Part shown: one piece after another, positions 1-12,945 of the stretch
Layout: each line of letters starts with the position of its first letter
How positions within the stretch are numbered: position 1 is the stretch's first letter
Virus record (IMG/VR): IMGVR_UViG_2778261277_000020
Location: 1-12,945 of that record
From: a virus
Taxonomy: Duplodnaviria > Heunggongvirae > Uroviricota > Caudoviricetes
Length of the DNA: 12,945 nt
Strand: one strand, 5' to 3'
Program-made: the position numbers and the translations under genes
The notes under the pieces: generated by a model
What the model saw: the letters and a program-made list of their open reading frames with translations, nothing else
What the model was told of the DNA's origin: nothing
Databases searched by the model: none

Positions 1-1026
1 TTACTTGGAATATTTTCTTGGAATATTTTCAGGTAACGGGACATCAAGTGTTGGTGAAACTTTAACCTTCCTGTCATAGATTAGCACTTGCCCTTCGGTT
101 TTGTGACCAGAGAAAAGTTGCTTATCCCGGCTGCTTCCTTCATAGTCTGAAATTCCTTTCGCCTTCAGATCATGAAAGGTGAAGTCGGTTAAAATACCTG
201 AAATTTTGCCTGCGCGATTTCTTGCTTCTACCCACATTTCGTTAAAGCCTTTGTACATATATCGGTTGCCGTATTGATTGCTGATTACATAGGCGGATGT
301 TGGTAACTGTTTTGCTTTTTCGATCGCCGCCTGTAATCGTGGACTCCATGCTTTTATCTGTTTTTTCCCTGTTTTCCCTTGCTGGATAAAGATCCCGTCG
401 TTTCCAATCTGCTCCCATTTCAGCGATAACACATCGGAAACCCTCGCTGCACACAGATAGGCAATTTCCATTGCGATAAAAACAGGAAGAGGTGCAACGC
501 TTAATACTGCCTGGTATTCTTTGTCGGTTACATATCGTTCGCGGTTTTTGGCCTTGAATTTACTTACACCTGCACATGGGTTACCCTTCACGTACCCTCG
601 CTCATACCCCCAACTGTAAACGCGGGACATACTGCTTTTTTCATGGTTGGCTTGCGTTTTACTCTGTTCCCCTCTCTTGTCCATGTATCGACGGATGTGT
701 TCTGGTTTTATGGAATCTGCCGGCACCTTACCGAATACGGCAAGCAACTTTTTTTGATGTTGCAGATAATCTTTTTGTGTTCTTGGACTGAGGTCACTGT
801 AATAGGCGCTGGCGAGGAATTTTCCCCACAAACGACCGAATGTCATTGCGCGATCGCGATTATTTACAGTTTCCTCATACTTTTTCCATAAAGCAGCTAA
901 ACCATCCTTGATGGCGGTTAGTGTGACAGATTCTCTGGATGTTGGTTTCCATACATAACTATATTTATTTGGGTATACATTTGGAGGTAGTTTTTCGTGT
1001 TCAGGATTTTTCCTTCGTCTTCCCAT
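1..1026 (-). CDS. int: Phage integrase, tyrosine recombinase of the lambda Int family (complete, 341 aa)
   Basis: Full-length minus-strand ORF; N-terminus MGRRRK... resembles lambda Int N-terminal arm-binding region; C-terminal part has H/R/Y-containing segments (FHDLKAKG, GHKTEGQVLIYDRK) typical of the catalytic domain; start codon overlaps the xis stop (TAATG). Terminal position in a leftward operon, as in lambdoid phages. Confidence 0.9.
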   Translation of the reverse strand: MGRRRKNPEHEKLPPNVYPNKYSYVWKPTSRESVTLTAIKDGLAALWKKYEETVNNRDRAMTFGRLWGKFLASAYYSDLSPRTQKDYLQHQKKLLAVFGKVPADSIKPEHIRRYMDKRGEQSKTQANHEKSSMSRVYSWGYERGYVKGNPCAGVSKFKAKNRERYVTDKEYQAVLSVAPLPVFIAMEIAYLCAARVSDVLSLKWEQIGNDGIFIQQGKTGKKQIKAWSPRLQAAIEKAKQLPTSAYVISNQYGNRYMYKGFNEMWVEARNRAGKISGILTDFTFHDLKAKGISDYEGSSRDKQLFSGHKTEGQVLIYDRKVKVSPTLDVPLPENIPRKYSK

Positions 1027-1229
1027 TAGATTGCACCAAAATTCGGCTCTACCTCGCGTGGTGGTAAAGTTTTATTGCAGGTAAATAGATCCCGGCTGAC
1101 AATCGGTTTGCCACTACGATTGGTATAGAACGGAAGCCCGTTTTCCGTTAACCATTTTCGCTGGTGGCTTGCATATTTGCAGCCCGTTAATATCAGCAAT
1201 TCATCTTCGGTTAAAAATAAGCTGCTCAT
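1026..1229 (-). CDS. xis: Excisionase-like small DNA-binding protein (67 aa)
   Basis: Small basic ORF immediately upstream of, and translationally coupled to, int (stop/start overlap TAATG at 1024-1028). Position and size fit Xis; family assignment from memory only. Confidence 0.6.
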   Translation of the reverse strand: MSSLFLTEDELLILTGCKYASHQRKWLTENGLPFYTNRSGKPIVSRDLFTCNKTLPPREVEPNFGAI

Positions 1230-1246
1230 AGCTATATCTCATAACC

Positions 1247-1272
1247 GCCGCTAACTATATACGGTTAGCGGC
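1247..1272 (-). other. Perfect 9-bp inverted repeat (GCCGCTAAC / GTTAGCGGC, 8-nt loop) in the exonuclease-xis intergenic leader
   Basis: Read directly from sequence; no U-tract follows on the transcribed (minus) strand, so it is not a canonical intrinsic terminator. Confidence 0.4.
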
Positions 1273-1287
1273 AATTAGGGTTGAACA

Positions 1288-3672
1288 TTAAAAATCAGCC
1301 TGACTCGGGATCAGTTTTTGCCAGATAACTGAAACGTATTTTGCCTGGTAACGGGCGTCATCAAGTGCATTATGGCGCTCACCTTCGAATGGAATAGCCG
1401 TTCTGGCATCGAAGTCTATGGCTTTCCCCAGCTCAACGATTGTGCGTACATCGCGATCGTTGTGGTAGCGCCACGGGCAGGGGATCCCCTGCCGTTCATA
1501 TGAACGGCGTAAAATTACGTTGTCGAAGTTGGCTCCATTTCCCCAGACCTGAACAAAAAATTCACCGGAGTTTTCGGCGATAAATTCCCGCAATTGCAGT
1601 AGTGCATCATCTAACGGGATTTCATCGGTCAGAATGGTAGATTGCGCCTCGCGTGATTGCTTAAGCCACCATTTAATGGTGCCACGATCAATGACTCCGC
1701 CAGCAGTATCCAGATCGATGGTCTTACTAAATTCCGGTCCCATATCTCCGGTTTGCGGATCGAAAAATATTGCACCTATTGAGATAATCGGCGCATCAGG
1801 ATTTTTTCCCATCGTTTCAAGGTCGATCATTAGATGGTCACACGTCCTGCTGGTGGATGTGATAACGTGATGACCATTCACCGTAATTAAGGGATCTGTC
1901 GTCTCGCCAGTTTCACTATCGCTGGCGTGGTCCTGAGCGCTGCCAGCATTCTCCTTGTGTGGATGTTCAGCGCCTTCCATTTCCTCCGGATCTTTTTCCT
2001 GAGCTTCAGCCTGATTTTCTTTATCGAATGTTTCCTGGTATGTTGCGTCGCCCATCACTGCGCCACAATCAGGGCAGTTGCCTCCTCCCGGCTGACCGCA
2101 GGTATCGCAGACTTTCTCCTGCACAGGTTGATTTTCGACGTCGCTATTTTCCGTTTTTTCGACTTCATCTGAGAGGATTTGATGGCCGGGAATCCATTTC
2201 GGATCATTCGGGTCGCTAATCCCTTCAACAAATTCTCCGCGAGAGGCAGCCAGCAACTTATCGGCGTCAGGCTGGCTGACGTTTGCTGCCTGCATAATTT
2301 TGTTTACTTCGTTAGCGGTAACTTTTACCTGATTGACGGGATTTACCTGTGACTGAGCATCCAGCGGCTGCGTGTCCTGATGATGTTCAGTTGCATCCGG
2401 TTCCATTGTTTCAGCCGCTGCCTGTTCACATGCCATTGCGCCAGATGGTTGCGGTTTTTCTGCATCATTTTTTTCTTCTTCTGTTTCTTGCCCGGCAGCC
2501 AGCTCGCGGTTTATTTCTTCCAGAATATCTTTTTCCGGTGTATGTCGGGCAGCCGTGAGTGTTTCCTGGCTGGGGTTCTCGTGATCAGTCTCCGTTAAAT
2601 GGGCGTTGATATACCCCTGAAGGCGTCCCGGGTAGTGATAAAATTCAGGGTGTGCGCTTCGGATAAGTGCAAAAATAGCGGCGCGAGAGTAGTCCAGGAT
2701 ACCCGGGGTTGAGCGAAGTGCTGCTGACCACTCCCTGAACGGACTTTCTTTCTTCCGGACGATTTCTTTTGCGCGGCGATAAACGCTGCCAGGAATGTCA
2801 TAAATATTAAAATCCATCGGAAGCGTGGCTGCTGCAATCTCCAGATCCAGTGTATCGAGGGTGTGTACTAAATCCGGATTACGATCGGTTTTGTTTCCGC
2901 CTCCGGCATTTGCACCGGAAGCCGTACGGGTGATACGCGAAACACGATTTCCTTTCATCCACTCTTTTGTCAGCAGGCCGCGATCGGTGTAGTCAGCGTC
3001 CAGGTATGCTTCGAAAAAAGCAGTCATTAATCCCAGACTGGAATTAACGGGATTAGGGAAAACTTTGTCAGTGTCGCGAACCAGTTTGTGGTGGTCGCGA
3101 AGTTCCAGTGGGTCGAGCAGGCTGGTTTTGTGCGAAATAGCCAGGGCAGTAACTGCCGGTAGCTCTTCAGCCCGAGCGATATGTAATGCCTGAAGTTCAT
3201 CTCTTGAAACGTGTGTTACTGGTTTTTCGCTGCCGTGTTGAGCAAGCCAACGGATTGCCACCTCCTGACCGGAAACTGGCAGGAGCATGCTCTCCTCAAT
3301 CTCCGTCATGTCTTCGCCGTTAACATTGGTATTTTCGGTGCTGGCTGGTTTGTTCTGCACAGAGGGAGATGGCGCGGTGAATACCATTGTGATGCCATCT
3401 TCACCGCCTTTTTCATAGCGGTTACAGAATTCGGTATCAAACACGCCTTCTGGTGGAAGGTCATTCACAACAGGCAAATGGACGCGAACAGGTTTTTTAA
3501 AGTCCTCTTCGTCGTAACCAGCATCATCCATTGCGACATTACCGCGGGAAACTGCAACAGATAATTTTTTTGCTGTAGTCCAGTAAAAACCTCCTTTAAT
3601 ACCGAGACGTTTTCTGACTTTGTCATTTTTGGCTTCGTAATGGAGTGCAATGTCTTGTTTGTCAGTGCTCAT
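1288..3672 (-). CDS. Exodeoxyribonuclease VIII-like protein (794 aa): RecE-like N-terminal/central region fused to a C-terminal DEDDh (DnaQ-like) 3'-5' exonuclease domain
   Basis: ATG at 3672 with GAGG 9 nt upstream. Central segments ([57 protein letters not shown], Cys-x2-Cys...Cys-x2-Cys [17 protein letters not shown]) match my memory of the E. coli Rac RecE N-terminal region. The C-terminal ~180 aa carry DEDDh motifs (MIDLETMG; [10 protein letters not shown]; HNALDDARY). Confidence 0.8.
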
Positions 3673-3707
3673 TGTTTTTAACCTCAGCTAAGATTAAAAT
3701 TCCTCCG

Positions 3708-3767
3708 GAATGATGAATAAATGTCCCAGGTTCATCATTCTGGCCTGCACTGAGTGCAGGCCTTTTT
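3708..3767 (+). terminator. Two adjacent hairpins; the second (GGCCTGCAC...GTGCAGGCC followed by T5 at 3763-3767) has plus-strand intrinsic-terminator geometry
   Basis: Hairpin A: 10-bp perfect stem GAATGATGAA / TTCATCATTC (3708-3740). Hairpin B: GC-rich stem 3742-3762 then TTTTT. The T-run is on the plus strand, antisense to the leftward operon. Confidence 0.4.
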
Positions 3768-3772
3768 ACCAT

Positions 3773-4048
3773 TCAGATTTCATCTTTTAGTTCTGTCCCA
3801 ATCAGAGAGGCCAGATACATGTCTTTTTTTTCTGCAGGCAGATTCTTAATGATATGCACCAGACACATTTTTTTAACACCATCGTTAAGTGTTTTAACAT
3901 TTCCTGAGAAACCGTAGATATCAACCACAGTGAATGGGGTTTCTTTATTTTCTGTCTTAATTACGTAGCCAATACGCTTTTCTTCAAGATTAACCTCGTG
4001 AACAATATTATCAGCAGTAACAGTAGTGACTTCATAACTGGTAATCAT
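3773..4048 (-). CDS. Hypothetical protein (91 aa)
   Basis: ATG at 4048 preceded by AGGAGAAAAAT (strong SD); ORF track start at 4096 is an upstream non-ATG extension. No recognisable motif. Confidence 0.55.
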   Translation of the reverse strand: MITSYEVTTVTADNIVHEVNLEEKRIGYVIKTENKETPFTVVDIYGFSGNVKTLNDGVKKMCLVHIIKNLPAEKKDMYLASLIGTELKDEI

Positions 4049-4132
4049 ATTTTTCTCCTTAATTAAGGTTGAGTGAATCCCTGCCATTGCTGGCATATAA
4101 GAATGAAACCGTACATTTGTGACGTAGCTGCT

Positions 4133-4324
4133 TTAAATACTTGTCGTGACTTCTTTATTATCCTGACGAATAACTTTATCAACCTGATAACAGTTACCTG
4201 GAATTTTCTGTTCTTCTGCAGCAGCCATGCATTCTTTCATGGAGTTGTATATTCCTGTAACTATATCAACCGGTTCACCGGAAACAAGAAAAACAGTCAT
4301 AACAAGCGCGAATACTGTATTCAT
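4133..4324 (-). CDS. Small protein (63 aa) with hydrophobic N-terminus (signal peptide or single TM helix), two Cys
   Basis: ATG at 4324 with GGAGA 5 nt upstream; start overlaps stop of upstream gene (TGATG). N-terminus MNTVFALVMTVFLVSG is hydrophobic. Confidence 0.5.
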   Translation of the reverse strand: MNTVFALVMTVFLVSGEPVDIVTGIYNSMKECMAAAEEQKIPGNCYQVDKVIRQDNKEVTTSI

Positions 4325-4509
4325 CAGTGTCTCCAGAAAATACCAAGTCTGAGAAGAGCCATTCTGGAAAGTATGGAATTATCATTGAGAAAATAAGGCT
4401 CATATTTCCTCATATTAATGGCATCTTCAGTAAACTCACGGTTACTGATTTGAACACCAATTTCAAAACAACCTTCAGATGTATTGATGTTGGGTAATAA
4501 CGTTTCCAT
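4324..4509 (-). CDS. Hypothetical protein (61 aa)
   Basis: ATG at 4509 with GAGGAA 8 nt upstream; lies 14 nt downstream of the rha stop; same-strand operon context. Confidence 0.45.
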   Translation of the reverse strand: METLLPNINTSEGCFEIGVQISNREFTEDAINMRKYEPYFLNDNSILSRMALLRLGIFWRH

Positions 4510-4523
4510 TATCGTTTCCTCGA

Positions 4524-5078
4524 TCAATGGATATTAAGTAACTGCTCCACGGTCATATTTTTAATTACGTCCCTGTTCACAAGCGTCCATCCCTGTTTCT
4601 CCAGATAAAAGCGGAAGGTATCCAGGGTGCAGACCATTGCACCATCAGGAACGGTTTCAGTGAATTTGATGTTGCCGTGTTCGTCGAGACGGATAACCAG
4701 GGTACGTCCGTCCCCGTGAATCATTTTGTCGGGAGACGGGGCGTTATTCTGGCGCAGTTCTTTCTCCATGCGATCGAACTCAGCGATGTAGGCTTCTTTA
4801 AATGCAGCGGCTTTTTTGCCGGTGAAGCCCATCACCAGGAAAACGAAGCCGTTTTTGGTGATTTGGTACATAGGGAGTTTGCGTCCTGTTGAGTCGGTGT
4901 ATTCGCTCGACACAAAATTGTGCTCAGTGAATTTTGCTGAACAGTCCAGATTGCGAATTTTATCCAACACTCGTTCGTGGCGTTTACCAAAGAACTCGGC
5001 GATCGCAACAGACGTAGTGACAGCGCGACCATTTTCGATGGTTACATCAGGGTGATAAATGGTAGGGGTAGTAGCCAT
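4524..5078 (-). CDS. rha: Rha-family phage regulatory protein (184 aa)
   Basis: N-terminal ~100 aa (IENGRAVTTSVAIAEFFGKRHERVLDKIRNLDCS...MYQITKNGFVFLVMGFTGKKAAAFKEAYIAEF) match the Rha domain as I recall it. ATG at 5078 with GGAGG 8 nt upstream. The 282-aa ORF in the track is an in-frame upstream extension that contains a terminator hairpin. Confidence 0.8.
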   Translation of the reverse strand: MATTPTIYHPDVTIENGRAVTTSVAIAEFFGKRHERVLDKIRNLDCSAKFTEHNFVSSEYTDSTGRKLPMYQITKNGFVFLVMGFTGKKAAAFKEAYIAEFDRMEKELRQNNAPSPDKMIHGDGRTLVIRLDEHGNIKFTETVPDGAMVCTLDTFRFYLEKQGWTLVNRDVIKNMTVEQLLNIH

Positions 5079-5244
5079 GATGGCAGCCTCCGCGATGAAT
5101 TTAATTAACTCACCACCAGAGGTGCTAATCTCATGGGTGGTGAGACGCACAGGGTTAGCACTACCGGTCATCACGGAACCCGGCCAGCCTTGCGGCTGCC
5201 CTGCACGCCTCACCATAATGCGAATGTGGCTGTGCTTAACGCAT

Positions 5245-5267
5245 AAAAAAACCGCCTGAGCGCGGTT
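5245..5267 (-). terminator. Minus-strand intrinsic-terminator-like hairpin (6-bp stem AACCGC / GCGGTT, 6-nt loop) followed by U7
   Basis: Plus-strand sequence AAAAAAACCGCCTGAGCGCGGTT at 5245-5267; on the minus strand this is stem-loop plus TTTTTTT. Confidence 0.5.
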
Positions 5268-5948
5268 ATGCGCCGTGATTGACTTCGGGGTGCTAATCCC
5301 GGCACCCGTTTTATGAGGTGCAGATGAACTATAATTCCACCCGTACTGGTTTTCAATAGCTACATTCAACATTTTCTCTTACCCTTCATCACCGAAGTGA
5401 ACTTTGTTGATGCAGTGCCTGGTGCCTCCAGGTGACGTTAACCAGTTAACAATTAACGCCGGAATACAGAAGTATGCCCGTTACGCCCCGTAAAAGACCA
5501 CTTTACGGTTTTAACTGTTCCGCGTGCGCTTAGCCGCATTCACCGCATCACAAAATTCACTTTAAAAAGGGTGGCAGAGCAGTCACGGAGTAGAACTGAT
5601 GCCACCAAAGACTACACATGGGTATTGTGGCGGGGCTGTCACTTAAGCGTATGGTCAACCTGACAACCCGGTGCATTTTCTGGAGCAATGGAGGAAACCC
5701 CAGCCATACTTACCGCCGCGCCATTTCGCGGATTGCCACAACCGGAAGCGCACGTTCGAGGAAATCTAACGACAAGCCTTCTAAGGGAAAGAGCTTCGCC
5801 GTACGCTTTCGCGTTATGCCCTGACTTTTCAGGGAAATATCCTTTCAGTAAACTGTCAGTACCGGATTCTTATCCGTGTCCGGCGCACGACCGCACGTGA
5901 CAGCGTGTTGGTCTCCATTTTTAACCCAGAACCTCAATGGAGGATAAA

Positions 5949-6158
5949 ATGCCAAACAAAAAAAGAAATCCGCTTATTGAAAAACAGATTGAATGCCTGG
6001 TAAATCAACTCAGGCAATCAGGGTTATTAAAAACTCATTCAGAGTTGAGGCTCACAGAATCAGCATTCGACGATAAATTAAATAATGTCCTTTATAATGG
6101 CATTATTGATTTTAATCGTTCTGTTGGTCGCCGCGGCCCTGCTGGTGTTTCCTTATAA
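5949..6158 (+). CDS. Hypothetical small protein (69 aa), AT-rich
   Basis: ATG at 5949 with GGAGGA at 5939-5944; convergent with the next gene, stop codons back to back (TAA 6156-6158 / TAA on minus at 6159-6161). Confidence 0.5.
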   Translation: MPNKKRNPLIEKQIECLVNQLRQSGLLKTHSELRLTESAFDDKLNNVLYNGIIDFNRSVGRRGPAGVSL

Positions 6159-6809
6159 TTACCAGTCAATCCAGAGCGGACCGTGTTCAGCGTAAATATA
6201 ACTGTACACATCCAGATTATATTTGTGGTCTGTTAAGAACAGGCCGCAAATACATGCCGAAGCTTCCAGGGCAGCGGCTCTGTTACTGAATAACCATGTA
6301 GCAACATTCCAGCGTTTTTCTGCATCCCAGTCTTTCTCAAGGCCTGATACCATGAAGAAACCGTTAGTGTTGCCATCAAATAATTCTGTTTCCAGATTTT
6401 TAAGCAATGCCTGATGGACTCTTGCCAGGTATTCCGCCGGAATTTCGCCACGAATTCTGATGAGATTGTCATAAACAAACATGTTCCCCGCATATGGCGA
6501 TTTTTCTTTCTTGTTTTTTAAACCAGCATCATGAGCAAACTGATCAATTTCTTCTTCCGTTGGTTTCGTATTGATGTTTTGCGCTGTCGTTTCTGCAATT
6601 TTATTTGCCACACTCTCTGAGTCGTGTTTATTTATAGACGCACAGAAATACAATCCGGTAAACGCATCGCGCACATTACGAGCCATATTATCAGTGTCTT
6701 TTTTCGTTACCGATTCCAATTCAAGTTCGTTCAGACGATGACGAAGTGTGTGTGCTGCAATCTCTTGGATTGAAGGAGGTAAATCTTTAAATTCCATCGT
6801 CAACCTCAT
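6159..6809 (-). CDS. Hypothetical protein (216 aa from ATG 6809; 212 aa if ATG 6797), AT-rich, no TM segment
   Basis: ATG at 6809 overlaps the stop of the upstream 50-aa gene (TGATG); the alternative ATG at 6797 has GAGG 7 nt upstream. No motif I can name. Confidence 0.65.
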   Translation of the reverse strand: MRLTMEFKDLPPSIQEIAAHTLRHRLNELELESVTKKDTDNMARNVRDAFTGLYFCASINKHDSESVANKIAETTAQNINTKPTEEEIDQFAHDAGLKNKKEKSPYAGNMFVYDNLIRIRGEIPAEYLARVHQALLKNLETELFDGNTNGFFMVSGLEKDWDAEKRWNVATWLFSNRAAALEASACICGLFLTDHKYNLDVYSYIYAEHGPLWIDW

Positions 6810-6961
6810 CAGTCAGTGTTTCTGGCTAACCAGCGACGCGCGCCAGCTGCGGTTTTAAACGTTTTGCTTCTGGTATACGTCATCGCGGTAAACGTGCCGT
6901 CCAGGTTGGGGAATACTCCGCATACCAGAGATTCGTTGTTGCCAAGATTGAGCGTATCCAT
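6809..6961 (-). CDS. Hypothetical small protein (50 aa) with basic C-terminus
   Basis: ATG at 6961 with GAGG 5 nt upstream; first gene leftward of the OL-like palindrome; stop overlaps next start. Confidence 0.45.
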   Translation of the reverse strand: MDTLNLGNNESLVCGVFPNLDGTFTAMTYTRSKTFKTAAGARRWLARNTD

Positions 6962-7139
6962 GTTGACCTCATTTCCCCTTAACGCCGGGTAGCGGAACAA
7001 AAACCTGCTGCATAGTTATTAAAGTTGAACCCTGCCGTCATGTTCTTACGCCTCGGGCTGGCTACTTAACCCCTGACCACTGCCTGGTAACTCGAAGTAT
7101 TGCCTGGCGTTCTGTGGGCGGGGTGGGTTGGTGAATACA

Positions 7140-7186
7140 ATCTACAATTAAAAACTGTTTTATGTCAACAGTTTTTAATTGTAGAT
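7140..7186. promoter_or_regulatory. 47-bp perfect palindrome (20-bp arms ATCTACAATTAAAAACTGTT, 7-bp spacer): candidate OL-like operator
   Basis: Read directly; shares the half-site TACAAT(A/T)AAAAACTGT with the palindrome at 8178-8218; lies between the terminator after parE and the first leftward gene. Confidence 0.6.
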
Positions 7187-7192
7187 CTGAGC

Positions 7193-7215
7193 AAAAAAAA
7201 TCCCTCGAAAGAGGG
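7193..7215 (-). terminator. Minus-strand intrinsic-terminator-like hairpin (CCCTC-GAAA-GAGGG) followed by U8, downstream of parE
   Basis: Plus strand AAAAAAAATCCCTCGAAAGAGGG at 7193-7215; on the minus strand this is stem-loop then 8 U; about 20 nt past the parE stop (7235). Confidence 0.5.
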
Positions 7216-7234
7216 AGTATGAAAATTGTTCAGC

Positions 7235-7522
7235 TCAGATAGAGGAGGGAAATTGTCGGCGAGCATGTATCACGCTTACAATCTCAATGCTTGAAGCAGC
7301 TACTCTGTACAGGATTATGTAGTTAGGGTGGGTCACTATCTCTCTCACCCCTGAAACCCGTTCGCTTAGTGGATATAGGTACGGATGCTCAGATAGAGGT
7401 AATACCGATGTTTCAATGCGTATTTTTAGTCTGCGCGCTGCCGGTGGGTTCTCCTTGGCGATGTAAGTTATGATCTGACGCAAATCATCGCGAGCAGATG
7501 GTAGCCATAAAATGGGTAACAT
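7235..7522 (-). CDS. parE: ParE/RelE-family toxin (95 aa)
   Basis: Sequence LRQIITYIAKENPPAARRL...IVSVIHARRQFP is typical of ParE toxins; start overlaps the antitoxin stop (TAATG). Confidence 0.85.
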   Translation of the reverse strand: MLPILWLPSARDDLRQIITYIAKENPPAARRLKIRIETSVLPLSEHPYLYPLSERVSGVREIVTHPNYIILYRVAASSIEIVSVIHARRQFPSSI

Positions 7523-7713
7523 TACTCGCTCCTGTTAGTTACAACGATTTGAGCAATAAGATTTTCCATTTCAGCCATTACCTCGTCATGTGGAATTGCG
7601 GGACGAGGGTCTGCAAGGCTCGACGCTACTTTAGCGCGCAACCATTCGTTGTAACTGTTTTCTTGTTCGATAGTTTCGAATTCTGAAACTATCGGAGAAA
7701 GGGCTGTACCCAT
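7522..7713 (-). CDS. paaA: PaaA2-like antitoxin (63 aa)
   Basis: SEFETIEQENSYNEWLRAKVASSLADPRPAIPHDEV matches my memory of PaaA2 from the E. coli O157 paaR2-paaA2-parE2 module; GAGGAG SD 7 nt upstream of ATG 7713. Confidence 0.75.
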   Translation of the reverse strand: MGTALSPIVSEFETIEQENSYNEWLRAKVASSLADPRPAIPHDEVMAEMENLIAQIVVTNRSE

Positions 7714-7740
7714 GGCATAACTCCTCTTCTTGTACTGTGG

Positions 7741-8142
7741 TCACGCCCGGCGGCTTTTTTGTGCCGCCAGCCACCGGGCAATGGTTTCTTCCATTGATTT
7801 TTTCTTGTCTTTGATTTCTTGAAGCATTTTTTCTTGGTCTTCCTCAGGGAACGCACTAAAAGCCTGGAGCAGTTCGCGTTGGCGAGGACCAATTTTCATC
7901 GTGTCAGGGGTGAAAATTTGCTCCCCCTCTTCAGGAGGCAATAAAAACCAATGCAATGGATGCCCTGTAACCTCAACCAGTTTATCCAAACTTGAGGCTT
8001 TAGGTGTAGCCTTACCGCTGACCCATTGTTGAACAGTTTGTTGTGTCACACCAATTCTACGGGCAAGCTCAGCCTGGCTCCATCCAGTTTCCTGAAGAAG
8101 CTTGCTGATTCTGTACATAGATACTTCTAGGGCGCTCATCAT
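7741..8142 (-). CDS. paaR: PaaR2-like / CI-like HTH (XRE family) transcriptional repressor (133 aa)
   Basis: N-terminal HTH (WSQAELARRIGVTQQTVQQWVSG); first gene of the three-gene cassette; divergent from a cro-like gene across a palindromic operator; no SD before the ATG (possibly leaderless). Confidence 0.75.
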   Translation of the reverse strand: MMSALEVSMYRISKLLQETGWSQAELARRIGVTQQTVQQWVSGKATPKASSLDKLVEVTGHPLHWFLLPPEEGEQIFTPDTMKIGPRQRELLQAFSAFPEEDQEKMLQEIKDKKKSMEETIARWLAAQKSRRA

Positions 8143-8177
8143 TATTCAATTTTACAGGTAAATACTGTTAAAAGCAT

Positions 8178-8218
8178 TACAATAAAAAACTGTTGATCAA
8201 ATACAGTTTTTTATTGTA
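8178..8218. promoter_or_regulatory. 41-bp perfect palindrome (16-bp arms TACAATAAAAAACTGT, 9-bp spacer TGATCAAAT) in the divergent paaR / ydaS control region: candidate OR-like operator
   Basis: Read directly; sits between paaR start (8142) and ydaS start (8251); a TATAGT -10-like hexamer at 8228-8233 lies just downstream on the plus strand. Confidence 0.6.
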
Positions 8219-8250
8219 GCCTTTGCCTATAGTTTTTAGAGGAGGGGAAA

Positions 8251-8523
8251 ATGCTAGATAGCACTCGCGAAAAAATTAGGCAGAAATACACTCAGGCTGA
8301 AATAGGTCGTTATATGGGGGTCGCCCAACAGACCGTTTGGCAATGGTTTAGCTTTGGCGTCCCCCCAAAGCAGGTAATTCCGCTATGTCAGCTAATGAAG
8401 TGGGAAGTTACCCCGCATGAAATTCGCCCAGACATTTACCCTAACCCAACTGACGGTTTACCTGTTGGATGTAAGGCTAACACACCAAATGCACCGGAGA
8501 TGATTCATGAAAATCAAGCATGA
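8251..8523 (+). CDS. ydaS: Cro-like HTH protein of the YdaS family (90 aa)
   Basis: Strong SD GAGGAGGGG then ATG 8251; HTH AEIGRYMGVAQQTVWQW and the EIRPDI motif I associate with YdaS/Cro-like proteins; divergent from the repressor gene. Confidence 0.75.
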   Translation: MLDSTREKIRQKYTQAEIGRYMGVAQQTVWQWFSFGVPPKQVIPLCQLMKWEVTPHEIRPDIYPNPTDGLPVGCKANTPNAPEMIHENQA

Positions 8524-8932
8524 ACATATCCGCATGGCGATGAATGCCTGGGCGCATCCGGACGGCGAAAAAGTACCGGCTGCGAAAATTACCAAAGCGT
8601 ATTTCGAGCTGGGAATGACGTTCCCGGAACTGTATGACGACAGCCATCCGGAAGCCCTGGCTCGCAATACTCAGAAAATTTTCCGCTGGGTGGAGAAAGA
8701 CACCCCTGATGCGGTTAAAAAAATTCAGGCGTTGTTACCAGCTATCGAAAAAGCAATGCCACCTCTGCTGGTGGCCCGAATGCGCAGCCATAGCTCAGCC
8801 TATTTTCGGGAACTGGTGGAGACGCGGGAACGACTGGTGAGAGACGCTGATGATTTTGTCGCAGTGGCGATCGCTGGTTTCAACCAGATGAATCGTGGTG
8901 GCCCTGCAGGAAATATTGTGGCTGTGCATTGA
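8507..8932 (+). CDS. ydaT: YdaT-like protein (CII functional analogue), 141 aa
   Basis: Starts MKIKHEHI..., as I recall for Rac / CP-933P YdaT; overlaps ydaS by 17 nt; GGAGA SD 7 nt upstream. Confidence 0.75.
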   Translation: MKIKHEHIRMAMNAWAHPDGEKVPAAKITKAYFELGMTFPELYDDSHPEALARNTQKIFRWVEKDTPDAVKKIQALLPAIEKAMPPLLVARMRSHSSAYFRELVETRERLVRDADDFVAVAIAGFNQMNRGGPAGNIVAVH

Positions 8933-9003
8933 CTCGCAATATTCATACCGGATCACTTCCGGCAATTTGTGAGTAAAAAGATTCGGTATCAGAAGAGGTG
9001 AGT

Positions 9004-10044
9004 ATGGCTAACGCCTGGCTCAGATTATGGCATGACATGCCAAATGATCCTAAGTGGCGAACAATTTCCAGGGTGTCAGGACAGCCAATCGCAACAGTGA
9101 TGGCTGTGTATATCCACCTTCTGGTGAGCGCGTCACGAAATGTCACGACATGTCACGGCGTGTCACTACGTGGTCACATTGATGTCACGACGGAGGATTT
9201 AGCAAGTGCGCTTGATGTGACGGAAGAGGTAATTGATTCAATTTTACAGGCAATGCAGGGGCGGGTACTTGATGGAGATTTAATCTCTGGATGGGAAAAA
9301 CGCCAGGTACTGAAAGAGGACAATGGCAACGTTTCACAAACCGCGAAATCCCCGGCAGAGCGCAAGAGAGCGCAGCGCGAGAGGGAAAAATTACGAAAAC
9401 AGAATGAGGGGGGGCATGACGAGTCACGCATATGTCACGACATGTCACGACGAGTCACGACAGATAAAGATACAGATAAAGAATTAAACCCCACACATAA
9501 CGCGCGCGTGCGCGAGAGTGCTCCGACCAGTGAGTCGAATGGCGTGCCGTTGCAGGCAGCGGAACCTGATTACCTGGAAGGCCTGAGCGAACCCATCGGG
9601 AAATTTCCGATGACTGATGGCTGGCATCCGTCGCCGGATTTTCGACGGCGGGCAGCTCTGTGGGGAGTGGCTCTGCCGGAGCCGGAATTTACACCAGCTG
9701 AACTTGCCGCCTTCCGGGACTACTGGGCAGCGGAGGGTAAAGTTTTCACACAGGTTCAGTGGGAGCAGAAATTCGCCCGTCACGTAAATCACGTCAGGGC
9801 GCAGGTTAAACCAGTCAGCAAGGGGGGGAACCATGCAGCAGCACCAGGTGGCACCGCATCACGGGCAGTTCAGGAAATTCGGGCAGCACGTGAGCAGTGG
9901 GAACGTGAAAACGGATTTATCAGCGACGGAAACGGCGTGGAAGCTGTGGGAACTCATGGGGGAGGTTTATTCGAACCGCTGGACCCAGAAGAACGGGGCC
10001 GCACCTTCGAAGCTCTGGATTGCACAGATTGGTGCGATGACTGA
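9004..10044 (+). CDS. Replication initiator, lambda O-like (YdaU / DUF1376-type N-terminal domain), 346 aa
   Basis: ATG 9004 with AGAGG 5 nt upstream; N-terminus [36 protein letters not shown]; two iteron clusters inside the gene, as for lambda ori within O. Confidence 0.7.
9132..9190 (+). repeat. Iteron cluster 1: six direct repeats with GTCAC core at about 10-11-bp spacing
   Basis: CGTCACGAAA TGTCACGACA TGTCACGGCG TGTCACTACG TGGTCACATT GATGTCACGA read directly. Confidence 0.6.
9423..9482 (+). repeat. Iteron cluster 2 (four (T/A)GTCACGAC repeats, 10-bp spacing) followed by AT-rich direct repeat CAGATAAAGA x2: probable origin core
   Basis: GAGTCACGCA TATGTCACGA CATGTCACGA CGAGTCACGA CAGATAAAGATACAGATAAAGA read directly; iterons plus adjacent AT-rich tract is the classical lambdoid ori layout. 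Confidence 0.6.
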
Positions 10045-10510
10045 GCAGCAAATCCGACAGGTCTGCCGCCAGTGCATGGACCGCTGCCGGGCGGGTGAAA
10101 CATGGCCTCCGGACCTGGCTGAGTTTGTGGCGCTGATTTCGGAGAGTGGGGCAAATCCATTCGGTCTGACGGTGGATGCTGTGATGGAGGAGTACCGCCG
10201 CTGGCGCAACGACTCCTGGCGATACGACGGAAGCGATAAATACCCGTGGTCTCAGCCTGTGCTGTATCACATTTGCCTCGAGATGCGGGCAAAAGGGGTT
10301 GAGCGTCAGATGACCGAAGGGGAGTTAAAACGACTTGCAGAACGGCAACTGGCGAAATGGGCAAAACATGTTGGTATGGGCCTGAGTGTTCCGCCTGTCC
10401 GGCGACAACTGGCTGCACCAAAACGCCCGTCGGGACCAACGCCAGTTGAGTTGCTGAAACAGGAGTATGAACGCCGGAAAGCGGCTGGTTTTGTTGGAGT
10501 TGAGAAGTAA
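9833..10510 (+). CDS. Replication protein, lambda P-like (helicase loader), about 225 aa; start uncertain
   Basis: C-terminal half ([40 protein letters not shown]...[16 protein letters not shown]) resembles lambda P as I recall it. ATG 9833 has a G-rich SD (AGGGGGGG, 4-nt spacer) but implies a 212-nt out-of-frame overlap with the O-like gene; alternative starts at 9956 or 10037. Confidence 0.6.
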
Positions 10511-10532
10511 TTTTTACCGGGAGGAAATTTTA

Positions 10533-11303
10533 ATGGAAACTGTTTTTGATGCACTGAAAGCAATGGGAAAAGCCACGTCGGTGGAACTGGCTACGCGACT
10601 TGATATCAGTCGTGAAGAAGTGCTGAACGAGCTGTGGGAACTCAAAAGAAATGGCGTCGTTGATAAAACTGGTCACACCTGGTTTCTGGCTGGCGAAGGT
10701 GAATCCCGGGTAACCGAAGAGCGGCCAGTAAAATCTGAAGCACAGGATATGCTGACCGGGGAGGTCGAACAAAAAGTTACCGCAGACATGATGATTGAGT
10801 TTATCGGTCAGGAGGGGGCTAAAACGTGTGAGGAACTGGCGGGTAAGTTCGGTGTCAGTACTCGCAAAGTTGCTTCCACGCTGGCTGTGGTAACCGCAAC
10901 GGGGCGGCTGGCACGCGTTAATCAGAACGGTAAATTTCGTTACTGCATGCCGGGCGATAAGTTACCAGCAGAGCCGAAATCCGTGCCGGTAACGGAAAAT
11001 GATGGTAAGGCCTTTCCTCAGCCAGCAGGTGTTGCGTTACCAGTACAGGAAGGGGCAACACAGGAAGATATAAAAACAGAAACTGTAGCGGACATTGTGC
11101 AATCGTTGCCATCGTTTACTGAAACGCGAGCGGATGACCTGGTTTTACCATCGCTGCATATGGCAAACCGCGAATTGCGTCGGGCGAAAAATCATGTTCA
11201 GAAGTGGGGGCGTGTCTGCGCCGCGCTGCGGGAGCTGAACAAGCACCGGGATATTGTTCGACATATTACGGATTCTTCCCGCCGTGTTGCATCGGAAAAG
11301 TGA
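10533..11303 (+). CDS. Hypothetical protein (256 aa) with two winged-helix-like segments
   Basis: ATG 10533 with GGGAGG 8 nt upstream; two segments with wHTH-like pattern (ATSVELATRLDISREEVLNELWELKRNGVV; KTCEELAGKFGVSTRKVASTLAVVTATGRLARV). Confidence 0.6.
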   Translation: METVFDALKAMGKATSVELATRLDISREEVLNELWELKRNGVVDKTGHTWFLAGEGESRVTEERPVKSEAQDMLTGEVEQKVTADMMIEFIGQEGAKTCEELAGKFGVSTRKVASTLAVVTATGRLARVNQNGKFRYCMPGDKLPAEPKSVPVTENDGKAFPQPAGVALPVQEGATQEDIKTETVADIVQSLPSFTETRADDLVLPSLHMANRELRRAKNHVQKWGRVCAALRELNKHRDIVRHITDSSRRVASEK

Positions 11304-11318
11304 TTGCCGGAGGCGCTT

Positions 11319-11741
11319 ATGGCAAAAGTATTTACACAAGAAGAGCGGGAAAAAATTAAAGGGCAGGTGGTTGAACTCGTGCGCCAGAGCGGTCGTGAGA
11401 CGTTACGGCAACTGGAAGCCAAGACAGGTGCGACAAGATATCTGATGAGCGTTCTCGCCAGAGAGCTGGCTGCCAGTGGCGATGTATACAACTCTGGTTA
11501 CGGGTTATTCCCGTCTGAACAGGCGCGTAAGGACTGGCAAAATGCCCGTAAAAAGCTCTCAAGGGCAAAGCTGAAGAAACCATCTGCGGTTGATCCGGAC
11601 CTTATCTGGTCATTACCAGACGGAGAAATACGTCGCTACGACAGTCGCCTAAACATAATCTGTCGCGAGTGCCGGAAGAGCGAAGTTATGCAGCGTGTAC
11701 TGGCTTTCTATCAGGGTAATTTTCAGGAGGCGGTACTGTGA
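11319..11741 (+). CDS. Hypothetical protein (140 aa)
   Basis: ATG 11319 with GGAGG 5 nt upstream; no recognised motif. Confidence 0.55.
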   Translation: MAKVFTQEEREKIKGQVVELVRQSGRETLRQLEAKTGATRYLMSVLARELAASGDVYNSGYGLFPSEQARKDWQNARKKLSRAKLKKPSAVDPDLIWSLPDGEIRRYDSRLNIICRECRKSEVMQRVLAFYQGNFQEAVL

Positions 11742-11798
11742 GTGAAATTAGCTATCAGGCTTCAATTACCGCTGGCATTCGCATCAAAGGAGAGGAGC

Positions 11799-12155
11799 AT
11801 GGAAATAAAACCAGAAGATGAGTTAAGCAATATCGTTTTATTTCCGGTAAAAGAGGATGACCCTCGTAATCAGGTTAATTTTCTTTATGAGCCATCGGAA
11901 AGACCATATTGCCATCACGCTTCTGTCCGGGTTGACGAAAAAGAGCGTCAGGTCCGCTGTAAAATCTGCGGTGCAGTTGTGGAGCCATTTGACTGGATGC
12001 TCTCTGTGGCGAAAAGAGAAACCAGACTGGCAGATGATGTAAGGCTATTGCGCCAGGAGGAACAGGAAAGACGGAAAAATATAGAAAAGTTAATTCAGAT
12101 TGAGCGTAACGCGAAAGCGCGGATACGCAGGGTGACAAAATCCAGAACTGAATAA
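11799..12155 (+). CDS. Hypothetical protein (118 aa) with Cys/His cluster (CHH...CKIC), possible zinc ribbon
   Basis: ATG 11799 with AAGGAGAGG upstream; C-terminal half charged and helical-looking. Confidence 0.55.
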   Translation: MEIKPEDELSNIVLFPVKEDDPRNQVNFLYEPSERPYCHHASVRVDEKERQVRCKICGAVVEPFDWMLSVAKRETRLADDVRLLRQEEQERRKNIEKLIQIERNAKARIRRVTKSRTE

Positions 12156-12250
12156 TTAAATTTAGCACTGTTAAAAATTCGATCCTTAACCGGAGGGATT
12201 TCTGCACCCTCAGAACATCAGGAGGCCGCCCGAAAGGGCGGTAACAAATA

Positions 12251-12727
12251 ATGCAAGAAATCAAAGAAAATATCAGGCAACAGCTTTACGGGTTTTATAT
12301 TGCTTATGATTTGTGGCTGAAGAACGGGGCAAAACCCGGCGGAGTGTTTTCTCAAAATTATGGTTTATGCGCCAATCTTTTCGATTATCTCACATTAATT
12401 GGTACCCCCTGTGAGGCAGCGCTGGAGCAATTACACGCTGATTTCAGAAGTGCCGGGCTGAATGAGGCGTTGCCGTTTAACGAGGGTAAAGAGCATTACC
12501 ATGAAGAAAGAGGGCACAACATGTGCCATATGAATCCGGCACGAGTGGCGTGGGTCAGGGCGCAGACAGGGCAGCCAGCGCCGGAAGGACTGGTTAAAGC
12601 GGTGCGCTTCTATGAACAGGTTAAGCGTGAAAATCCGCCAGTCGAAACCGGAGCATGGAAAGACGCTGTTGACTGGGTTCTCGAAGAGGCTTGTCAGGCT
12701 GTAAACATTCGCATCAAAGGAGAGTGA
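12251..12727 (+). CDS. Hypothetical protein (158 aa)
   Basis: Long ORF with consistent coding look; GGAGG lies 25 nt upstream, separated from the ATG by a GNRA-loop hairpin. Confidence 0.6.
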   Translation: MQEIKENIRQQLYGFYIAYDLWLKNGAKPGGVFSQNYGLCANLFDYLTLIGTPCEAALEQLHADFRSAGLNEALPFNEGKEHYHEERGHNMCHMNPARVAWVRAQTGQPAPEGLVKAVRFYEQVKRENPPVETGAWKDAVDWVLEEACQAVNIRIKGE

Positions 12728-12729
12728 GA

Positions 12730-12945
12730 ATGCAAATTTCACCGGTTACTCTTCGTGTTGCGAAGGCGTTTATATCCAGACATCACCGACACAATAAACC
12801 ACCTGTTGGGCATAAATTCAGCATTGGTCTGATAAATGATGCCGGAGAATTGATAGGTGTGGCGACAGCTGGTCGACCTGTTGCACGACATTTGGACGAT
12901 GGATTAACGCTTGAAGTAAATCGCACATGTACCACAGGAGAACGC
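12730..12945 (+). CDS. Hypothetical protein, 5' part only (runs off the right edge)
   Basis: ATG 12730 preceded by AAAGGAGAG; open frame to the window end (MQISPVTLRVAKAFISRHHRHNKPPVGHKFSIGLINDAGELIGVATAGRPVARH...). Not in the ORF track because no stop lies within the window. Confidence 0.45.
   Translation, partial: MQISPVTLRVAKAFISRHHRHNKPPVGHKFSIGLINDAGELIGVATAGRPVARHLDDGLTLEVNRTCTTGER

Follow-up and report, generated by a model that had tools for sequence, protein, structure and literature searches.

The exonuclease gene lies at 1288-3672 on the minus strand of the window (the whole 12,945-nucleotide stretch of viral DNA that was analysed). Its open reading frame starts with ATG, has a Shine-Dalgarno GAGG 9 nt upstream and encodes 794 amino acids, in which ORF translation and the Pfam families PF06630 and PF16473 identify two modules. 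It is the final gene ahead of xis-int in a same-strand run that begins at a cI/cro-like switch. Directly downstream is an excisionase-like DUF4224 ORF (1026-1229, minus strand, Pfam), so that xis does adjoin the gene as the preliminary description had it, followed by a tyrosine integrase (1-1026, minus strand, Pfam). The three small upstream genes, which that description had left as unknowns, in fact belong to known families with products of 63-91 amino acids: a racC homologue (3773-4048, minus strand, NCBIfam PRK09790), a ydfD-like DUF1482 gene (4133-4324, minus strand, Pfam E 5.9e-21), annotated as a lysis protein in K-12, and the division inhibitor gene dicB (4324-4527, minus strand, Pfam E 7.4e-33). 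The racC product, 91 amino acids long when read from an internal ATG that has the ribosome-binding site AAGGAG (the automatic ORF call spans 3773-4096), is 79% identical to K-12 RacC.

Pfam places PF06630 (Exonuc_VIII) at amino acids 52-189 (E 1e-34) and PF16473 (Rv2179c-like 3'-5' exonuclease) at 613-784 (E 1.1e-66; 224 bits against a cutoff of 27), values which rule out chance matches. It is clear that the prophage protein is the functional two-module product of an in-frame domain swap at about amino acids 596-614. The first ~595 amino acids are the RecE N-terminal scaffold, made up of the PF06630 region, a conserved helical core (about amino acids 170-385) and an acidic linker with a four-cysteine cluster; the last ~180, as judged by residue alignment, are a DEDDh exonuclease domain of the Rv2179c/T4 DexA family with the catalytic pentad intact.

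The RecE-derived scaffold

Amino acids 51-597 align with residues 43-592 of Rac RecE from K-12 with 318 of 563 positions identical (56%), in agreement with the N-terminal and central likeness given in the preliminary description; together with PF16473 and the five catalytic residues described below, this identity bears out the proposal of a RecE-like scaffold joined to a C-terminal DEDDh domain. No alignment extends past RecE residue 592, and the similarity stops just before the PD-(D/E)XK domain. Consistent with this, the protein fails the NCBIfam RecE equivalog NF007259 (871 bits against a cutoff of 1269), its amino acids 1-597 covering profile positions 1-603 of 877.

Within the scaffold, the PF06630 region common to RecE is encoded at 3106-3519 (minus strand). 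The most conserved part of the core, by alignment, is amino acids 225-385 (2518-3000, minus strand; dN/dS 0.14), a helical stretch which is common to the DEDDh fusions of every sampled genus and to a Klebsiella phage RecE that has RecT. In the AF2 model, which spans amino acids 1-400, the pLDDT is 80-96 across residues 170-385 and falls to around 60 beyond residue 380; comparison of the modelled scaffold fold gave no informative match and no functional clue. Amino acids 386-600 (1873-2517, minus strand) form a poorly conserved linker that cannot be aligned outside Escherichia. The acidic central region noted in the preliminary description was found here (22% D+E, net charge -35), as were its paired CxxC motifs: composition and alignment define a four-cysteine cluster, CDTC-x7-CPDC (amino acids 522-536; 2065-2109, minus strand), with CDTC at 522-525, CPDC at 533-536 and a spacing identical to that in Rac RecE. 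In a set of 121 E. coli sequences, made up of the window protein and 120 clusters at 90% identity, 120-121 retain the four cysteines, which the fusions of other genera lack; it is possible that the cluster is a zinc knuckle.

Two reviews describe the N-terminal two-thirds of RecE as having no known function, and this domain can be dispensed with in basic RecET recombination (PMC11610958, PMC11611040). A census of architectures, made by representative search and phmmer classification (a search with the core profile gave almost only short partial proteins), found the scaffold with four C-terminal partners: the PD-(D/E)XK nuclease with RecT alongside, the DEDDh domain, a third "exonuclease" module and RecT itself. 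The third module (phrog_7838) gave no Pfam match and no PDB sequence match. K-12 ydfE was considered as a fragment of the RecE-DEDDh protein; it is instead a fragment of a variant with a different N-terminus.

The DEDDh domain and the junction

The DEDDh domain (amino acids 613-784; 1321-1836, minus strand) was assigned by Pfam, a PDB match and residue alignment. It covers positions 2-177 of the 177 in the PF16473 profile, 172 of them matched, and forms the C-terminal quarter of the protein, not a single-domain protein of ~170-230 amino acids. The catalytic residues of T4 DexA, D7, E9, D119, H186 and D191, align with D617 (1822-1824), E619 (1816-1818), D717 (1522-1524), H767 (1372-1374) and D772 (1357-1359; all minus strand), which are kept in 117-121 of the 121 E. 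coli sequences. T4 DexA (8KEL/8KEN, E 4e-6) was the sole solved structure matched in a PDB sequence search, in which Rv2179c gave no match at E<=0.01. The RecE nuclease family PF12684 was absent from the 794-amino-acid protein in the Pfam search, which recovered it from the K-12 RecE control at E 4e-28. The domain annotation that the preliminary description had suggested as a check therefore yields a PF16473/DexA-like C-terminus and not the canonical RecE nuclease. From the conserved residues a metal-dependent 3'-5' exonuclease activity can be inferred, with a predicted polarity opposite to the 5'-3' direction of RecE.

The junction and its linker occupy amino acids 596-614 (1831-1887, minus strand). 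DNA similarity to Rac recE stops at 1886 and similarity to the stand-alone ST64B gene sb30 begins at 1830; a GHH motif recurs in the junction linkers of other genera. The fused DEDDh domains form a clade apart from stand-alone exonucleases of the ST64B/PhiR47_1 type in a neighbour-joining tree that has no bootstrap support.

Among E. coli copies, no site of the domain varies more than codon 737 (1462-1464, minus strand), the equivalent of DexA W152. The window protein has histidine at this position; across the 121 sequences the residue is Y in 85, C in 23, H in 8 and S in 5, and it is W in most fusions outside Escherichia. DexA D169 aligns with A751, where the alignment is less certain than around W152. 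Of the other DexA residues compared, the tetramer residue D90 is retained as D689 and S87 corresponds to P686.

Comparison with related systems

Rac RecE shares with the window protein the PF06630 region, helical core, acidic linker and four-cysteine cluster, as well as a racC homologue upstream and a prophage map position between the early-left genes and xis-int. It differs in carrying a PD-(D/E)XK 5'-3' nuclease, PF12684, at 615-850 (564/606-866), followed by recT, ralR and rcbA, whereas in the window protein that whole segment is replaced by the DEDDh 3'-5' domain and xis is directly next. T4 DexA belongs to the same domain family and has all five DEDDh residues, but is a 227-amino-acid stand-alone protein of a lytic phage with extra loops and ~27% identity; H737 and A751 stand in the window protein where DexA has W152 and D169, the residues proposed to recognise 5hmC. 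Rv2179c of M. tuberculosis, the founder of PF16473, shares this Pfam family with the window domain. Described as an exoribonuclease, it consists of a single domain and is encoded on the chromosome.

The ~190-amino-acid exonucleases of ST64B (Sb30) and PhiR47_1 are 57-59% identical to amino acids 613-794 and, like the fusion, sit at the early-left end, Sb30 directly before xis-int. In the flanking region inspected, no SSAP is annotated in either phage; these exonucleases differ from the fusion in having no N-terminal scaffold. EcD, the enzyme of a proposed "HREX" defence (PMC12153337), is an E. coli protein of the DEDDh family and the sole E. coli member with experimental data; it differs in being stand-alone, without the RecE scaffold, its cloning primers indicating a protein that starts MIDTET and ends TIPETY. 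EcD-related proteins found in a scan of viral contigs are ~35-40% identical to the window domain. The primer sequences and the viral-contig scan place EcD-like proteins in a different, stand-alone subgroup. The TONDO/ISG20-like proteins (PMC13344964) similarly join a DEDDh exonuclease to an unrelated auxiliary domain, on prophages and other mobile elements; they differ in belonging to the ISG20-like DEDDh subgroup, in being shorter than 500 amino acids and in acting on the 3' UTRs of RNA phages, and the likeness is one for which no sequence link is reported. PADLOC-DB 2.0 had no model that matched, the only hit, which fell in the acidic region, being a non-significant one to JetC (E 0.0085, 12 bits).

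Neighbouring genes and the annealase

The window ORFs tested yielded no RecT/Erf/Red-beta/Rad52-type annealase, in line with the earlier statement that none adjoins the gene. BLASTP found no RecT in 13 fusion loci, and no SSAP Pfam family was found among 62 upstream same-strand ORFs in 8 related Enterobacteriaceae loci; the stretch covered takes in the repressor genes. The suggestion that one of the small adjacent proteins replaces the annealase finds no support, as RacC, YdfD and DicB are non-annealase families of 63-91 amino acids that are not conserved beside the fusion in other genera. The gene order dicB-ydfD-exo-xis-int recurs in O157 strain 9000 and phage vB_EcoS-640R1, but racC does not adjoin the fusion in either of these or in any locus outside Escherichia, where the upstream position is taken by an Rrf2-like gene or by other genes. 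On the other side, xis and/or int directly follows the fusion in the related loci wherever downstream sequence was available and matched.

A 216-amino-acid Ybl81-like ORF of the operon (6159-6809) gave no Pfam, NCBIfam or PADLOC match and no PDB sequence match below E 0.1; the AF2 model, a weak one at pLDDT 65, had no Rad52, Red-beta, RecT or Erf structure among its Foldseek matches. The ORF is confined to Escherichia and elsewhere is unlinked to the fusion. A promoter scan gave no above-background signal for the exonuclease gene, with 7 promoter-like sites against 6.5 expected.

Distribution and selection

The fusion is present in at least 1081 of 5426 complete E. coli genomes, with up to 7-9 matching places per O157 (O157:H7) genome, in seven deposited phage genomes, including that of an Stx2a-converting phage, and in seven further enterobacterial genera. 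Full-length E. coli proteins with 83-96% identity carry the same two Pfam domains. Intact fusion ORFs of 707-848 amino acids were found at 14 loci in public assemblies (E. albertii, E. ruysiae, one Escherichia-like MAG contig and the seven other genera), and those in Escherichia and the seven other genera show 41-65% identity. As a sequence, therefore, the fusion is neither rare nor new; it is a very common family that the databases list, and NCBI names it "exonuclease" or "3'-5' exoribonuclease". A literature search found nothing pairing Rv2179c with a prophage and no mention of PF16473 or DUF5051; "Rv2179c-like" occurred only in an unrelated phage-genome paper.

The dN/dS is ~0.10 for amino acids 51-260 (against the O157 homologue), 0.14 for the core, 0.35-0.40 for the acidic linker and 0.16-0.21 for the DEDDh domain. 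Purifying selection thus acts on all regions (overall values 0.10, 0.14, 0.38 and 0.16), which argues strongly against a relic. Furthermore, since the scaffold is selected in a lineage that has neither RecE's own nuclease nor RecT, its role is tied neither to RecT nor to 5'-3' resection.

Discussion

We tentatively favour, as a quite possible account, an early-operon 3'-5' exonuclease that works alone on DNA ends and not as a RecET-type recombinase. Judging from the gene order, the gene would be transcribed with the early-left operon upon induction or infection, like lambda exo/bet and Rac recET. By homology, the DEDDh domain would take nucleotides off free 3' ends using two metal ions, and the likely substrate is linear DNA, because the closest characterised relatives, T4 DexA and E. 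coli EcD, act on DNA 3' ends (PMC12153337). The scaffold probably recruits the nuclease to DNA ends or to a partner; delivery of this kind is suggested because the scaffold is common to true RecE, where it boosts end-to-end recombination. A polarity opposite to that of RecE, together with the missing annealase, would mean that the enzyme acts alone, trimming or degrading DNA ends, and is not half of a two-component RecET/Red-type recombinase. The role outside recombination that the preliminary description had raised, such as DNA degradation or an arms-race nuclease, is compatible with these findings.

Alternatively, the protein could be a superinfection-exclusion nuclease, made in the lysogen, that degrades incoming modified-base phage DNA in the manner of EcD, with the scaffold adding targeting or regulation. 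We consider this somewhat unlikely. EcD, the stand-alone E. coli relative, digested T4 DNA and protected cells (PMC12153337); residue 737, whose DexA counterpart W152 is proposed to stack on 5hmC, is the most variable of the domain; and matching places number up to 7-9 in O157 genomes. However, EcD is a stand-alone protein only ~35-40% identical (as estimated via the related viral-contig proteins), neither proposed 5hmC-recognition residue is conserved (W152 to H737, D169 to A751), the gene comes last in the early-left operon, where promoter-like sites do not exceed background, and no PADLOC model matches. The related idea that the fusion digests the nucleic acid of a defence system from a free 3' end, for instance retron msDNA, with RacC, where present, neutralising the released toxin, seems very unlikely. 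Its attraction is that Rac RecE degrades msDNA and triggers retron-Sen2 while RacC blocks the toxin RcaT, a trigger and a blocker that were described as linked (bioRxiv 10.1101/2020.06.22.160242), and that a racC homologue is directly upstream in the window; but the action on msDNA is known for Rac RecE and not for the DEDDh fusion, and racC is absent beside the fusion in O157 strain 9000, in vB_EcoS-640R1 and at all loci outside Escherichia.

An RNA exonuclease, trimming the 3' ends of host, phage or defence-system RNAs like Rv2179c or TONDO, would accord with the Pfam and NCBI names and with the defence against RNA phages provided by prophage DEDDh exonucleases with auxiliary domains (PMC13344964). 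We regard it as distinctly unlikely: the only solved-structure match is the DNA exonuclease T4 DexA, the scaffold derives from a DNA-end enzyme, and the TONDOs were selected as ISG20 homologues below 500 amino acids, EcTon being plasmid-borne, with no link to the PF16473 family shown. We are equally doubtful of a continued role in recombination, in which the enzyme would resect or trim DNA ends on behalf of host RecA/RecFOR, or of an annealase that is distant or has escaped recognition. In its favour, purifying selection has kept the RecE scaffold, linear-linear recombination is promoted by full-length RecE (PMC11610958), the operon has unannotated proteins such as the 216-amino-acid ORF, and T4 DexA contributes to double-strand-break processing in intron homing, a process in which PMC12153337 gives it a role. 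Against this, annealases and RecA normally work on 3' tails, which 3'-5' resection destroys; searches of the tested window ORFs and of the sequence upstream of the fusion in the 8 related loci turned up no SSAP family; and the 216-amino-acid ORF is Escherichia-restricted and in its weak model has no SSAP-like fold match. Finally, a non-functional relic of deletion or recombination in a decaying prophage is strongly disfavoured and scarcely credible; many E. coli prophages are defective and related remnants do exist (the K-12 ydfE pseudogene and RecE-N::RecT fusions), but dN/dS is 0.10-0.38 in all regions, the catalytic residues are nearly invariant, the ORFs are intact across Escherichia and seven other genera, and deposited phage genomes carry the gene.

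Some observations sit uneasily with a lone DNA-end exonuclease of the lytic cycle. An exoribonuclease gave the Pfam family its name, and the NCBI name is likewise that of one. EcD is reported as an anti-T4 defence enzyme, which would suggest activity in the lysogen and not in the lytic cycle. Variation within the domain peaks at the equivalent of a proposed base-recognition residue, a pattern that an arms race fits better than housekeeping.

A broader reading, unlikely in our view, is that the N-terminal ~600 amino acids of RecE are an autonomous, exchangeable delivery module, joined by enterobacterial phages to various C-terminal domains, and that the DEDDh version is an arms-race nuclease whose substrate is tuned by the hypervariable residue 737; such a nuclease might attack competing phages through their modified DNA, or a host defence system through one of its nucleic-acid components. 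Should the protein turn out to serve exclusion or counter-defence, it would be relevant to the ecology of O157:H7 prophages and of the Stx-converting phage; as things stand it is an ordinary, abundant gene of modest interest. The fusion proteins may offer a natural separation-of-function set for studying the RecE scaffold. Prophages whose only such gene is a RecE-DEDDh fusion should not be counted as having a Red/RecET-like recombinase, and the labels "exodeoxyribonuclease VIII" and "RecE" on some records wrongly suggest recombination of the RecET type.

Domain architecture of the fusion protein

Pfam places Exonuc_VIII (PF06630) at residues 52-189 of the 794-residue product of the exonuclease gene (1288-3672, minus strand), and the Rv2179c-like 3'-5' exonuclease domain (PF16473) at residues 613-784 (E 1.1e-66). 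K-12 RecE has a PD-(D/E)XK domain (PF12684) at 615-850, with recT next downstream. BLASTP aligns residues 51-597 of the fusion with RecE 43-592 at 56% identity, and no alignment between the two extends past these ends. DNA similarity to Rac stops at window position 1886 and that to the ST64B gene for a stand-alone exonuclease starts at 1830; the swap junction therefore corresponds to the 19-residue linker of residues 596-614. The active site is intact: D617, E619, D717, H767 and D772 align with the catalytic residues of T4 exonuclease A (DexA), the sole solved structure matched by sequence (8KEL/8KEN). Residues 386-600 are acidic, with a net charge of -35, and contain CDTC...CPDC. The preliminary description had proposed a RecE-like scaffold, similar to Rac RecE in its N-terminal and central parts, with an acidic central region bearing a CxxC...CxxC cluster and a DEDDh domain in place of the canonical RecE nuclease, and this structural reading holds.

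By every sequence criterion tested, the protein is a member of the DexA-like PF16473 family, extended at its N-terminus by a RecE-type region. The protein is not a RecE: of the defining features, four could be tested and three fail, and it falls below the cutoff of the NCBI RecE equivalog model (871 bits vs 1269).

Genomic context and the search for an annealase

The window represents the left arm of a lambdoid prophage of E. coli; E. coli proteins match the fusion protein at 96% identity, and one neighbouring product matches an E. coli protein cluster at 100%. A minus-strand run ends on the right with a cI-like repressor (7741-8142), and between this and the early-left genes lies a toxin-antitoxin pair, PaaA2 (7522-7713) and ParE (7235-7522). 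Among the small ORFs to its left is that of a 216-residue Ybl81-like protein (6159-6809), the only sizeable unannotated protein of the operon. The small RNAs DicF (5569-5620), isrK (5245-5321) and C4 antisense RNA (5133-5220), all Rfam matches above gathering score on the same strand, are followed by a mechanically called Ash/Rha-type regulator ORF (4524-5372), the dicB, ydfD-like and racC-like genes, the exonuclease gene, an excisionase-like DUF4224 ORF and the integrase, all on the minus strand. A YdaS-like cro and then YdaT-like, O-like, P-like, DUF1627 and DUF977 genes run rightward. The C4 and isrK matches fall within the 5' part of the Ash/Rha ORF, so the real antirepressor-like gene may start further downstream, by analogy with the similar layouts of P1 (c4-icd-ant) and Gifsy (isrK-anrP).

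The "three small unknowns" on the side away from the excisionase-like ORF belong to known families: next to the fusion on its upstream side lies a RacC homologue (79% identity), probably starting at an internal ATG at 4048 that has a strong ribosome-binding site, and beyond it Pfam identifies YdfD/DUF1482 and then DicB. None of the window ORFs tested matched an annealase (SSAP) family in Pfam or PHROGs; the suggestion that a small neighbour replaces the annealase was not upheld, these proteins being of the RacC, YdfD and DicB families. Nor did the Ybl81-like ORF give an annealase-like sequence or fold match, its AF2 model being of low confidence; the family is confined to Escherichia except for one Salmonella entry, and its N-terminal ~75 residues are common to shorter proteins in other prophages. 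The absence is conserved: no RecT homologue was found at any of 13 fusion loci, and at eight loci the 62 same-strand ORFs upstream, in a span that reaches the repressor genes, gave no SSAP match.

At 3742-3762, in the gap separating the racC-like stop from the exonuclease start, is a perfect GC-rich hairpin of 9 bp, GGCCTGCAC-TGA-GTGCAGGCC. It is followed by a T-run on the plus strand only, and so looks like a terminator of antisense transcription rather than of the operon.

Distribution and relatives

Thousands of copies of the fusion are already in the databases, and the ST64B annotation (NC_004313) notes the likeness of Sb30 to CP-933 prophage ORFs of O157; the literature searched yielded no paper describing or testing it. 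Overall, it is an ordinary, abundant prophage gene. Of 5426 complete E. coli genomes, 4746 have Megablast matches and at least 1081 a near-full-length copy, with up to 7-9 matching places per O157:H7 strain; seven deposited phage genomes also carry a near-full-length copy. The best 120 protein clusters all have both Pfam domains and are named "exonuclease" or "3'-5' exoribonuclease" by NCBI. Intact fusions of 707-848 residues (41-65% identity) occur in Scandinavium, Enterobacter, Atlantibacter, Citrobacter, Dryocola and Kluyvera.

The gene's place at the end of the early-left run is conserved too. O157 strain 9000 and phage vB_EcoS-640R1 share the order dicB-ydfD-exo-xis-int, and at loci with downstream sequence the integrase directly follows the fusion, several also having a xis-like ORF. 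ST64B has a stand-alone version of ~190 residues in the same slot, and PhiR47_1 has one at the same end of its early-left genes. In a neighbour-joining tree without bootstrap support the fused domains group together in one clade that excludes four stand-alone domains; a single old fusion event is weakly suggested.

In Atlantibacter, Citrobacter, Dryocola and Kluyvera the place next to the fusion on its upstream side is taken not by RacC but by a conserved protein of 112-124 residues (L021:9462-9800, L024:9365-9706, L025:9424-9798, L027:9458-9799 and L031:9428-9799, loci from other genome records; 57-96% identity among the five). Five of the scanned upstream ORFs gave an Rrf2-family winged-helix match, and the protein is almost certainly this one. 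An E. coli-type dicB-ydfD-exonuclease-int block (83% protein identity) was also seen in JAGZPX010000007.1, binned as a Veillonella parvula MAG; this contig almost certainly comes from an enterobacterial prophage and was mis-binned.

Probable role

It is tentatively proposed that the fusion is an exonuclease that works alone, trimming or degrading 3' ends, and not a RecET-type recombinase. By analogy with lambda and Rac, the gene would be expressed with the early-left operon, and its DEDDh domain would carry out two-metal 3'-5' exonuclease chemistry. The substrate would be DNA, since the characterised relatives DexA and EcD, a stand-alone E. coli homologue, act on DNA (PMC12153337); RNA as the substrate is improbable. 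Action at DNA ends would be expected because the enzyme from which the scaffold derives works on DNA ends and, at full length, favours end-to-end recombination (PMC11610958, PMC11611040). Together these steps lead to the reading as a lone 3'-end exonuclease; recombination through host or unrecognised partners appears about as improbable as an RNA substrate.

An exclusion of modified-DNA phages like that proposed for EcD (HREX) is unlikely, though less so. In its favour, codon 737 (1462-1464), the counterpart of DexA W152 (proposed to stack on 5hmC), varies more than any other position in the ~94%-identical E. coli DEDDh domain; among 121 copies it is Y in 85, C in 23, H in 8 and S in 5, all codons one nucleotide apart, and most fusions of other genera have W. 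However, the fusion does not conserve the residues proposed for recognition, the gene position speaks against expression in the lysogen, and there is no PADLOC match. A counter-defence role tied to RacC is more doubtful still, because racC is missing beside most fusions. That the gene is a decaying relic is very unlikely given the selection on it: measured against the O157 copy (dS 0.13-0.51), dN/dS is 0.10 for residues 51-260, 0.14 for 261-380, 0.38 for the acidic linker (381-600) and 0.16 for the exonuclease domain (601-794). The gene is maintained by purifying selection.

Modularity of the RecE scaffold

One useful implication concerns the long-unexplained N-terminal domain of RecE. Between genera, conservation of the scaffold is highest at residues ~225-385; AF2 predicts a confident helical domain at 170-385, for which a structural search gave no informative neighbour. 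A Klebsiella phage RecE that does have RecT shares this core; the four-Cys cluster occurs only in the Escherichia lineage and Rac RecE.

Residues 1-600, searched against 1.84 billion representatives, gave 270 hits, of which the 82 of at least 480 residues were classified: 23 have a C-terminal RecE-type PD-(D/E)XK domain, 13 a DEDDh domain and 46 another C-terminus or a truncation. Judged from these proteins, the scaffold is modular. The last group includes scaffolds joined straight to a RecT domain and lacking the nuclease domain (P0243, 703 residues; P0370, 615 residues), which may be natural deletions or functional single-chain proteins. To this group also belongs a third type of C-terminus, the module phrog_7838 (within phrog_2489), labelled "exonuclease" by PHROGs and found in P0305, P0308, P0310, P0326, P0367, P0249 and P0278; it is unmatched in Pfam, and a PDB sequence search with P0308 was also empty.

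The DEDDh fusion also exists in E. coli as a second variant, whose first ~270 residues are unrelated to RecE, and in a Stx2a-converting phage the match begins at residue 270. The K-12 Qin pseudogene ydfE (L032:4079-4999) is the N-terminal stump of this second variant, cut by IS2, and intact copies are present in E. albertii and E. ruysiae (L009:7582-10053 and L010:9269-11740).

Follow-up and report, generated by a model that had tools for sequence, protein, structure and literature searches.

The window analyzed here is a 12,945-nt stretch of a virus record assigned to Caudoviricetes (IMG/VR IMGVR_UViG_2778261277_000020). On its minus strand, between rha and an exonuclease gene, lie three tightly packed small genes of 61, 63 and 91 aa. 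The first (4509..4324) is a dicB homolog, predicted to encode a cell division inhibitor with a window-type C-terminal variant. Its ATG at 4509 lies 14 nt beyond the rha stop codon (TGA, 4526-4524), and the Shine-Dalgarno (SD) sequence GAGGA (4521-4517), read directly from the DNA, is placed 7 nt 5′ of it. The second (4324..4133) is a homolog of ydfD (DUF1482) that is predicted to encode a lysis protein and has a GGAG SD (4334-4331) 6 nt 5′ of its ATG. The stop codon of dicB and the start codon of ydfD overlap as TGATG (4326-4322), so that the inhibitor and the lysis protein are likely to be coupled in translation. The third (4048..3773) is a racC homolog, predicted to encode a blocker of the retron toxin RcaT, and is preceded by the SD AAGGAG (4060-4055), again 6 nt 5′ of the ATG. 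It is separated from ydfD by 84 nt and from the start of the exonuclease gene (3672) by 100 nt. All three reading frames are intact, with well-placed SDs. An earlier note, made from the sequence letters of this DNA, had described the packing of the three genes, their good SDs and the coupling of the first two, and we confirm these features together with the coordinates and the strand.

A mechanical list of open reading frames gave longer versions of two of the genes. For dicB, a TTG start at 4527 (67 aa) was rejected in favor of the SD-preceded ATG at 4509, which is also where the family profile begins. For racC, an ATG at 4096 (107 aa) was rejected, as it has no SD. The 91-aa form is further supported by the PHROG profile, which starts at residue 17 of the 107-aa form.

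The window contains 102 ORFs of at least 40 aa, and thus ORF length by itself is no proof that a gene is real. However, all three proteins match curated families (E = 5e-33 for the 61-aa, 6e-21 for the 63-aa and 4e-47 for the 91-aa protein). Comparison with the orthologs of Escherichia coli K-12 gave dN/dS values of 0.25 (dicB), 0.28 (ydfD) and 0.25 (racC), and the three genes are under purifying selection. The exact protein sequences are also widespread: the 61-aa DicB was found in 365 index blocks of public assemblies, the 63-aa YdfD on 180 contigs and the 91-aa RacC in 110 index blocks of public assemblies. Three plus-strand ORFs that lie antisense to the interval (4073-4396, 4327-4497 and 4227-4352) had no family matches and were rejected as genes. 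Searches of PDB sequences with each of the three proteins, and of the PADLOC defense models, returned no match. The earlier statement that none of the three is recognizable does not hold, as all belong to named families with experimentally studied K-12 orthologs. Similarly, the suggestion of nuclease-inhibitor or annealase activity found no backing, given that none of the proteins resembles the Gam, Bet/RecT or Erf families in Pfam, PHROG and NCBIfam profiles. In short, dicB, ydfD and racC are known genes whose exact sequences already carry names in public databases.

The minus-strand gene order begins with a DicA-like repressor (7741-8142, minus strand; it shares the architecture of DicA, at 28% identity) and continues with a PaaA2/ParE pair, a DUF1391 protein, a 216-aa protein, DicF, isrK, C4 RNA and rha. 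From rha on, the order is dicB, ydfD, racC, the exonuclease gene, xis and int. The Rha-family regulator (4524..5075, minus strand) was identified by matches to Pfam Phage_pRha and TIGR02681. The true start of rha is likely the ATG at 5075, which has a GGAGG SD, whereas ORF callers extend the gene to 5372. RNA genes fall inside this extension: isrK occupies 5245-5321 and C4 RNA 5133-5220 (both minus strand). A promoter-like site of isrK (5356..5328) and the isrK terminator (5267-5250) are located upstream of rha-dicB. Further upstream, the DicF sRNA gene (5569-5620, minus strand) was detected with Rfam RF00039 at 61.1 bits (gathering score 48) and aligns with K-12 dicF. DicF marks the locus as a dicBF-type operon. 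DicA represses the dicBF operon of K-12, and the antirepressor Rem, urea and heat relieve this repression (PMC10448788). Regulation in the window is probably unlike that of K-12, because the isrK terminator and the C4/isrK module are positioned between DicF and dicB.

The exonuclease gene that follows racC (1288..3672, minus strand) encodes a 794-aa protein with a RecE N-terminal region and a DEDDh 3′-5′ exonuclease domain. Pfam matches are to Exonuc_VIII (aa 52-189) and to Rv2179c-like (aa 613-784). Residues 51-597 are 56% identical to residues 43-592 of RecE, and no match to the RecE C-terminal nuclease domain was found in the 794-aa protein. As judged from these matches, the exonuclease is a chimera in which an Rv2179c-like DEDDh 3′-5′ exonuclease takes the place of the RecE C-terminal nuclease domain. 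No annealase gene follows the exonuclease gene in the window.

The intergenic region between racC and the exonuclease gene (3673..3772, minus strand) is structured, with a predicted RNA fold of -35 kcal/mol (z = -3.5). It includes three hairpins, the first with arms at 3742-3751/3753-3762, the second with arms at 3705-3717/3731-3743, and the third an A/U-rich stem that covers the exonuclease SD. Compensatory changes preserve the first of these hairpins in the Rac prophage of K-12. We considered whether the hairpin past racC could be an intrinsic terminator in the sense direction and rejected this, as no U run follows it on the sense strand; the T run is on the opposite strand.

Comparison with the Qin and Rac prophages of K-12 clarifies how the locus is assembled. 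Window positions 5398-5889 match the ydfC-dicF region of Qin, and positions 4063-4535 match dicB-ydfD. These two segments abut in Qin, where dicF and dicB are spaced by ~175 nt, and thus the ~860 bp with isrK, C4 and rha that separates dicF from dicB here is absent from K-12. Directly downstream of ydfD, K-12 Qin has a ydfE pseudogene remnant, whereas the window has racC. The genes ahead of racC differ in turn from those of Rac: this slot is occupied by kilR-ydaE in K-12 Rac, by a YdaE-family gene in a Rac-like relative and by dicB-ydfD in the window. By its sequence, the locus combines, in mosaic fashion, the dicF-dicB-ydfD operon of Qin with the racC-recE pair of Rac, and the exchange of dicB-ydfD for kilR-ydaE ahead of racC is a module swap of two cassettes, each with a division inhibitor.

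Both KilR of Rac and lambda Kil, which belong to early-left operons, are small inhibitors of host division encoded just upstream of recombination genes, the slot that is occupied by dicB here. The earlier note had placed the three genes in a kil-equivalent position, and with regard to the Rac slot this guess was right in spirit. The equivalence is one of position, as none of the three proteins matched a Kil family in the Pfam, PHROG and NCBIfam profiles, indicating no sequence relationship with KilR/Kil. The mode of action also differs, in that KilR is annotated as “inhibitor of FtsZ” in K-12 whereas DicB acts via MinC and ZipA (PMC6832061).

Taken together, the interval very probably comprises three known accessory genes in the early-left operon of an E. 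coli lambdoid prophage of the Rac/Qin type, and the sequence comparisons suggest that their products most likely act like the K-12 orthologs. We suggest that the genes be annotated as dicB, ydfD (DUF1482 lysis protein) and racC, rather than as “unknown small membrane proteins.”

The 61-aa protein scored 112.9 bits with Pfam PF05358 (cut-off 27) and 105.7 bits with NCBIfam NF049927 (cut-off 100), and near-identical protein clusters carry the name “cell division inhibition protein DicB.” It shares 69% identity with K-12 DicB over 55 aa (residues 1-55), and residues 1-35 are nearly identical. The N-terminal block M-x-T-x-LPN-x-NTSEG-x-F...FT-x-DAI is present, with all 24 of the 24 invariant columns in an alignment of 18 sequences that includes K-12 DicB. 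The resemblance to DicB of Qin (b1575) extends to size (61 vs. 62 aa) and to context, as both genes are downstream of DicF and are followed by ydfD with an overlapping stop and start. However, the last ~25 residues differ, being YEPYFLNDNSILSRMALLRLGIFWRH in the window and QERELLNKICIVSMLARLRLMPKGCAQ in K-12. The K-12-type C-terminal segment is absent from the window protein, which instead has an alternative subtype common to many proteins annotated as DicB.

K-12 DicB binds MinC, and ZipA brings the complex to the septal ring, where FtsZ rings are depolymerized, and cells filament (PMC6832061). Moreover, the DicB-MinC interaction inhibits the inner-membrane proteins ManYZ and thereby excludes phages that inject their DNA through ManYZ (PMC6832061). 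By homology, we predict both functions, division block and exclusion, for the window protein. DicB of the window would bind host MinC, ZipA would take the complex to the septal ring, FtsZ rings would be dismantled and division blocked. The same DicB-MinC complex may inhibit ManYZ and so exclude phages that inject DNA via these proteins. The earlier note had named division inhibitors and exclusion factors among the small membrane proteins found at this position in lambdoid phages. The idea stands in that the window DicB is a homolog of a protein characterized as both, but the predicted inhibitor is the non-hydrophobic 61-aa protein and not the hydrophobic one with two cysteines.

The 91-aa protein shares 79% identity with K-12 RacC over 91 of 91 aa (E = 2e-50), and the PHROG family phrog_4778 covers residues 1-91 of 91 (E = 3.8e-47). 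The score against NCBIfam NF007306 (PRK09790) is 158.1 bits, under the cut-off of 171; the model covers a narrow subfamily, and the window RacC is a diverged member. Among 1.84 billion representative proteins, a profile search with RacC recovered only ~15 genuine relatives and no remote ones. A few weak matches, made of multiple stretches in very long proteins, were treated as spurious. All named RacC homologs from a preceding search are from Escherichia or Shigella, and given this and the small number of relatives, we conclude that RacC is a very narrow prophage family. As with RacC of K-12 Rac (b1351), the gene encodes 91 aa, is directly upstream of a RecE-type gene, contains poly-A tracts and has a conserved hairpin past its stop codon. 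Unlike in K-12 Rac, where the partner exonuclease has the RecE nuclease domain, the partner here has a DEDDh domain.

The poly-A tracts of racC (A8 at 3824-3831 and A7 at 3868-3874, minus strand, seen as T runs on the plus strand) are in frame in the window. In the relatives L012, L013 and L015, A7 is found in place of A8 and racC is frameshifted, and in an O121 relative the first tract is A9 and the annotation marks the copy as frameshifted. Many of the racC variants in databases are out of frame at these poly-A points.

In a genome-wide overexpression screen, K-12 RacC was the strongest blocker of RcaT, the toxin of retron-Sen2, and RcaT-Eco9 was blocked too (bioRxiv 10.1101/2020.06.22.160242). 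RecE, the neighbor of RacC, triggers retrons by degradation of msDNA, and the two have been described as a “blocker-trigger gene pair” (bioRxiv 10.1101/2020.06.22.160242; PMC11951105; PMC8632793). On the strength of the homology, the window RacC is predicted to have an anti-RcaT role. It would neutralize the RcaT of retron toxin-antitoxin defense systems, whose trigger is the degradation of msDNA by RecE-type exonucleases. Since a DEDDh 3′-5′ domain replaces the RecE nuclease domain at this locus, the “RecE trigger” logic of the literature may not transfer to it.

We considered whether the main role of RacC could instead be to pair with or regulate the RecE N-terminal region, or else the recombination module, with the anti-RcaT activity seen under overexpression being secondary. 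The synteny is suggestive of this. In the window, as in K-12 Rac, the O121 copy and the relatives L016 and L004-L015, the gene that comes right after racC always encodes the RecE N-terminal region, irrespective of the type of nuclease behind it. The exonuclease next to racC in L004-L015 has the DEDDh domain, as in the window, and L016 has a shorter RecE-family gene (~657 aa by coordinates) that is followed by separate Gam/Bet/Exo genes. The conserved structured intergenic region that joins racC to the exonuclease gene points in the same direction, as does the tiny size of the RacC family with its Escherichia and Shigella homologs. However, synteny alone cannot separate a functional partnership from the linkage of mosaic modules. 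In addition, RacC blocked RcaT without RecE, and Salmonella antitoxin-deletion mutants were rescued too (bioRxiv 10.1101/2020.06.22.160242). We therefore regard a primary role in partnership with RecE as unlikely, and favor RacC as a blocker of RcaT.

A broader reading of the locus, which we offer tentatively and hold to be similarly improbable, combines several of these observations. The slot before racC-recE would be an exchangeable “host-division cassette,” RacC would track the RecE N-terminal region whatever the nuclease, and the A7/A8 tracts of racC could be a slippage switch. If this is true, it would follow either that the RecE N-terminal region is part of the real partner or trigger logic of RacC, or that retrons respond to the DEDDh chimera as well. 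Slippage at the A7/A8 tracts would then turn the anti-retron blocker racC on and off in populations.

The 63-aa protein scored 74.6 bits with Pfam PF07358 (cut-off 25) and shares 65% identity with K-12 YdfD along its full 63 aa; RefSeq names the K-12 protein “lysis protein.” Its exact sequence is named “DUF1482 family protein” at NCBI. Shared with YdfD of K-12 Qin (b1576; PF07358) are the length of 63 aa, a hydrophobic N-terminus, Cys32 and Cys45, the EQKIPGNCY motif and the coupled position behind dicB. Across 21 sequences, among them the window YdfD, neither the two cysteines nor the QKIPG-x-CY core varies. The C-terminal tails differ (KEVTTSI in the window against IEIPAGL in K-12), and C-terminal deletions of K-12 YdfD weakened lysis (PMC8835842).

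When overexpressed, K-12 YdfD lyses cells; its residues 1-28 bind the cytoplasmic protein IspG, the MEP pathway is blocked, and the association with IspG is supported by pull-down and FRET evidence (PMC8835842). Lysis is prevented when DicB or SulA is co-expressed (PMC8835842), which implies that it requires active division. Cys mutants of K-12 YdfD still bind IspG (PMC8835842), and thus the conserved Cys pair is unexplained by the IspG model. From homology, a lysis function is predicted for YdfD of the window. The protein, translationally coupled to dicB, would bind IspG and block the MEP isoprenoid pathway, leading to division-dependent lysis that may be masked by the co-expressed DicB.

The hydrophobic N-terminus and two cysteines that the earlier note attributed to one of the proteins are those of YdfD, where the hydrophobic stretch V4-V14 spans 11 residues with a mean Kyte-Doolittle value of 3.0. 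The note took the protein to be possibly membrane or periplasmic. The hydrophobic segment is real, but this reading of it is weak, given its 11 residues, the absence of a basic n-region and its modeling as a beta-strand. Developed further, the idea would be that YdfD is exported or membrane-anchored, its N-terminus serving as a signal peptide or anchor, with a disulfide between the cysteines in the periplasm and a target in the envelope rather than IspG. The length of the V4-V14 core is that of a signal-peptide h-region, and the V-S-G/E-P just behind it conforms to the -3/-1 rule for signal-peptide cleavage sites. Export would also give the invariant Cys32 and Cys45 a role, for which the IspG model, with its binding-competent Cys mutants, offers no reason. 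On the other hand, the protein begins MNT..., with no basic residue ahead of the hydrophobic core, and 11 residues are too short for a membrane-spanning helix, which needs ~18 or more. AlphaFold2 predicted a compact beta-beta-alpha-beta fold (pLDDT of 87.7 for the best model; two of the five models were confident) in which residues 4-12 form a beta-strand that pairs with residues 18-26 and the N-terminal hydrophobic segment is buried (pLDDT 85-93). Moreover, the pull-down and FRET data for K-12 YdfD place the protein with cytoplasmic IspG, and the putative signal or anchor falls within the IspG-binding residues 1-28 (PMC8835842). In combination, these results make an exported YdfD quite doubtful, and we retain the prediction of a cytoplasmic protein that binds IspG.

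The module rha-dicB-ydfD-racC-exonuclease recurs in prophages that have other immunity and replication genes, other integrases and other insertion sites. That the three genes are decaying cargo of a cryptic prophage, without current function in this element, is very unlikely: Qin and Rac of K-12 are both defective, frameshifts at the homopolymer tracts are common among racC copies and IS1 truncates dicB in the O121 relative, but here the three frames are intact with good SDs, dN/dS is ~0.25, identical proteins recur across these differing prophages, and int, xis, the immunity region and replication genes are still present in the window.

The significance of the locus beyond correct annotation is small. 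It is a tidy case of natural mosaicism, in which one apparently complete prophage combines a Qin-type division/lysis pair, a Rac-type anti-retron gene and a chimeric RecE/DEDDh exonuclease. What is mildly new is architectural only, namely the Qin/Rac mosaic, racC with a non-RecE nuclease domain and an RNA module between DicF and dicB. The locus also supplies natural variants with which published models can be tested: a DicB whose C-terminus differs, a dicB that is parted from DicF by the isrK/C4/rha module and a RacC alongside a non-RecE nuclease domain.

Among the RefSeq complete E. coli genomes, none covers at least 80% of window positions 3600-4700. As identical copies are present in draft and GenBank assemblies, this reflects a collection effect and not rarity. 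One contig of GCA_052067575.1 matches 12,048 bp of the window at 100% identity, and a second contig is 99.98% identical. Flanking genes there match Peptidase_M90 and the invasin-like IAT_beta domain. If, as we assume, these genes are mtfA and yeeJ, the element would reside in E. coli.

The 282-aa ORF called as 'Ash + Rha' (4524-5372, minus strand) contains two Rfam RNA genes, both on the minus strand within 5133-5372 and both scoring above their gathering thresholds. The isrK gene (5245-5321, 68.7 bits) has a promoter-like site (5356..5328) and a terminator (5267-5250) of its own, and is accompanied by a C4 antisense RNA gene (5133-5220, 81 bits). The Rha domain begins at an internal ATG at 5075, which has a GGAGG SD. 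Given the overlap with isrK and C4 and this internal start, the 'Phage_ASH' N-terminal part of the ORF is probably translated RNA sequence, which would make the ORF call over-extended. We take the isrK/C4/rha layout to be similar to the P1 immI and Gifsy-1 isrK-anrP modules.

The isrK-C4-rha module lies between the sRNA gene DicF (5569-5620, minus strand, 61.1 bits) and dicB, and the two are about 1 kb apart (region 4536-5620, minus strand). E. coli K-12's cryptic prophage Qin, in contrast, is without the module, and its segments matching the window abut. An STnc100-like match at 5403-5557 was weak and below threshold.

Downstream of the small genes, the 794-aa 'exonuclease' (1288-3672, minus strand) is a chimera. 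Its N-terminal region is 56% identical to RecE residues 43-592, but where RecE has its C-terminal nuclease domain this protein carries an Rv2179c-like DEDDh 3'-5' exonuclease domain. Between the 794-aa exonuclease gene and xis there is no annealase gene of the recT/bet type; in the related prophage locus L016, by comparison, separate genes for Gam, Bet and lambda-Exo come after a shorter RecE-family gene.

RNA folding of the racC-exonuclease intergenic region (3673-3772, minus strand) predicted three hairpins (z = -3.5). The first, with arms GGCCTGCAC/GTGCAGGCC, is maintained in the K-12 Rac prophage through compensatory changes. Because its T run is on the opposite strand, it does not have the appearance of a sense terminator, and that reading was rejected; rather, its form suggests a 3' structure with a stabilising role or a terminator acting on antisense transcription. 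In the predicted fold, the third hairpin extends over the exonuclease SD.

Within racC there are two poly-A tracts, A8 at 3824-3831 and A7 at 3868-3874. Three close relatives (prophage loci L012, L013 and L015) have A7 in place of the A8 and are frameshifted, and the first tract reads A9 in the O121 copy. Among 108 database clusters, many are shifted out of frame at one tract, some of them regaining frame at the other. The variation could reflect slippage-driven decay or phase variation, or the differences in tract length may be sequencing errors.

For YdfD (4133-4324), AlphaFold2 predicted a compact small fold (pLDDT 87.7; only two of five models were confident) in which the hydrophobic N-terminus is not a helix, residues 4-12 instead forming a beta-strand that pairs with residues 18-26. 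This model touches on the usual picture of the K-12 lysis protein.

None of the complete RefSeq E. coli genomes covered at least 80% of window positions 3600-4700 (1.1 kb, megablast sensitivity), yet draft and GenBank assemblies carry the entire prophage arm in identical form. Thus, the dicB-ydfD-racC junction seems to be absent from the RefSeq complete collection.

The head of the early-left operon encodes a ParE toxin (95 aa) and a PaaA2-type antitoxin (63 aa; pair at 7235-7713, minus strand), flanked by a DicA-like repressor gene and a DUF1391 gene, whereas in related prophages this position is empty or occupied by a HigB-type pair.

Follow-up and report, generated by a model that had tools for sequence, protein, structure and literature searches.

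What does a stretch of prophage DNA specify that is rich in stable hairpins and carries no credible open reading frame (ORF)? The question is raised by about 560 bp (positions 5380-5940) of a 12,945-nucleotide stretch of viral DNA assigned to the Caudoviricetes (here the window), in which the original prediction saw a candidate structured RNA or regulatory leader, with a cargo cassette as its right-hand boundary. The region is the known dicF locus of a lambda-like prophage, encoded on the opposite strand, and is in that sense ordinary rather than new; as dicF is among the oldest known bacterial small RNAs (sRNAs), there is no case for following the region up as a new RNA. More specifically, positions 5889-5395 of the minus strand very probably constitute the dicF cassette carried by a lambdoid prophage of the Qin/Rac type, i.e. 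the non-coding part of an early-left, dicB-type operon that yields the Hfq-dependent sRNA DicF. Identity, strand, homology, non-coding character and the predicted or conserved helices are taken from the sequence, while the processing enzymes and cut sites are those of E. coli K-12, for which the cut-site numbers are quoted second-hand via PMC10448788 and PMC5069750.

A known small RNA on the minus strand

A scan of the whole window against Rfam at gathering thresholds identified three tandem sRNA genes on the minus strand, DicF, isrK and C4. The DicF match (RF00039) reaches 61.1 bits, above the gathering score of 48 (E 5e-12), and spans model positions 1-52 of 52; together with the alignment to K-12 dicF, it places the 52-nt DicF core at 5620-5569. 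The Rfam search that had been proposed as a check thus found a curated sRNA above threshold, and the notion of a structured, non-coding RNA is borne out by DicF and by the structured precursor sequences inside the region. The strand is a different matter: the stems had been described on the plus strand, while both the Rfam match and the excess of folding place the RNA on the minus strand. Minus-strand RNA from 5900 to 5560 folds at -121.3 kcal/mol (z -3.09), a value that none of 100 shuffled sequences equalled; the RNA from 5568 to 5390 reaches a z of -5.43, with a minimum free energy of -69.3 kcal/mol for the downstream domain described below, and the entire span from 5900 to 5390 a z of -4.14. 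Plus-strand RNA (5560-5900), in contrast, folds no better than shuffles (z -0.38, 34 of 100 as good). The folding excess is strand-specific, and the structured RNA is that of the minus strand. Merely counting terminator-like hairpins across the region is uninformative (four found against 2.7 +/- 1.4 in shuffles).

Homology leads to the same locus. Positions 5398-5889 are about 83% identical to many lambdoid phages by megablast, including phage Tritos with its annotated "DicF antisense sRNA", and in the K-12 prophage Qin the intergenic region ydfC-dicF-dicB corresponds to 5889-5398 base by base. The dicF module is present in 4,386-4,727 of 5,426 complete E. coli genomes (>80%), the median genome having two copies, and 116 copies of the cassette, 104 of them distinct, were assembled from IMG/VR prophage contigs, genomes and annotated records. 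Searching species-representative genomes for a 16-base DicF core yielded mainly chance matches in unrelated phyla; the real matches were Escherichia/Shigella records and one soil metagenome-assembled genome, and all that this 16-base scan supports is that the exact DicF core is rare outside Escherichia/Shigella. Inspected RefSeq records of homologous loci are without a dicF feature, and some carry an antisense hypothetical protein in its place. For ORF-free, hairpin-rich prophage DNA, a comparison of both strands with Rfam should precede any flagging.

The claim that the region contains no credible ORF holds. The ORF listing has just two overlapping plus-strand frames, 5618-5824 (68 aa) and 5688-5900 (70 aa), and on the minus strand a single 43-aa ORF starting with TTG (5557-5688); none of the three matches a PHROG family. 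The composition, with a GC content of 0.46-0.54 across the region, is indeed not AT-rich. That one or both plus-strand ORFs encode small proteins is hardly credible, even though the frames exist, most homologues have an antisense ORF of 51 aa, and RefSeq records produced by PGAP carry a 54-aa plus-strand "hypothetical protein" in some of them, such as strain MS7163. Persistence of a frame is to be expected anyway at more than 95% nucleotide conservation. Variable columns, moreover, are spread evenly over the three codon phases in each of the four conserved blocks of 97 homologues (21/19/21, 6/7/6, 6/9/6 and 22/24/26), with no period of three, so that the conserved coding frame with synonymous-only variation that would speak against a structured RNA is absent. 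Indels of 1, 4 and 14 nt between alleles fall inside the plus-strand ORFs, the frames and lengths of which vary, and on the plus strand neither a folding signal nor a promoter was found, other than a weak site overlapping the start codon of a neighbouring 73-aa ORF. Neither strand displays an excess of third-position variation or a protein family match, and the even phase variation, the indels, the varying frames and the missing PHROG match indicate that the MS7163 protein is probably spurious.

Domains of the cassette and their conserved helices

Folding of the full alignment with RNAalifold (97 sequences, 536 columns) gave an implausible consensus that missed the DicF terminator, with the variable patches misaligned; this consensus was discarded, and the domains were folded one by one. 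Covariation is thin throughout, the sequences being highly conserved with few two-sided changes in the cassette. Compensatory and wobble changes do occur in the DicF terminator, in the closing helix of the leader and in the downstream stalk.

In the direction of transcription, the cassette begins with an upstream domain (5889-5749), delineated by its fold and by alignment with K-12 Qin and phage Tritos, which forms several local hairpins. One of these, a CGC-GAAA-GCG tetraloop hairpin, is invariant; the 5' half of the domain comes in three or more different versions when homologues are compared. The domain runs into a conserved element, (A/C)CGUGCGCUU (5756-5747), to which the 5' end of the 190-nt RNase III product of K-12 maps by alignment transfer (approximately window position 5748). 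Folds and inverted repeats offer three candidate partners of CGUGCGCUU (5808-5799, 5888-5883 and 5533-5525), all of which show no compensatory changes, and single variants break pairs.

The sequence that follows (5748-5621) is predicted to form a four-helix leader of the long DicF precursor, with helices between 5742 and 5624 on which the single-sequence and RNAalifold folds agree. Its closing helix, GUUGUGGC/GCCACAAU (5742-5735 / 5631-5624), has canonical pairs in 71-73 of the 73 distinct sequences and shows alternations between U.G and U-A, G.U and G-C, and G-C and G.U. Inside it lie H1 (5731-5727 / 5720-5716), a variable arm H2 (5714-5670), which is a different hairpin in other alleles including K-12, and H3, a 9-bp stem (5669-5661 / 5641-5633). 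H1 is the CCGCG/CGCGG stem that had been reported some 10 nt further to the left; the hairpin exists, with its true arms at 5716-5720 and 5727-5731. A short single-stranded linker, the location of the RNase E cut in K-12, joins the leader to DicF.

Within DicF, the intrinsic terminator (5606-5564) consists of an outer stem, GGUGGCA/UGCCACC (5606-5600 / 5576-5570), an inner stem of 4-5 bp and a UUUUU tract (5568-5564). The Rfam placement and the structure line of the alignment identify it with a hairpin of the original prediction, GGTGGCA (5570-5576) / TGCCACC (5600-5606), of which the stem was correctly read, while the 23-nt "loop" in fact contains the inner stem. All 12 pairs are kept in each of 73 distinct homologues. 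Relative to K-12, pair 5604-5572 has changed from C-G to U-A, a compensatory change, and pair 5601-5575 from U.G to C-G, a change from wobble to Watson-Crick.

Downstream of the terminator, a domain at 5562-5395 is closed by a stalk of 21-22 bp (5562-5541 / 5417-5395) that is found by single-sequence folding, RNAalifold and the search for inverted repeats alike. Its interior holds a GCGGC/GC.GC helix (around 5537-5522), a 10-bp hairpin (5460-5434) and a CCUGG-AGGCA-CCAGG hairpin (5432-5418); a nut/put-type antitermination element was considered for the last of these and dropped, as no Rfam family supports it. In 11 diverse homologues folded with RNAalifold, all 21 of 21 stalk pairs are intact, with alternations between G.U and G-C and between U.G and U-A and one change from C-G to U-A, and the inner 10-bp hairpin has one change from G-C to A-U. 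This 11-sequence fold replaces a column-wise count of stalk pairs in a MAFFT alignment, which was skewed by the shift of a 1-nt bulge between alleles. The RNase III cut that generates the 72-nt form of DicF in K-12 maps, by alignment transfer, to 5549/5548, halfway along the 5' strand of the stalk; with the 3' end of the 72-nt form inside it, the stalk is what RNase III would naturally cleave to make this end.

The downstream domain also contains a variable insert with the hairpin CCGUAAA/UUUACGG (5508-5488), which only some alleles possess and K-12 lacks. The original prediction had correctly noted this hairpin on the plus strand (CCGTAAA 5488-5494, TTTACGG 5502-5508, followed by TTTT at 5509-5512), and the terminator scan lists it as well, with seven pairs, three of them G-C, and then TTTTAACTGT. 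A role as plus-strand intrinsic terminator serving rightward transcription is nevertheless very improbable. The stem is weak and the T-run short, terminator-like sites in the region occur at chance level, and there is no rightward transcription upstream of the hairpin to terminate, all genes from 1 to 5372 being on the minus strand. Besides being absent from K-12-type alleles, the hairpin varies in a strand-specific manner: variants such as CAGUAAG/UUUACUG (L085) and CGGUAAA/AUUUGCUG (L164) keep it partly via G.U pairs that are valid only in minus-sense RNA and would be C-A mismatches on the plus strand, which argues that it is probably not a plus-strand terminator. By these properties it does not qualify as one.

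The downstream domain bears a likeness to STnc100 and PasD, which the literature describes as prophage sRNAs of pathogenic E. coli and Salmonella. In a search of 701 nt at relaxed thresholds, minus-strand positions 5557-5403 match STnc100 (RF02076) with 30.8 bits against a gathering score of 47 (E 8e-5, model positions 22-154 of 206), so that family membership is not supported at Rfam's own threshold. A long closing helix, a GGUGAAU motif and a CACC-NGG-AGGCA-CCN-GGCAC hairpin are common to both, with a U-A against G-C difference in the stem of the shared hairpin. STnc100/PasD and the dicF cassette also have the same carriers, namely lambdoid prophages found in E. coli and Salmonella. The described STnc100 copies, however, are located elsewhere, e.g. 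75 nt downstream of stx2 (PMC12370729), and an independent transcript is not known for the dicF-proximal element. The domain may nonetheless be a distant relative, or a stable RNA in its own right.

Taken further, the domain could be a stable STnc100/PasD-like sRNA, or a cis-regulatory 5' UTR element for the next cistron, that is released or activated by RNase III. This is rather unlikely, and either version would be compatible with the dicF cassette rather than exclusive of it. The match is sub-threshold but non-random, with the closing helix and the CACCNGGAGGCACCNGGCAC hairpin in common; the fold is very strong (z -5.43); two near-invariant blocks of about 55 and 60 nt are more conserved than the neighbouring genes; and STnc100 copies are expressed in EHEC (PMC5331693). 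The next cistron is dicB in Qin and the Rha antirepressor module in the window, and in both contexts 14-23 nt separate the end of the stalk from the start codon that follows. The match nonetheless fails to reach the gathering score, with only model positions 22-154 of 206 aligned, a scan found neither an independent promoter nor a terminator for the domain, and the K-12 literature on the region reports DicF species and dicB mRNA only (PMC10448788, PMC5069750).

A minority allele of dicF

The dicF gene of the window is a minority allele, in which the first 14 nt read CAUGUGUAGUCUUU where K-12 has UUUCUGGUGACGUU, and the RNase E linker is 14 nt shorter than in K-12 due to a deletion where RNase E cuts in K-12. 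Of 5,426 complete E. coli genomes, 183 match a 45-nt allele-specific query, none of them with the allele annotated, and it accounts for six of the 116 extracted cassette copies. Over 161 nt, the allele is 100% identical in many genomes, and it recurs in IMG/VR prophage contigs with differing flanks. No published description of it was found in the literature covered, which does not extend to the relevant EHEC paper.

In the literature, pairing with ftsZ and pykA has been assigned to the 3' part of DicF, and pairing with xylR to its 5' part. RNAduplex predictions against the K-12 ftsZ sequence from -60 to +40 suggest that the first of these interactions is kept, with nucleotides 18-46 of the window allele pairing across the Shine-Dalgarno sequence and the AUG at -20.6 kcal/mol, compared with -18.2 for K-12 DicF. 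The xylR interaction is predicted to be lost: nucleotides 4-18 of K-12 DicF form 13 contiguous base pairs with xylR +6 to +20 (-20.3 kcal/mol), as opposed to an interrupted duplex at -12.3 kcal/mol for the window allele. The xylR-pairing 5' arm is a property of the K-12 allele and not a criterion that defines the Rfam family.

The first 14 nt and the RNase E linker depart from the K-12 type, and xylR pairing is predicted to be lost (-12.3 kcal/mol, interrupted, against -20.3 with 13 contiguous bp), which could in principle mark a decaying, non-functional relic of a cryptic prophage that has escaped constraint. We regard this as improbable. Identical or near-identical copies are carried by 183 complete E. 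coli genomes, the allele recurs in IMG/VR contigs with different flanks, the changes in its terminator are compensatory rather than disruptive, and the ftsZ-pairing loop is intact. Furthermore, the prophage looks complete here, with integrase, excisionase, exonuclease and replication genes.

Operon context, proposed processing and implications

The genes around the cassette are those of a dicB-type operon. DicF lies between a ydfA-type gene and dicB, in the layout of K-12 and Tritos: on one side, a YdfA homologue (82% identical to K-12 YdfA; minus strand, probable start at 6961) and, further upstream, a DicA-like helix-turn-helix repressor (8142-7741, minus strand, 28% identity), and on the other a dicB homologue (4527-4324, minus strand; Pfam DicB 7e-33, 69% identity to K-12 DicB). 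Other genes of the window include DUF1482/YdfD, a RecE-type exonuclease, ORFs of the size of an excisionase and of an integrase, and replication genes. A promoter-like sequence on the minus strand, TTGACA-18-TAGATT (7168-7139; 10 of 12 matches in a consensus scan), is situated just after a terminator-like site (7216-7201) that follows a ParE gene and before the YdfA homologue; from its sequence and position, it is probably where the leftward operon starts, as dicBp's counterpart. The region is not a leader of the cargo cassette to its right but belongs to the leftward early operon. Between the 216-aa gene that follows the YdfA homologue and the cassette, a convergent plus-strand 73-aa ORF (5937-6158) intervenes, so that continuity of transcription into the cassette is assumed; a consensus scan for a plus-strand promoter of this ORF found only a weak site (9 of 12) overlapping its start codon.

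On its downstream side, the cassette is separated from dicB by an isrK-C4-Rha antirepressor module, in which isrK (5321-5245) and C4 (5220-5133) were identified on the minus strand by Rfam. The terminator proposed as the left boundary of the region (5245-5267, minus strand) is real and is that of the isrK gene, as found by Rfam and the terminator scan. The module has its own minus-strand promoter, TTGAAA-17-TATAGT (5356-5328). On either side of C4 there are sites, two in all, to which its loop is complementary, and three sets of alleles show covariation of the loop with these sites. The same insertion before dicB is found in E. coli JNE132847 and others. The position of isrK and C4 directly upstream of a Rha-type regulator, and the complementarity of the C4 loop to these sites, are shared with the immI region of P1/P7 (c4-icd-ant) and with isrK-orf45-anrP of Gifsy-1; what differs is that in the window a dicBF operon surrounds the module, which lies between dicF and dicB.

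The closest known system is the dicBF operon of K-12 Qin, which has the same order of repressor, ydfA, dicF, dicB and ydfD, with further genes in between. The roughly 490 bp of non-coding sequence align throughout, with a mean column identity of 82% among four sequences, and the terminator hairpin, the ftsZ-pairing loop, the conserved leader and the downstream stalk are the same. The differences are the replaced 5' 14 nt of DicF and the missing 14 nt of its RNase E linker, a different hairpin at H2 of the leader, and an insert that is 13 nt longer in the window and carries the CCGUAAA hairpin. In addition, ydfB and ydfC are replaced in the window by the 216-aa ORF and the convergent 73-aa ORF, and an isrK-C4-Rha insertion separates the cassette from dicB.

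In K-12, DicF is cut from a polycistronic transcript that starts at dicBp, no internal promoter having been found; a 190-nt species owes its 5' end to RNase III and a 53-nt species to RNase E (PMC10448788), and the 3' end arises either by intrinsic termination or by RNase III cleavage of read-through transcripts to give the 72-nt form (PMC5069750). By analogy, the same processing steps would be expected to operate in the prophage of the window. Transcription would start at the PL-like candidate promoter (7168-7139), downstream of the DicA-like repressor, pass the ydfA homologue and the 216-aa ORF and enter the cassette. RNase III would cut within the conserved CGUGCGCUU (around 5755-5747) to leave an intermediate of about 180 nt that comprises the four-helix leader and DicF, and RNase E would cut the single-stranded linker to create the mature 5' end. 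The 3' end would be made by the intrinsic terminator (5606-5570 and the five U) or, in read-through transcripts, by RNase III in the 21-22 bp stalk (5562-5541 / 5417-5395), with read-through continuing into isrK-C4-Rha, dicB and ydfD. The loop and 3' region of mature DicF would then pair with the ribosome-binding site of ftsZ, and cell division would be blocked.

RNase III processing stalks that are formed from flanking sequences are a feature of rRNA precursors, the early mRNA of phage T7 and the N leader of lambda. Here as there, distant segments pair over about 20 bp, and cleavage of the resulting helix separates functional RNAs from a polycistronic transcript. Unlike in these systems, the stalk of the dicF cassette encloses a downstream non-coding domain and not the sRNA itself, and its cleavage gives an alternative 3' end, that of the 72-nt form, in competition with intrinsic termination.

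The dicF cassette is modular, and each of its parts recombines independently of the others: the upstream domain, the four-helix leader, the seed, the terminator and the RNase III stalk. Tentatively, the allele of the window may represent a distinct and recurrent form of dicF in which prophage recombination has swapped the 5' arm and the linker, left the ftsZ-pairing loop and the terminator in place, and thereby changed the secondary targets, with xylR lost and others gained, and in which read-through has been rewired into isrK-C4-Rha; this is possible, though doubtful. If it were true, the inhibition of cell division could be coupled to antirepressor-driven cross-talk between prophages. A minority allele with a replaced 5' seed provides a natural experiment on how the targets of a prophage sRNA change.

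Overlap of isrK and C4 with the Rha reading frame

In the antirepressor module of the leftward early operon, isrK (5321-5245, minus strand) and C4 (5220-5133, minus) both lie within the first third of a 282-aa minus-strand ORF (5372-4524), whose RefSeq homologues are labelled 'Rha family phage regulatory protein'. Residues 14-108 of this ORF match Pfam Phage_ASH (PF10554), and the same stretch is translated isrK and C4. Across this part the frame is open in seven homologues, yet variable columns are spread over the three codon positions as 25/27/27. Rha itself probably starts at ATG 5078 (minus), which is preceded by GGAGG. Given this probable start, the even spread and the position of the Phage_ASH match, the N-terminal extension may represent translated RNA genes, and the same may perhaps hold, in part, for Phage_ASH.

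C4 was compared between the window (about 5300-5110, minus) and homologous loci L002, L072, L118, L126, L166 and L188. Two flanking sites, one in the loop of the second isrK hairpin and the other immediately upstream of the Rha ribosome-binding site, are complementary to the C4 loop and co-vary with it. The window has GUGCUAA as its loop (sites UUAGCAC), five loci have UUUCCAC (sites GUGGAAA) and L072 has GUAGCAA (sites UUGCUAC). Judged by sequence, these loop and site sets are three putative specificity alleles, resembling P1/P7 immI heteroimmunity.

The DicF precursor and its flanking genes

When the entire dicF cassette is folded to its minimum free energy, CAUGUG of the allele-specific DicF 5′ arm (5620-5615, minus) pairs with CACGUG (5899-5894, minus) at the extreme start of the upstream domain. 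This predicted pairing could sequester the DicF seed within the precursor; it could also have arisen by chance. At the homologous loci inspected (L002 in JNE132847, L192 in MS7163; hits H56-H100), dicF is absent as a feature from the RefSeq/PGAP records, K-12 excepted, and in MS7163 a 54-aa 'hypothetical protein' is called antisense to the upstream domain.

What the original prediction termed a cargo cassette (5937-6809) comprises one ORF per strand, convergent and with zero spacing: a plus-strand ORF of 73 aa with a good SD (PHROG 4274), probably starting at 5949, and a minus-strand ORF of 216 aa (PHROG 2151). GC content falls to 0.36-0.44 here. Before reaching dicF, the leftward operon has to traverse the 73-aa gene, which lies antisense to it. 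Farther right, genes for a 63-aa PaaA2-type antitoxin and a 95-aa ParE toxin (pair at 7235-7713, minus) directly follow the DicA-like repressor gene, between it and the candidate early-left promoter; a terminator-like hairpin (7216-7201) comes after the pair.

Mosaic composition of the prophage

The window is contiguous in none of the complete RefSeq E. coli genomes, the top match reaching 71% coverage at 88% identity, and its source may lie outside that collection. Hundreds of genomes nevertheless contain single modules with 90-100% identity; the prophage is a mosaic.

Follow-up and report, generated by a model that had tools for sequence, protein, structure and literature searches.

The dicBF operon encodes DicF and DicB, which act on cell division, metabolism, the regulation of virulence, and resistance to phages, and the locus described here raises the question of what two convergent genes lodged in such an operon, both annotated only as hypothetical proteins across thousands of genomes, are doing there. 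The genes are a plus-strand gene for a 69-residue protein (5949-6158) and a minus-strand gene for a 212-residue protein (6159-6797), and they lie in a window of 12,945 nucleotides, by which we mean the whole stretch of viral DNA that was analyzed. They may be partners in one system or independent genes that travel together, and they may act as proteins or chiefly as converging transcripts. The answer we prefer, to which we give slightly less than an even chance, is that the small gene is matched with the C-terminal domain of the large protein in a cognate, antagonistic module of two genes, borne on an exchangeable cassette in a repressor-controlled early-left operon and switched by convergent transcription.

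The window covers the left arm of a lambdoid prophage of the Qin/Rac type, together with its immunity region. Its minus strand encodes, from the left, an integrase (1-1026, with an Xis-like ORF beside it), a RecE-type exonuclease (1288-3672), a PRK09790-like ORF, YdfD/DUF1482 (4133-4324; Pfam DUF1482, E=5.9e-21), DicB (4324-4527; Pfam, E=7.4e-33), and an Ash/Rha fusion ORF (4524-5372). Between the Ash/Rha ORF and the cassette lie the RNAs C4 and isrK, an STnc100-like element, and the sRNA DicF (5569-5620, minus strand; Rfam RF00039, 61.1 bits, E=1.2e-11), the last belonging to the same leftward transcript as the cassette and situated 3' of it. The cassette is flanked on its other side by ydfA (6809-6961, minus strand; 51.6% GC; 91% identity to phage Tritos), the operon's conserved first gene. 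This gene had at first been taken for an unrecognizable 50-residue member of the cargo, but its product is YdfA (DUF1391; Pfam PF07151, E=1.7e-28) and it falls outside the segment that is exchanged. A leftward dicB-type promoter, TTGACA-18-TAGATT, is predicted on the minus strand at 7139-7186 within a 20-nt perfect palindrome, which is presumably the operator. Beyond this promoter-like site lie a terminator and a ParE/PaaA2 toxin-antitoxin pair (7235-7713), followed by a DicA-like repressor gene (7741-8142; NCBIfam DicA, E=4.4e-14, below the curated cutoff) and, divergent from it, Cro-like and YdaT-like genes (8251-8932). The locus accordingly displays the features of a dicBF operon, namely a DicA-type repressor with a divergent Cro-like gene, a predicted repressible leftward promoter, and ydfA followed by DicF, DicB, and YdfD on one strand. 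This architecture is known from Qin (PMC5069750), and the dicBF promoter is described as pL-like and repressed by DicA (PMC6832061, PMC5069750). The arrangement supports placing the cassette genes in the immediate-early leftward operon, adjoining the immunity region. The sequence-only reading had assigned them to the pL-accessory position of phage lambda; the operon is indeed a pL-like early-left operon, but in its details it is not lambda-like, being of the Qin/Rac type with DicF, DicB, and YdfD.

The two genes converge on the hexamer TAATTA at 6156-6161, which holds the stop codons of both with a spacing of zero, as had been described from inspection alone. This zero-gap junction is retained in 65 of 67 related viral contigs and is thus not a product of chance. 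A scan detected no terminator-like site between the genes, in agreement with the earlier remark that the junction leaves no room for one. The small gene starts with an ATG preceded by the Shine-Dalgarno sequence GGAGGA (5939-5944). For the large gene, conservation singles out the ATG at 6797, which has GAGG six bases upstream, sits 11 nt past the ydfA stop codon, and is the start used by RefSeq and by PHROG 2151. An alternative start, in a TGATG motif (6807-6811) that had been thought to couple translation of the 50- and 212-residue products, gives a 216-residue reading and is not the conserved one; this upstream ATG is missing from six related loci, and the coupling that had been proposed does not represent the conserved layout.

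Comparison by blastn with phage Tritos, which carries the canonical order ydfA-ydfB-ydfC-dicF, reveals homology that ends at 5889 and resumes at 6818. These limits define the exchanged cassette as 5890-6817, consisting of the leader of the small gene, the small gene itself, and the large gene, and the left boundary at 5889/5890 is identical when the locus is compared with five other locus types. The cassette replaces ydfB-ydfC between ydfA and the DicF sRNA. Elsewhere the same slot is occupied by ydfB-ydfC, the ECs_2282 zinc-binding gene, sieB (in Rac), or other hypothetical gene pairs. With presence counted as at least 80% of the query 5400-7250, the cassette is found in roughly one in ten complete E. 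coli genomes (568 of 5426), among them O157:H7, O26, and O111 strains; a scan of species-representative genomes did not recover the locus. These data rule out an invariant presence in all related prophages, and the sharp breakpoints, at 5889/5890 and about 6817, together with the other cassettes in the same slot agree with the suggestion of separate acquisition. The composition is also as first described, an AT-rich segment: GC content is 40.5% across 5940-6800 (41.2% across the exchanged 5890-6817) vs 51.0% at 5000-5889, 46.4% at 6818-7700, and 47.6% in the whole window. The value for 5940-6800 corresponds to the 5.6th percentile among all 861-bp segments of the window; the GC content of the dicB-ydfD stretch (3675-4535) falls lower, to 36.7%.

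What the two proteins are is not disclosed by similarity to any named family, as the sequence-only reading had anticipated. Neither protein matches an entry in Pfam or NCBIfam, PADLOC yielded 0 families at E<=1, relaxed Pfam scans of alignments of the individual domains returned noise only, PDB sequence profiles yielded nothing below E=0.3, and a BFVD structure search gave no match at E<=0.001; the structure searches as a whole found no trustworthy neighbor. Families of toxins, immunity proteins, defense, and anti-defense systems provided no homology or fold match for either. A word index over billions of proteins combined with exhaustive phmmer searches found no named relative and confined both families to Escherichia and Salmonella, and in the literature we found nothing on the cassette genes, on how they are paired, on their polymorphic build, or on the leader. 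Loci of this general sort, in which a pL-like operon bears accessory cargo and a lysogen gene runs antisense to it, are already known.

The small protein (PHROG 4274, E=1.2e-51, its sole family match among Pfam, NCBIfam, and the PHROGs, with no homology to SieB) is basic and soluble, with a pI of 9.7 and a GRAVY of -0.53. It is modeled by AlphaFold2 (pLDDT 73) as a helical hairpin, with helices at residues 8-24 and 37-61, followed by a tail that ends in the conserved motif GRRGPAGVxL; a search for the hairpin among PDB structures returned no match. Resemblances to the SUKH immunity fold and, in a tail, to an AT-hook were considered and then dropped for want of tool support. Phase variation at a run of seven adenines (5958-5964) was likewise discarded, as the A6 variants are concentrated in old draft assemblies; these assemblies also carry homopolymer frameshifts in the large gene, and the A6 variants are therefore probably sequencing errors. 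The small gene is under purifying selection, with dN/dS values of 0.08-0.27. That either protein is a diverged version of a core lambdoid protein (Gam, Kil, CIII, Ssb, or Ral), or that the 69-codon ORF is spurious, is suggested by position only and is scarcely credible: searches against the core lambda pL families, Ea10/Ssb among them, gave no Pfam or NCBIfam match at E<=0.1-1 and returned only PHROGs 4274 and 2151, whose functions are unassigned, most related prophages lack the cassette, and a spurious ORF is contradicted by a dN/dS far under 1 and by conservation of the protein in two prophage backbones, as described next.

A single-unit reading of the pair receives its first support from co-inheritance. 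Among 67 IMG/VR loci, which were retrieved via the small protein, an ORF for the C-terminal domain of the large protein lies convergent and directly behind the small gene in all 67. Moreover, the sequence identities of the small protein and the C-domain co-vary across these loci (100% with 100%, and 83-86% with 75-85%), and those of the N-domain and dicB vary independently of them. For the E. coli loci, tight linkage alone could be sufficient to produce this co-variation, and independent support comes only from a second backbone. In this second type, a Cox-type prophage, an integrase gene and a gene for an HTH repressor are followed, on the other strand, by Cox and a gene for the C-domain. A homologous convergent small ORF of 64-69 residues lies at the 3' end of the C-domain gene in all eight Cox-type loci examined (L003-L006 and L079-L082; the ORF was called in seven and recognized by translation only in L080), overlapping the large gene by 11-53 nt in the loci measured. 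The Cox-type small protein is 44-52% identical to the 69-residue protein and shares with it the motif QxE...QL..SGLLK...F..KL and the C-terminal tail RRGPAGVxL. The accompanying C-domain, which has 40% identity in L079, follows an N-terminal part of another kind, in which an HTH domain may be present or absent. In both backbones, the small protein has a pI of 9.5-9.7 and its partner one of 4.6-4.9, the latter calculated for the isolated C-domain in the window and for full-length P0179 in the Cox type. No DicF reaches the Rfam threshold in Cox-type loci, and an obligatory link of the pair to DicF was rejected on this ground.

These observations bear directly on the alternative that the two are independent accessory genes sharing one recombination cassette, the small one a lysogen moron in the position and orientation of SieB and the large one an unrelated early host-takeover or anti-defense protein. 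The slot does harbor plus-strand genes that have no N-domain partner, such as Rac sieB and the gene for the ECs_2282 zinc-binding protein, and, with no nucleotides between them, the two genes are unlikely to be parted by recombination. However, the same pair persists in Cox-type prophages despite different flanks and a different N-terminus on the large protein, and the variants described below each have a different convergent small ORF of their own. We consider independence unlikely, though it deserves to be kept in view.

The large protein (PHROG 2151; designated Ybl81 in some records) is acidic and modular, with an N-domain, a linker, and a C-domain. The N-domain occupies approximately residues 1-50 (6648-6797, minus strand) and ends in the motif NVRxAFxGLY; the C-domain, residues 98-212 (6162-6506, minus strand), is the part that constantly accompanies the small gene, and it is predicted to be of alpha/beta type. 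The AlphaFold2 model of the whole protein is poor (pLDDT 57) and suggests a helical N-domain and a C-domain of beta-beta-alpha-beta-alpha topology. Nothing about the residues that are invariant in the C-domain looks catalytic. The C-domain is under purifying selection (dN/dS 0.22-0.24, compared with 0.4-0.7 for the N-domain). Its only distant homologs, P0175 and P0179, come from the Cox-type prophages, each with its convergent small gene; they are 27-31% identical in alignment A3 and 33-39% identical over the stretches matched by phmmer, and they possess a different N-terminus, which in one of them contains HTH_3.

The N-domain, in turn, is common to proteins with at least four other C-termini. 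In exhaustive phmmer searches, its matches extend from residue 1 to between residues 50 and 85 only, and PHROGs 1363, 9419, 6937, and 33007 match the large protein from residue 1 to between residues 55 and 75 only. The four further classes consist of a 179-residue protein with a convergent 80-residue zinc-ribbon-like ORF, a 201-residue protein with a convergent 63-residue ORF, a 124-residue protein with a convergent 73-residue ORF, and a 113-residue protein with a convergent 64-residue ORF. The small ORFs lie on or adjoining the 3' end of the large gene, with overlaps of 11-23 nt in the 179-, 201-, and 124-residue classes. Together with the present pair, there are thus five classes with a shared N-domain, a variable C-terminus, and a matched convergent small gene, and a conserved N-terminus joined to several types of variable C-terminus, each with its matched 3' small gene, is the arrangement that marks polymorphic systems. 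The charge complementarity of the present pair is absent from the other classes, and family and fold searches identified no recognizable toxin, secretion, or delivery domain. Neither the pairing of the small gene with the C-domain in two backbones nor the modular, polymorphic nature of the large protein had been remarked upon in the sequence-only reading.

A plus-strand leader with three predicted hairpins precedes each small gene, whatever its class and in either backbone. HP1 (GCCGGA...UCCGGC, 5859-5886), located where the mRNA of the small gene is predicted to begin and at the left recombination boundary, is invariant in 11 diverse loci and includes two U.G wobbles in 10 of the 11 sequences, which restrict pairing to the plus strand. 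HP2 (5891-5912) has a stem whose sequence varies by lineage (CACG/CGUG, CCCAAC/GUUGGG, CCCGA/UCGGG, or CUCCAC/GUGGAG), each version folding within its own sequence. In HP3 (5913-5942), the anti-Shine-Dalgarno sequence CUCCAU (5913-5918) pairs with AUGGAG (5937-5942) and so holds the Shine-Dalgarno sequence of the small gene; 97% of cells are paired over 11 loci, and one compensatory change from A-U to U-A occurs in classes B and E. Seven nt upstream of HP1, a candidate weak sigma-70 promoter, TTTTCA-N17-TAAACT (5826-5854, plus strand), scores 8 of 12 and is conserved in all dicBF-type loci. As it falls below the threshold of the promoter scan, which predicted no consensus-grade plus-strand promoter upstream of the small gene, it is put forward from its sequence as a candidate only.

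Canonical loci that lack the small ORF nevertheless keep the promoter-like region, HP1, HP2, and the sequence up to the anti-Shine-Dalgarno element, and the leader may therefore serve another purpose. One such purpose would be a safety lock at the RNA level, whereby convergent plus-strand transcription or antisense RNA limits early read-through into the toxic dicF-dicB segment and the two proteins are of secondary importance. The lack of a terminator between the convergent genes and the high toxicity of dicBF expression (PMC5069750) also speak for this idea. It is nonetheless improbable as the main explanation, given that both ORFs are under purifying selection, that the small protein retains 44-52% identity and its invariant motifs across backbones whose DNA has diverged past detection by blastn, and that the Cox-type loci carry the pair without a DicF above the Rfam threshold.

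Under the preferred reading, that of a cognate antagonistic pair, the operon would be off in a lysogen and the small gene alone would be transcribed, from its own weak plus-strand promoter, with translation kept low by the conserved hairpin that hides its ribosome-binding site. Upon derepression or infection, strong leftward transcription would yield the 212-residue protein, and the leftward transcript, being antisense to the small gene, would shut the latter down through transcriptional collision and RNA pairing, so that the balance flips from the small to the large protein. The two proteins would then be expected to interact, and their relationship could have either of two polarities. In the first, the large protein is an early effector from which the small protein protects the lysogen; in the second, exclusion is the work of the small protein, acting in the manner of SieB, and the large protein is the phage's own means of escape. 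The polymorphic C-terminal architecture hints at the large protein as the effector, and the stronger conservation and sequestered ribosome-binding site of the small gene hint at its product as the active, dosage-sensitive partner. In either case, we infer that the role of the pair likely lies in phage-phage or phage-host conflict. What the data establish is the anatomy of the pair, its joint inheritance, its polymorphism, the purifying selection on both genes, and the conservation of the leader structure. Counting against the reading are the failure of either protein to match a toxin, immunity, defense, or anti-defense family, the poor model of the large protein, the uncatalytic character of the invariant C-domain residues, the sub-threshold score of the plus-strand promoter, the occurrence of the leader in loci with no small ORF, and the lack of charge complementarity in the other classes.

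A conventional addiction-type toxin-antitoxin module that stabilizes the prophage must also be weighed, since the cassette consists of two small adjacent genes with products of opposite charge, and the bona fide ParE/PaaA2 module nearby attests that such cargo occurs here. However, the genes are convergent rather than co-transcribed, the large gene belongs to a repressed operon, such that the products would not be made together in a lysogen, and neither protein matches a toxin-antitoxin family in Pfam, NCBIfam, or PADLOC. We regard an addiction module as very improbable. Type II modules, for comparison, are co-directional and co-transcribed pairs whose folds are recognizable as those of a toxin or an antitoxin, in contrast to a convergent cassette whose products match no such family. 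Type I modules have a small hydrophobic toxin; the cassette has the hairpin that sequesters the Shine-Dalgarno sequence and the predicted full-length antisense transcription of such modules, and its 69-residue protein is hydrophilic and basic.

Comparison with known systems also favors a cognate antagonistic pair, as the anatomy of the cassette matches the designs of sieB and the ionophoric colicins and parallels the polymorphic toxin/immunity cassettes. The sieB genes of lambda and Rac, like the present small gene, oppose the early-left operon beside the immunity region and converge on an early gene. In lambda, sieB (plus strand) and N (minus strand) abut stop-to-stop with zero gap, and in Rac, sieB overlaps the DUF1391 gene ydaF by 4 nt and occupies the same slot as the cassette, downstream of the DUF1391 gene. 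SieB differs in being a protein of ~160-185 residues without a dedicated convergent partner domain, whereas the small cassette protein is a soluble, basic protein of 69 residues. In the ionophoric colicins, the immunity gene lies on the opposite strand of an inducible operon and has its own promoter (PMC9517006). The order of a pore-forming colicin operon, with an effector gene, a small gene on the opposite strand, and then lysis or toxicity genes (PMC9517006), is echoed in the cassette by the 212-codon gene, the 69-codon gene on the opposite strand, and then dicF, dicB, and ydfD. The cassette proteins, however, show no sequence or fold similarity to the colicin proteins and have no secretion or receptor-binding domains, and the small protein is not a membrane protein.

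The CdiA-CT/CdiI and Rhs-CT/RhsI systems (PMC4436062) share with the cassette a conserved N-terminal part that extends to a short motif, a variable C-terminal domain, and a matched 3' small gene, and polymorphic toxin/immunity systems share with it the presence of several alternative cassettes at one locus. They differ from it in that the cassette proteins are tiny, come with no delivery machinery and no recognized toxin domain, and are encoded convergently. By analogy only, BstA and its aba element (PMC8585504) also constitute a lysogen-expressed factor that is cancelled in the phage's own lytic cycle by a linked element, although the self-immunity element of BstA is DNA rather than protein and there is no homology to the cassette. 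With the canonical dicBF operon of Qin (PMC5069750), the locus shares the promoter region, ydfA, DicF, DicB, YdfD, and, downstream of the slot, the plus-strand leader elements, and the difference resides in ydfB and ydfC, co-directional small genes that are unrelated to either cassette protein.

These parallels also permit a broader proposal, which we hold to be possible and on the doubtful side: the slot from ydfA to dicF would host hitherto undescribed polymorphic effector/immunity cassettes, in which the N-domain is joined to interchangeable effectors, each neutralized by a cognate small protein that is encoded convergently and that lysogens express from a structured leader common to the classes. 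Such cassettes would set exclusion and compatibility between prophages and would be flipped when the early operon fires. If the genes do encode an effector and its antagonist, a compact and convergently wired class of conflict module would be added to those of the lambdoid prophages, and the high variability of the slot would be accounted for. Finally, the conserved plus-strand leader predicts a previously unreported antisense transcript in dicBF operons generally, that of K-12 Qin included.

In canonical ydfB-ydfC loci, which have no small ORF, the following elements of the plus-strand leader are retained: the promoter-like element, the hairpins HP1 and HP2, and the anti-SD that pairs with the Shine-Dalgarno region of the small gene where that gene is present (comparison of window 5820-5930 with loci L002, 3455-3560, and L084). 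The flank containing HP1 is also matched by K-12. Given this retention, an antisense transcript opposite ydfC is predicted in ordinary dicBF operons.

Conservation also extends to a non-coding stretch of ~200 nt directly upstream of DicF (window 5621-5818), which is 77-82% conserved in Cox-type prophages, the different backbone carrying a homologous convergent pair (L003, 6180-6378; L079, 2979-3177), and lies at an equal spacing from the small gene in both settings. No DicF was detected above the Rfam threshold in the Cox-type loci carrying this stretch.

Codons 4-6 of the small gene contain an A7 run (window 5958-5964), and seven IMG/VR loci carry A6 instead, resulting in a frameshift. Phase variation at this run is disfavoured; the A6 variants are probably sequencing errors, because in two of the seven loci the large gene is likewise frameshifted at homopolymers. 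As for the convergent arrangement itself, the stop codons of the sieB ORF (plus strand) and N (minus strand) are directly adjacent in lambda J02459 (L087, 1683-2639); sieB is missing from the J02459 feature table as served.

Inserted between DicF and dicB are a C4 antisense RNA and isrK (window 5133-5372; 81 and 68.7 bits, respectively) together with an Ash+Rha fusion ORF (4524-5372). The O26:H11 locus, 94% identical apart from this insertion, lacks it. The insertion constitutes an immunity module in the c4-ant style (P1/Gifsy type), placed here within a dicBF operon. C4 is present in the Cox-type loci too, downstream of the pair. The minus-strand interval separating DicF from isrK gives a hit to the Rfam family STnc100 at 5403-5557, but its 30.8 bits fall short of the gathering score of 47.

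At the leftward promoter-like site, the -35 element is flanked by a perfect 20-nt inverted repeat, ATCTACAATTAAAAACTGTT / AACAGTTTTTAATTGTAGAT (window 7140-7186), which probably serves the DicA-like repressor as its operator. A ParE toxin/PaaA2 antitoxin pair (7235-7713) separates the gene for this repressor from the promoter of the leftward operon, and is followed by a terminator-like site (7216-7201).

Follow-up and report, generated by a model that had tools for sequence, protein, structure and literature searches.

Two long palindromes as probable operator modules of a lambdoid immunity switch related to that of CP-933P

Two long palindromes in the 12,945-nucleotide stretch of Caudoviricetes DNA analysed here (the window; IMG/VR record IMGVR_UViG_2778261277_000020) very probably act as promoter-operator modules of a lambdoid immunity switch, each built from two mirrored 15-bp operators placed around a -35 hexamer. 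On sequence grounds, the switch is best read as a heteroimmune relative of the characterised PaaR2/YdaS/YdaT switch of CP-933P. Conceptually, it remains a standard lambdoid switch. This type of switch is already known, but the operator sequence of the present immunity type has not been described before; a full-text search for any of four operator 15-mers returned no relevant paper. Site anatomy, the conservation pattern and protein homologies were obtained directly, using relatives taken from IMG/VR and complete E. coli genomes.

A repeat search bore out both perfect palindromes, with exactly the arm lengths and spacers first described in a sequence-only reading of this DNA. The left palindrome (7140-7186) is an inverted repeat with 20-nt arms (7140-7159 and 7167-7186) and a 7-nt spacer; the right one (8178-8218) has 16-nt arms (8178-8193 and 8203-8218) and a 9-nt spacer. 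The arms are 100% complementary in both cases. The longest perfect hairpin-type arm arising by chance in 300 second-order Markov simulations of the window was 12 nt. The common half-site TACAAT(T/A)AAAAACTGT had been given correctly for both palindromes; left and right half-sites differ at one position (T versus A), and the difference is mirrored inside each palindrome. Both elements are A/T-rich. Folding as single-stranded DNA yielded -17.8 and -13.3 kcal/mol for the left and right palindrome, with z-scores of -7.7 and -7.1 against shuffles, values of a strength that any perfect palindrome is expected to give. The two also bracket the toxin-antitoxin/repressor cassette as claimed: the left one is found past the parE stop (7235) and the operon terminator, and the right one between the starts of the repressor gene (8142) and ydaS (8251).

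Judged by its sequence, each arm is an ordinary-sized pseudo-palindromic operator of 15 bp (ACA-N9-TGT). The arm core, ACA(A/G)T-W5-A(C/T)TGT, is invariant across about 40 related prophages; spacers and outer flanks vary freely. The earlier premise of single operators of unusual length is therefore not supported: long perfect palindromes exist, but each comprises two adjacent operators. The suggestion of multi-dimer binding fits this arrangement. Palindrome length itself is partly specific to the window. Palindromic pairing of the outer 4-5 bp in the left arms and of the outermost base pair in the right arms is limited to the window and a few near-identical relatives. The pair 8178:8218 is complementary in one of 20 OR sequence variants, and the pairs 7141:7185 and 7143:7183 are complementary in four of 25 OL variants. 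The palindrome conserved family-wide has arms of 15-16 nt.

The left palindrome corresponds to an OL/PL module in which two operators flank the -35 element of a predicted leftward promoter. OL1 (7144-7158, ACAATTAAAAACTGT; 19.6 bits with a position weight matrix, PWM, of the family) lies between the -35 and -10 elements of PL and shares position 7144 with the -10. OL2 (7168-7182, ACAGTTTTTAATTGT; 19.1 bits) lies directly upstream of the -35 and shares position 7168 with it. The right palindrome consists of OR2, the predicted PR -35 and OR1, in that order. OR2 (8179-8193, ACAATAAAAAACTGT; 20.3 bits) abuts the PR -35 and is located just upstream of a weak PRM -35, and OR1 (8203-8217, ACAGTTTTTTATTGT; 19.6 bits) occupies the PR spacer and touches the -10. 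A weaker operator inside the PRM spacer, OR3 (8154-8168, ACAGGTAAATACTGT; 19.0 bits), makes the right cluster tripartite. Successive sites are spaced by 25 and 24 bp at OR (8154, 8179, 8203) and by 24 bp at OL (7144, 7168). All five sites fall in the two regulatory gaps and score 19.0-20.3 bits, against 11.8 bits for the next best site in 12.9 kb, with the scores being partly circular since the matrix includes the window's own sites. Within 7050-7300, a search for a third OL site yielded nothing above -0.1 bits besides OL1 and OL2.

Conservation follows the operators closely. Among 42 loci with 20 distinct OR variants, no position of OR1 or OR2 varies, and a single position of the 15 varies in OR3, in comparison with six of the nine positions in the spacer between OR1 and OR2. 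The location of OR3 is also kept in the relatives L042-L044. Across 25 distinct OL variants, OL2 varies at one of its 15 positions and OL1 at two, each in a single variant and without compensation; the right flank of OL (7183-7190) varies at seven of eight. Three ACA-N9-TGT sites with the 25/24-bp spacing are also present in relatives with 82% and 69% repressor identity, and a locus with a 49% identical repressor (L051) has preserved the OL pair together with recognisable OR sites. Within the close family, paired sites show 15/15 mirror identity at OL as well as OR. Mirror identity at OR amounts to 14/15 in L043 and 13/15 in L044, versus 13/15 and 8/15 when the sites are compared directly, and across the family the OR sites have the same arrangement of an outer ACAA(T/G) and an inner ACAGT half-site. 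In the more divergent relatives L042 and L043, both OL sites are kept at their spacing and mirror symmetry is lost (9/15 mirrored versus 12/15 direct in L042; 11 versus 12 in L043). L047-type relatives, with a 67% identical repressor and the helix AQQSVQKW, display a different and less clear repeat (..AAAGTGT).

Putative PL (7139-7168, minus strand) combines TTGACA (7168-7163), an 18-nt spacer and TAGATT (7144-7139), matching 10 of 12 positions of the sigma-70 consensus. Its -35 is invariant in 25 close variants and its -10 carries one change, with the neighbouring bases being variable; in divergent relatives, TGACAT (TGACGA in L044) comes after the first OL site. DicF is encoded downstream, and PL would drive the DUF1391...DicF operon leftwards. 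Putative PR (8193-8222, plus strand) has the same layout, with TTGATC (8193-8198), 18 nt and TAGCCT (8217-8222). It matches the consensus weakly (7/12) and was not reported by a promoter consensus scan; the assignment draws on the resemblance to PL in layout. Variation in TTGAT and TAG..T is limited to one G-to-T change (8195), and the spacer and -10 positions 4-5 vary. TATAGT (8228-8233) was considered as the PR -10 and rejected, as it lacks a -35 partner and is not conserved at its key positions (TGTAGT, TATCGT and TATGAA in relatives). The putative PRM -10, TAAAAT (8149-8154, minus strand), is invariant in 20 variants and ends 7 nt before the A of the repressor ATG. Hence the repressor mRNA would lack a leader, and PRM is probably of the leaderless type. 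The repressor-paaA-parE operon ends in its own intrinsic terminator (7216-7201, minus strand), a G+C-rich hairpin (TCCCTCTTTCGAGGGA followed by T8) that is separate from the palindromes and whose stem is kept in relatives.

Pfam assignments (ParE_toxin, PaaA2, HTH_3, YdaS_toxin and YdaT_toxin, on the expected strands) place a repressor-paaA-parE operon divergent from ydaS-ydaT. The CI-type repressor (133 aa; 7741-8142, minus strand; HTH_3) couples a 434-like helix-turn-helix (HTH) with the recognition helix TQQTVQQW to a PaaR2-type C-terminal domain. It shares 42% identity over 98 aa with PaaR2 of CP-933P (BLASTP, E 8e-21), the similarity being greatest over the final 45 aa. In Pfam, significance was reached by HTH-type DNA-binding families alone, alongside one weak sub-threshold OpuAC match, and the 133-aa protein had no match to Peptidase_S24, the domain of RecA-stimulated autocleavage. 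The helix GVTQQTVQQW is identical in the relatives with 82%, 69% and 49% (L051) identical repressors. YdaS, the Cro analogue (8251-8523, plus strand; PF15943), carries the recognition helix AQQTVWQW and is 42% identical to the repressor HTH region (E 2e-8), so that QQTVxQW is common to both proteins; no solved-structure relative of YdaS is detectable by sequence. The CII analogue YdaT (8507-8932, plus strand; Pfam YdaT_toxin) matches CP-933P YdaT (PDB 8bt1) at E 2e-80. The ParE-family toxin (7235-7522, minus strand; PF05016, E 5e-17) matches CP-933P ParE2 (PDB 5cw7) at E 2e-35, and its neighbour is a PaaA2-family antitoxin (7522-7713, minus strand; PF21217, E 3e-22). A 10-nt inverted repeat within paaA (7668-7694) is shortened in most relatives.

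The phage 434 repressor is the best solved-structure match of the repressor DNA-binding domain, with low overall similarity confined to the HTH region (E 2e-5). Gln17/28/29/33 of 434 are aligned in this match, with TQQTVQQ facing TQQSIEQ (phmmer against 1per/2r63). The end pentamers of 434 operators, ACAAG and ACAAT, equal those of the window, and DNA co-crystallised with 434 contains ACAAG-ATAC-ATTGT. In 434, five plus five outer base pairs are contacted, and the non-contacted centre is read indirectly. The systems also resemble each other in an A/T-rich operator centre and a QQ helix common to repressor and Cro. The 434 OR is tripartite. However, the 434 operator spans 14 bp (ACAA-N6-TTGT; 5+4+5), whereas those of the window and its relatives span 15 bp (5+5+5), so that dimer geometry must differ from that of 434. 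The repressors further diverge in the PaaR2-type C-terminal domain of the window's protein, which has no S24 autocleavage domain.

The closest characterised system is the immunity region of CP-933P in E. coli O157:H7, comprising paaR2-paaA2-parE2 and ydaS-ydaT together with OR, OL, PR, PRM and PL (Jurenas et al. 2021, PMC8630535). There, footprints on OR were obtained for both PaaR2 and YdaS, and both repress PR, PRM and PL; at low levels PaaR2 activates PRM, PaaR2 octamerises, and 5' RACE showed that paaR2 is leaderless (PMC8630535). Gene order and families are the same in the window, and the repressor C-terminal region is homologous to the oligomerisation region of PaaR2. Operator clusters likewise lie in the repressor/ydaS gap and beyond parE beside a PL-type promoter, a putative -10 is positioned as a leaderless repressor mRNA would require, and a YdaT site is predicted at the ydaS end. 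The flanks of the two systems share 96% DNA identity up to 7132 and 85% from 8496, whereas OL, the repressor 5' end, OR and ydaS lack detectable similarity at the DNA level. PaaR2 and YdaS of CP-933P carry recognition helices of the type SYLSQ..SGR, in contrast to QQTVxQW in the window, and their operators are GTTTAGT(A/G) repeats instead of ACA-N9-TGT. A CP-933P-type locus among the relatives (L052) has GTTTAGT repeats and lacks ACA-N9-TGT sites at OR and OL; conversely, the published CP-933P consensus GTTTAGTAA is absent from relatives of the window. The intergenic region measures 97 bp in CP-933P and 108 bp in the window, and four inverted repeats/three OR operators plus three at OL were reported there, compared with three OR and two OL sites here. 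Because PaaR2 and YdaS share a different helix and have different operators, helix and operator co-vary, and the predicted immunity specificity differs from that of CP-933P. Compared side by side, the two immunity types reveal a cassette exchange (7133-8495): the recognition helices of repressor and Cro analogue and the two operator clusters are swapped jointly, with YdaT, its site and the PaaR2-type C-terminal domain being kept.

The original comparison of the palindromes with lambda OL and OR also stands, since they represent the OL and OR equivalents of a lambdoid switch. Shared features include divergent PR and PRM, three sites about 24 bp apart, a second cluster at PL and four strong sites that match four dimers, that is, an octamer. 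Relative to the predicted leaderless PRM start, OR2 of the window has its centre 44 bp upstream; lambda OR2 is centred near -42. Differences from lambda concern operator sequence and length (17 bp versus 15 bp), the OL-OR distance (about 2.4 kb versus 1.0 kb), the absence of an OL3 and of a RecA-cleavable repressor domain in the window, and a toxin-antitoxin pair located where lambda has rexAB. The leftward operon recalls the Qin DicA/DicC-dicBF module, as it holds a DUF1391 (ydfA-type) gene and DicF. RacR of the Rac RacR/YdaS/YdaT system is about 158 aa long. Rac also has three inverted-repeat operators in its repressor-ydaS gap, but their sequence is (T/A)TAGGC-n3-GCCTA(T/A), RacR is a larger two-HTH protein (Fig. 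6 of PMC9638921), and Rac has no toxin-antitoxin cassette.

The binding protein, cooperativity, looping and exact transcription starts of the proposed switch are inferred from these comparisons. In each module, operator centres lie 24 bp apart, and the last T of one operator would form the first T of the -35 and that of the other the first T of the -10. The left module (OL2, OL1) would overlap PL of the DUF1391...DicF operon, and the right module (OR2, OR1) with OR3 would overlap both PR, reading rightwards into ydaS-ydaT, and PRM, reading leftwards into repressor-paaA-parE. Dimers of the 133-aa repressor may read the ACA/TGT ends through the 434-like Gln-Gln-x-x-x-Gln helix and the A/T-rich operator centre through DNA shape. 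The Cro analogue YdaS, with the same helix, would bind the same sites. Occupancy of OR1+OR2 and OL1+OL2 would occlude PR and PL, repressor at OR2 would be placed to activate PRM, and OR3 would provide negative autoregulation. A loop of 1,035 bp between OL and OR may form; the four strong sites, equal to four dimers, fit the octamer reported for PaaR2.

The weak PR match, an operator length that departs from the 14 bp of 434 and two OL sites where CP-933P is reported to have three speak against this model, as does the perfect 15/15 mirror identity within pairs, which independent dimer binding alone leaves unexplained. A rather unlikely explanation is that each mirrored pair functions as one unit, occupied by a tetramer with dyad symmetry (a dimer of dimers centred on the -35), with the whole 39-47-bp symmetry under selection, unlike the non-identical OR1/OR2 of lambda. 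The mirror identities in the close family, the excess of mirrored over direct identity at OR of L043 and L044, the constant half-site arrangement at OR and the higher oligomers formed by PaaR2 (PMC8630535) favour such a unit. However, OL sites and spacing persist without mirror symmetry in L042 and L043, and uncompensated variants occur in five IMG/VR loci (variant L039_n5). Invariance of the OR arms in the close family makes selection on symmetry inseparable from selection on each site, and shared ancestry or the constraints of abutting -35 and -10 elements could produce the same pattern. An extended form, which we consider improbable, is a closed dyad-symmetric PaaR-type octamer that would lock OL and OR in a small loop, the DNA being bent around the octamer by A-tracts of opposite orientation. 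It would account for both the exact mirror identity and the four near-identical strong sites 1,035 bp apart. Were it correct, the window would hold a minimal, fully symmetric lambda switch in which the ~40-bp symmetry, possibly with transient cruciform extrusion, is itself functional.

A role of the palindromes as DNA cruciforms or RNA hairpins (for example a supercoiling sensor, terminator or processing site), instead of or besides operators, is very improbable; the sequence-only reading had raised a cruciform or RNA hairpin in addition to operator function. Perfect 16-20-nt arms that fold well single-stranded (z about -7), A/T-richness that favours extrusion and the mirrored T-versus-A difference would suit this role. 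Yet the outer arm pairs are not conserved, and the three inside-arm substitutions found in relatives are all uncompensated, with no compensatory change. Furthermore, L042 keeps its OL sites in direct orientation (L043 being close, at 11 versus 12), the predicted starts, near 7132 for PL, near 8229 for PR and at 8142 for PRM, lie outside the palindromes, which are upstream of them, and the operon terminator is a separate element. No Rfam family matched at the palindromes. Binding by YdaT or a PaaA-ParE complex in place of the repressor and YdaS is hardly credible, even though antitoxin-toxin complexes classically autoregulate their own operons and YdaT binds DNA as a tetramer, with inverted repeats as its targets (PMC9986795). 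The YdaT site type, TTGATTN6AATCAA, is placed at the end of ydaS (PMC9986795). The window's YdaT is close to that of CP-933P, and a predicted high-affinity site (OM type) is similarly located at 8500-8517 (ATGATTCATGAAAATCAA, one mismatch), the sole one-mismatch match in the window, whereas matches with up to three mismatches are common by chance. Neither palindrome matches this type, YdaT is conserved between immunity types with completely different operators, and it is accordingly not expected to bind the palindromes. As for PaaA-ParE, Pfam shows no DNA-binding domain in the matched PaaA2 family, and the CP-933P operon is controlled by PaaR2 (PMC8630535).

Mirrored operator pairs around a -35 thus remain the preferred reading. 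A query containing OL and one containing OR each found matches in 510 of 5,426 complete E. coli genomes. The exact pattern of the full palindrome found nothing in species-representative genomes, where one genome per species means that absence says little, and a protein-seeded scan of the same set retrieved only an Arsenophonus locus. The region 7100-8300 has no match in 50,697 deposited phage genomes, and the closest phage repressors in a protein search are at most 53% identical. The operators probably control host-toxic functions, since the operon with DicF would be driven by PL and a ParE toxin is encoded in the repressor operon. Five 15-bp ACA-N9-TGT sites and a 434-like helix provide a testable operator model for an immunity type present in about 9% of complete E. 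coli genomes, including O157:H7 strains.

The two palindromes lie in a lambdoid prophage immunity region. The minus strand carries a DUF1391 (ydfA-type) gene (6809-7000) and genes for ParE (7235-7522), a PaaA2-family antitoxin (7522-7713), and an HTH_3 repressor of 133 aa (7741-8142), with an intrinsic terminator (7216-7201, minus strand) at the end of the repressor-TA operon. YdaS (8251-8523), YdaT (8507-8932), and, after YdaT in the gene list, a DnaT-domain replication protein are encoded on the plus strand. Both inverted repeats described in the sequence-only reading were recovered, the left with perfect 20-nt arms (7140-7159/7167-7186) around a 7-nt gap and the right with perfect 16-nt arms (8178-8193/8203-8218) around a 9-nt gap, as was their common half-site, TACAAT(T/A)AAAAACTGT. 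Chance origin is excluded, since the longest perfect arm among 300 second-order Markov simulations of the window measured 12 nt.

Every arm constitutes a 15-bp pseudo-palindrome in its own right, ACA(A/G)T-W5-A(C/T)TGT, and a fifth, weaker copy (ACAGGTAAATACTGT) is found at 8154-8168. These putative operators start at 7144 and 7168 in the left cluster (OL1 and OL2; spacing 24) and at 8154, 8179, and 8203 in the right cluster (OR3, OR2, and OR1; spacing 25 and 24). The centre-to-centre distance from OL to OR is 1,035 bp. The five sites reach 19.0-20.3 bits, compared with 11.8 bits for the runner-up in the window, on a position weight matrix built from this prophage family including the window's own sites, which makes the scores partly circular.

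The sites are interleaved with candidate promoters. A consensus scan placed a putative leftward PL (TTGACA-18-TAGATT, minus strand) in the left palindrome; its -35 hexamer occupies the gap between OL1 and OL2, and its -10 starts on the T that ends the distal site. The plus strand of the right palindrome repeats this layout, with TTGATC-18-TAGCCT as putative PR. This is a weak consensus match, absent from the promoter scan output, and the assignment of PR is correspondingly weak. The putative -10 of the repressor promoter PRM, TAAAAT (8154-8149, minus strand), is invariant and ends 7 nt ahead of the A of the repressor ATG, the predicted geometry of a leaderless PRM. OR3 falls within the putative PRM spacer, and OR2 lies directly upstream of a weak PRM -35. 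The window's OR gap also contains the palindrome TGATCA, with a GATC (Dam) site at 8195-8198 within the putative PR -35. TTGATC occurs in 12 of 20 OR variants, and the remaining 8 have T at 8198 (TTGATT, or TTTATT in one locus, L029).

Comparison across relatives covered 49 loci from a protein-seeded IMG/VR scan, in 40 of which the repressor is at least 92% identical, and one complete E. coli genome. Among 20 distinct OR variants, no core position varies in OR1 or OR2 (0/15 each) and one of 15 varies in OR3; six of the nine positions in the gap between the arms are variable, TTGAT within it is nearly invariant (a single G-to-T, at 8195), and the rest of the gap varies. Among 25 distinct OL variants, 2/15 core positions vary in OL1, 1/15 in OL2, and 7/8 in the right flank (7183-7190); the -35 TTGACA does not vary, and the -10 TAGATT has one variant. 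The outermost pair of the right palindrome, 8178:8218, is complementary in the window only (1/20), and the outer pairs 7141:7185 and 7143:7183 of the left one in just 4 of 25. Full arms of 20 and 16 nt are therefore confined to the window and near-identical loci, for example, L003 from IMG/VR; among complete E. coli genomes, the best match has 94.6% identity. To judge from these alignments, the unit conserved across relatives is the 15-bp site. In two loci (L040 and L041), OL (at 3609-3647) and OR lie 683 bp apart rather than 1,035 bp, implying that the TA cassette lost about 350 bp with both operator modules retained.

More distant relatives preserve this arrangement. Loci with repressors 82% (L043) and 69% (L044) identical have three ACA-N9-TGT sites at OR with unchanged spacing and an OL pair around TTGAC. 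At 49% repressor identity (L051/L002), the OL pair is kept and the OR sites are recognisable. The recognition helix, GVTQQTVQQW, is identical in all of them. The L002/L051 locus is on a contig of the insect symbiont Candidatus Arsenophonus triatominarum (NZ_LWMI01000003.1), whose prophage has a TTGACA -35 flanked by ACA-N9-TGT sites; as helix and sites are shared, the operator type reaches beyond Escherichia.

The sequence-only reading had also allowed for a cruciform or RNA-hairpin role. The palindromes do fold well, but this is trivial support, and the variation contradicts such a role, which we consider very improbable: all three substitutions inside the arms are uncompensated, and the overall pattern is as expected of protein-binding sites fused to promoter hexamers, not of base-paired structure. 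A requirement for dyad symmetry across a whole site pair is unlikely, though possible for OR. It is not general across relatives, where mirror symmetry between paired sites is not kept everywhere: at OL, the mirrored match is 9/15 against 12/15 for the direct match in L042, and 11 against 12 in L043.

Among all PDB sequences, the repressor DNA-binding domain is closest to the phage 434 repressor (E 2e-5), and the residues aligned with 434 Gln17, Gln28, Gln29, and Gln33 are conserved. In the 434 structures, the ACA is recognised by Gln28 and Gln29. Direct contacts in 434 involve the outer 5+5 bp, with indirect readout of the central bases. Co-crystal DNA contains ACAAG-ATAC-ATTGT for 434 repressor and ACAAA-CTTT-CTTGT for 434 Cro. 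The window's sites have the same end pentamers, with a centre 1 bp longer. YdaS and the repressor share the helix QQTVxQW. YdaT was rejected as a palindrome binder: it is conserved in both this immunity type and that of prophage CP-933P, and its published high-affinity site, TTGATTN6AATCAA (PMC9986795), differs by one mismatch from ATGATTCATGAAAATCAA at 8500-8517, a predicted YdaT site located, as it is in CP-933P, where ydaS and ydaT meet.

For CP-933P, experimental characterisation is available (Jurenas et al. 2021, PMC8630535). In that system, the CI-like PaaR2, which octamerises and is encoded by a leaderless gene, and the Cro-like YdaS footprint the intergenic region and control PR, PRM, and a PL on the far side of parE2 (PMC8630535). 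The C-terminal 98 aa of the window's repressor are homologous to PaaR2, and the ParE and YdaT encoded in the window are close to the crystallised CP-933P proteins. If the switch works like those of CP-933P, lambda, and 434, repressor dimers filling OR1+OR2 and OL1+OL2 would occlude PR and PL, with the OR2-bound repressor positioned to stimulate PRM. OR3 could mediate negative autoregulation, and YdaS may compete for the same sites. A PaaR2-type octamer might bridge OL and OR, which the four strong sites would fit.

Operators of RacR and of CP-933P differ from those of the window. In a CP-933P-type immunity locus (L052), PaaR2 and YdaS have another helix in common, SYLSQ..SGR, and GTTTAGT repeats serve as operators. 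DNA similarity to this locus is 96% up to 7132, ceases, and resumes from 8496 at 85%, so that 7132/7133 and 8495/8496 form sharp mosaic joints. No DNA similarity covers OL, the repressor 5' half, OR, or ydaS; parE, paaA, and the repressor 3' end are weakly similar (73-78%). The immunity cassette thus appears to have been exchanged as a block, with helix and operators co-varying as a single exchangeable cassette. Queries containing OL or OR each matched 510 of 5,426 complete E. coli genomes. At megablast sensitivity, the cassette was not found in 50,697 deposited phage genomes, nor were the operator 15-mers found in any relevant paper of the searchable literature. The switch belongs to a known kind of prophage switch as a new, heteroimmune member, its operator set unusually legible and hence useful rather than surprising.

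Further left, Rfam identifies three consecutive minus-strand sRNAs at 5133-5620, namely DicF (5569-5620), isrK (5245-5321), and C4 antisense RNA (5133-5220), for which the leftward operon is likened to the dicBF operon of Qin. In the PL operon, a Qin-like dicF module is joined by a P1/Gifsy-like C4/isrK module for antirepressor control. A domain search of the repressor (7741-8142) found no S24 self-cleavage domain, the protein is 30-33% identical to CI-like repressors of Gifsy-1/2 and SPN3UB, and the PL operon encodes an Ash/Rha protein; induction via an antirepressor instead of RecA cleavage seems plausible. The mechanically called ORF scoring for Ash and Rha domains (4524-5372) contains isrK and C4 in its 5' part; either its start should be placed more downstream, or this stretch serves as both RNA and coding sequence. 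Finally, the minus-strand paaA gene contains an inverted repeat at 7663-7699 (TTGTTCGATAGTTTC/GAAACTATCGGAGAA; 10 perfect bp at 7668-7694), which is shortened in most relatives by a G at 7670 and may be a by-product of the coding sequence.

Follow-up and report, generated by a model that had tools for sequence, protein, structure and literature searches.

A three-gene toxin-antitoxin cassette occupies, in the 12,945-nucleotide stretch of viral DNA analysed here (the window), the place where lambda carries cI and rexA-rexB, and the locus raises the question of whether the regulator of the cassette is also the repressor of the prophage, and what the toxin and antitoxin are doing behind it. The initial annotation had suggested that the regulator sits in the cI slot and may be the prophage repressor; the slot itself, a set of OR- and OL-like putative operators and the existence of orthologues without toxin-antitoxin genes support that suggestion. 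We propose, with good confidence, that this is the immunity region of an Sp4/CP-933M-like lambdoid prophage, in which the regulator would be the lysogeny repressor and paaA-parE its co-transcribed cargo. The idea of a CI analogue is not new, having been published in 2021 for the sister system PaaR2 (PMC8630535).

Pfam searches upheld, position for position, the three co-directional minus-strand genes (HTH regulator, antitoxin and ParE) of the initial annotation: a paaR1-type regulator of 133 aa (7741-8142; HTH_3, 1.8e-13, with Phage_CI_repr also above its cutoff), a paaA1-type antitoxin of 63 aa (7522-7713; PaaA2, PF21217, 3.2e-22) and a parE1-type toxin of 95 aa (7235-7522; ParE_toxin, PF05016, 5e-17). 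The likeness to PaaR2, PaaA2 and ParE2 was borne out by alignment, as the regulator matches the phage Evi copy of PaaR2 at 42% over 98 aa (E 6e-21), with identity peaking in the C-terminal 46 aa, and PDB sequence searches match the antitoxin to the PaaA2 structure 3zbe (E 1.4e-23) and residues 1-92 of the toxin to the ParE2 structure 5cw7 (E 2.3e-35). PF21217 is the sole Pfam match of the antitoxin, in which no DNA-binding domain is detectable. The locus thus has the features of a three-component toxin-antitoxin system, namely a terminal ParE-family toxin, an overlapping PaaA-family antitoxin lacking a DNA-binding domain and a co-directional, PaaR-related HTH regulator. By sequence, the cassette is of the paaR1-paaA1-parE1 type (Sakai Sp4/CP-933M) already described in E. 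coli lambdoid prophages; the Sakai Sp4 proteins ECs_1069, ECs_1068 and ECs_1067 are 98.5%, 90.5% and 94.7% identical to the paaR, paaA and parE products, ECs_1069 carries the annotation 'phage repressor protein', and the paaA and parE reading frames are intact and equal in length to those of Sp4. The first O157:H7 system is named PaaA1/ParE1 in the literature; paaR1-paaA1-parE1 of O157:H7 CP-933M is attributed to Hallez et al. 2010 in the citations given by PMC8630535 and PMC4803016, and PMC8630535 places a paaR2-paaA2-parE2 homologue on CP-933M. The cassette is real but ordinary, a module common in E. coli prophages that already had a name: of 5,426 complete E. coli genomes, 509 carry 80% or more of the 1.6-kb region. 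This ParE family was found in only one of 50,697 phage records. Most carriers may be defective prophages whose switch has lost control over any lytic cycle.

The genes are tightly packed. The TAATG overlap noticed between antitoxin and toxin is indeed the junction of the paaA stop and the parE start, with one base in common at 7522, and a 27-nt gap with a GAGGAG Shine-Dalgarno sequence separates paaR from paaA. Directly 3' of parE, and ahead of OL and PL, lies the terminator that had been predicted there (7193-7216, minus strand), a G+C-rich stem (7216-7201 on the minus strand; TCCCTC/GAGGGA) followed by T8; the same arrangement is found in Sp4, in Salmonella and at locus L012, where a different regulator precedes a PaaA2/ParE2-type pair. 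Neither a consensus scan nor sequence reading revealed a minus-strand promoter-like site within 7235-8142. This pattern of short gap, 1-nt overlap and one terminator is consistent with a single paaR-paaA-parE operon under the regulator's repression. It would be quite unlikely, in our judgement, for paaA-parE to be regulated largely apart from the switch, through a PaaA-ParE complex or an internal promoter, with its location an accident of insertion. In the summary that a review gives of Hallez et al. 2010, a PaaA-ParE complex partly represses the paaR promoter and no three-protein complex is detected; moreover, the pair moves between different regulators, and the paralogous toxin-antitoxin genes are transcribed appreciably in both states of the switch (PMC8630535). 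Against this, the 27-nt gap holds the Shine-Dalgarno sequence only, the interval contains no promoter-like site, the sole terminator follows parE and PaaA has no DNA-binding domain. The position of paaA-parE between the repressor gene and the terminator implies instead that the pair would be co-transcribed with the repressor in lysogens.

The surroundings of the cassette are those of a lambdoid immunity region. The gene order is int-xis-exonuclease-DicB-...-DUF1391, then parE-paaA-paaR, then ydaS-ydaT-O-P, so that the regulator lies between a leftward early operon (DUF1391, DicF, DicB, exonuclease, xis, int) and the replication genes. The initial annotation was also right that the regulator diverges from a cro-like gene across a long palindrome (8178-8218): opposite it stand a ydaS-family gene for a Cro analogue (8251-8523, plus strand; PF15943, 8.1e-10; phrog_35, 1.5e-28), whose HTH segment AQQTVWQW resembles the regulator's TQQTVQQW, and a ydaT-family gene for a CII analogue (8507-8932, plus strand; PF06254, 1.1e-9; phrog_163 'CII-like activator', 3.5e-45), whose product is 97% identical to the CP-933P-type YdaT. 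At the ydaS/ydaT junction, in a PRE-like region, a predicted YdaT box ATGATTCATGAAAATCAA (8500-8517) shows one mismatch to TTGATT-N6-AATCAA, the footprinted YdaT operator (PMC9986795). It is the sole match in the window, where 0.07 are expected, and Evi, Sp4 and L012-15 all carry its 17-nt core unchanged. In the 12.9-kb window, which is one part of the prophage, no further HTH repressor or S24 protein was found in the interval from int to the replication genes; this includes any separate cI-like repressor of the kind that the initial annotation had set against its own proposal.

The regulator itself has the build of a short repressor. The phage 434 repressor is its best PDB sequence match (E 2e-5), and its AlphaFold2 model, predicted with no Evi PaaR2 row in the input, places helices at 4-67, disorder at 77-83 and helices at 86-132. 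On this model the fold is an N-terminal 434-like HTH followed by a C-terminal helical hairpin common with PaaR2. Searches of the PDB by sequence and by fold returned HTH domains and no full-length PaaR-like structure, so any function given to the hairpin is putative. There is no Peptidase_S24 match in Pfam, and the model holds nothing but the helical hairpin after the HTH; the absence of this self-cleavage domain makes the regulator a CI analogue of the short DicA/RacR/Gifsy kind and not a homologue of lambda CI. The NCBIfam DicA model NF007257 aligns to residues 11-130 but scores 52.5 bits, short of its 101-bit cutoff, and on this sequence measure the regulator is a distant relative of DicA, not a member of the DicA subfamily.

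Comparison of orthologous loci, drawn from contigs encoding regulator orthologues, separates the regulator from its cargo. In Salmonella an orthologue with 82% identity (indexed in 582 blocks of the collection) and in Raoultella one with 69% identity hold the same slot and are followed by unrelated genes, while the Morganella orthologue has no cargo, its OL-like sites directly following the regulator. All three are full-length, including the C-terminal domain, and lack the toxin-antitoxin pair, and a PaaA2/ParE2-type pair also occurs behind the different regulator of L012; the DNA identity profile puts the replaced segment between the regulator stop and the terminator/OL region. A scan of genome contigs with the regulator protein alone returned one distant locus (Arsenophonus). 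Because orthologues keep the slot with different cargo or none, the regulator appears to be first of all a prophage repressor, and the toxin-antitoxin pair a swappable cargo behind it. These loci bear directly on the view that the regulator serves the toxin-antitoxin genes exclusively, as the DNA-binding module of a 'split antitoxin' that acts on its own operon only, with the true repressor elsewhere. Such a view would fit the lack of a DNA-binding domain in PaaA, the first description of the system as a three-component toxin-antitoxin and the weak matches of the HTH to HipB/MqsA-type antitoxin models. It leaves unexplained why full-length orthologues hold the slot without the pair, why a second putative operator pair lies outside the operon, at a PL-like promoter some 1 kb distant, and why the window has no other repressor, and the paralogue represses both PR and PL (PMC8630535); we therefore regard it as highly improbable and retain the regulator as the probable prophage repressor.

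Four of the five putative operators of this repressor lie in two palindromes that flank the cassette. The OR-side palindrome (8178-8218) has 16-nt arms and a 9-nt spacer, and the near-identical second palindrome that had been reported beyond the terminator is present on the OL side (7140-7186), with 20-nt arms and a 7-nt spacer; the arms are 100% complementary in both, and the palindromes share 86% similarity across 42 nt. Each resolves into a pair of 15-bp dyads of the form ACAR-N7-YTGT. The stricter motif ACARTN5AYTGT occurs four times in the window, always inside the palindromes, where shuffled sequences lead one to expect 0.04 (none of 200 shuffles reached four). A long palindrome was ruled out as a single operator: a third OR dyad falls beyond the ends of the palindrome, and Salmonella, Raoultella and Morganella keep 15-bp dyads at about 24-25 bp without the long-range symmetry. 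The palindrome centres, CTGT-N9-ACAG, were likewise rejected as LexA boxes, since the spacing is N9 and not N8; no CTGT-N8-ACAG LexA box occurs anywhere in the window, and two adjacent operators whose inner ends flank a -35 hexamer account for the pattern.

The sequence thus suggests three putative operators at OR and two at OL. The OR3-like site ACAGGTAAATACTGT (8154-8168) is centred at -19 from the paaR ATG, a position kept in Sp4, Salmonella and Raoultella; the OR2-like site ACAATAAAAAACTGT (8179-8193) is centred at -44 from the ATG and at about -43 relative to a PR start inferred near 8229; and the OR1-like site ACAGTTTTTTATTGT (8203-8217) abuts the PR-like -10 hexamer, with base 8217 in common. 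On the left, the OL1-like site ACAATTAAAAACTGT (7144-7158) abuts the PL-like -10 hexamer, with base 7144 in common, and the OL2-like site ACAGTTTTTAATTGT (7168-7182) abuts the PL -35 hexamer. Sp4, Salmonella and Raoultella repeat the three-plus-two layout with positions unchanged, and Morganella has two-plus-two, with variable spacers between sites; neither of the heteroimmune loci L002 and L012 contains the ACAR-N7-YTGT motif. Among the loci examined, residue 39 in helix 3 of the regulator tracks operator position 4, Q39 going with A or G, and K39 (L012) or R39 (L018) with C. The operator assignment draws on this covariation together with pattern and conservation.

The promoters associated with these sites resemble, in their predicted geometry, a lambda-style layout. 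A PL-like promoter for the leftward operon (TTGACA-18-TAGATT; 7139-7168, minus strand) was called by the consensus scan with 10 of 12 matches, and its layout is the same in Sp4, Salmonella and L012. The scan called neither PR nor PRM, which were assigned from conservation and geometry. For ydaS-ydaT, sequence reading gives a PR-like promoter (TTGATC-18-TAGCCT; 8193-8222, plus strand) whose -10 element is a poor consensus match and which falls under the scan threshold; its elements TTGAYN and TAnnCT stand at the same positions in four genera. For paaR, a PRM-like -10 hexamer TAAAAT (8149-8154, minus strand) ends 6 nt before the ATG, behind a -35 element, ATGCTT, that matches the consensus poorly. 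The hexamer and its 6-nt gap are kept in the window, Sp4, Salmonella and Raoultella, with the 6 nt themselves varying, and the paaR2 locus, leaderless by experiment, has the same gap (GATAAT-6-ATG). The paaR mRNA accordingly appears, as a prediction, to be leaderless.

We propose a series of linked steps for this switch. The repressor, a short non-cleavable CI analogue, would bind the 15-bp dyads through its 434-like HTH, and the PR-like and PL-like promoters would be silenced once OR1/OR2 and OL1/OL2 are filled. From OR2, a dimer would be placed to stimulate the weak, leaderless PRM-like promoter, and through OR3 the repressor would limit its own synthesis. YdaS would compete for these dyads in the manner of Cro, and YdaT, acting through its box, would drive a PRE-like leftward promoter in the manner of CII. 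The order in which the operators fill, activation from OR2, looping between OL and OR and a role of the C-terminal hairpin in oligomerisation are what we infer from this arrangement, while DNA binding, bistability, leaderless translation, the PL copy and addiction are carried over by analogy from experiments on the paralogue. The gene identities, the anatomy, the pattern and conservation of the operators and the modularity of the cargo come from the present analysis. The cargo itself would be a two-gene type II toxin-antitoxin pair inserted between the repressor gene and the terminator.

The closest known relative is Sp4/CP-933M, which has the same three genes in the same order, agrees with the window in the five dyads and their positions as well as in its terminator and PL layout, and has a YdaS 96.7% identical and a nucleotide divergence of about 4-5%. 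The left backbone differs, as a Rha/isrK/C4 module and a phrog_2151 gene of the window are missing from Sp4, and the O/P-like replication genes differ from those of Sp4. The Rha-type protein is encoded within 4524-5372. Experimental precedent comes from the paaR2 region of CP-933P, in which Jurenas et al. 2021 established PaaR2 as a CI analogue, YdaS as Cro and YdaT as CII, with a PL/OL copy, and showed bistability, addiction and a leaderless paaR2; PaaR2 likewise has no S24 domain (PMC8630535). The two regions share the leftward repressor and toxin-antitoxin genes, the divergent Cro and CII analogues, the OL/PL copy, the -10 element 6 nt from the ATG, a near-identical YdaT with its box and the C-terminal domain of the regulator. 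They differ in their DNA-binding domains, which are unrelated in sequence (overall identity 34% for the regulator and 18% for YdaS), in their operators, which in CP-933P are 18-bp repeats with the consensus GTTTAGTAA, and in their toxin-antitoxin pairs, which are 65-68% identical and reported not to cross-neutralise. With such unlike DNA-binding domains, operators and toxin-antitoxin pairs, the paaR1 and paaR2 systems are expected to be heteroimmune.

Other short repressors, DicA (Qin), RacR (Rac) and GfoR/GtgR (Gifsy-1/-2), are also of about 130-150 aa, with an HTH and a short C-terminal part, and occupy the cI slot, facing YdaS/DicC-type genes. The regulator is 33% identical to the Gifsy repressors and resembles DicA over its full length, and the leftward operon shares DicF and DicB with Qin. 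In phage 434, the recognition helix TQQSIEQL resembles that of the regulator and the operator half-site begins with ACAA, as the half-sites here begin with ACAA or ACAG; the 434 operator differs in its length of 14 bp, and the C-terminal domain of the regulator is unrelated and non-cleavable. Lambda arranges its repressor gene, lysogen-expressed rexA-rexB cargo, terminator and OL/PL in this order, with OR1-3, OL1-3 and a weak leaderless PRM. The three-part OR, the 24-25 bp between operator centres and the weak, predicted leaderless PRM-like promoter are lambda-like, whereas the two recognisable OL sites, the lack of S24 and the absence of an identified cIII or N homologue from the window are not.

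The parallel with rexAB drawn by the initial annotation holds for position and transcription only: PaaA and ParE have no sequence relationship to RexA or RexB, and no PADLOC defence model is matched by PaaA, ParE or the alternative cargo genes. That ParE is a RexAB-like effector of superinfection exclusion or abortive infection, acting from the lysogen, would agree with this arrangement and with the unrelated unknown genes that fill the slot in other prophages, as expected of a moron or defence slot. We nevertheless consider it very unlikely, in view of the lack of a PADLOC match and of the behaviour of the paralogue, whose toxin showed no activity in either switch state and for which the authors favoured addiction, backed by plasmid stabilisation (PMC8630535). 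By analogy, the likeliest role of paaA-parE is addiction, stabilising the prophage or its immunity region. As the paralogous genes are transcribed in both states and toxin activity was observed in neither, the wiring of the toxin into the switch may have little consequence.

A broader reading is doubtful as a whole, and we offer it tentatively. In it, paaA-parE may be an addiction cargo that is portable and moves from one heteroimmune version of a common repressor scaffold to another; the scaffold may combine a constant C-terminal hairpin with exchangeable 434-like recognition helices, residue 39 setting operator position 4. The non-cleavable repressor may in turn be inactivated by an RNA-gated (isrK/C4) Rha-type antirepressor from its own PL operon, and this may provide a positive-feedback commitment step in place of RecA-stimulated cleavage.

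As a discovery the locus carries little weight, the CI-like role of the regulator family being already published. To this the analysis adds a sequence-based, five-dyad operator model for the PaaR1 immunity type, a lambda-like promoter geometry, the covariation of residue 39 with an operator base, and the modularity of the cargo. The comparative evidence indicates that a genuine prophage repressor is followed by a moron slot in which the toxin-antitoxin pair is an optional cargo, which bears on the annotation of 'three-component toxin-antitoxin systems' and of 'YdaS/YdaT toxins'.

The cassette consists of three co-directional minus-strand genes, as the initial annotation had proposed: an HTH regulator (paaR, 7741-8142, 133 aa; HTH_3 1.8e-13, with the Phage_CI_repr cutoff also passed), a paaA-family antitoxin (7522-7713, 63 aa; PF21217, PaaA2, 3.2e-22, the only family matched; PDB 3zbe, E 1.4e-23) and a parE toxin (7235-7522, 95 aa; PF05016, 5e-17; ParE2 structure 5cw7, E 2.3e-35). 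The antitoxin/toxin overlap and the terminator described there are both present, the antitoxin stop and toxin start meeting in TAATG and a G+C-rich hairpin followed by T8 lying directly 3' of parE. The 27 nt between paaR and paaA include a GAGGAG Shine-Dalgarno sequence. Divergent from the regulator, the gene read as cro-like belongs to the YdaS family; a YdaT-family gene comes next. An antisense promoter-like site inside parE (TTGTCG-18-TACAAT, 7253-7282, plus strand) is probably due to chance, because promoter-like sites are no commoner in the region than in shuffles. The 1.6-kb region is 95.7% identical in nucleotides to an E. coli O157:H7 prophage, and at least 80% of it is found in 509 of 5,426 complete E. 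coli genomes. Its Sakai equivalent is ECs_1067-1069 of prophage Sp4, where ECs_1069 is already annotated as 'phage repressor protein'; the window proteins match those of Sp4 at 98.5% identity for the regulator, 90.5% for the antitoxin, 94.7% for the toxin, 96.7% for YdaS and 92.2% for YdaT. According to the literature, the O157:H7 prophage CP-933M carries a paaR2-paaA2-parE2 homologue, and O157:H7 possesses two paralogous systems, without cross-neutralisation by the antitoxins. Together with the Sp4 match, this identifies the window cassette as the paaR1-paaA1-parE1 type. Among 50,697 phage records, the ParE family of the window occurs in one, phage Evi, in which the gene is unannotated; carriers of the cassette may mostly be defective or rarely induced prophages.

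The suggestion that the toxin-antitoxin regulator serves as the prophage repressor in the cI slot is supported by our results, and coincides with what has been published for the sister system (system 2) of CP-933P, where Jurenas et al. (2021, PMC8630535) showed CI-like roles for PaaR2; both the system and the CI-like idea were therefore already known. In CP-933P, PaaR2 occupies the cI slot, is made from a leaderless mRNA, as cI is, and lacks a peptidase motif; footprints of both PaaR2 and YdaS fall on the 97-bp intergenic region. Promoters of the PR and PL types are repressed by PaaR2, which at low level stimulates the PRM-type promoter; YdaT activates the PRE-type promoter, and the switch locus is bistable (PMC8630535). 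We took the CP-933P type sequence from phage Evi, whose regulator begins with MQKKE, the start found experimentally for PaaR2. The alignments proposed earlier confirmed the kinship: the window regulator is 42% identical to the Evi PaaR2 type over 98 aa, mostly within the C-terminal 46 residues, the antitoxin and toxin match the PaaA2 and ParE2 structures cited, and ParE is ~65% identical to the ParE2-type protein of Evi. YdaS of the window is unrelated to that of the CP-933P type (18%); YdaT is 97% identical.

The two near-identical palindromes first noted (7140-7186, perfect 20-nt arms; 8178-8218, perfect 16-nt arms) are indeed present and 86% alike. Five repeats of 16-17 nt, at 7143, 7168, 8153, 8178 and 8203, are spaced ~25 bp apart within each cluster, and each is a 15-bp dyad ACA(A/G)(G/T)-N5-(A/C)(C/T)TGT. 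The stricter ACARTN5AYTGT has four matches in the window, all among these repeats, with 0.04 expected; the fifth putative operator (8154-8168) fits the looser pattern. Three dyads between the regulator and ydaS (OR) and two after the downstream terminator (OL) also occur in Sp4, Salmonella and Raoultella (regulator identity to the window 82% in Salmonella and 69% in Raoultella), and their OR regions align with that of the window without gaps, the ACA/TGT ends being kept and the dyad centres and spacers varying. Morganella has a 2+2 layout, and the dyads are absent at the heteroimmune loci compared, the Evi/CP-933P type and a third E. coli immunity type (L012). From the shared layout and the conserved dyad ends, we infer that each long palindrome is two adjacent putative operators, with the third OR dyad outside the palindrome.

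The promoter geometry of the paaR1 locus is likewise our reading of the sequence. TAAAAT stands exactly 6 nt ahead of the paaR ATG in the window, Sp4, Salmonella and Raoultella, and in these four the intervening 6 nt vary and contain no Shine-Dalgarno sequence; paaR2, leaderless by experiment, has GATAAT-6-ATG (PMC8630535). With +1 at 8142, the dyad centres fall at -19, -44 and -68. Lambda PRM has OR3 lying over its core promoter and OR2 next to a weak -35 hexamer; the window dyads would share this layout. At both the PR-like (TTGATC-18-TAGCCT) and the PL-like (TTGACA-18-TAGATT) promoter, one dyad adjoins the -35 hexamer and another the -10 hexamer, and these hexamers are kept in all four genera compared. 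Just downstream of the PL-like promoter in leftward transcription, ~150 bp (~6975-7135, containing CACCAACCCACCCCGCCCACAG) are 93-100% identical among the heteroimmune Evi/CP-933P type, Sp4 and L012. Several unrelated phage records also contain the segment, at 91-95% identity and at places without annotation; it is a conserved untranslated leader or a recombination boundary. An in-frame ATG stands 9 nt ahead of the called start of the L012 regulator (MTTLEI..., 3486-3503) and exactly 6 nt past a TAAAAT hexamer, and the genuine leaderless proteins are probably the 135-aa MKRMTTLEI... forms (L012, P0077-type proteins).

Among solved structures, the best relative of the regulator's DNA-binding domain is 434 repressor, whose helix 3 (TQQSIEQL) aligns with TQQTVQQW. 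In every case with Q39 (window, Sp4, Salmonella, Raoultella, Morganella, Serratia) operator position 4 is A or G, and the regulators with K39 (L012) or R39 (the metagenomic locus L018) have ACAC...GTGT sites. Because the YdaS helix (AQQTVWQW) is very similar, the data are consistent with competition between YdaS and the regulator for the same putative sites; this likeness and the residue 39/position 4 pairing are a correlation, not proof of binding.

The AlphaFold model of the regulator (mean pLDDT 81) has helices over 4-67, leaves 77-83 disordered and folds 86-132 into a helical hairpin; a fold search returned HTH domains only, and a Pfam search found no S24 peptidase domain. The best NCBIfam model is DicA, matched over the full length with a score under the cutoff, and DicA is relieved by the antirepressor Rem (PMC10448788). 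The Gifsy-1 and Gifsy-2 repressors, which match the regulator at 33% identity, are inactivated by antirepressors, not by cleavage (PMC3121763). The window contains no LexA box. On the minus strand, the leftward operon carries Rfam matches to DicF (5569-5620, 61 bits), isrK (5245-5321, 69 bits) and C4 antisense RNA (5133-5220, 81 bits). Both isrK and C4 overlap the 'Ash' part at the 5' end of a 282-aa ORF (mechanical ORF 4524-5372), the rest of which is a Rha/antirepressor-like domain; the annotated ORF may be overlong at its 5' end. This isrK/C4/Rha-type locus resembles the Gifsy-1 isrK-orf45-anrP locus and P1 immI, and by analogy could provide an antirepressor route for a non-cleavable repressor. 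Elsewhere, a 794-aa 'exonuclease' (1288-3672, minus strand) combines an Exonuc_VIII N-terminal region with a C-terminal Rv2179c-like 3'-5' exoribonuclease domain (1.1e-66). The parallel drawn with rexAB exclusion holds in part. Like lambda rexAB, paaA-parE lies downstream of the repressor, ends before OL/PL and is probably co-transcribed with the repressor; but neither PaaA nor ParE matches a PADLOC defence model, and the paralogous pair is addictive yet activated in neither switch state, toxin activity being detected in neither and an addiction role being favoured (PMC8630535). The resemblance is positional only.

In Salmonella and Raoultella, a full-length regulator orthologue occupies the same slot, divergent from YdaS/YdaT, and is accompanied by an unrelated gene (112 or 120 aa in Salmonella, 133 aa in Raoultella). 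These replacement genes (4053-4415 in the Salmonella loci L004 and L005; 4030-4431 in the Raoultella locus L008) have no match among Pfam, NCBIfam or PADLOC families; the Salmonella protein has 120 aa in L005-L007 and, as called, 112 aa in L004, and its sole signal is a sub-threshold one to EACC1 (E 1.2e-4). By sliding identity, the window and the Salmonella locus are homologous over the regulator and again over OL plus the PL leader, but ~7210-7720, from the regulator stop to the terminator/OL region, is unrelated. Morganella has OL-like sites directly after the regulator; in L012 the pair is of the PaaA2/ParE2 type, its proteins being 95% and 88% identical to those of the Evi/CP-933P type, and it follows a PaaR1-family regulator whose specificity differs. 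L018, a fourth variant, also has a PaaA-ParE pair. On the single L018 contig, a YoeB/YefM pair (3004-3506) lies ~0.7 kb past that pair on the opposite strand, and two toxin-antitoxin modules therefore flank one immunity region. We read the toxin-antitoxin pair as cargo in this slot; the Salmonella and Raoultella replacement genes are predicted to be lysogen-expressed cargo. The C-terminal hairpin of the regulator is kept where the toxin-antitoxin pair is absent, which argues against an interface specific to the pair. What we add to the published picture is incremental: an operator model, the covariation between residue and base, and a comparison of the cargo slot, the last of which takes further the proposal by Jurenas et al. 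of an insertion of the pair into an immunity region (PMC8630535).

Follow-up and report, generated by a model that had tools for sequence, protein, structure and literature searches.

Where does a lambdoid prophage start its replication when its initiator gene is not a homologue of lambda O, and why should one such gene carry the same short DNA repeat in two separate arrays? Both questions are raised by a 12,945-nucleotide stretch of viral DNA, which was analysed as a whole and is here called the window. It makes up the early region of an Escherichia coli prophage, lambdoid and of the CP-933P/Sp12 type (Rac-like), and its genes follow one another as integrase, ExoVIII-like nuclease, DicB and DicF, ParE2/PaaA2 toxin-antitoxin, PaaR2-like repressor, Cro-like YdaS, CII-like YdaT, initiator, P-like loader, DUF1627 and DUF977. 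The ParE toxin (7235–7713) and the PaaA2 antitoxin (7741–8142), both on the minus strand, lie beside a helix-turn-helix repressor. CP-933P has been described with the same paaR2-paaA2-parE2 arrangement (PMC8630535), which identifies the type of the prophage. The same paper describes this gene order and calls the initiator gene "o homolog"; iterons are not mentioned there. The minus-strand gene at 1288–3672 codes for 794 aa with an exonuclease VIII (RecE-like) N-terminal region and a C-terminal Rv2179c-like 3'-5' exoribonuclease domain. The features of the initiator locus are as follows.

9004–10044, plus strand: initiator gene (346 aa), with both arrays and the AT-rich tract inside it.
9132–9189, plus strand: array 1, six direct GTCAC(G) repeats with a period of 10–11 bp.
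9217–9222, no strand assigned: lone GTGACG, 33 bp past array 1, an inverted GTCAC or a centre-base variant.
9411–9417, plus strand: decayed fifth copy of array 2, GGGCATG here versus TGTCACG in most close relatives.
9423–9459, plus strand: array 2, four direct GTCACG repeats.
9460–9492, plus strand: AT- and purine-rich tract, a putative DNA-unwinding element, ACAGATAAAGA twice and then ATTAAA.
9499–9516, no strand assigned: GC-rich near-palindrome ACGCGCGCGTGCGCGAG immediately right of the tract, a possible part of the origin.
10037–10510, plus strand: lambda-P-like gene for a helicase loader, whose start was set by comparing it with Rac-SA53 ydaV.

The GTCAC cores of array 1 start at 9132, 9142, 9152, 9162, 9173 and 9184 on the plus strand (offsets 129, 139, 149, 159, 170 and 181 within the gene), at spacings of 10, 10, 10, 11 and 11 bp or about one helical turn; four of them read GTCACG, one GTCACT and one GTCACA. 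The GTCACG copies of array 2 start at 9423, 9434, 9444 and 9454 (offsets 420, 431, 441 and 451; spacings of 11, 10 and 10 bp). The distance to the first copy of array 2 is 291 bp from the first copy of array 1 and 239 bp from its last. A preliminary description of this DNA had claimed six plus four copies of a GTCAC core with helical-turn spacing inside the initiator reading frame, in clusters about 290 bp apart, the second being followed by an AT-rich direct repeat (here 9460–9482), and all of this was confirmed. In the window GTCACG occurs 13 times against 4.86 ± 2.36 in shuffled sequences, none of 200 shuffles reaching 13 or more copies. Eight of the 13 copies lie within the two arrays, and outside the arrays the frequency of GTCAC/GTGAC is random. 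Because the copies occupy all three reading frames, they are not amino-acid repeats, a candidate that was ruled out also by the freezing of synonymous sites in the cores only. Around array 1 the G+C content is about 50% and there is no AT-rich neighbour.

We then asked how widely this arrangement is conserved. About 30 species, all beta- or gamma-proteobacteria, have the two-array layout, with the arrays at matching positions of the gene. Typically, four GTCAC copies stand at gene nucleotides 129–160 and three to five copies at about nucleotides 380–430; this typical GTCAC layout was found at 25 loci, from Escherichia, Shigella, Rahnella, Serratia, Pseudomonas, Bordetella, Chromobacterium, Aquitalea, Acidovorax, Gilvimarinus and others, whose proteins are 60–99% identical. 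Relative to the common four-copy form, two of the six copies of array 1 here make up a 21-bp, seven-codon insertion (TCHGVSL) in the alignment. Among the 80 closest IMG/VR contigs, the copy numbers of the two arrays are 6+5 (49 contigs), 6+4 (25), 4+5 (4) and 3+3 (2), copies being gained 21 bp at a time, which leaves the reading frame intact. Tritos, a viable phage, has a complete genome of 46 kb in which these two are the only arrays of at least three GTCAC copies; no third, remote array of the kind of SPP1 oriR was found in it. The preliminary description had named lack of conservation in homologues as grounds for giving up its reading, and that objection falls away, as the repeats are conserved.

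The conservation was analysed further at synonymous sites, namely the third positions of conserved four- and sixfold degenerate residues at 24 GTCAC-type loci from different species (60–99% identity). Third-position entropy is 1.1–2.0 bits outside the cores and 0–0.5 bits inside most cores of both arrays. The frozen core codons include GCG TCA in 22 of 24 loci, GTC ACG in 23 of 23, and GGT, TCA and GTC each in 24 of 24, TCA/GTC belonging to array 2. Also in array 2, the codons CGC and ACG that follow the cores are looser (18/24, 0.9–1.0 bits). The spacer codon Arg56 has 1.77 bits. By this measure array 1 is conserved as strongly as array 2, and, as judged from such comparisons, the repeat cores of both arrays are under selection at the DNA level. 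The lone GTGACG shows a similar pattern: the Val72 codon is GTG at all 19 GTCAC-type loci with Val there, AC comes next in 17, and the flanking codons are variable, while L027, a locus of the GTAAC type, has GTTAC in its place. No other DNA-level constraint was seen between the arrays beyond this codon. The helical phasing between the arrays, examined as possible evidence for looping, is only weakly non-random: it gave Rayleigh p values of 0.01–0.06 from 12 non-independent architectures, is sensitive to the assumed helical repeat, and concerns a distance that is also set by the length of the protein.

Both arrays change their core together. They read GTAACG at four loci (L025, L027, L036 and L037) and CGAACGC at four others (L031, L034, L035 and L040). 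GTAACG arose in no fewer than two protein backgrounds: L025 and L027 are 84–85% identical to the GTCAC-type L026 but only 60–67% identical to L036 and L037. The protein of the window is 80% identical to a CGAACGC-type protein and equally close to other proteins of the GTCACG type. In the folded domain there are six positions (31, 46, 47, 48, 58 and 62) at which no CGAACGC-type protein has the consensus residue of the GTCAC type. Position 31 is variable in general; the other five, all coded by array 1, are the only residues of the domain that track the repeat type (GTCACG, GTAACG or CGAACGC), and the rest of the N-terminal domain does not cluster by repeat type. It is conceivable from this pattern, if rather doubtful, that the DNA of array 1 codes for the specificity-determining loop of the very domain that reads array 1; alternatively, the loop may vary merely since it is written in repeats. 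If the former were true, the reader and its site would be one piece of DNA, a self-contained and portable specificity cassette, and changes of the repeat would alter the binding site and the binding surface together.

Some homologues lack array 1 and keep repeats at the position of array 2, namely L032, L033 and L038 (tract present) and L039 and L041 (no tract). L039 and L041, from a Serratia MAG and Pantoea, carry palindromic CTACGTAG-type repeats at gene nucleotides of about 327–372, and their C-terminal parts are longer and different; they may represent another origin design on the same N-domain scaffold.

Array 2 is followed directly by ACAGATAAAGA in two copies, at 9460–9470 and 9472–9482. 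The G+C minimum of the gene (30%) lies at 9460–9499, and its least stable 35-mer falls in the AT-rich tract. A purine-rich tract of the AGATAAAGAT type, preceded by (A/C)(C/T), stands directly after the last iteron in all iteron-bearing homologues except L040, and its AT content is 62–82% in 32 of 34 loci, genes of 31–40% AT included. In GC-rich hosts, D, K and E codons ending in A or T versus those that do not number 108:22 in the tract and 391:482 elsewhere in the gene (odds ratio 6, p = 5e-17, the loci being phylogenetically non-independent). From this codon bias it follows that the AT-richness of the tract is selected as DNA, beyond the coding of a DK-rich linker, as far as sequence comparison can tell. 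To the right of the tract, the near-palindrome is conserved together with the DnaT-type C-terminal module, in which it codes for NARVRES, and it is found in ydaU of Rac-SA53 too.

Other signals were searched for around the arrays. Matches to DnaA-box-like and IHF consensus sequences are at or below chance, with none perfect near the arrays; between 7600 and 10200 no promoter-like site was found, and terminator-like matches are at chance level. Rfam gave no RNA family in the origin region, its matches falling at 5133–5620. Above the gathering score these are a C4 antisense RNA (5133–5220), isrK (5245–5321) and DicF (5569–5620), all on the minus strand. The Ash/Rha reading frame (4524–5372, minus strand) shares its 5' part with C4 and isrK; its true start may be further downstream, or else an antirepressor-like gene may be under the control of these RNAs, as in P1/P7.

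The initiator protein consists of a winged-helix N-terminal domain (about aa 1–100), a disordered basic/acidic linker (aa 101–165) and a DnaT-like C-terminal domain. In a Pfam scan of the whole protein the DnaT domain in the C-terminal half is the sole match, and the N-terminal 165 aa have no significant Pfam match even with E values up to 10. A homologue of lambda O was ruled out, as no lambda O family is among the Pfam matches. The N-terminal domain matches phage_rep_org_N (TIGR01714, NCBIfam) below threshold (E 0.0018, 18.5 bits versus a cut-off of 49.8), its predicted fold is a winged helix whose nearest relatives are DnaD-NTD and RepA_N, and PHROGs place the initiator in the families "replication initiation protein" and "replisome organizer". 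A sequence search of the PDB gave marginal DnaT matches alone, from C-terminal alignment columns contributed by homologues. The gene had been called "O-like" in the preliminary description, and this name holds by analogy but not by family, given the missing lambda O match and the DnaD-NTD/replisome-organizer-like N-terminal domain.

On this protein, array 1 codes for the last part of helix 3 and for the loop that precedes the helix-turn-helix (aa 43–62), where pLDDT is low at aa 49–55 and the TCHGVSL insertion is modelled as a low-confidence loop. Array 2 codes for aa 140–152, part of the disordered linker (pLDDT below 50), and the AT-rich tract codes for the linker between the N- and C-terminal modules. 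In the structural model, both arrays are thus placed where the initiator protein is least constrained. The canonical recognition helix of the N-terminal domain is acidic, variable and not conserved. The downstream gene is a P-like helicase loader by Pfam (Phage_lambda_P, PF06992, E 1.1e-15) and by PHROGs (PHROG 109, E 2.5e-61), and its ATG at 10037 overlaps the last codons of the initiator gene, an overlap which suggests that the two genes are translationally coupled.

The gene is a mosaic. Over its C-terminal half and the P-like gene, the DNA shares about 95% identity with ydaU and ydaV of Rac-SA53; the match to ydaU (95.5%) covers the C-terminal half only, from position 9462 of the window onward. 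In megablast searches, phages that share the N-module match as far as 9482 and the match to Rac-SA53 ydaU begins at 9462, and hence the mosaic joint is the AT-rich tract, the matches of the two module types overlapping at 9462–9482. Rac-SA53 has a AAAGATACAGAT-type tract at its domain junction as well; unlike the gene here, however, its YdaU has an N-terminal sequence that does not align and no GTCAC arrays. The two-array layout was looked for in this DUF1376-type YdaU and is not present. Just upstream of the AAAGATACAGATACAGAT tract, Rac-SA53 ydaU (L004) carries a perfect 10-bp inverted repeat, TGTTCAAACA/TGTTTGAACA, at 1441–1450 and 1464–1473, which may be the recognition site of a different, oriJ-like origin type.

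The N-module, both arrays and the tract form one mosaic unit that is joined to different C-modules, and the arrays always go with this N-domain and never with a DUF1376-like N-domain on the same C-module. Of 5426 complete E. coli genomes, 2201 have the N-module together with both arrays, at up to five places per genome; the module occurs in O157:H7 strains, and the gene order of the CP-933P/Sp12 immunity region is the same. It is not carried by any classical model phage. Many database relatives of 9004–9498 are annotated as "partial", with contigs that end within the gene, probably because near-identical copies (up to five per genome) break short-read assemblies. The viable phages 689R5, Evi and Tritos (L001–L003; L123 32105–33175) have the same N-module and arrays and a different C-terminal half that ends in ..IPPGFRG. 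Their annotation shows neither a P-like loader gene nor one for a helicase downstream; these phages must have some other way of recruiting the host helicase.

To judge by these comparisons taken together, the repeats function as DNA elements: their conservation is at the DNA level, and they vary in step with the lineage of the initiator. The reading we prefer, to which we give a probability of roughly 0.6, is that the replication origin of this CP-933P/Rac-type prophage lies within its own initiator gene and that array 1 cooperates there with array 2. The N-terminal domain would bind the GTCACG repeats, each helical turn taking one protomer and all protomers lying on the same face of the DNA. 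Array 2 and the tract, at the DNA that codes for the flexible inter-domain linker, would form the core origin; they are taken as the core because they are the counterpart of ori-lambda and SPP1 oriL, and the relatives without array 1 that keep repeats at the array 2 position point to the same assignment. Initiator oligomers at array 2 would open the AT-rich tract, and the DnaT-like C-terminal domain together with the P-like loader would bring in host DnaB. Since array 1 is as conserved as array 2 and the two switch their core jointly, both are probably read by the same protein. Array 1, with the GTGAC at 9217, would then be a second initiator-binding array about 230–240 bp upstream of array 2, where the DNA codes for a surface loop of the proposed binding domain, and most likely it cooperates: initiator oligomers would bridge the two arrays, with a loop of about 230 bp between them, and the bridged arrays would make a larger and more stable initiation complex. 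The origin with initiator-binding iterons that the preliminary description had proposed is thus well supported by comparison, in the selected cores, the concerted switch, the tract and the P-like loader, and whatever array 1 does, a two-part origin is very probable here.

Phage origins that have iterons and an AT-rich element within the gene of the initiator are, as a general kind, well known, and several such systems can be set beside this one. In lambda, ori lies within O and has four iterons and a 39-bp AT-rich region, its sites forming one cluster of four inverted repeats of about 18–19 bp that are bound by dimers (PMC6022878). As in lambda, array 2 stands at the inter-domain linker inside the initiator gene with the AT-rich region on the right-hand side of the iterons, a P-like loader gene follows immediately downstream, and the N-domain and origin are inherited as one specificity module. 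Unlike lambda, the initiator is not an O homologue and its C-terminal domain is DnaT-like, and the repeats are direct 6-bp cores every 10–11 bp in two arrays 230–290 bp apart. In SPP1, the repeats and DUE of oriL lie within the replisome-organizer gene 38 (PMC5737612, PMC6316719). The locus here is similar in its candidate "replisome organizer"-type initiator (as G38P), in the direct repeats and AT-rich putative DUE within the initiator gene, and in having a second repeat region, which in SPP1 is bound by the same protein (PMC5737612, PMC6316719). However, the second region of SPP1 is about 13 kb away, intergenic and with its own AT-rich region, whereas both arrays here are in one gene and the tract is at array 2 only; host phylum and repeat sequences also differ, and the sequence relationship is marginal. 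SaPI origins have short penta- or hexanucleotide iterons, read by a winged helix, in variable number and in two groups (PMC9371898). The short iterons in two groups of variable number are shared with the locus here, where the winged-helix reader is a predicted one. In contrast, the SaPI iterons lie downstream of rep, in opposite orientations flanking a central AT-rich region, and the SaPI initiator is the helicase itself, while here both arrays lie within the gene, as direct repeats, to one side of the tract.

Other roles for array 1 have to be weighed. First, array 2 and the tract could be the origin and array 1 a site of negative control by titration, handcuffing or a transcription roadblock, which we consider unlikely. 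By handcuffing, array 1 would pair with array 2 or with the arrays of sister copies; as a roadblock, initiator bound to array 1 would block transcription of the rest of the initiator gene and of the P-like gene, and thus autoregulate. Two-array replicons are known in which one initiator binds two separated arrays of one repeat, as with incC/incA of P1, incB/incC of F and ori/crr of P4; one array is the origin, and the other is either needed in cis, as P4 crr is, or a copy-number control that works by pairing, as P1 incA is. The same core present twice, with one array adjacent to the tract, does resemble P1 incC/incA and F. The arrays of P1, F and P4, however, flank the initiator gene or lie far from it, their initiators belong to other families, and the repeats of P1 and F are longer; the likeness to the arrays here is one of layout. 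The missing AT-rich neighbour of array 1 (G+C about 50%), its position in a transcribed gene upstream of most of the coding sequence, and its dispensability in some relatives all speak for negative control. Nevertheless, negative copy control is typical of plasmid-type maintenance and not of lytic lambdoid replication, the window has no plasmid-like partition functions, and the conservation of array 1 equals that of array 2.

Second, array 1 could be a fork or helicase barrier that makes initiation unidirectional to the right or serves a theta-to-sigma switch, by analogy with G38P at SPP1 oriR. G38P binds the second repeat region of SPP1, where fork stalling by the bound protein has been proposed (PMC6316719), theta replication that starts at oriL runs in one direction (PMC5737612), and both arrays here lie left of the AT-rich tract in a single orientation. 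But the second site of SPP1 is about 13 kb off, not 230 bp, and the case is one of analogy throughout, so that we regard this role as improbable.

Third, another protein, a host factor or a phage regulator, could bind the repeats, whose role would then be regulation and not initiation. The recognition helix that is not conserved would fit this. Against it, the arrays are tied to this N-domain and are never found with the DUF1376-like one, core switches happen within the family and in unrelated hosts (which argues against a host factor), the complete Tritos genome has no further arrays, and DnaA-box or IHF consensus matches beside the arrays do not exceed chance; we hold such a binder to be very improbable. 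Finally, a functionless by-product of coding or of replication slippage, to which the varying copy number of close relatives (from 3+3 to 6+5) might be ascribed, is hardly credible in view of the copies in all three frames at a 10–11 bp period, the synonymous positions frozen inside the cores only, and the concerted change of core in both arrays.

The cooperating two-array origin within the initiator gene is therefore the reading that we keep. Our literature search found no paper with GTCACG iterons and none describing an origin in this gene, and the papers that mention oriJ give no oriJ sequence. The repeat itself, the conserved split into two arrays within one gene and the concerted core switching are not described in the papers searched, and neither is an array within the DNA that codes for what is predicted to be the binding domain. 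With this system one can ask how an initiation complex is built from a DnaD-like winged helix and short repeats in helical phase, and whether a second array acts positively or negatively. The core switches (GTCACG, GTAACG and CGAACGC) are natural specificity variants, and the core types bear on replication incompatibility or cross-activation where several related prophages share a genome. From the sequence by itself, the arrays would show where the origin of such a prophage lies and which specificity type it has.

Follow-up and report, generated by a model that had tools for sequence, protein, structure and literature searches.

A 212-nt out-of-frame overlap of O-like initiator and P-like helicase-loader genes in a lambdoid prophage: a probable dual-coding cassette

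The O/P locus and its two proteins

The window, by which we mean the whole 12,945-nucleotide stretch of DNA that was analysed, is a Rac/Qin-like lambdoid E. coli prophage with 99.9% identity to strain QA-1986 630 (NZ_CP101920). An O-like open reading frame at 9004–10044 and a P-like one at 9833–10510 have 212 nt in common, with P in frame +1 relative to O. A previous sequence-only reading had pointed out this out-of-frame overlap. It had also described the O frame as open to 10044, where the TGA indeed occupies 10042–10044, and had listed P-frame ATGs at 9833, 9956 and 10037, all of which are present, the last overlapping the O stop. The overlap is real and every coordinate checks out. The features of the locus are as follows.

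9004–10044, + strand: O-like replication initiator, 346 residues from the ATG at 9004 (open reading frame, Pfam DnaT, RefSeq CDS)
9592–9801, + strand: DnaT-like three-helix domain of O, residues 197–266, coding for O only (Pfam, phmmer; AF2 pLDDT ~90)
9790–9850, + strand: O linker, poorly constrained, containing the P ribosome-binding site and start codon (AF2 pLDDT <50)
9821–9829, + strand: P Shine–Dalgarno (SD) sequence AGGGGGGGA, including the G7 run 9822–9828; SD-like motif in most loci, relatives mostly GGAGGT
9833–10510, + strand: P-like helicase loader, full length 225 residues (open reading frame; Pfam PF06992; PHROG 109)
9833–10044, + strand: overlap, probably dual-coding; O residues 277–346 in frame 0, P residues 1–70 in frame +1
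9847–9920, + strand: first half of the overlap, with O-type constraint; O C-terminal helix, variable leader of P; phase 3 diversity (0.58–0.69) above that of phases 1 and 2
9937–10041, + strand: second half of the overlap, with P-type constraint; P helices, residues 29–67; diversity 0.42–0.57 in O phase 1 (equal to P phase 3), 0.17–0.42 in the others
9956–9958, + strand: in-frame ATG, P Met-42, the start in some annotations (forms of 180–184 residues)
10037–10044, + strand: ATGACTGA, comprising the ATG of P Met-69, which is the RefSeq-annotated P start, and the O stop TGA at 10042–10044

The O frame is open from 8977 and has a GTG at 8998; the ATG at 9004 is the RefSeq start, and the RefSeq CDS at the same coordinates is named 'DnaT-like ssDNA-binding domain-containing protein'. 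The N-terminal part of the protein is the origin-binding one; then come the DnaT-like domain and the linker, and last a C-terminal helix with a disordered tail behind it. Iterons lie inside the coding sequence of the N-terminal part. They are 10-bp (A/G)TGTCACGAC repeats in two clusters, 9130–9195 and 9420–9471, followed by two copies of ACAGATAAAGA. Such iterated putative binding sites within the gene's own coding sequence are a trait of lambdoid O-type initiators. The Pfam DnaT C-terminal domain (PF17948) matches O with 65.4 bits against a cutoff of 25, over residues 203–269 of the 348-residue open reading frame; a phmmer comparison with the DnaT structures 6aep and 4ou6 gave E values of 2e-20 (1.8e-20 for 6aep). 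The likeness to E. coli DnaT (primosomal protein I) concerns its C-terminal ssDNA-binding domain, which is matched by O residues 197–266. DnaT itself differs in being a 179-residue host restart protein without an origin-binding domain and without such a tail. We note that the DnaT-like domain of O sits 5′ of the overlap. The O gene of the window is a mosaic with a junction near 9462–9482. The C-terminal helix was located by AF2 at residues 98–115 of the modelled fragment and is coded at about 9856–9909; conservation of its 18-residue motif extends from Serratia to Vibrio phages. The tail, whose terminal residues are ...LDCTDWCDD, is predicted to be disordered (pLDDT <50).

P comprises a disordered leader (residues 1–28), a G39P-like N-domain from about residue 29 and a lambda-P-type C-terminal domain. 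Pfam PF06992 (Phage_lambda_P) matches residues 56–188 with 58.3 bits against a cutoff of 26. PHROG 109, 'P-like helicase loader', matches residues 19–220 to profile positions 22–235 of 236 (E 2.5e-61). By fold, P qualifies as carrying the DnaB-binding C-terminal domain of the lambda P family, and its N-domain is structurally similar to the N-terminal domain of SPP1 G39P. From homology, P would bind DnaB and load it at the phage origin. Trp-70 of lambda P aligns with Trp-62 of P; 225 residues thus match the 233 of full-length lambda P. The AF2 model has pLDDT <50 for residues 1–26 and about 84 for helices 29–46, 48–54 and 60–67. In an alignment of homologues down to 50% identity, residues 36–68 are the best-conserved N-terminal part, with Met-42, Trp-50, Lys-53, Asn-54, Gly-55, Pro-58 and Trp-62 invariant, and residues 1–35 are variable, with indels. 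The P stretch before 10037 had been called protein-like from the sequence alone. This description fits residues 29–68, which are conserved and predicted to be helical; it does not fit residues 1–28, which are variable and predicted to be disordered.

Open frames and the partition of constraint

Genome loci (38 in all) were compared from Escherichia, Citrobacter, Enterobacter, Klebsiella, Pluralibacter, Phytobacter, Kluyvera, Salmonella, Pectobacterium, Serratia, Rouxiella, Samsonia, Buttiauxella and Erwinia. The loci that are not intact are L034 and L039, both frameshifted, L036, with an earlier O stop, and L033, an orphan P gene. Frame openness and SD–ATG pairs were counted on a non-redundant set of 22 loci, which share ancestry and are not phylogenetically independent samples. 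Relative positions are counted from the WPPDL (WPPDLAEF) anchor of P. Diversity among close relatives was computed on a set of 78. A scan of viral contigs with the P alignment returned relatives at 94–96% identity only, which served for diversity statistics, and a protein search with the O C-terminal part returned mainly partial E. coli entries.

When synonymous codons are resampled in the window alone, the P frame remains open in 35% of draws that keep the O protein, and the O frame in 4.8% of draws that keep the P protein. Off-frame stops elsewhere in the same genes occur once per 19.6–22.1 codons, and 70 open codons are expected in 2.5–4% of cases. Double openness in this single sequence is mildly unusual; it is the comparative evidence that is decisive. 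Both frames are uninterrupted across the overlap in all 22 non-redundant loci. Synonymous resampling with the P amino acids fixed led us to expect O-frame stops between −165 and −60 in 16.6 of the 22 loci (minimum 11); none was observed. With the O amino acids fixed, P-frame stops over the same interval were expected in 14.2 of 22 and again none was observed. Farther 5′, between −240 and −165, the expectation given O is about 5.0 of 22 against none observed, which is a weaker test. Just 3′ of the overlap the O frame has a stop every 19.6 codons. In intact loci the open P frame reaches back to −255 or farther 5′, O terminates between −59 and −44 except in L020, where its stop is at −23, and the overlap measures 185–224 nt when the SD-preceded ATG is taken as the P start. 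Each frame appears to be kept open beyond the synonymous-codon null, a property looked for in a dual-coding pair. The suggestion that O had been extended by loss of a stop and is open by chance, its homologues ending near 9830–9860, does not survive this comparison. The homologues end at −59 to −44, and the position of the stop is kept from E. coli to a Vibrio phage.

Codon-phase diversity was computed on a codon alignment of O tails. The signature of O is seen at 9685–9790, where third positions in the DnaT domain have values of 0.51–0.62 against 0.13–0.36. Between 9790 and 9850 all three codon phases show a diversity of about 0.5–0.6; this stretch is unconstrained, and the SD and ATG of P lie inside it. 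The codon-position-specific comparison had been proposed from the sequence-only reading as a check. Carried out here, it gives the O signature at 9847–9920, where the second codon positions of P vary most, and the P signature at 9937–10041, with the switch at about 9930. Nucleotide diversity in the 78 close relatives is 0.016–0.019 in the overlap, about one third of the 0.049–0.060 in the part coding for P only. These patterns point to purifying selection on each frame somewhere in the overlap, as would be looked for in a dual-coding pair.

Residues of the O tail in the second half mostly follow P codons: P 'QKNGA' reads as O 'EERG', and a change between Ile codons in P, synonymous there, makes Trp-343 of O alternate with Arg. 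At the amino-acid level the O tail is conserved beyond the synonymous null with z ~11, a value possibly inflated by shared ancestry. In the second half this conservation is largely a by-product of P. The O-tail 'LD..DW' was also considered as an independent linear motif (cf. the lambda O end 'LDLTNTDW') and was set aside on the same observations, its residues following P codons and its Trp alternating with Arg.

It could be proposed that O is complete near 9920 and that its last ~40 codons are a tolerated, functionless read-through into P following stop loss. The dependence of the residues of 9937–10041 on P codons, O third positions being the least variable there, would agree with this, as would the predicted disorder of the tail and the flips of Trp-343 to Arg through changes that are synonymous in P. 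Other DnaT-domain O proteins stop about 25 residues past the domain. We nevertheless consider a functionless tail very unlikely. Not one of the 22 loci has an O-frame stop where 16.6 were expected to, in a frame that closes every 19.6 codons just downstream. From E. coli to Vibrio phage D67, O ends within a span of ~15 nt in nearly every locus, and three unrelated O cores carry this tail as an in-frame fusion.

The start of the P-like gene

The P frame opens after the stop at 9785–9787 (from 9788), and its first start codon is the ATG at 9833. This ATG lies four bases past the G7 run at 9822–9828 ('AAGGGGGGGAACCATG'; context AAGGGGGGGAACC). In-frame GTG codons lie at 9848, 9890 and 9905. An SD-like motif precedes the first P-frame ATG by 4–13 nt in 21 of the 22 loci, against 15% for background ATGs. 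In these 21 the ATG is found at −240 to −273 from the anchor, and in most loci the P frame opens just a few codons 5′ of it. The strong G-rich SD remarked on ahead of 9833 is borne out: the motif is G-rich in the window, and the SD–ATG pair is what the loci conserve. On these comparisons we consider it likely that P begins at 9833. Our assignment of the exact start relies mainly on conservation of the SD–ATG pair, because openness of the P frame in the first half is no more than moderately informative. Homologues of P in databases have lengths of 140, 153–157, 180–184 and 212–223 residues, corresponding to four choices of start. The two RefSeq records examined begin P at the equivalent of 10037, and phage records at the equivalents of 10037 or 10076.

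Initiation at 9956 (Met-42) would shorten the overlap to 89 nt, with 9833–9955 open but untranslated in the P frame. Met-42 is invariant in a 20-sequence alignment (A2), its ATG at −147 occurs in nearly all enterobacterial loci, and many database entries of 179–184 residues use it. Residues 1–28, which would be lost, are unconserved and predicted to be disordered, and openness of the P frame over 9833–9955 is weakly surprising given O. Set against this, conserved residues and a predicted helix (residues 29–41, 'AW.LWE') lie upstream of Met-42. L022 lacks the ATG at −147, and in Vibrio phage D67 the residue is Leu. The SD is conserved at the upstream ATG in 21 of 22 loci, whereas 'ctgtgggaactc' precedes 9956, and the orphan P copy L033 begins 16 codons upstream of Met-42. 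A start at 9956 is therefore unlikely in our view; this ATG probably encodes an internal Met.

The RefSeq model would couple initiation of P at 10037 to the O stop in ATGACTGA and make the P-frame opening upstream a matter of chance. Several phage records annotate the same start. An ATGA-type stop–start overlap is the norm in lambda and phi80 O/P, and the 35% of resamples with an open P frame in the window alone would allow for chance. Starting at 10037 would, however, remove 33 highly conserved residues and the three predicted helices of the N-domain. Homologues have Met or Leu at position 69, and the loci of Serratia, Rouxiella and Pectobacterium lack an ATG at this point. All 22 loci keep the P frame open where interruptions were expected in 14.2 of them, and the codon-phase signature of 9937–10041 is that of P. 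We regard the model as extremely improbable and judge P in the two RefSeq records examined to be truncated, with a start 68 codons too late. A late start had been among the options of the sequence-only reading, with alignment to homologues as the means of deciding. Run here, the alignment finds P conserved upstream of 10037, in residues that are also structured, and Met-69 unconserved, which speaks against it. Termination–reinitiation at ATGACTGA, giving a short P isoform, was considered separately and is unsupported, Met-69 and its ATG being absent outside the Enterobacteriaceae group.

The G7 run at 9822–9828 sits exactly at the frame junction, and might be taken for a site of programmed +1 frameshifting or slippage that yields an O–P fusion. 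PHROG 15931 (482 positions) matches O residues 3–347 and then P residues 4–221, as if the reading frame were fused in some phage records, and P0184 is an O-to-P chimera. The run is found in only 5 of the 78 close relatives, however, and distant loci have GGAGGT. Most relatives read GGGGGTAA or GGGGGTGA, which produces a P-frame stop two codons before the ATG, and the P frame of the window itself opens at 9788 only. As a conserved slippery site with an open downstream frame the run fails on both its rarity and the stop before the ATG, and we give frameshifting next to no credence.

Exchange of the overlap and relation to known systems

Vibrio phage D67 has its P ATG at −270 and its O stop at −59, so that the overlap is 212 nt and the geometry is identical to that of the window. 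Its P is 30% identical to that of the window in an ungapped match confined to residues 1–132 (E 2e-24), and the C-terminal half is different; similarity between the O proteins is confined to the last 31 residues. Three more Vibrio-phage loci, D173 (L045/L131), L133 and L134, have overlaps of ~170–206 nt. The O cores of the Vibrio phages are HTH_36/DnaD_N-like or DUF6291, not DnaT-type; the O tail is joined in frame to three unrelated O cores. The O tail always co-occurs with the P N-domain because the same DNA encodes both. The reverse exchange is also seen. In L047 and L048, DnaT-domain O proteins diverge right after 'FARHVNH.R', P is of the lambda type and the overlap is 4–29 nt. O of L047 is near-identical up to 'FARHVNHIR' and continues with a lambda-O-like tail, LDWNNTDWIEGV (cf. 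lambda LDLTNTDWIYGV). The linker at 9790–9850 is a recombination junction between O cores and the module of tail and P. On this comparison of sequences, the O tail and the P N-domain behave as a single exchangeable cassette.

Of the options named at the outset for this locus, a long stretch coding for both proteins is the one favoured by open frames in 22 of 22 loci, by the two codon-phase signatures and by an SD–ATG pair in 21 of 22. The overlap is quite probably a genuine and ancient dual-coding cassette at the O/P junction of a lambdoid prophage. O and P would be read from one rightward early message, O being translated from 9004 to the TGA at 10042–10044 and P initiating internally at 9833 in frame +1. 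The SD of P would be placed in the sole unconstrained stretch of O, the linker past the DnaT-like domain. About 9847–9920 would be held by O for its short C-terminal helix, P reading there a disordered leader of free sequence. About 9937–10041 would be held by P for the first three helices of its G39P-like N-domain, and O would read a disordered tail, with residues mostly set by P codons, yet in a frame kept stop-free to a conserved end point. The cassette, consisting of O helix and tail and of P leader and N-domain, would move as a unit. Its partners are DnaT-domain cores in Enterobacterales and HTH_36/DnaD_N-like or DUF6291 cores in Vibrio phages, and it is likewise joined to differing C-terminal halves of the loader.

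In lambda, the C-terminal part of O and the N-terminal part of P make a type-specific contact. Lambda P lacking residues 9–86 has lost its function (PMC3640518). By analogy we infer that the cassette encodes the initiator–loader (O–P) interface, and the overlap would keep both partners genetically inseparable. Internal initiation of P within O may also temper synthesis of a toxic loader, with O-translating ribosomes crossing the P start. More tentatively, and as a reading we consider less likely than not, the ~210-nt cassette might be a portable, self-contained interface whose nucleotides code at once for the docking segment of the initiator (helix and tail) and for the part of the loader that receives it (leader and N-domain). 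Specificity would then be inseparable by recombination, any origin-binding core gaining the cassette in frame would recruit this loader, and the chromosomal vdhL loci of Vibrionaceae, which took the place of the native helicase loader, may still carry this overlap.

Among phages, the classical long same-strand overlaps are phiX174 D/E and A/B/K and lambda Rz/Rz1, mostly with one gene embedded in another. As here, out-of-frame dual coding in such cases runs over tens of codons, and disorder in one protein tends to coincide with structure in its partner. The present case differs from phiX174 and Rz/Rz1 in that the end of one essential replication gene overlaps the start of its neighbour, that constraint is partitioned reciprocally and that the overlapped piece behaves as a mobile cassette. 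The O/P genes of lambda and gp15/gp14 of phi80 overlap by 4 nt (ATGA), against 212 nt here, and lambda P is in frame +2 relative to O, against +1. The O core of the window, unlike those of lambda and phi80, carries a DnaT-like domain, and the N-domain of P is of a different, G39P/VdhL-like type; gp14 of phi80 matches P of the window at residues 93–221 only. The nearest precedent is lambda O′, as it is summarised in PMC3640518 after Yates et al. 1977, a minor UGA read-through product that ends within the N-terminal coding region of P. Its C-terminus, like that of O here, lies on bases that also code for the N-terminal part of P. As that summary has it, O′ is a minor read-through product, whereas O of the window prophage would normally and constitutively end in the extension, which is conserved across genera.

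A G39P-like central fold and an essential, variable and disordered N-terminal region characterise the Vibrionaceae loaders VdhL1 and VdhL2, along with their relatives in Vibrio phages (PMC11087808). Their genes adjoin lambda-O-like genes, and they have ~30% identity to some PF06992 proteins (PMC11087808). The P-like proteins of D67 and D173 share residues 1–132 with P of the window and fit the description of VdhL, a likeness that is by description only; in these terms the shared N-terminal domain connects the G39P-like loaders, described recently, with the lambda-P family. P of the window has a lambda-P C-terminal domain, and the Vibrio-phage proteins are without it by Pfam. A protein search with the Vibrio-phage P returned phage relatives only and no chromosomal VdhL. 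The VdhL paper does not mention a gene overlap, the word 'overlap' being absent from its text (PMC11087808). Our literature search found no description of this O/P overlap, which would be, as far as that search shows, a previously undescribed variant of the lambdoid O/P module.

The locus provides a well-supported 70-codon, out-of-frame, same-strand overlap of two essential dsDNA-phage genes, found from Enterobacterales prophages to Vibrio phages. It also suggests the testable idea that co-encoded contact segments preserve the match between initiator and loader in mosaic lambdoid phages. Long overlaps in prokaryotes are usually dismissed as annotation errors. Here it is the annotation that calls for correction: a start placed 68 codons late in the two RefSeq records, and in a 153-residue 'replication protein P' cluster found on at least 1000 contigs, removes half of the N-terminal domain, and two further starts are in use in other entries. 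Because of the overlap, the gene caller omitted the O-like gene altogether in some Vibrio-phage assemblies.

Iterons and mosaic structure of the O gene

Two clusters of 10-bp iterons, (A/G)TGTCACGAC, lie within the coding sequence of the O-like replication initiator, at 9130-9195 and 9420-9482 in the window and spaced by about 290 bp. The second cluster is followed by two copies of the direct repeat ACAGATAAAGA. These iteron clusters are presumably the prophage origin; the repeats force recurring 'CHD/VTT/SRR'-type peptides into the O protein. A mosaic junction is also located within the gene, at about 9462-9482. Each matching phage record covers just one of two segments, 8900-9482 at 86-88% identity or 9462-10600 at 91-95%. 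The half of O that binds the origin thus has a different history from the half comprising the DnaT domain, the tail and the P-like helicase loader. We note that one record, PP818812.1 ('Actinobacillus phage vB_Apl-pPE4'), is assigned to Actinobacillus pleuropneumoniae. It is 94% identical in nucleotide sequence to the E. coli prophage module of the window, and the assigned host looks doubtful.

Database representation of the O/P overlap

O-P chimeras or fusions are present among the database entries (PHROG 15931 and proteins P0184, P0024 and P0086). The profile of family PHROG 15931 has 482 positions, corresponding to O residues 3-347 joined to P residues 4-221; one chimeric entry is a 219-residue protein that changes frame from O to P. 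Such entries probably reflect indels or sequencing errors close to the homopolymer run (G7, 9822-9828) or inside the overlap itself. Gene calling also affects this region. In two Vibrio-phage assemblies (L131, 879-1694, and L134, 1095-1706) the full-length P-like gene was called and the O-like ORF missed, while in a third (L133) the gene caller trimmed the overlap to 59 nt. The overlap limits of gene finders systematically hide one partner of an overlapping pair. In lambda (L130), 26 open P-frame codons precede the P ATG (983 and upstream), and beyond the O UGA the O frame runs for 34 more codons to the next stop. This continuation of the lambda O frame is consistent with the O' read-through product reported long ago.

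Genes flanking P in the window and in Erwinia

An orphan P-like gene and two neighbours of the window's O/P pair are located as follows.

L033, 2471-3040: orphan P-like gene, 189 aa, Erwinia sp. MMLR14_017
Window 8507-8932: YdaT-family gene
Window 10533-11303: DUF1627 gene

The Erwinia gene is flanked by genes for a PTS transporter and a LysR regulator, with no O-like gene upstream. Its start lies just 16 codons upstream of the conserved Met, without the long leader. In the window, RefSeq annotation of an identical strain places dicB, ydfA/B/C and a cI/cro-like pair farther left of the O/P region. A mechanical ORF starting at 10467 would overlap the end of P by 44 nt; the RefSeq start of the DUF1627 gene is 10533. 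The P C-terminus (10496-10510) reads ...AAGFVGVEK*, four residues longer than the ...AAGFV* of most close homologues.

Follow-up and report, generated by a model that had tools for sequence, protein, structure and literature searches.

The ren/nin region of phage lambda, between P and Q, is strongly mosaic, and its Holliday-junction resolvase is NinG/Rap. In classical genetics, Ren is known for a phenotype in which the phage escapes Rex exclusion. Lambda ren was also described as 'likely involved in DNA replication', and two-hybrid contacts were reported for Rex proteins with O/Ren (bioRxiv 10.1101/2021.04.19.439022). In the Rac prophage of E. coli K-12, ydaW (b1361) directly follows a replication-loader gene. 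An overexpression screen found ydaW among the prophage-gene 'blockers' of the retron-Sen2 toxin RcaT (bioRxiv 10.1101/2020.06.22.160242). This result is the sole functional datum for YdaW/DUF1627, and both Ren and YdaW are poorly understood. A further described relative is Mom of phage Mu (8bv8), a tRNA-dependent N6-adenine DNA-modifying GNAT that uses Gly-tRNA to place glycine on N6 of adenine in dsDNA. Residues R111, S124, D149 and R151 of Mom are needed for its activity (PMC13219725).

The window analysed here is a 12,945-nt stretch of phage DNA, and its last part (10533-12945) holds five plus-strand ORFs, g1 to g5 (Table 1). In L001, a locus of 99% identity, the RefSeq annotation has these five genes as well. 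Upstream of g1 lie genes for an O-like protein with a DnaT domain and for a lambda-P-family protein, and the genes further downstream in L001 and in the related loci L095-L099 are hok, DUF968, RusA and Q. The run had been assigned to the position of the lambda nin region from sequence alone, and the relatives bear this out: it follows O and P and precedes RusA and Q, in the same position and orientation as lambda ren/nin ahead of its resolvase and Q. Extending the window rightward through close relatives completed the last gene (163 aa in L001) and located the Q antiterminator ~4-6 kb further right. As in lambda, a Ren-family gene (g2) is present. Unlike in lambda, the downstream resolvase of the relatives is RusA, an extra YdaW-type gene is inserted between P and the Ren homologue, and no family named for NinB-NinI was matched by g1-g5 in PHROG, Pfam or NCBIfam, where family names only were compared. 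We conclude that the region is very probably an early-right accessory segment of a Rac/lambda-type E. coli prophage, assembled from independently inherited cassettes and not a five-part machine.

Table 1. Features of the accessory segment (positions in the window).
Feature	Position	Strand	Basis
g1, DUF1627/LygF, 256 aa	10533..11303	+	Pfam DUF1627 2e-96, phrog_630 5e-136
g1 first winged-helix-like segment, aa 1-56	10533..10700	+	HTH profiles, AF2 helices
g1 second winged-helix segment, aa 81-140	10773..10952	+	FeoC, PafC HTH, DDRGK, phrog_142; AF2
g1 C-terminal long helix, aa ~199-255	11127..11297	+	AF2, pLDDT 65-73
g2, DUF977 (PF06163), 140 aa, Ren family	11319..11741	+	Pfam DUF977 2e-30; phrog_142 1e-47
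Junction linker copy 1, CATTCGCATCAAAGGAGAG	11776..11794	+	Exact direct repeat; holds g3 SD
g3, 118 aa, zinc-ribbon and coiled-coil	11799..12155	+	phrog_1621 1e-55; weak TFIIB zinc-ribbon match
Conserved leader between g3 and g4	12183..12243	+	SD-like AGGAGG (12220-12225), then GC hairpin with GAAA loop (12226-12241)
g4, 158 aa, two-module mosaic	12251..12727	+	Split PHROG matches, BLASTP break-points
g4 N-module, aa 1-~105	12251-12565	+	PHROG/BLASTP split
g4 C-module, aa ~98-158	12542-12724	+	PHROG/BLASTP split
Junction linker copy 2	12706..12724	+	Exact direct repeat; encodes the ..IRIKGE end of g4 and the SD of g5
g5, first 72 codons of 163-aa XF1762-family GNAT (Mom superfamily)	12730..12945	+	Full copy L001:14331-14822

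All five genes share the orientation of the replication genes and would most likely lie on the rightward early transcript. Promoter-like and terminator-like sites in the region were not above shuffled expectation, and an Rfam search of 10533-12945 gave zero matches. The sequence-only reading credited all five genes with acceptable Shine-Dalgarno (SD) sequences and tight spacing, and each statement stands in part. A strong SD at canonical spacing precedes four of the five: GGGAGGA for g1 (7 nt before the ATG, -10.3 kcal/mol), GGAGG for g2 (4 nt, -9.5 kcal/mol) and AAGGAG for both g3 and g5 (5-6 nt, -8.7 kcal/mol in each case). These four cassettes would be translated from canonical ribosome-binding sites. 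The exception is g4, whose sole SD-like motif lies 25 nt before the ATG with the leader hairpin in between; g4 has no canonical ribosome-binding site, and its expression is therefore uncertain. The gaps ahead of g1 to g5 are 22, 15, 57, 95 and 2 nt, so the spacing is tight only in part.

The same reading called the five genes unknown, which is an overstatement. PF07789, PF06163, phrog_1621, phrog_26213/6418/2510/660 and NF045478 cover g1 to g5, and the same proteins have been deposited hundreds of times. Matches to well-described proteins do not extend to all five, as g3 and g4 are without a characterised relative. PADLOC gave only weak winged-helix matches for g1 (Csa3/CARF HTH regions) and none for g2-g5. 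With all five genes coming from catalogued families, the locus is a new mosaic of known parts and as it stands adds little beyond another instance of an E. coli lambdoid prophage mosaic accessory region.

The expected mosaicism is plain in genome surveys. Among 5426 complete E. coli genomes, eight cover at least 80% of the region, and none reaches 80% coverage of the whole window. Prevalence of the parts ranges from 29 genomes to ~4200: g1 is found in 2712, g2 with g3 in 4207, the g4 N-module in 29 and g5 in 154. Across 80 viral contigs with g3, any of g1, g4 and g5 can be missing, and the order P-g2-g3 occurs without g1. Three different replication modules (DnaT/P, IstB/DnaC-like, and a 369-378 aa protein without a Pfam hit) precede the same g2-g5 block. 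The genes are inherited independently. A single co-functional system, for example an anti-defence operon in which g3 would be a Com-like zinc-finger translational activator working via the hairpin leader, is very improbable. It would account for the compact, same-strand arrangement with g4 and g5 nearly abutting, for the adjacency of g2 to g3 in most g3 loci, and for the order g2-g3-g4-g5-87aa, in which the exact g4 protein was found at four of the five sites inspected, the exception being L097, where g3 is not called. However, the prevalences of its supposed members differ by two orders of magnitude, g1, g4 and g5 can each be dispensed with beside g3, and g5 is found by itself on plasmids, in an integrative conjugative element and in P2-like prophages.

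The cassettes meet at short conserved junctions, which are the points of exchange: an 18-nt linker, ATTCGCATCAAAGGAGAG, and the hairpin leader after g3. The linker is found exactly at 11777 and 12707, where 0.01 copies are expected by chance, and a third copy forms the end of g5 in L001. The same 18 nt end lambda ea22, so that Ea22, g4 and g5 all terminate in IRIKGE encoded by identical nucleotides. The linker serves twice: the gene before it takes its C-terminal codons from it, and the gene after it its ribosome-binding site. The fetched loci contain 222 copies, ahead of at least 13 unrelated ORF families, and the linker is present in at least 120 IMG/VR stretches. This one junction is common to lambda ea22, a P2-like prophage, an integrative conjugative element and a plasmid, and the locus is a clean example of short exact junctions shuffling small cargo genes.

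The second junction follows g3, which would be a zinc-binding coiled-coil adaptor. The CHH...CKIC cluster picked out earlier in g3 holds up as a ligand pattern, C-x-H...C-x-x-C: residues C38, H40, C54 and C57 (nt 11910-11969) do not vary among homologues of 31-42% identity from phages of six other host genera. Only coiled-coil chains were matched in the PDB by the C-terminal half. The leader downstream of g3 forms a hairpin with a 6-bp GC stem and a GAAA loop (RNA fold z = -3.1). It also precedes at least five unrelated ORFs in related loci, where divergence begins just past the hairpin. A role of g3 as a translational activator of the kind considered above would be consistent with the association of the two, since 55 of 64 distinct leader contexts follow g3, and with a weak match of the g3-family profile to Mu Com (hhalign E 5e-4, probability 31%). 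The other nine contexts do not follow g3, and distant g3 homologues lie among quite different neighbours without a leader, because the next gene overlaps their stop codon. In addition, the g3-Com alignment is out of register, placing the second knuckle of g3 on the first of Com, and comprises the zinc-knuckle motif only. Independent cassettes remain our preferred reading of g3 and its leader.

The two halves of g4 are matched by different PHROGs, and no Pfam, NCBIfam or PADLOC matches were obtained for this protein. BLASTP break-points show that dozens of proteins with an ead/Ea22-like annotation end in its C-module, with 79-100% identity over the last ~60 residues to many of them. The Ead_Ea22 domain itself (PF13935) is absent, and only these C-terminal ~60 residues are common with PF13935 carriers. 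To lambda Ea22, g4 shows no similarity other than the final hexapeptide; it also lies to the right of the immunity region and not in the exo-xis region as lambda Ea22 does. We suggest that g4 is a recombinant cargo protein, one of those bearing the C-terminal module of ead/Ea22-like-annotated proteins.

By sequence comparison, g1 corresponds at full length to YdaW of the E. coli K-12 Rac prophage. It matches PF07789 with 320 bits (cut-off 28.1), and its 99% identical copy is labelled 'DUF1627 domain-containing protein' in RefSeq. Residues 1-154 of g1 are 58% identical to YdaW residues 1-151 (E 1e-61), and this aligned part holds both winged-helix-like segments. YdaW has no counterpart of the DUF1627 C-terminal helical part, because the alignment stops at residue 151 of its 186. 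K-12 YdaW is a truncated relative, and both genes come straight after the replication-loader gene.

The two winged-helix-like segments had been noticed in g1 from the letters alone, and HTH profiles, a low-confidence AF2 model and weak Foldseek matches support them. HTH-family profile matches span residues 2-62 and 86-135. Those in the first segment (HTH_11, MntR, ArsR/SmtB, TrmB) are all under curated cut-offs; in the second, FeoC reaches 21.9 bits against a cut-off of 21, PafC HTH is below its cut-off, and DDRGK is matched too. The AF2 model is poor overall (pLDDT 52) and reaches 60-80 within the two segments. It places helices at residues 4-11, 16-23 and 27-39 of the first (pLDDT 65-80), whose wing is without a confident model, and helices at 84-94, 99-106 and 110-123 with strands at 127-129 and 135-137 in the second. 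Residues 138-184 are modelled without secondary structure at pLDDT below 50, and phrog_29124 and phrog_1888 match only the C-terminal helix part. Foldseek matches are weak (E >= 0.02); most are to small domains, and these are winged helices. A link of g1 to Ren comes from one sub-domain profile match (residues 84-138 to phrog_142 'Ren-like', 4e-6), which hhalign does not confirm.

For g2, the match to phrog_142, 'Ren-like exclusion protein', covers profile positions 1-115 of 116, and lambda Ren (NP_040633, 96 aa) matches the same profile over positions 11-110 (1.6e-41). By these profiles g2 is a full-length member of the PHROG family of lambda Ren. BLASTP aligns the two proteins with E 2e-6 over a C-terminal motif, NIICRECRKSEVMQRVLAFY (aa 112-131, nt 11652-11711), in which they share N-[IL]-[IV]-x-[RK]-E-C-R-[KQ]-S-x-x-M-[QK]-R-V-L-A-x-Y, and detects no pairwise similarity outside it. 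At the N-terminus both carry a winged helix, which in g2 is separated from the C-terminal motif by an insert; g2 exceeds Ren in length by 44 residues. It belongs to PF06163, whereas lambda Ren has no Pfam hit. DUF977 has been termed a winged helix (PMC2686095). No rexAB genes were seen in the window.

We tentatively suggest that g1 and g2 are winged-helix proteins of the early lytic phase that would act at the interface between phage replication and host abortive infection or exclusion. Their dedicated role may be to inhibit abortive-infection systems, for example retrons or Rex. It is rather unlikely that they are instead replication accessory factors working with the O-like and P-like proteins at the origin. 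Such a role would be consistent with their winged-helix architecture, with what is reported of lambda ren in replication and of Ren's two-hybrid contacts, and with their position directly after the replication genes in every relative examined. However, the same g1 and g2 occur behind three unrelated replication modules and g1 is optional, which does not fit a partnership with one initiator and fits a host-directed role.

The best lead among the five, judged from sequence and model, is g5 as a candidate Mom-like nucleic-acid acyltransferase. The window ends after codon 72 of g5, and profile searches were made with the full-length L001 protein (L001:14331-14822), labelled 'XF1762 family protein' in RefSeq. 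It scores 204.4 bits against NCBIfam XF1762_fam (NF045478; equivalog cut-off 50, E 6e-61) and falls in phrog_1384 'Mom-like' (4.5e-42), the PHROG that also contains Mu Mom. An AF2 model of a 98% identical XF1762 protein (pLDDT 84, pTM 0.76) has the GNAT fold, which g5 shares by this model. The top PDB match of that model in Foldseek is Mu Mom (8bv8; E 1.3e-8, TM 0.71). Tentatively, we place g5 in the Mom superfamily as a stand-alone acyltransferase with a GNAT fold that would modify nucleic acid, probably DNA. The modification would let the mobile element escape restriction.

That g5 is an ordinary acetyl-CoA-dependent GNAT, whose substrate would be a protein, a small molecule or, as for TacT-type toxins, aminoacyl-tRNA, and not DNA, is possible, though not our favoured reading. 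Hundreds of such proteins, including RimI, phosphinothricin acetyltransferases and SpeG, match the model at E < 1e-3 and TM ~0.6, compared with ~0.7 for Mom, and g5 shows marginal sequence similarity to Mom (hhalign E 0.012; Mu Mom reaches only 3.9 bits with an HMM of 132 XF1762 sequences). Against it, Mom is the best PDB match and shares a PHROG with g5. The canonical GNAT pyrophosphate loop is R/Q-x-x-G-x-G/A, and according to the alignment it is replaced in both Mom (RNSES) and g5 (RNANS). A conserved antitoxin-like partner is also absent next to g5, which has no constant neighbour at its sites in the accessory regions of lambdoid, P22-like and P2-like prophages, an integrative conjugative element and a mobilisable plasmid. 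Furthermore, fusions of XF1762 domains to C5 and N6-adenine DNA methyltransferases and to polyvalent-protein domains point to functions in DNA and conflict.

Residue by residue, the L-INS-i alignment of these remote sequences places g5 H19, N64-R65, N73 and S76 opposite Mom H58, N110-R111, N121 and S124, and D101-E102 and W124 opposite D149-E150 and W181. The aligned g5 residues are at least 95% conserved in 132 diverse XF1762 members (R65 99%, S76 96%), except D101 and W124. In the same remote alignment Mom R151 is opposite a gap and Y159 opposite Leu. An HTH-like insertion of Mom (~175-209) is essential for its activity; its counterpart in g5 (aa ~121-146) is shorter by about 20 residues, has two 4-residue helices at pLDDT 59-77 and is not conserved across XF1762, and W124 is its only residue aligned there. 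An ordinary GNAT would be consistent with this lack of R151 and of the insertion and with the variable C-terminal third of XF1762 proteins. Like Mu Mom, g5 is a stand-alone phage accessory gene; it encodes a protein ~70 residues shorter and, unlike mom, is not overlapped by a com-like regulator.

XF1762 forms a large family separate from Mu Mom, with 3821 cluster representatives at E <= 1e-3. It could be a second, far more widespread Mom-type branch, a compact acyltransferase making an undescribed nucleic-acid modification, possibly with an aminoacyl-tRNA donor, and travelling as a portable anti-restriction cassette of lambdoid, P22-like and P2-like prophages, integrative conjugative elements and plasmids; this wider proposal we regard as doubtful. 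The family is a tractable candidate, with thousands of members on mobile elements and a chemistry for which there is no published report, and by the remote alignment it would keep most catalytic residues of the recently solved Mom without Mom's DNA-binding insertion. If XF1762 proteins do modify DNA, they would represent a new mobile anti-restriction activity and would widen the class of tRNA-dependent GNATs defined by Mom. Against Pfam Mom (PF25680), g5 scores 23.5 bits, under the cut-off of 27.1, and four of ten fused XF1762 members tested pass it (27.3-32.5 bits).

The five genes downstream of the replication genes (g1-g5) are a set of cassettes rather than one system, and very probably form an ordinary mosaic accessory segment. 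All five fall into established families, and the exact proteins have been deposited publicly before. The sequence-only reading had called all five unknown, which stands for their functions but not for their recognisability. In the window, known modules are combined in a new way, and nothing categorically new is present. The residual value lies in XF1762, the family of g5, as a widespread Mom relative of predicted activity, and in unusually clear junction sequences.

How common the genes are varies widely. Matches were counted in 2712 of 5426 complete E. coli genomes for g1, in 4207 for g2 with g3, in 29 for the N-terminal module of g4 and in 154 for g5, 20 of the g5 places being plasmid-borne. 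Across 80 viral contigs bearing g3, that gene is almost always preceded by g2, g1 is optional, and g4 and g5 are seldom present; the order P-g2-g3 also occurs without g1. Three different replication modules precede the g2-g5 block. Coverage of the window stays below 80% in every complete E. coli genome of the collection; the best matches reach 59-71% in several pieces. The left half of the window is like one set of prophages and its right end like another, so the window itself is recombinant and unrepresented among complete genomes.

The window is the early region of a Rac-type lambdoid prophage of E. coli, laid out in the table below. The five genes had been placed where the lambda nin region lies, and the position holds: O-like and P-like genes come before them, and RusA and Q lie beyond in relatives. 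In L001, the best public match (NZ_CP101920, 99.0% identity across 10400-12945), RefSeq calls exactly g1-g5 and Q is ~4.4 kb past the last of them. In the other contigs with the exact g4 protein, Q follows g4 by 5-6 kb in three and by ~4 kb in the remaining two. RusA, DUF968 and hok lie between the five genes and Q in L001 and several of these contigs. Strong Shine-Dalgarno (SD) motifs are found 4-7 nt ahead of the ATG of g1, g2, g3 and g5; in g4, AGGAGG is 25 nt upstream of the start with a hairpin in between. The intergenic gaps are 22, 15, 57, 95 and 2 nt. No promoter-like or terminator-like sites in excess of background and no Rfam match were found in the five-gene region. Transcription of the five genes would start at the early rightward promoter and be shared with the replication genes.

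Features of the window and of the related loci, with predicted segments of g1
Feature	Position	Strand	Remark
Integrase	1-1026	-	
Exonuclease, 794 aa	after integrase		
sRNA cluster	after exonuclease gene		
282-aa ORF	4524-5372	-	adjoins C4/isrK/DicF
C4 antisense RNA	5133-5220	-	Rfam, above gathering score
isrK	5245-5321	-	Rfam, above gathering score
DicF	5569-5620	-	Rfam, above gathering score
cI-like repressor, then cro-like and YdaT-like genes	after sRNA cluster		
Two overlapping ORFs, 95 and 63 aa	7235-7713	-	beside repressor gene
DnaT-domain O-like protein	8998-10044		
Lambda-P-family protein	ends 10510		
Longest ORF of P-like gene	9833-10510		
g1	starts 10533	+	
g2	starts 11319	+	
g3	starts 11799	+	
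g4	starts 12251	+	
g5	starts 12730	+	
Junction, (C)ATTCGCATCAAAGGAGAG, 18-19 nt	11776-11794; 12706-12724		
Junction in L001	L001:14801-14819		
Junction in L223	L223:351-368		lambda ea22 3' end
Leader, ~60 nt	12183-12243		after g3; SD-like AGGAGG, then 6-bp GC hairpin with GAAA loop
g1, helix-helix-helix	aa 4-39		AF2, low confidence
g1, helix-helix-helix and beta-hairpin	aa 84-137		AF2, low confidence
g1, no secondary structure	aa 138-184		AF2, pLDDT below 50
g1, long C-terminal helix	aa 206-255		AF2

Short conserved boundary sequences as module-exchange sites are a long-standing idea for lambdoid phages. Exact copies of the 18-nt sequence ATTCGCATCAAAGGAGAG stand immediately ahead of g3 and where g4 meets g5, and in L001 a further copy ends g5. 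From this sequence the upstream gene takes its C-terminal IRIKGE, and the gene that follows takes an AAGGAG ribosome-binding site. The 3' end of lambda ea22 has the same 18 nt as the g4/g5 junction. The sequence was counted 222 times in the fetched loci, where the ORFs behind it belong to at least 13 unrelated families, and IMG/VR has it in at least 120 stretches. XF1762 contexts that carry it include those of an integrative conjugative element, a plasmid and a P2-like prophage. As seen in the sequence, this junction and the leader after g3 are exchange points between modules.

The leader hairpin ends 9 nt upstream of the g4 ATG. At least five unrelated genes begin directly past it in different phages, and the leader has no Rfam family. 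Its 17 distinct variants show little variation, with one double compensatory change (CCACCC/GGGTGG) and a few G-U changes. The hairpin might shorten the effective distance from SD to ATG, or might simply mark a recombination junction. In T4 gene 38, a hairpin is known to shorten the SD spacing. The gene behind it, g4 (158 aa), is a two-piece recombinant without a match in Pfam, NCBIfam or PADLOC. Residues 1-~105 are shared with one set of proteins, including 210-aa forms with a different tail, and residues ~98-158 also form the C-terminal end (79-100% identity) of dozens of proteins with an ead/Ea22-like annotation. The exact protein is present in 546 blocks of the assembly collection. We suggest that g4 is probably recombinant cargo.

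The last gene, g5, has 72 codons inside the window and encodes 163 aa in L001. It matches NCBIfam XF1762_fam (6e-61) and phrog_1384, ‘Mom-like DNA modification protein’ (4.5e-42); the Pfam Mom profile falls just under the cut-off. A confident predicted model of a 98% identical XF1762 member (pLDDT 84) has Mu Mom as its best PDB match (8bv8, E 1.3e-8, TM 0.71), followed by ordinary GNATs with TM about 0.6. Mom is a GNAT that moves glycine from Gly-tRNA onto N6 of adenine in DNA, and its activity needs R111, S124, D149, R151 and an HTH-like insertion (PMC13219725). When Mom and 41 diverse XF1762 proteins are aligned by a local-pair method, g5 H19, N64-R65, N73, S76, D101-E102 and W124 fall opposite Mom H58, N110-R111, N121, S124, D149-E150 and W181, respectively. 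Mom R151 faces a gap, and Mom Y159 is paired with Leu107. Except for D101 and W124, each g5 residue in these pairs is conserved in at least 95% of 132 representatives. Past residue ~110 the family is variable throughout, and the segment equivalent to the Mom insertion is ~20 residues shorter in g5. We conclude that g5 is a predicted stand-alone enzyme of the Mom superfamily and not a Mom orthologue.

The XF1762 family comprises 3821 representatives of 50%-identity clusters (E <= 1e-3). Some members are fused to a C5 DNA methylase, a D12 N6-adenine DNA methylase, a recombinase, DUF6884, or YodL with LPD28 (representatives P0428, P0387, P0452, P0446 and P0434), and a relative in BFVD is an ART-PolyVal protein of 877 aa. 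Wrong gene calls on metagenomic contigs could account for some of the fusions. The gene is located in accessory regions of lambdoid, P22-like and P2-like prophages, of an integrative conjugative element and of a mobilisable plasmid, where it adjoins an LPD7 polyvalent protein. It has no constant partner gene, its downstream neighbours falling into at least four unrelated groups. The most likely substrate of g5 is nucleic acid, with the mobile element as the beneficiary. The protein may be a Mom-like acyltransferase serving restriction evasion, a specific role to which we give slightly under an even chance. A Kiwa defence system (KwaA/KwaB) in opposite orientation neighbours an XF1762 gene within one accessory region of a K. 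pneumoniae lambdoid prophage (L004:6796-8381). PADLOC gave no meaningful defence-system match for the five genes, and on that result a defence-system reading of the region was rejected.

The CHH...CKIC cluster noted earlier in g3 (118 aa, phrog_1621) is borne out by its homologues, which all keep C38, H40, C54 and C57; several residues of the basic coiled-coil tail are likewise unchanged. These homologues (31-42% identity) come from Klebsiella, Serratia, Enterobacter, Hafnia, Providencia and Morganella phages. Five of six distant ones are among early genes, three of them between the replication genes and Q. The only PDB matches of the tail are coiled-coil chains, and g3 may be a zinc-binding coiled-coil adaptor. 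We also considered whether g3, like the zinc-finger protein Com of Mu, activates translation of the Mom-like g5, and rejected this for four reasons: g3 is far commoner than g5, Mom-like genes are not beside the distant g3 homologues, the hairpin leader is found without g3, and hhalign matches g3 to Com weakly and in the wrong register.

The two winged-helix-like segments proposed for g1 (256 aa; PF07789 DUF1627 and phrog_630, LygF in phage records) are supported by profile matches, an AF2 model and Foldseek. HTH-family profiles match aa 2-62 and 86-135, with FeoC above cut-off in the second segment. The AF2 model is poor (pLDDT 52 overall) because the alignment contains only sequences of 88-98% identity. 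Residues 1-154 are 58% identical to K-12 Rac YdaW (E 1e-61); the alignment stops at YdaW residue 151 of 186, so YdaW lacks a counterpart of the C-terminal part of g1. K-12 ydaW (L222:4753-5313) is a homologue of g1 and has no similarity to g2 (DUF977). Several phage records use ‘putative YdaW family protein’ alongside ‘LygF’ here, so the name is applied inconsistently.

Z-DNA or Z-RNA binding by g1 was also considered. A PDB phmmer search gave weak ADAR1 and E3L Zalpha-type matches (E 0.1-0.75), and Zalpha domains are in the Foldseek list. ADAR1 Zalpha contacts Z-DNA through Asn N173 and Tyr Y177. By-eye alignment of the recognition helices places Leu/Trp at these positions in copy 1 and Ala/Ala in copy 2. 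We rejected Zalpha function and read the matches as generic winged-helix similarity. A tandem duplication of a Ren-like unit was likewise dropped: the phrog_142 match (4e-6) is in the second winged helix only. With a shallow g1 alignment, hhalign gave E 0.028 against g2 and 0.25 against Ren.

The g2 protein (140 aa, PF06163 DUF977) matches phrog_142, ‘Ren-like exclusion protein’, over its full length. Lambda Ren is in the same group, and the two have a 20-residue C-terminal motif in common (55% identity, E 2e-6). No solved structure is related by sequence to g2, g3 or g4. A link between Ren and escape from Rex exclusion has been published. Ren is described as likely to take part in replication, and two-hybrid contacts of Rex with O and Ren were reported (bioRxiv 10.1101/2021.04.19.439022). 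Blockers of the retron-Sen2 toxin listed from an overexpression screen include ydaW (bioRxiv 10.1101/2020.06.22.160242). We infer that g1 and g2 may be winged-helix proteins working at the interface of replication and exclusion; a counter-defence role for them is somewhat less likely than not.

Several features lie outside the five genes. If the P-like gene used its longest ORF, it would share 212 nt with the O-like gene; in RefSeq the equivalent gene begins at the counterpart of position 10037, giving a few-base overlap with the O-like stop codon. The counterpart of the 282-aa ORF in related contigs has Phage_ASH and pRha domains, and its RefSeq name in related genomes is Rha family phage regulatory protein. 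Together with this ORF, the RNA genes at 5133-5620 resemble a P1-type C4/antirepressor control module beside a DicF/DicB-type division-inhibition cluster. By size and position alone, the 95/63-aa ORF pair corresponds to the ParE_toxin/PaaA2 toxin-antitoxin annotated in comparison locus L095.

Follow-up and report, generated by a model that had tools for sequence, protein, structure and literature searches.

The window, i.e., the whole 12,945-nt stretch of phage DNA that was analyzed, contains two copies of a conserved gene junction of ~31 nt, designated J. With a probability of about 0.7, J is a short boundary ('linker') sequence that, as judged from sequence comparison, would combine translational coupling of adjacent genes with ~30 bp of homology for the exchange of gene cassettes. 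J consists of GCTGG, the 19-mer CATTCGCATCAAAGGAGAG as its core, and TGA-N-ATG. Exactly two matches of the 19-mer were found in the window, both on the + strand (11776–11794 and 12706–12724), and no further match was detected with up to 3 mismatches allowed. None of 200 dinucleotide-preserving shuffles contained two matches (mean 0.01, a chance expectation of ~0.01). The exact repeat at two gene junctions, followed by ATG 11799 and ATG 12730, and the coding of ...NIRIKGE by the second copy, all given in the preliminary description, are thus confirmed; at the second copy, TGA follows as the stop of ORF 12251–12727.

Sequence and Layout of the Junction

In J, the codons for the tail (A)GIRIKGE and the stop of an ead/Ea22-like gene are combined with the Shine–Dalgarno (SD) sequence AAGGAG and the initiation codon of the following gene. 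AAGGAG lies 6–7 nt before the downstream ATG, and the gap between stop and start is 1–2 nt. The last 7–8 codons, stop, SD and next start codon are present in all sampled J, which accordingly lie at a gene boundary. In the record of phage P27, J is annotated as a ribosome-binding site.

No inverted repeat was found at J in a scan of the window, both copies folded no better than shuffled sequences (z = +0.4 and +1.2), indicating an unstructured region, no Rfam covariance model matched J, and a scan for promoters and terminators gave nothing at this site; an RNA element was rejected on these results. The only Rfam matches in the window are C4, isrK and DicF, on the minus strand at 5133–5620. In the literature searched, which did not cover Clark et al. 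2001, the string 'IRIKGE' occurs in no paper. No description of the motif was found in the searchable literature, and an earlier one in Clark et al. 2001 is possible.

Genes Adjacent to the Two Copies

The features of the region are listed in Table 1. The integrase gene of the window (1–1026) is that of an ordinary phage integrase and lies at the prophage end.

Table 1. Features of the region carrying the two copies of J.
Feature	Position	Strand	Basis
lygF (DUF977 / Ren-like)	11304..11741	+	Pfam DUF977 E=2.5e-30, phrog_142
mini-ea22, 27 codons, VSEISYQASITAGIRIKGEEHGNKTRR and stop	11738..11821	+	GTG 11738 to TGA 11819-11821
J copy 1, GCTGG + 19-mer 11776-11794 + GAGC-ATG	11771..11801	+	Breakpoints, motif comparison
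Zinc-ribbon gene, 118 aa	11799..12155	+	phrog_1621 E=1e-55
GC-rich hairpin GCCGCCC-GAAA-GGGCGG, no T-run, in 95-nt spacer	12224..12242	+	Fold 12150-12255, z = -2.25
158-aa chimeric gene, intact, ends in J copy 2	12251..12727	+	PHROG, phage matches
J copy 2, 19-mer 12706-12724 + TGA + GA + ATG	12706..12732	+	Motif match, homology edges
XF1762 / Mom-like gene, 5' part, cut by the window end	12730..12945	+	phrog_1384 E=8e-21; weak Pfam Mom match

Copy 1 had been described as intergenic and as containing an SD. The SD is present, but the copy lies inside a 27-codon ORF, mini-ea22, in which the 19-mer has the reading frame that it has in copy 2. The GTG start of this ORF overlaps the TGA of lygF (GTGA, 11738–11741, by reading of the sequence), and its last 23 nt are shared with the beginning of the zinc-ribbon gene. 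What is retained of an ead/Ea22-like gene is the SD (AGGAGG), the GTG, ~8 codons of the N-terminus and the J tail. Over its first 25 nt, mini-ea22 has no more than 5 mismatches to the beginning of full-length ea22-like genes; the matched ORFs comprise 135–315 codons from that GTG, with one truncated at 61, and their J lies 386–1350 nt downstream, versus 38 nt in mini-ea22. The same 27-codon relic was found in ~25 other loci. Occurrence only with lygF in phage records had first suggested that the segment between lygF and copy 1 is a 3' extension of lygF, and in one contig (L027) a +1 frameshift fuses the two; since the segment matches ea22 5' ends, this candidate was displaced, and an ea22 relic with a deleted interior is the better reading of the sequence.

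Copy 1 is the stop-less variant of J, which always precedes the zinc-ribbon gene and carries its SD, AAGGAG. The true start of this gene is ATG 11799, not GTG 11742; relatives have the 357-nt form in RefSeq annotation. Phage ArgO145 has the zinc-ribbon gene behind a full-length Ea22-like gene, with homology to the window only from 11770 onward. The zinc-ribbon gene is the first of the two genes of the 930-bp unit between copies 1 and 2, one unit in an array of J-delimited units.

The second gene of the unit is a chimera. Its N-terminal domain (12251 to ~12580) is not of the Ea22 type, while its C-terminal domain with the J tail (12581–12727) is, and the PHROG matches to the 158-aa protein are correspondingly split (residues 6–108 and 90–157). 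The ORF matches no Pfam family, and Ead_Ea22 does not reach its gathering score there. Phage matches annotated as ead/Ea22-like cover only 12581 to 12727 or 12729, at 90–95%, and a 260-aa protein with Pfam Ead_Ea22 at another locus (L059) has this C-terminal domain at its end.

Copy 2 contains the end of the 158-aa gene and, for the Mom-like gene, the SD and start codon. In relatives the XF1762 gene ends in ...STTGIRIKGE, with an exact J again 494 bp past copy 2, and the closest relative, AVS0790 (98.8% identical), carries three exact J at spacings of 930 and 494 bp. By this comparison, a third J probably lies just past the window end, after the Mom-like gene. This probable third copy, the identity of the motif as the 3' end of the ea22 family and the location of copy 1 in an internally deleted relic are additions to the preliminary description.

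Distribution and Conservation

The gene ea22 of phage lambda ends with the identical GCTGG, 19-mer and TGA, and hkaG of HK620 ends in the same way. J was detected in 386 phage records and in 3068 of the 5426 complete E. coli genomes, which together hold roughly 6700 places; the median per genome is 2 and the maximum 11. A large number of the contigs belong to E. coli prophages that are close relatives, and the occurrences are therefore not independent events. Carriers include lambda, HK620, Stx phages and P22-like, P1/P7-like, phiV10 and Rac-like phages, and J makes up the 3' terminus of ead/Ea22-like accessory genes in temperate phages of E. coli, Shigella and Salmonella. A scan of species genomes was rejected as a source for the taxonomic range: 31 of its 46 matches, within the assemblies of unrelated organisms, were at least 99.5% identical to phage lambda and represent its DNA.

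Ten representative J-terminated ORFs from other loci have C-terminal domains unrelated to one another. Nine contain Pfam Ead_Ea22, placed centrally or in the N-terminal half, and the tenth is Mom-like.

Around 161 sampled J, 17 mutually unrelated upstream clusters and 26 downstream clusters form 63 combinations, one cluster having up to 8 partners. In the same occurrences, per-column conservation is 0.9–1.0 from −4 to +25 and ~0.3–0.5 outside, with two variable columns inside J (T 0.75 at −3; the spacer of TGA-N-ATG, 0.62 at +22), and it drops to background after the ATG, across junctions. Since the loci underlying the profile and the combinations were chosen for containing the motif, only the flanking sequence and how far the island extends are unbiased.

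Conservation extends to synonymous sites. IRIKGE and the stop are written in identical codons in 105 of 122 matches of a degenerate scan. Within families, third positions of J differ in 1.6% of cases versus 10.8% of synonymous codons just upstream, and between families the DNA upstream of J differs at 0.685 per site. The stop is lost, with 9 extra residues, in 37 of 124 sampled occurrences (~30%), so the peptide is not always C-terminal. A weaker preference at the protein level, R-A-A-G, reaches a few codons upstream of J.

Homology Breakpoints and the CFS3313 Cassette

Homology to other phages starts or stops at the motif. Homology to ArgO145 and Stx2a phages starts at 11770–11771, and among local HSPs around copy 1, 51 start at 11769–11772 and 32 end at 11793–11794. 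At copy 2, Ea22-like phage matches end at 12727–12729, and homology to the XF1762 cassette of CFS3313 starts exactly at 12706. Matches to a synthetic junction of copies 1 and 2 start at most 8 nt upstream of J, with XF1762 preceded by various Ea22-like genes. Not all breakpoints are of this kind. A second one lies at ~12243, directly after the hairpin (24 HSP ends at 12243; phage matches stop at query position 944, which is window position 12243), and another at 12581–12584. Neither coincides with J, which is therefore not the sole route to mosaicism in the region.

Strain CFS3313 carries the lygF–J–zinc-ribbon backbone, found without insertion in 1037 genomes, and a clean 494-bp Mom-like/XF1762 insertion exactly at the site of copy 1. 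About 40 nt including J are duplicated at both ends, with no bases gained or missing. Such J-length identity at both ends is the signature of homology-dependent exchange. A simple deletion between copies 1 and 2 was considered for the origin of CFS3313; the synthetic deletion junction is present, yet the gene order is XF1762, then zinc-ribbon, which means that the cassette was inserted into the common backbone. The J-to-J spacing of 494 bp was found in 7 IMG/VR loci, and the unit recurs in different contexts.

Proposed Role of J and Alternative Explanations

The combination of unrelated genes on either side of J supports the earlier suggestion that the repeat is a junction marking module exchange in mosaic lambdoid genomes. 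As read from the sequence, J closes the upstream ORF with ...GIRIKGE and a stop and supplies a strong SD to the downstream gene; since AAGGAG stands 6–7 nt before any downstream ATG, a cassette landing at J would be expressed. As J is identical across many otherwise unrelated contexts, it would also offer ~30 bp of homology, about the minimum for RecA- or Red-type recombination, and crossovers within it might swap, insert or delete gene cassettes within and between phages. According to the literature, RecA and Red recombination need a minimal homology of ~30 bp, and short conserved flanking sequences have been proposed in lambdoid phages (PMC2327257, PMC3029335, PMC3233612); the ~31 bp of J are at the lower limit for efficient recombination. 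From the comparative data we infer that J may cause exchange, beyond marking it, and the insertion of the 494-bp cassette flanked by duplicated J strengthens this view. Part of the comparative pattern could come from selection keeping only those recombinants that preserve the junction.

The latter is the core of an unlikely alternative, according to which J is kept solely as a good region for translation initiation and coupling, and of the joints made at random places by illegitimate recombination, those at this boundary are kept by selection (Hendrix/Juhala), so that J marks exchange and does not mediate it. The position of the SD, the stop and start 1–2 nt apart and the lack of structure, as expected of an accessible ribosome-binding site, would suit such a role, as would the neighboring joints at 12243 and 12581 without J and the lack of boundary sequences at most phage joints in the literature (PMC3029335, PMC3233612). 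But an SD needs no invariant 10–15 nt upstream (GCTGGCATTCGCATC), yet these are conserved like the SD itself, synonymous sites included. The exact CFS3313 insertion with duplicated J-length identity and the recurrence of one 494-bp J-to-J unit in differing contexts also argue against this alternative.

Quite unlikely is a more far-reaching version, in which J-delimited units such as the 494-bp J-XF1762-J would be truly mobile cassettes, and small circles formed by J x J recombination would re-insert at any J of a phage or prophage in the same cell. If so, lambdoid, P22-like, Rac-like and P1-like phages would share a homology-driven, integron-like network of accessory-gene exchange, and the GIRIKGE tail would be a tolerated or co-opted scar on each cassette protein.

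It is very improbable that the peptide itself is what is conserved, (A)GIRIKGE being a functional C-terminal tag (for example for oligomerization, partner binding or proteolysis) common to Ea22-like proteins and acquired by others, with the DNA identity resulting from this function and from recent spread. Practically every occurrence is read in one frame at an ORF end, those of the Mom-like protein and the mini-ORF among them, and the R-A-A-G preference upstream also acts at the protein level. Selection on a peptide, however, conflicts with nearly invariant synonymous sites across families whose neighboring DNA is unalignable, with the stop loss in ~30% of occurrences and with retention of the tail on a 27-codon relic without a domain; in the NMR study of lambda Ea22, no residue of the C-terminal-domain dimer interface beyond V162 is named (PMC10834534).

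Still less credible is a dedicated site-specific recombinase or nuclease acting on J, in an integron-like or homing-type cassette system. A fixed short sequence bounds the cassettes, the 494-bp unit recurs and HNH endonuclease genes sometimes occur within the same arrays, but J has no inverted repeat, fold or Rfam match, no recombinase gene is consistently linked to it, and it sits inside coding sequence and in phage groups whose recombination genes are unrelated.

Finally, a chance repeat or a footprint of local tandem duplication in this prophage, also considered in the preliminary description and suggested by two direct copies 930 bp apart followed by the similar starts MEIKP and MQISP, is refuted by the chance expectation of 0.01, by flanks that are unrelated and unalignable beyond ~6 nt past the 19-mer (GAG, then ATG), each copy being the 3' end of a different ea22-type gene, by the different families of the downstream genes, zinc-ribbon (phrog_1621) and Mom-like/XF1762, whose likeness is not part of the repeat since conservation is lost after the ATG, and by the presence of the motif in hundreds of phages in other contexts.

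Significance

Since genes on both of its sides are exchanged for unrelated ones, J is a clean example of a known idea about phage mosaicism rather than a new type of element. It bears on the debate between targeted homologous exchange at short linkers and random illegitimate joints filtered by selection. According to reviews, linkers cannot be found at most joints (PMC3029335, PMC3233612); J is an unusually clear and abundant candidate, present in lambda and in more than half of the complete E. coli genomes. Its abundance, its partner combinations and the J-flanked insertion allow the linker model to be tested directly in a standard system. J also explains the frequent mis-annotation or chimerism of ea22-like genes and their neighbors, and the 27-codon relic is taken by annotation pipelines for intergenic DNA or an N-terminal extension.

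Comparison with Known Systems

The closest gene family is ead/Ea22-like (PF13935), to which J is linked by the identical 3' end of lambda ea22. The 3' end is shared with lambda ea22, the C-terminal domain with the genes matching 12581–12727 and with the L059 protein, and the 5' end of the mini-ORF is also of this family. The J-terminated Ead_Ea22 ORFs with unrelated C-terminal domains match the organization of the mosaic ea22 variants of Stx phages (PMC10834534); in that work, C-terminal sequences of Ea22 are described as having no similarity save one 16-aa segment, and a shared tail or junction is unmentioned. In contrast to bona fide members of the family, neither J-bearing ORF of the window has the Pfam domain, one being the 27-codon relic and the other the chimera with only the C-terminal domain of Ea22 type.

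Integron attC cassettes resemble the J units as promoter-less single-gene arrays with a recurring site, read from an upstream promoter. However, an attC site is an imperfect palindrome, which an integrase recombines in its folded single-stranded form, whereas J has neither a folding inverted repeat nor a linked integrase and lies within ORFs.

The PeSL (promoter-stem-loop) cassettes of T4-type phages (Arbiol et al. 2010, PMC2839356) are likewise accessory genes flanked by repeated short regulatory sequences, proposed as linkers for insertion, deletion or exchange that keep the incoming gene expressed, with small circles possible. PeSL are transcriptional (promoter and terminator hairpin), intergenic and found in lytic phages, whereas J is translational (stop, SD, start), partly coding and unstructured.

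At the gene 67/68 junction of the mycobacteriophages Island3 and Brujita, the C-terminal ~18 residues (50 bp) of the inserted gene are the same as those of the upstream gene, which was read as recombination between short repeated gene ends (PMC3029335). The geometry is that of the J-XF1762-J unit; that example is a single case in one phage pair, while J is population-wide, with dozens of partner combinations.

The boundary ('linker') sequences of lambdoid phages (Susskind & Botstein 1978; Botstein 1980; Clark et al. 2001 for HK620), as they are presented in PMC3029335, PMC3233612, PMC2327257 and PMC2839356, agree with J in being short, located at gene boundaries, conserved between phages with differing flanks and placed at homology breakpoints, with ~30 bp sufficing for homologous recombination, and J is present in HK620, where it ends hkaG. 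All these properties, namely conservation amid unrelated flanks, the gene boundary, coinciding breakpoints and reassorting modules, were found for J. Unlike the linkers so presented, J is the coding 3' end of one family, ea22, and is also distributed beyond the lambdoid phages, in P1/P7-like, phiV10 and Rac-like phages.

The repeat and its gene context

The window represents the left half of a lambdoid/Rac-like E. coli prophage. Its gene order starts with genes for integrase, an exonuclease VIII-like protein, Rha/Ash antirepressor, ParE toxin and a CI-like repressor, followed by YdaS/Cro and YdaT, O-like and P-like replication genes, a gene for a DUF1627 protein and the region from lygF to a Mom-like/XF1762 gene. 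The whole lygF-to-XF1762 arrangement is rare, being covered to at least 80% in 13 of 5426 complete E. coli genomes (best identity 98.8%); partial matches were found in 4320 of these genomes.

Features of the window
Feature	Position	Strand	Remarks
794-aa protein	1288-3672	-	N-terminal exonuclease VIII (RecE-like) and C-terminal Rv2179c-like 3'-5' exoribonuclease domains
C4 antisense RNA	5133-5220	-	Rfam, above gathering score
isrK	5245-5321	-	Rfam, above gathering score
DicF	5569-5620	-	Rfam, above gathering score
O-like ORF	8998-10044	+	phrog_15931, profile 1-347
P-like ORF	9833-10510	+	phrog_15931, profile 281-482
lygF	11304-11741		DUF977, Ren-like
27-codon ORF	GTG 11738 to TGA 11819-11821		contains copy 1
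19-mer, copy 1	11776-11794	+	next ATG 11799
Zinc-ribbon gene	11799-12155		phrog_1621
Hairpin GCCGCCC-GAAA-GGGCGG	12224-12242		fold z = -2.25
158-aa ORF	12251-12727		between zinc-ribbon and XF1762 genes; ends in copy 2
19-mer, copy 2	12706-12724	+	next ATG 12730
Mom-like/XF1762 gene	from 12730		5' part

No RecT-like partner of the 794-aa protein was seen among the ORFs scanned. The three small RNAs form a prophage cluster (5133-5620) adjoining the antirepressor gene. The O-like and P-like ORFs share 212 nt, read in different frames, and match the same profile of 482 positions, which suggests a protein that is fused in other phages and, here, a frameshift, a pseudogene or a mis-called start.

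The sequence CATTCGCATCAAAGGAGAG is present in two exact copies, and no third copy was found in the window at a tolerance of up to 3 mismatches. None of 200 dinucleotide-preserving shuffles contained two matches (mean 0.01). An ATG follows each copy within 4-5 nt, and copy 2 encodes the terminal NIRIKGE, followed by TGA, of the 158-aa ORF. The repeat is thus not a product of chance, and the preliminary description of an exact repeat before two start codons, the second copy encoding a C-terminus, was accurate. Its alternative of a duplication footprint was not borne out: the flanks of the copies can be aligned for only ~6 nt downstream (GAG, then ATG), and local duplication, like chance, is excluded.

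Identity and distribution of the junction

An exact-match scan of IMG/VR revealed the 19-mer in at least 120 contigs. Among the matches listed, it always lies in the same frame, terminating ORFs of 100-390 aa as ...(A)G-IRIKGE; in most cases TGA, a single base and the start codon ATG of the following gene come next. Ten representative upstream ORFs were chosen with mutually unrelated C-terminal regions; nine contain, in their N-terminal half or middle, the Pfam domain Ead_Ea22 above the gathering score, and the tenth encodes a Mom-like/XF1762 protein. The 3' end of phage lambda ea22 is ...GCTGG-CATTCGCATCAAAGGAGAG-TGA, and that of HK620 hkaG is the same. The 19-mer is part of a junction of about 31 nt, hereafter J.

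The 31-nt version of J matches 386 phage records; among these are lambda, Stx1/Stx2 phages, HK620, HK633, P22-like Salmonella phages, P7 and other P1-like phages, phiV10 and D6. It was found in 3068 of the 5426 E. coli genomes, at a median of 2 and a maximum of 11 places per genome; 415 places are on plasmids. In P7 (AF503408.1 88986-89018) J ends the Ea22-like gene upf88.3, as it does in other P1-like plasmid prophages; accordingly, J is a cassette junction common to lambdoid phages and P1-like myoviruses.

Lambda DNA of at least 99.5% identity was present in 31 of the 46 species-representative assemblies containing the 19-mer, in unrelated organisms including Streptococcus, Streptomyces, Shewanella, Pseudomonas and Bacillus. 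These contigs are either short with low coverage or ~48.4-48.5 kb long, and evidently represent contamination.

Genes ending at the two copies

Copy 1 had been described as intergenic and containing the Shine-Dalgarno (SD) sequence of ATG 11799; the latter holds, but the copy lies, in the frame of J, inside the 27-codon ORF VSEISYQASITAGIRIKGEEHGNKTRR. The start of this ORF is preceded by AGGAGG and overlaps the lygF stop as GTGA (11738-11741). Over its first 25 nt the ORF differs at no more than 5 positions from the beginnings of full-length ea22-like genes (GTG-S-E-I-N-Y-Q-A-L-R-E...), and the distance from start to J is 38 nt, versus 386-1350 nt in those genes. The ORF is what remains of an ea22 gene that has lost its interior, and copy 1 is its tail. 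The same relic with an intact ORF was found in ~25 other loci, and the order lygF, relic, J, zinc-ribbon gene is common, 1037 genomes, including CFT073, covering at least 80% of an 800-nt probe. In one IMG/VR contig (around 10007) a 1-nt difference puts the relic in frame with lygF, and the fused LygF has 172 aa and ends in ...AGIRIKGEEHGNKTRR.

Since the sequence upstream is not conserved where a full ea22 precedes the zinc-ribbon gene, and the RefSeq annotation is that of the 357-nt form, the start of this gene is ATG 11799 and not the in-frame GTG 11742. Copy 1 belongs to a stop-less variant of J (GAG-GAGC-ATG) that goes with the zinc-ribbon gene and makes up 37 of the 124 occurrences sampled.

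The gene terminating in copy 2 is chimeric: its N-terminal domain is of a non-Ea22 kind, its C-terminal domain of Ea22 type. Pfam gave no match to the 158-aa ORF, whose PHROG matches fall into two parts, residues 6-108 and 90-157. The last 145 nt are 90-95% identical to ea22-like genes and encode a C-terminal domain shared with an Ead_Ea22-positive 260-aa protein of another fetched locus. J is not involved in the intragenic joint at 12581-12584 (31 HSP starts) or in a second breakpoint at ~12243 (24 HSP ends), directly preceded by the GC-rich hairpin, which lies in the spacer upstream of the gene and has no T-run.

Homology breakpoints and conservation of J

In the phage database, lygF matches end between 11715 and 11760, and matches to the zinc-ribbon module in ArgO145, several Stx2a phages and Ro157c2YLVW start at 11770/11771, 5-6 nt upstream of copy 1. 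In ArgO145 the full-length Ea22-like gene gp18 ends there, overlapping the same zinc-ribbon gene by 23 nt. Genes annotated as ead/Ea22-like match only 12581-12727/9, ending right after copy 2, and matches to the XF1762 gene following various Ea22-like genes start at J or at most 8 nt upstream. Local BLAST against all fetched loci gave 51 HSPs that start at 11769-11772 and 32 that end at 11793-11794. At both copies, these positions show, the left and right neighbouring sequences differ in their closest relatives, the outcome that the preliminary check called for.

For 161 occurrences of J (at most 2 mismatches, sufficient flank), clustering of 60-nt segments on each side at 75% identity yielded 17 clusters upstream and 26 downstream; these occur in 63 distinct combinations, with up to 8 different partners for a single cluster. 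When each combination is represented once, the columns from -4 (CTGG) across the 19-mer to +25 (TGA-N-ATG) have a conservation of 0.9-1.0, except for T at -3 (0.75) and the N spacer at +22 (0.62), and beyond them it falls to a background of ~0.3-0.5; the 19 core positions were the selection criterion of the sample, and the extension of the island and its sharp fall-off were unselected.

J is conserved at the DNA level beyond protein-coding need. A degenerate scan for IRIKGE-stop, blind to codon choice, found identical codons in 105 of 122 matches, the others carrying mostly single synonymous changes. In within-family comparisons of unique contexts, 1.6% of third positions of J differ, versus 10.8% of synonymous codons over the 30 codons that precede it; between families, the 90 nt upstream differ at 0.685 per site, near random.

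Possible role of J in module exchange

J supplies the stop codon of the upstream gene and a canonical SD, AAGGAG, at a distance of 6-7 nt from the following ATG; stop and start are 1-2 nt apart. This arrangement makes J a translational-coupling module. J is also unstructured in fold analysis, which fits a ribosome-binding site, and is so annotated in one phage record. The ~31 bp of identity probably serve in addition as a homology patch for exchange mediated by RecA or a phage recombinase. Martinsohn et al. (PMC2327257) put the shortest homology on which RecA and Red can act at ~30 bp. In ea22, replacement of the C-terminal domain would take place between two arms, the conserved 5' half and J; for the genes downstream, J would be the left arm. 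We assign a probability of about 0.65 to the reading that J mediates the exchange.

Arrays of J are present in related loci. AVS0790, the closest relative, has three exact copies, the third ending the XF1762 gene (...STTGIRIKGE) 494 bp past copy 2, a place just outside the window. This 494-bp unit was found in 7 IMG/VR loci; other loci contain 2 or 3 direct copies 843-1401 bp apart. A synthetic probe made up of the left flank of copy 1 and the right flank of copy 2 was intact in exactly one genome, strain CFS3313 (98.6% over 290 nt), with the order lygF, J, XF1762, J, zinc-ribbon. Compared with phage 640R1, which has the common backbone, CFS3313 carries a clean 494-bp insertion, both ends of which match over ~40 nt including J. 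Such geometry would be expected from homologous exchange in J, through two crossovers or integration of a J-containing circle.

It is unlikely that J is kept as a ribosome-binding site only, with illegitimate joints sifted by selection. Such a reading explains neither the invariant non-SD half nor the duplicated J around the CFS3313 insertion. Retention as a functional C-terminal peptide is improbable, given that synonymous sites are invariant, ~30% of copies are read through for nine more codons and the tail is retained on the 27-codon relic. A dedicated site-specific system is highly improbable, J having no palindrome, fold or linked enzyme.

Comparison with known linker sequences

The concept is already known as the Botstein/Susskind linker, for which "boundary sequences" in HK620 is reportedly the name used by Clark and colleagues. 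Module exchange via short conserved flanking sequences is attributed to Clark et al. 2001 by Martinsohn et al. (PMC2327257), and reviews point out that at most joints no linker or boundary sequence can be recognised (PMC3029335, PMC3233612). That ea22 is mosaic has been published, the C-terminal sequences having nothing in common save one 16-aa segment (PMC10834534); the common tail found here is not mentioned in that paper. No paper in the literature searched contains the string IRIKGE; Clark et al. 2001, outside this set, may already list J. Accordingly, J is a new, or at least newly documented, linker sequence. It would not surprise a phage genomicist, but as an example of a linker it is unusually clean and abundant, lends itself unusually well to experiments and is present in lambda itself.

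Follow-up and report, generated by a model that had tools for sequence, protein, structure and literature searches.

The gene starting at position 12251 was found to be preceded by a Shine-Dalgarno (SD) sequence and a GNRA-loop hairpin, which together constitute the 3' end of an approximately 95-nt intergenic cassette that precedes at least seven unrelated gene families in prophages of the E. coli group. We interpret this arrangement, with a probability of roughly 0.6, as a constitutive split SD that is bridged by the hairpin and carried on a portable cassette doubling as a recombination linker. The comparative basis for the bridged SD consists of the 6-9-nt spacing in gene families devoid of their own SD, the ordinary SD-like sequences found in cassette-free homologues, the invariant GGAG, and a layout resembling that of the T4 gene 38 start region. 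The analyzed DNA, hereafter termed the window, is the whole stretch of 12,945 nt corresponding to positions 1 to 12,945 of the IMG/VR record IMGVR_UViG_2778261277_000020.

Genomic context and organization of the start region

Pfam scans of the main ORFs identified the window as a Rac-like E. coli prophage, which encodes an integrase, a RecE-like exonuclease, a Rha/Ash protein, a PaaA2-ParE toxin-antitoxin pair, an HTH repressor facing YdaS-/YdaT-like genes, and DnaT-domain, DUF1627, and DUF977 proteins. At the site under study, the gene for a small zinc-ribbon-like protein of 118 aa (11799-12155, plus strand, as annotated by PGAP) is followed by the intergenic region with the cassette and then by an ATG-initiated 158-codon ORF (12251-12727, plus strand; hereafter the 12251 gene), whose 158-aa product showed no Pfam match and belonged only to PHROG families of unknown function.

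The 5' edge of the cassette is formed by the last codons and the stop codon (TAA, 12153-12155) of the upstream gene, at CTGAATAATTAAATT; megablast and the alignment of upstream contexts placed the onset of homology to many otherwise unrelated contexts at approximately 12148 (query position 49). From there an AT-rich part, which is absent in truncated cassettes, extends to 12192 on the plus strand. Direct reading of the sequence bore out the anatomy given in a preliminary description of this DNA, namely GGAGG, a 6-bp stem with a GAAA loop, 9 nt, and ATG at 12251. The SD sequence AGGAGG (12220-12225, plus strand; GGAGG at 12221-12225), complementary to CCUCCU of the 16S rRNA 3' end, directly abuts the hairpin (12226-12241, plus strand), in which CCGCCC (12226-12231) and GGGCGG (12236-12241) form six perfect G-C/C-G pairs around the GNRA tetraloop GAAA (12232-12235), and a seventh pair between G12225 and U12242 is possible. 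The hairpin is followed by an A-rich 9-nt spacer, TAACAAATA (12242-12250, plus strand), and the start codon ATG (12251-12253, plus strand). The spacer contains no SD-like motif (none of GGAG, GAGG, AGGA, and AAGG), and thus offers no alternative SD at a canonical distance from this ATG. Starts located further upstream were excluded by the in-frame TAA at 12242-12244, and both the PGAP annotation of identical DNA in E. coli CE0021a and the PHROG profile alignments agreed with the start at 12251.

The linear distance between AGGAGG and this ATG was 25 nt, where anything above about 15 nt was taken as too long for direct use and approximately 5-11 nt as the functional range; with the hairpin left out, the distance was 9 nt. 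Both spacing figures of the preliminary description were thereby confirmed.

Several further features of the region were noted. For the upstream gene, two starts come into consideration, GTG 11742 (137 aa, behind AGGAGG) and ATG 11799 (118 aa, behind GGAGAGGAG), of which PGAP picks the latter, while the list of ORFs also permits the former. An 18-mer, ATTCGCATCAAAGGAGAG, occurs twice in the window (11777-11794 and 12707-12724; zero occurrences expected by chance), and both copies are situated at the 3' ends of ORFs, whose frames translate the motif as ..IRIKGE; each copy provides the GGAG for the ATG of the next gene. At 11777, the IRIKGE frame is that of the long GTG-start ORF, and the annotated upstream gene begins just after it at ATG 11799. 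This 18-mer looks like a second conserved gene-boundary motif of the region, equipped with an ordinary SD.

Elsewhere in the window, three Rfam RNAs lie in a row on the minus strand, C4 antisense RNA (5133-5220), isrK (5245-5321), and DicF (5569-5620), adjoining the Rha/Ash-family gene (4524-5372). The RecE-like protein (794 aa; 1288-3672, minus strand) has an exonuclease VIII region at its N-terminus and an Rv2179c-like 3'-5' exoribonuclease domain (E = 1e-66) at its C-terminus, which is an unusual pairing. The type II PaaA2-ParE toxin-antitoxin pair (7235-7713, minus strand) is located directly beside the prophage repressor gene (7741-8142).

Structure prediction and chance expectation

The 16-mer hairpin at 12226-12241 was predicted to fold with -12.4 kcal/mol, and all six stem pairs displayed probabilities of 0.99-1.0 irrespective of whether 79, 145, or 221 nt of context were folded. 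A 54-nt piece containing the hairpin gave z = -4.3 relative to its own shuffles. From 12243 onward, the predicted unpaired probability was mostly above 0.9 (0.83-1.0), whereas the SD itself was predicted to be partly paired with upstream CCUC or UCCU (P 0.4-0.8).

The preliminary description had also pointed to a second hairpin just upstream, formed by GAGGG (12193-12197) and CCCTC (12207-12211) around a 9-nt loop (12193-12211, plus strand; -5.8 kcal/mol). These sequences are indeed present, but in the context of the window their pairing probability was only 0.00-0.01, and the hairpin was predicted only when the isolated 59-nt element was folded as an alignment. Instead, CCUC at 12208-12211 can pair with GGAG of the SD (P 0.4-0.8 in the window context). 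Since truncated cassettes, described below, lack both the upstream hairpin and CCUC, these elements appear dispensable; according to the folding model, the weak pairing of CCUC/UCCU with the SD, absent from the truncated cassettes, could damp initiation somewhat. The loop of the upstream hairpin contains GAUUUCU (12197-12203), perfectly complementary to AGAAAUC (12257-12263), which lies within codons 3-5 of the 12251 gene; this pairing is part of the minimum-free-energy fold. As it is broken in close homologues (AGACAUC) and missing in the other downstream families, it is probably due to chance.

In 400 first-order Markov simulations, perfect G+C-rich hairpins of at least 6 bp occurred approximately 1.1 times per window. 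The joint arrangement, defined as an SD motif at most 7 nt upstream of a perfect G+C-rich hairpin with an ATG 4-11 nt downstream, was in contrast expected only 0.0075 times per window. The 21-mer of the SD-hairpin site was present once in the window and in none of 200 shuffles. Searches against Rfam yielded no match at the site at the gathering score, and at permissive thresholds only two chance-level hits (E = 7-9) within 12100-12320, neither of them at the site. Promoter and terminator scans, the latter covering both strands of 11600-12945, likewise detected nothing at the site. An intrinsic terminator was rejected, given that the hairpin is followed by UAACAAAUA with no U-tract on either strand and that the site is not listed by the terminator scan.

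Distribution of the cassette among prophages

A megablast search with 12100-12400 detected the cassette in 2433 of 5426 complete E. coli genomes (approximately 45%), with up to eight copies per genome and some 3677 copies altogether, while the whole query was found in only 20 of them. In most genomes the homology stopped at query position 144, corresponding to position 12243 of the window, 2 nt past the hairpin, whereas the upstream edge of homology varied among several distinct start points. The mosaic junction thereby coincides with the start of the spacer (12242-12250). Among 123 distinct contexts of 460 nt, 10 upstream and 13 downstream sequence clusters occurred in 39 combinations, and the cassette had the same orientation as its flanking genes in every case examined. 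As a short conserved sequence at a gene boundary whose flanks are unrelated across genomes, the cassette has the properties by which boundary (linker) sequences are recognized.

Individual phages illustrate this reassortment. In the phages vB_EcoS-640R1 and -689R5, the same AGGAGG-hairpin is followed by TAGTTAA and then by another gene starting with ATG; in Stx2-type phages, ArgO145 among them, the unit is located in the early-left region ahead of a DUF4014 gene, and in other contexts it precedes a Q-family antiterminator. The preliminary description had presented the arrangement as that of the 12251 gene; it belongs instead to a portable cassette, placed at a mosaic junction and shared by at least seven gene families.

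The collections searched yielded no divergent relatives beyond the E. coli group. A distant blastn search of 50,697 phage records retrieved only Escherichia-type phages and one record labelled Actinobacillus. When 185,579 species genomes were scanned with a degenerate pattern, genuine copies were confined to E. coli, Shigella, Citrobacter braakii, and one contig, labelled as a Collinsella MAG, which carries an E. coli-type cassette sequence. The remaining hits of the pattern scan were unrelated G+C-rich hairpins, and six hits of a 16-mer anchor without the hairpin were chance matches within unrelated sequence. When related prophage loci totalling 1.7 Mb were scanned, the cassette was the only SD-hairpin-ATG design detected.

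The possibility that the cassette is itself translated was rejected. Two open frames traverse it, but neither contains ATG, GTG, or TTG; furthermore, the first hairpin's loop shows single-base indels, and the stops that overlap the ATG are inconsistent between families.

Genes located downstream of the cassette

To survey the downstream genes, two scans with anchors placed outside the hairpin were carried out on the public viral contigs of IMG/VR, which provided 166 instances. An ATG opening an ORF was located 6-11 nt past the hairpin in 153 of them; the remaining 13 were contig ends, decayed copies, deletions, or convergent-gene junctions. The ORFs belonged to at least seven unrelated families, and the spacer was specific to each downstream gene family. 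The distance from the hairpin to the ATG was 6 nt for DUF4014, 7 nt for DUF7167, 8 nt for a 43-aa ORF, 8-9 nt for two Ea22-like N-termini, 9 nt for the 12251 gene, and 11 nt for the Q-antiterminator family. The last is the only family having its own GGAG within the spacer (TGGAGATAATA), and the families with 6-9 nt have no SD of their own. A stretch of 6-9 nt is too short to accommodate an independent SD together with its spacer, and these genes therefore either use the SD of the cassette or have none.

Homologues lacking the cassette helped to distinguish between these two possibilities. In cassette-free homologues of the 12251 gene, the DUF4014 gene, and the Ea22-like N-terminus, the ATG was in every case preceded, at a distance of 4-9 nt, by an ordinary SD-like sequence, namely AGGAGAG, GGGGGAG, GAAGAGG, GGGAG, AAGGAGAG, or AAGGA. 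The respective start regions read cacAGGAGAGattcacaATG (with ten extra codons), ggtaaGGGGGAGtgagATG, or gcGAAGAGGtattaagaaATG for the 12251 gene, aatGGGAGtgatATG or caaAGGAGAGtgatATG for DUF4014, and tatAAGGAaaactgaaATG for the Ea22-like N-terminus. The presence of ordinary SD-like sequences in the cassette-free members of three families favors the use of the cassette SD over initiation with no SD.

A truncated form of the cassette delimited the unit further. In this form a different upstream gene, ending in ...CACAACGATTAA, is followed by TGTC, (A/G)GGAGG, the hairpin, the spacer, and the ATG, and it was found ahead of three different downstream families. As the truncated form retains just (A/G)GGAGG and the hairpin, the SD and the hairpin are considered to travel as a unit.

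Five copies have no start codon after the cassette. Three of them (L145, L170, and L238, the last from Citrobacter braakii) face a convergently transcribed gene, and two of these three have an AAAA loop; in the other two (L216 and L232), the DNA past the cassette is unrelated and apparently that of the host, which would fit a deletion. In all five, the rightward unit ends with the hairpin. A different deviation was observed in Escherichia phage Rac (MN652886; L173, 1545-1610), where the start of the downstream DUF7167 gene is ATA instead of ATG. There, ATTTCTG in the first hairpin's loop is replaced by ATGCCTG, creating an in-frame ATG directly after GGAGGG, which the depositors annotate as the start, so that the ORF reads through the hairpin. 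This change may represent either the decay of a cryptic prophage or a shift of the start site.

Sequence diversity of the cassette

The GGAG core was invariant in all 49 distinct cassette variants, while the flanking bases varied (A, C, or G before it, and G, A, or T after it). Of 117 distinct contexts, 66 had the identical hairpin, and a stability of -7 kcal/mol or better was kept in about 90%. The approximately 10% of copies with weakened stems included CCGCCAGAAAGAGCGG (-4.6 kcal/mol), which occurs in three contexts whose downstream ORF is intact. The loop variants GGCA, UAAA, and AAAA were tolerated.

Covariation in homologues had been put forward in the preliminary description as a check on the hairpin. 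When it was applied to both hairpins and the CCUC-GGAG pairing in the 49 variants, no significant signal was obtained: the values did not exceed those of shuffle controls, with more than 300 of 500 shuffles reaching the observed ones, and the covariation term of RNAalifold was -0.09 kcal/mol. The cassette copies are about 96% identical, and the test thus had no statistical power. Of the stem cells, 94.9% were paired, with one compensatory G-C to A-U change (L135), 21 G-U cells, and 15 broken cells. Neither did a comparison of the observed variants with all possible mutants reveal excess stability of the stem, as the observed single mutants averaged -9.7 kcal/mol versus -9.6 kcal/mol for all possible transitions, and the observed double mutants were weaker than the null. 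Changes of C to U in the 5' arm, which preserve pairing in the RNA of the plus strand only, were commoner than changes of G to A in the 3' arm, a pattern that without a tree is inseparable from mutation bias. Since all copies reside in closely related prophage DNA of the E. coli group, the instances are not independent, and the conservation could partly reflect recent spread.

Proposed mechanism and alternative explanations

In the mechanism that we propose, AGGAGG at 12220-12225 would be the working SD of the 12251 gene, and the GNRA hairpin between SD and AUG would be folded essentially all the time. CCUCCU of the 30S subunit would pair with AGGAGG directly abutting the stem, which may allow coaxial stacking of the two helices. 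On A-form geometry, the spacer should emerge at the stem base, displaced by about one helix width from the ordinary exit of the SD helix, and the AUG would arrive at the P site with an apparent spacing of roughly 9-12 nt. That is, because the folded hairpin would join the 3' end of the SD to the 9-nt spacer, the 25-nt gap would behave as one of roughly 9-12 nt. From the comparison of sequences, we infer that the 30S subunit uses AGGAGG across the folded hairpin and that the module has been kept for that reason. By recombination among Rac-like, lambdoid, and Stx prophages of E. coli, the SD-hairpin module of about 23 nt would become joined to different genes, and any gene landing 6-9 nt past the hairpin would be translated from the cassette SD. 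As it precedes at least seven unrelated genes, the unit probably acts as a swappable translation start signal of the kind demonstrated for two T4 genes, and the cassette almost certainly serves as a recombination linker as well.

The preliminary description had suggested structure-dependent translational control. The comparative data support one part of that suggestion, the use of the SD across the hairpin, while regulation is not indicated: given the high predicted stability (-12.4 kcal/mol, GNRA loop), the hairpin looks like a fixed constitutive bridge rather than a switch.

A first alternative holds that the hairpin is an mRNA stabilizer or processing barrier of the upstream module that would block 3'-5' exonucleases, as hairpins of the REP type do within operons, that AGGAGG is incidental, and that the downstream genes initiate without an SD on A-rich, unstructured leaders. 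The hairpin is very stable, and in many contexts the homology spans the upstream gene through the hairpin and ends right after it; in the copies L145, L170, and L238, moreover, the cassette ends a transcription unit facing a convergent gene with no ATG behind it. SD-independent initiation is also possible in principle, because both the spacer and the early codons are A-rich and unstructured. A stabilizer, however, would explain neither why an invariant GGAG always abuts the stem, nor why the truncated unit starts exactly at the SD and travels with different downstream genes, nor why the same families display ordinary SD-like sequences whenever the cassette is missing. We therefore regard this explanation as unlikely.

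The same reassortment data could be read in terms of DNA only, with the element serving purely as a recombination linker and the RNA hairpin having no translational role. Linker or boundary sequences are an established idea for lambdoid phages, and the extensive reassortment on both sides, the junction immediately past the hairpin, and the second boundary motif ATTCGCATCAAAGGAGAG at two gene ends in the window all accord with it. A pure linker nevertheless needs neither an SD abutting a perfect hairpin, nor an ATG at 6-9 nt, nor the loss of SDs from the downstream genes, and we consider this restricted version quite improbable. A linker role as such is compatible with the bridged SD and probably true alongside it.

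It is less probable still that the hairpin is a regulated operator, bound by a translational repressor or by an antitermination factor of the N type recognizing a boxB-like GNRA hairpin. GNRA hairpins beside start regions are common protein operators, and the core GCCC-GAAA-GGGC resembles lambda boxB, the sequence of which is GCCCUGAAAAAGGGC; but the loop here is a true tetraloop versus the pentaloop of boxB, the site is not beside an early promoter, no Rfam match was obtained, and the loops GGCA, UAAA, and AAAA are tolerated. Moreover, the Pfam scans of the main ORFs of the window gave no hit named as an N-type antiterminator. Finally, a chance juxtaposition or a real start at another codon, for which only the general frequency of small hairpins speaks, is hardly credible in view of the joint expectation of 0.0075 per window, the recurrence of the identical unit ahead of many genes, the in-frame TAA at 12242, and the agreement of PGAP and PHROG profile alignments on ATG 12251.

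Should the hairpin-bridged SD be correct, this design would exist also in temperate phages, as a reusable module in approximately 45% of complete E. coli genomes, and it would explain how SD-less genes are expressed after mosaic recombination. It would in addition supply a rule for annotating apparently SD-less starts and a compact natural part for context-independent translation. The finding ties together two questions commonly considered separately, the position of phage mosaic junctions and the expression of the newly joined genes. More speculatively, the 23-nt SD-hairpin might be a plug-and-play ribosome-binding module that is at once a crossover point and, through its rigid hairpin, a shield of the SD from the incoming coding sequence, a proposal that we advance tentatively and with considerable doubt. 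If so, shuffled accessory genes would be translated at once, without bringing or evolving an SD of their own, and nearly half of the complete E. coli genomes would possess, in this module, a natural analogue of synthetic translation insulators.

Comparison with known systems

To our knowledge, documented hairpin-bridged split ribosome-binding sites number only a handful, essentially those of T4 genes 38 and 25, and have been viewed as single-gene curiosities. In a full-text search, the hairpin sequence described here was absent from the papers covered, and the T4 and thrS cases were the only split ribosome-binding sites retrieved from that literature.

Among hairpins of other functions, lambda nut boxB shares with the prophage hairpin a G+C stem, a GNRA-type loop, and a similar core, but differs in having a pentaloop instead of a tetraloop, and neither a boxA nor the genomic position of a nut site is found here. 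A lambda-type nut site was rejected on the basis of the tetraloop, the location of the site approximately 4 kb downstream of the immunity region, and the lack of an N-type Pfam hit in the main ORFs. Intrinsic terminators and REP-like stabilizers are likewise G+C-rich intergenic hairpins, whereas the prophage unit contains an SD and is followed by a start codon at a fixed short distance. The prophage anti-sRNAs of Tree et al., which are located downstream of PR', were found to be unrelated to the hairpin unit. In E. coli thrS, the 'split ribosome binding site' of Sacerdot et al. is a case in which the ribosome accommodates a folded hairpin without melting it (discussed in PMC3936740); that hairpin lies between an upstream single-stranded region and the SD and belongs to an autoregulatory operator, whereas the hairpin of the prophage unit lies between the SD and the AUG.

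Like the lambdoid boundary sequences, the cassette is short and conserved and has non-homologous genes on both sides in many combinations. The classic boundary idea is concerned with DNA recombination only, whereas the cassette is, in addition, built like a complete ribosome-binding module. On lambdoid linker sequences, Juhala et al. (2000) is cited in PMC4104026.

The closest counterparts are the split initiation regions of T4 (Nivinskas et al., 1999; Malys and Nivinskas, 2009; both as reviewed in PMC3014915). The distance separating SD from AUG, 22 nt in gene 38 and 27 nt in gene 25, is shortened by an intervening structure to 5 and 11 nt, respectively, and mutations destabilizing the stem lower initiation (PMC3014915). 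We retrieved both regions for comparison and folded that of gene 38. The gene 38 region reads UAAGGAG-AGGGGC-UUCG-GCCCUU-CUAAAU-AUG, with a hairpin of -14.1 kcal/mol followed by 4-5 nt to the AUG, and the gene 25 region reads GAGG-C-CUCAAAG-AGUU-CUUUGAG-UUACUAUA-AUG; written as RNA, the prophage unit is CAGGAGG-CCGCCC-GAAA-GGGCGG-UAACAAAUA-AUG. In the T4 genes and in the prophage unit alike, the hairpin lies wholly between SD and AUG, with comparable linear (22-27 nt versus 25 nt) and effective (5-11 nt versus 9 nt) distances. The agreement was closest for gene 38, in which the SD likewise abuts an extra-stable tetraloop hairpin that is followed by a short A/U-rich spacer, in agreement with the likeness to a few phage genes suggested in the preliminary description.

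Sequence homology between the T4 regions and the prophage unit is absent, and the resemblance is thus one of analogy and not of common descent. The T4 sites have been proven by mutagenesis, whereas the prophage unit is known here from its sequence and predicted folding. Furthermore, each T4 site is fixed at a single gene junction and is inherited vertically within the T-even phages, whereas the prophage unit is portable, belongs to temperate phages, would serve at least seven unrelated genes, and is located at a recombination junction. The bridged SD is known from T4; what would be new here is its occurrence as a shared mobile module at a mosaic boundary.
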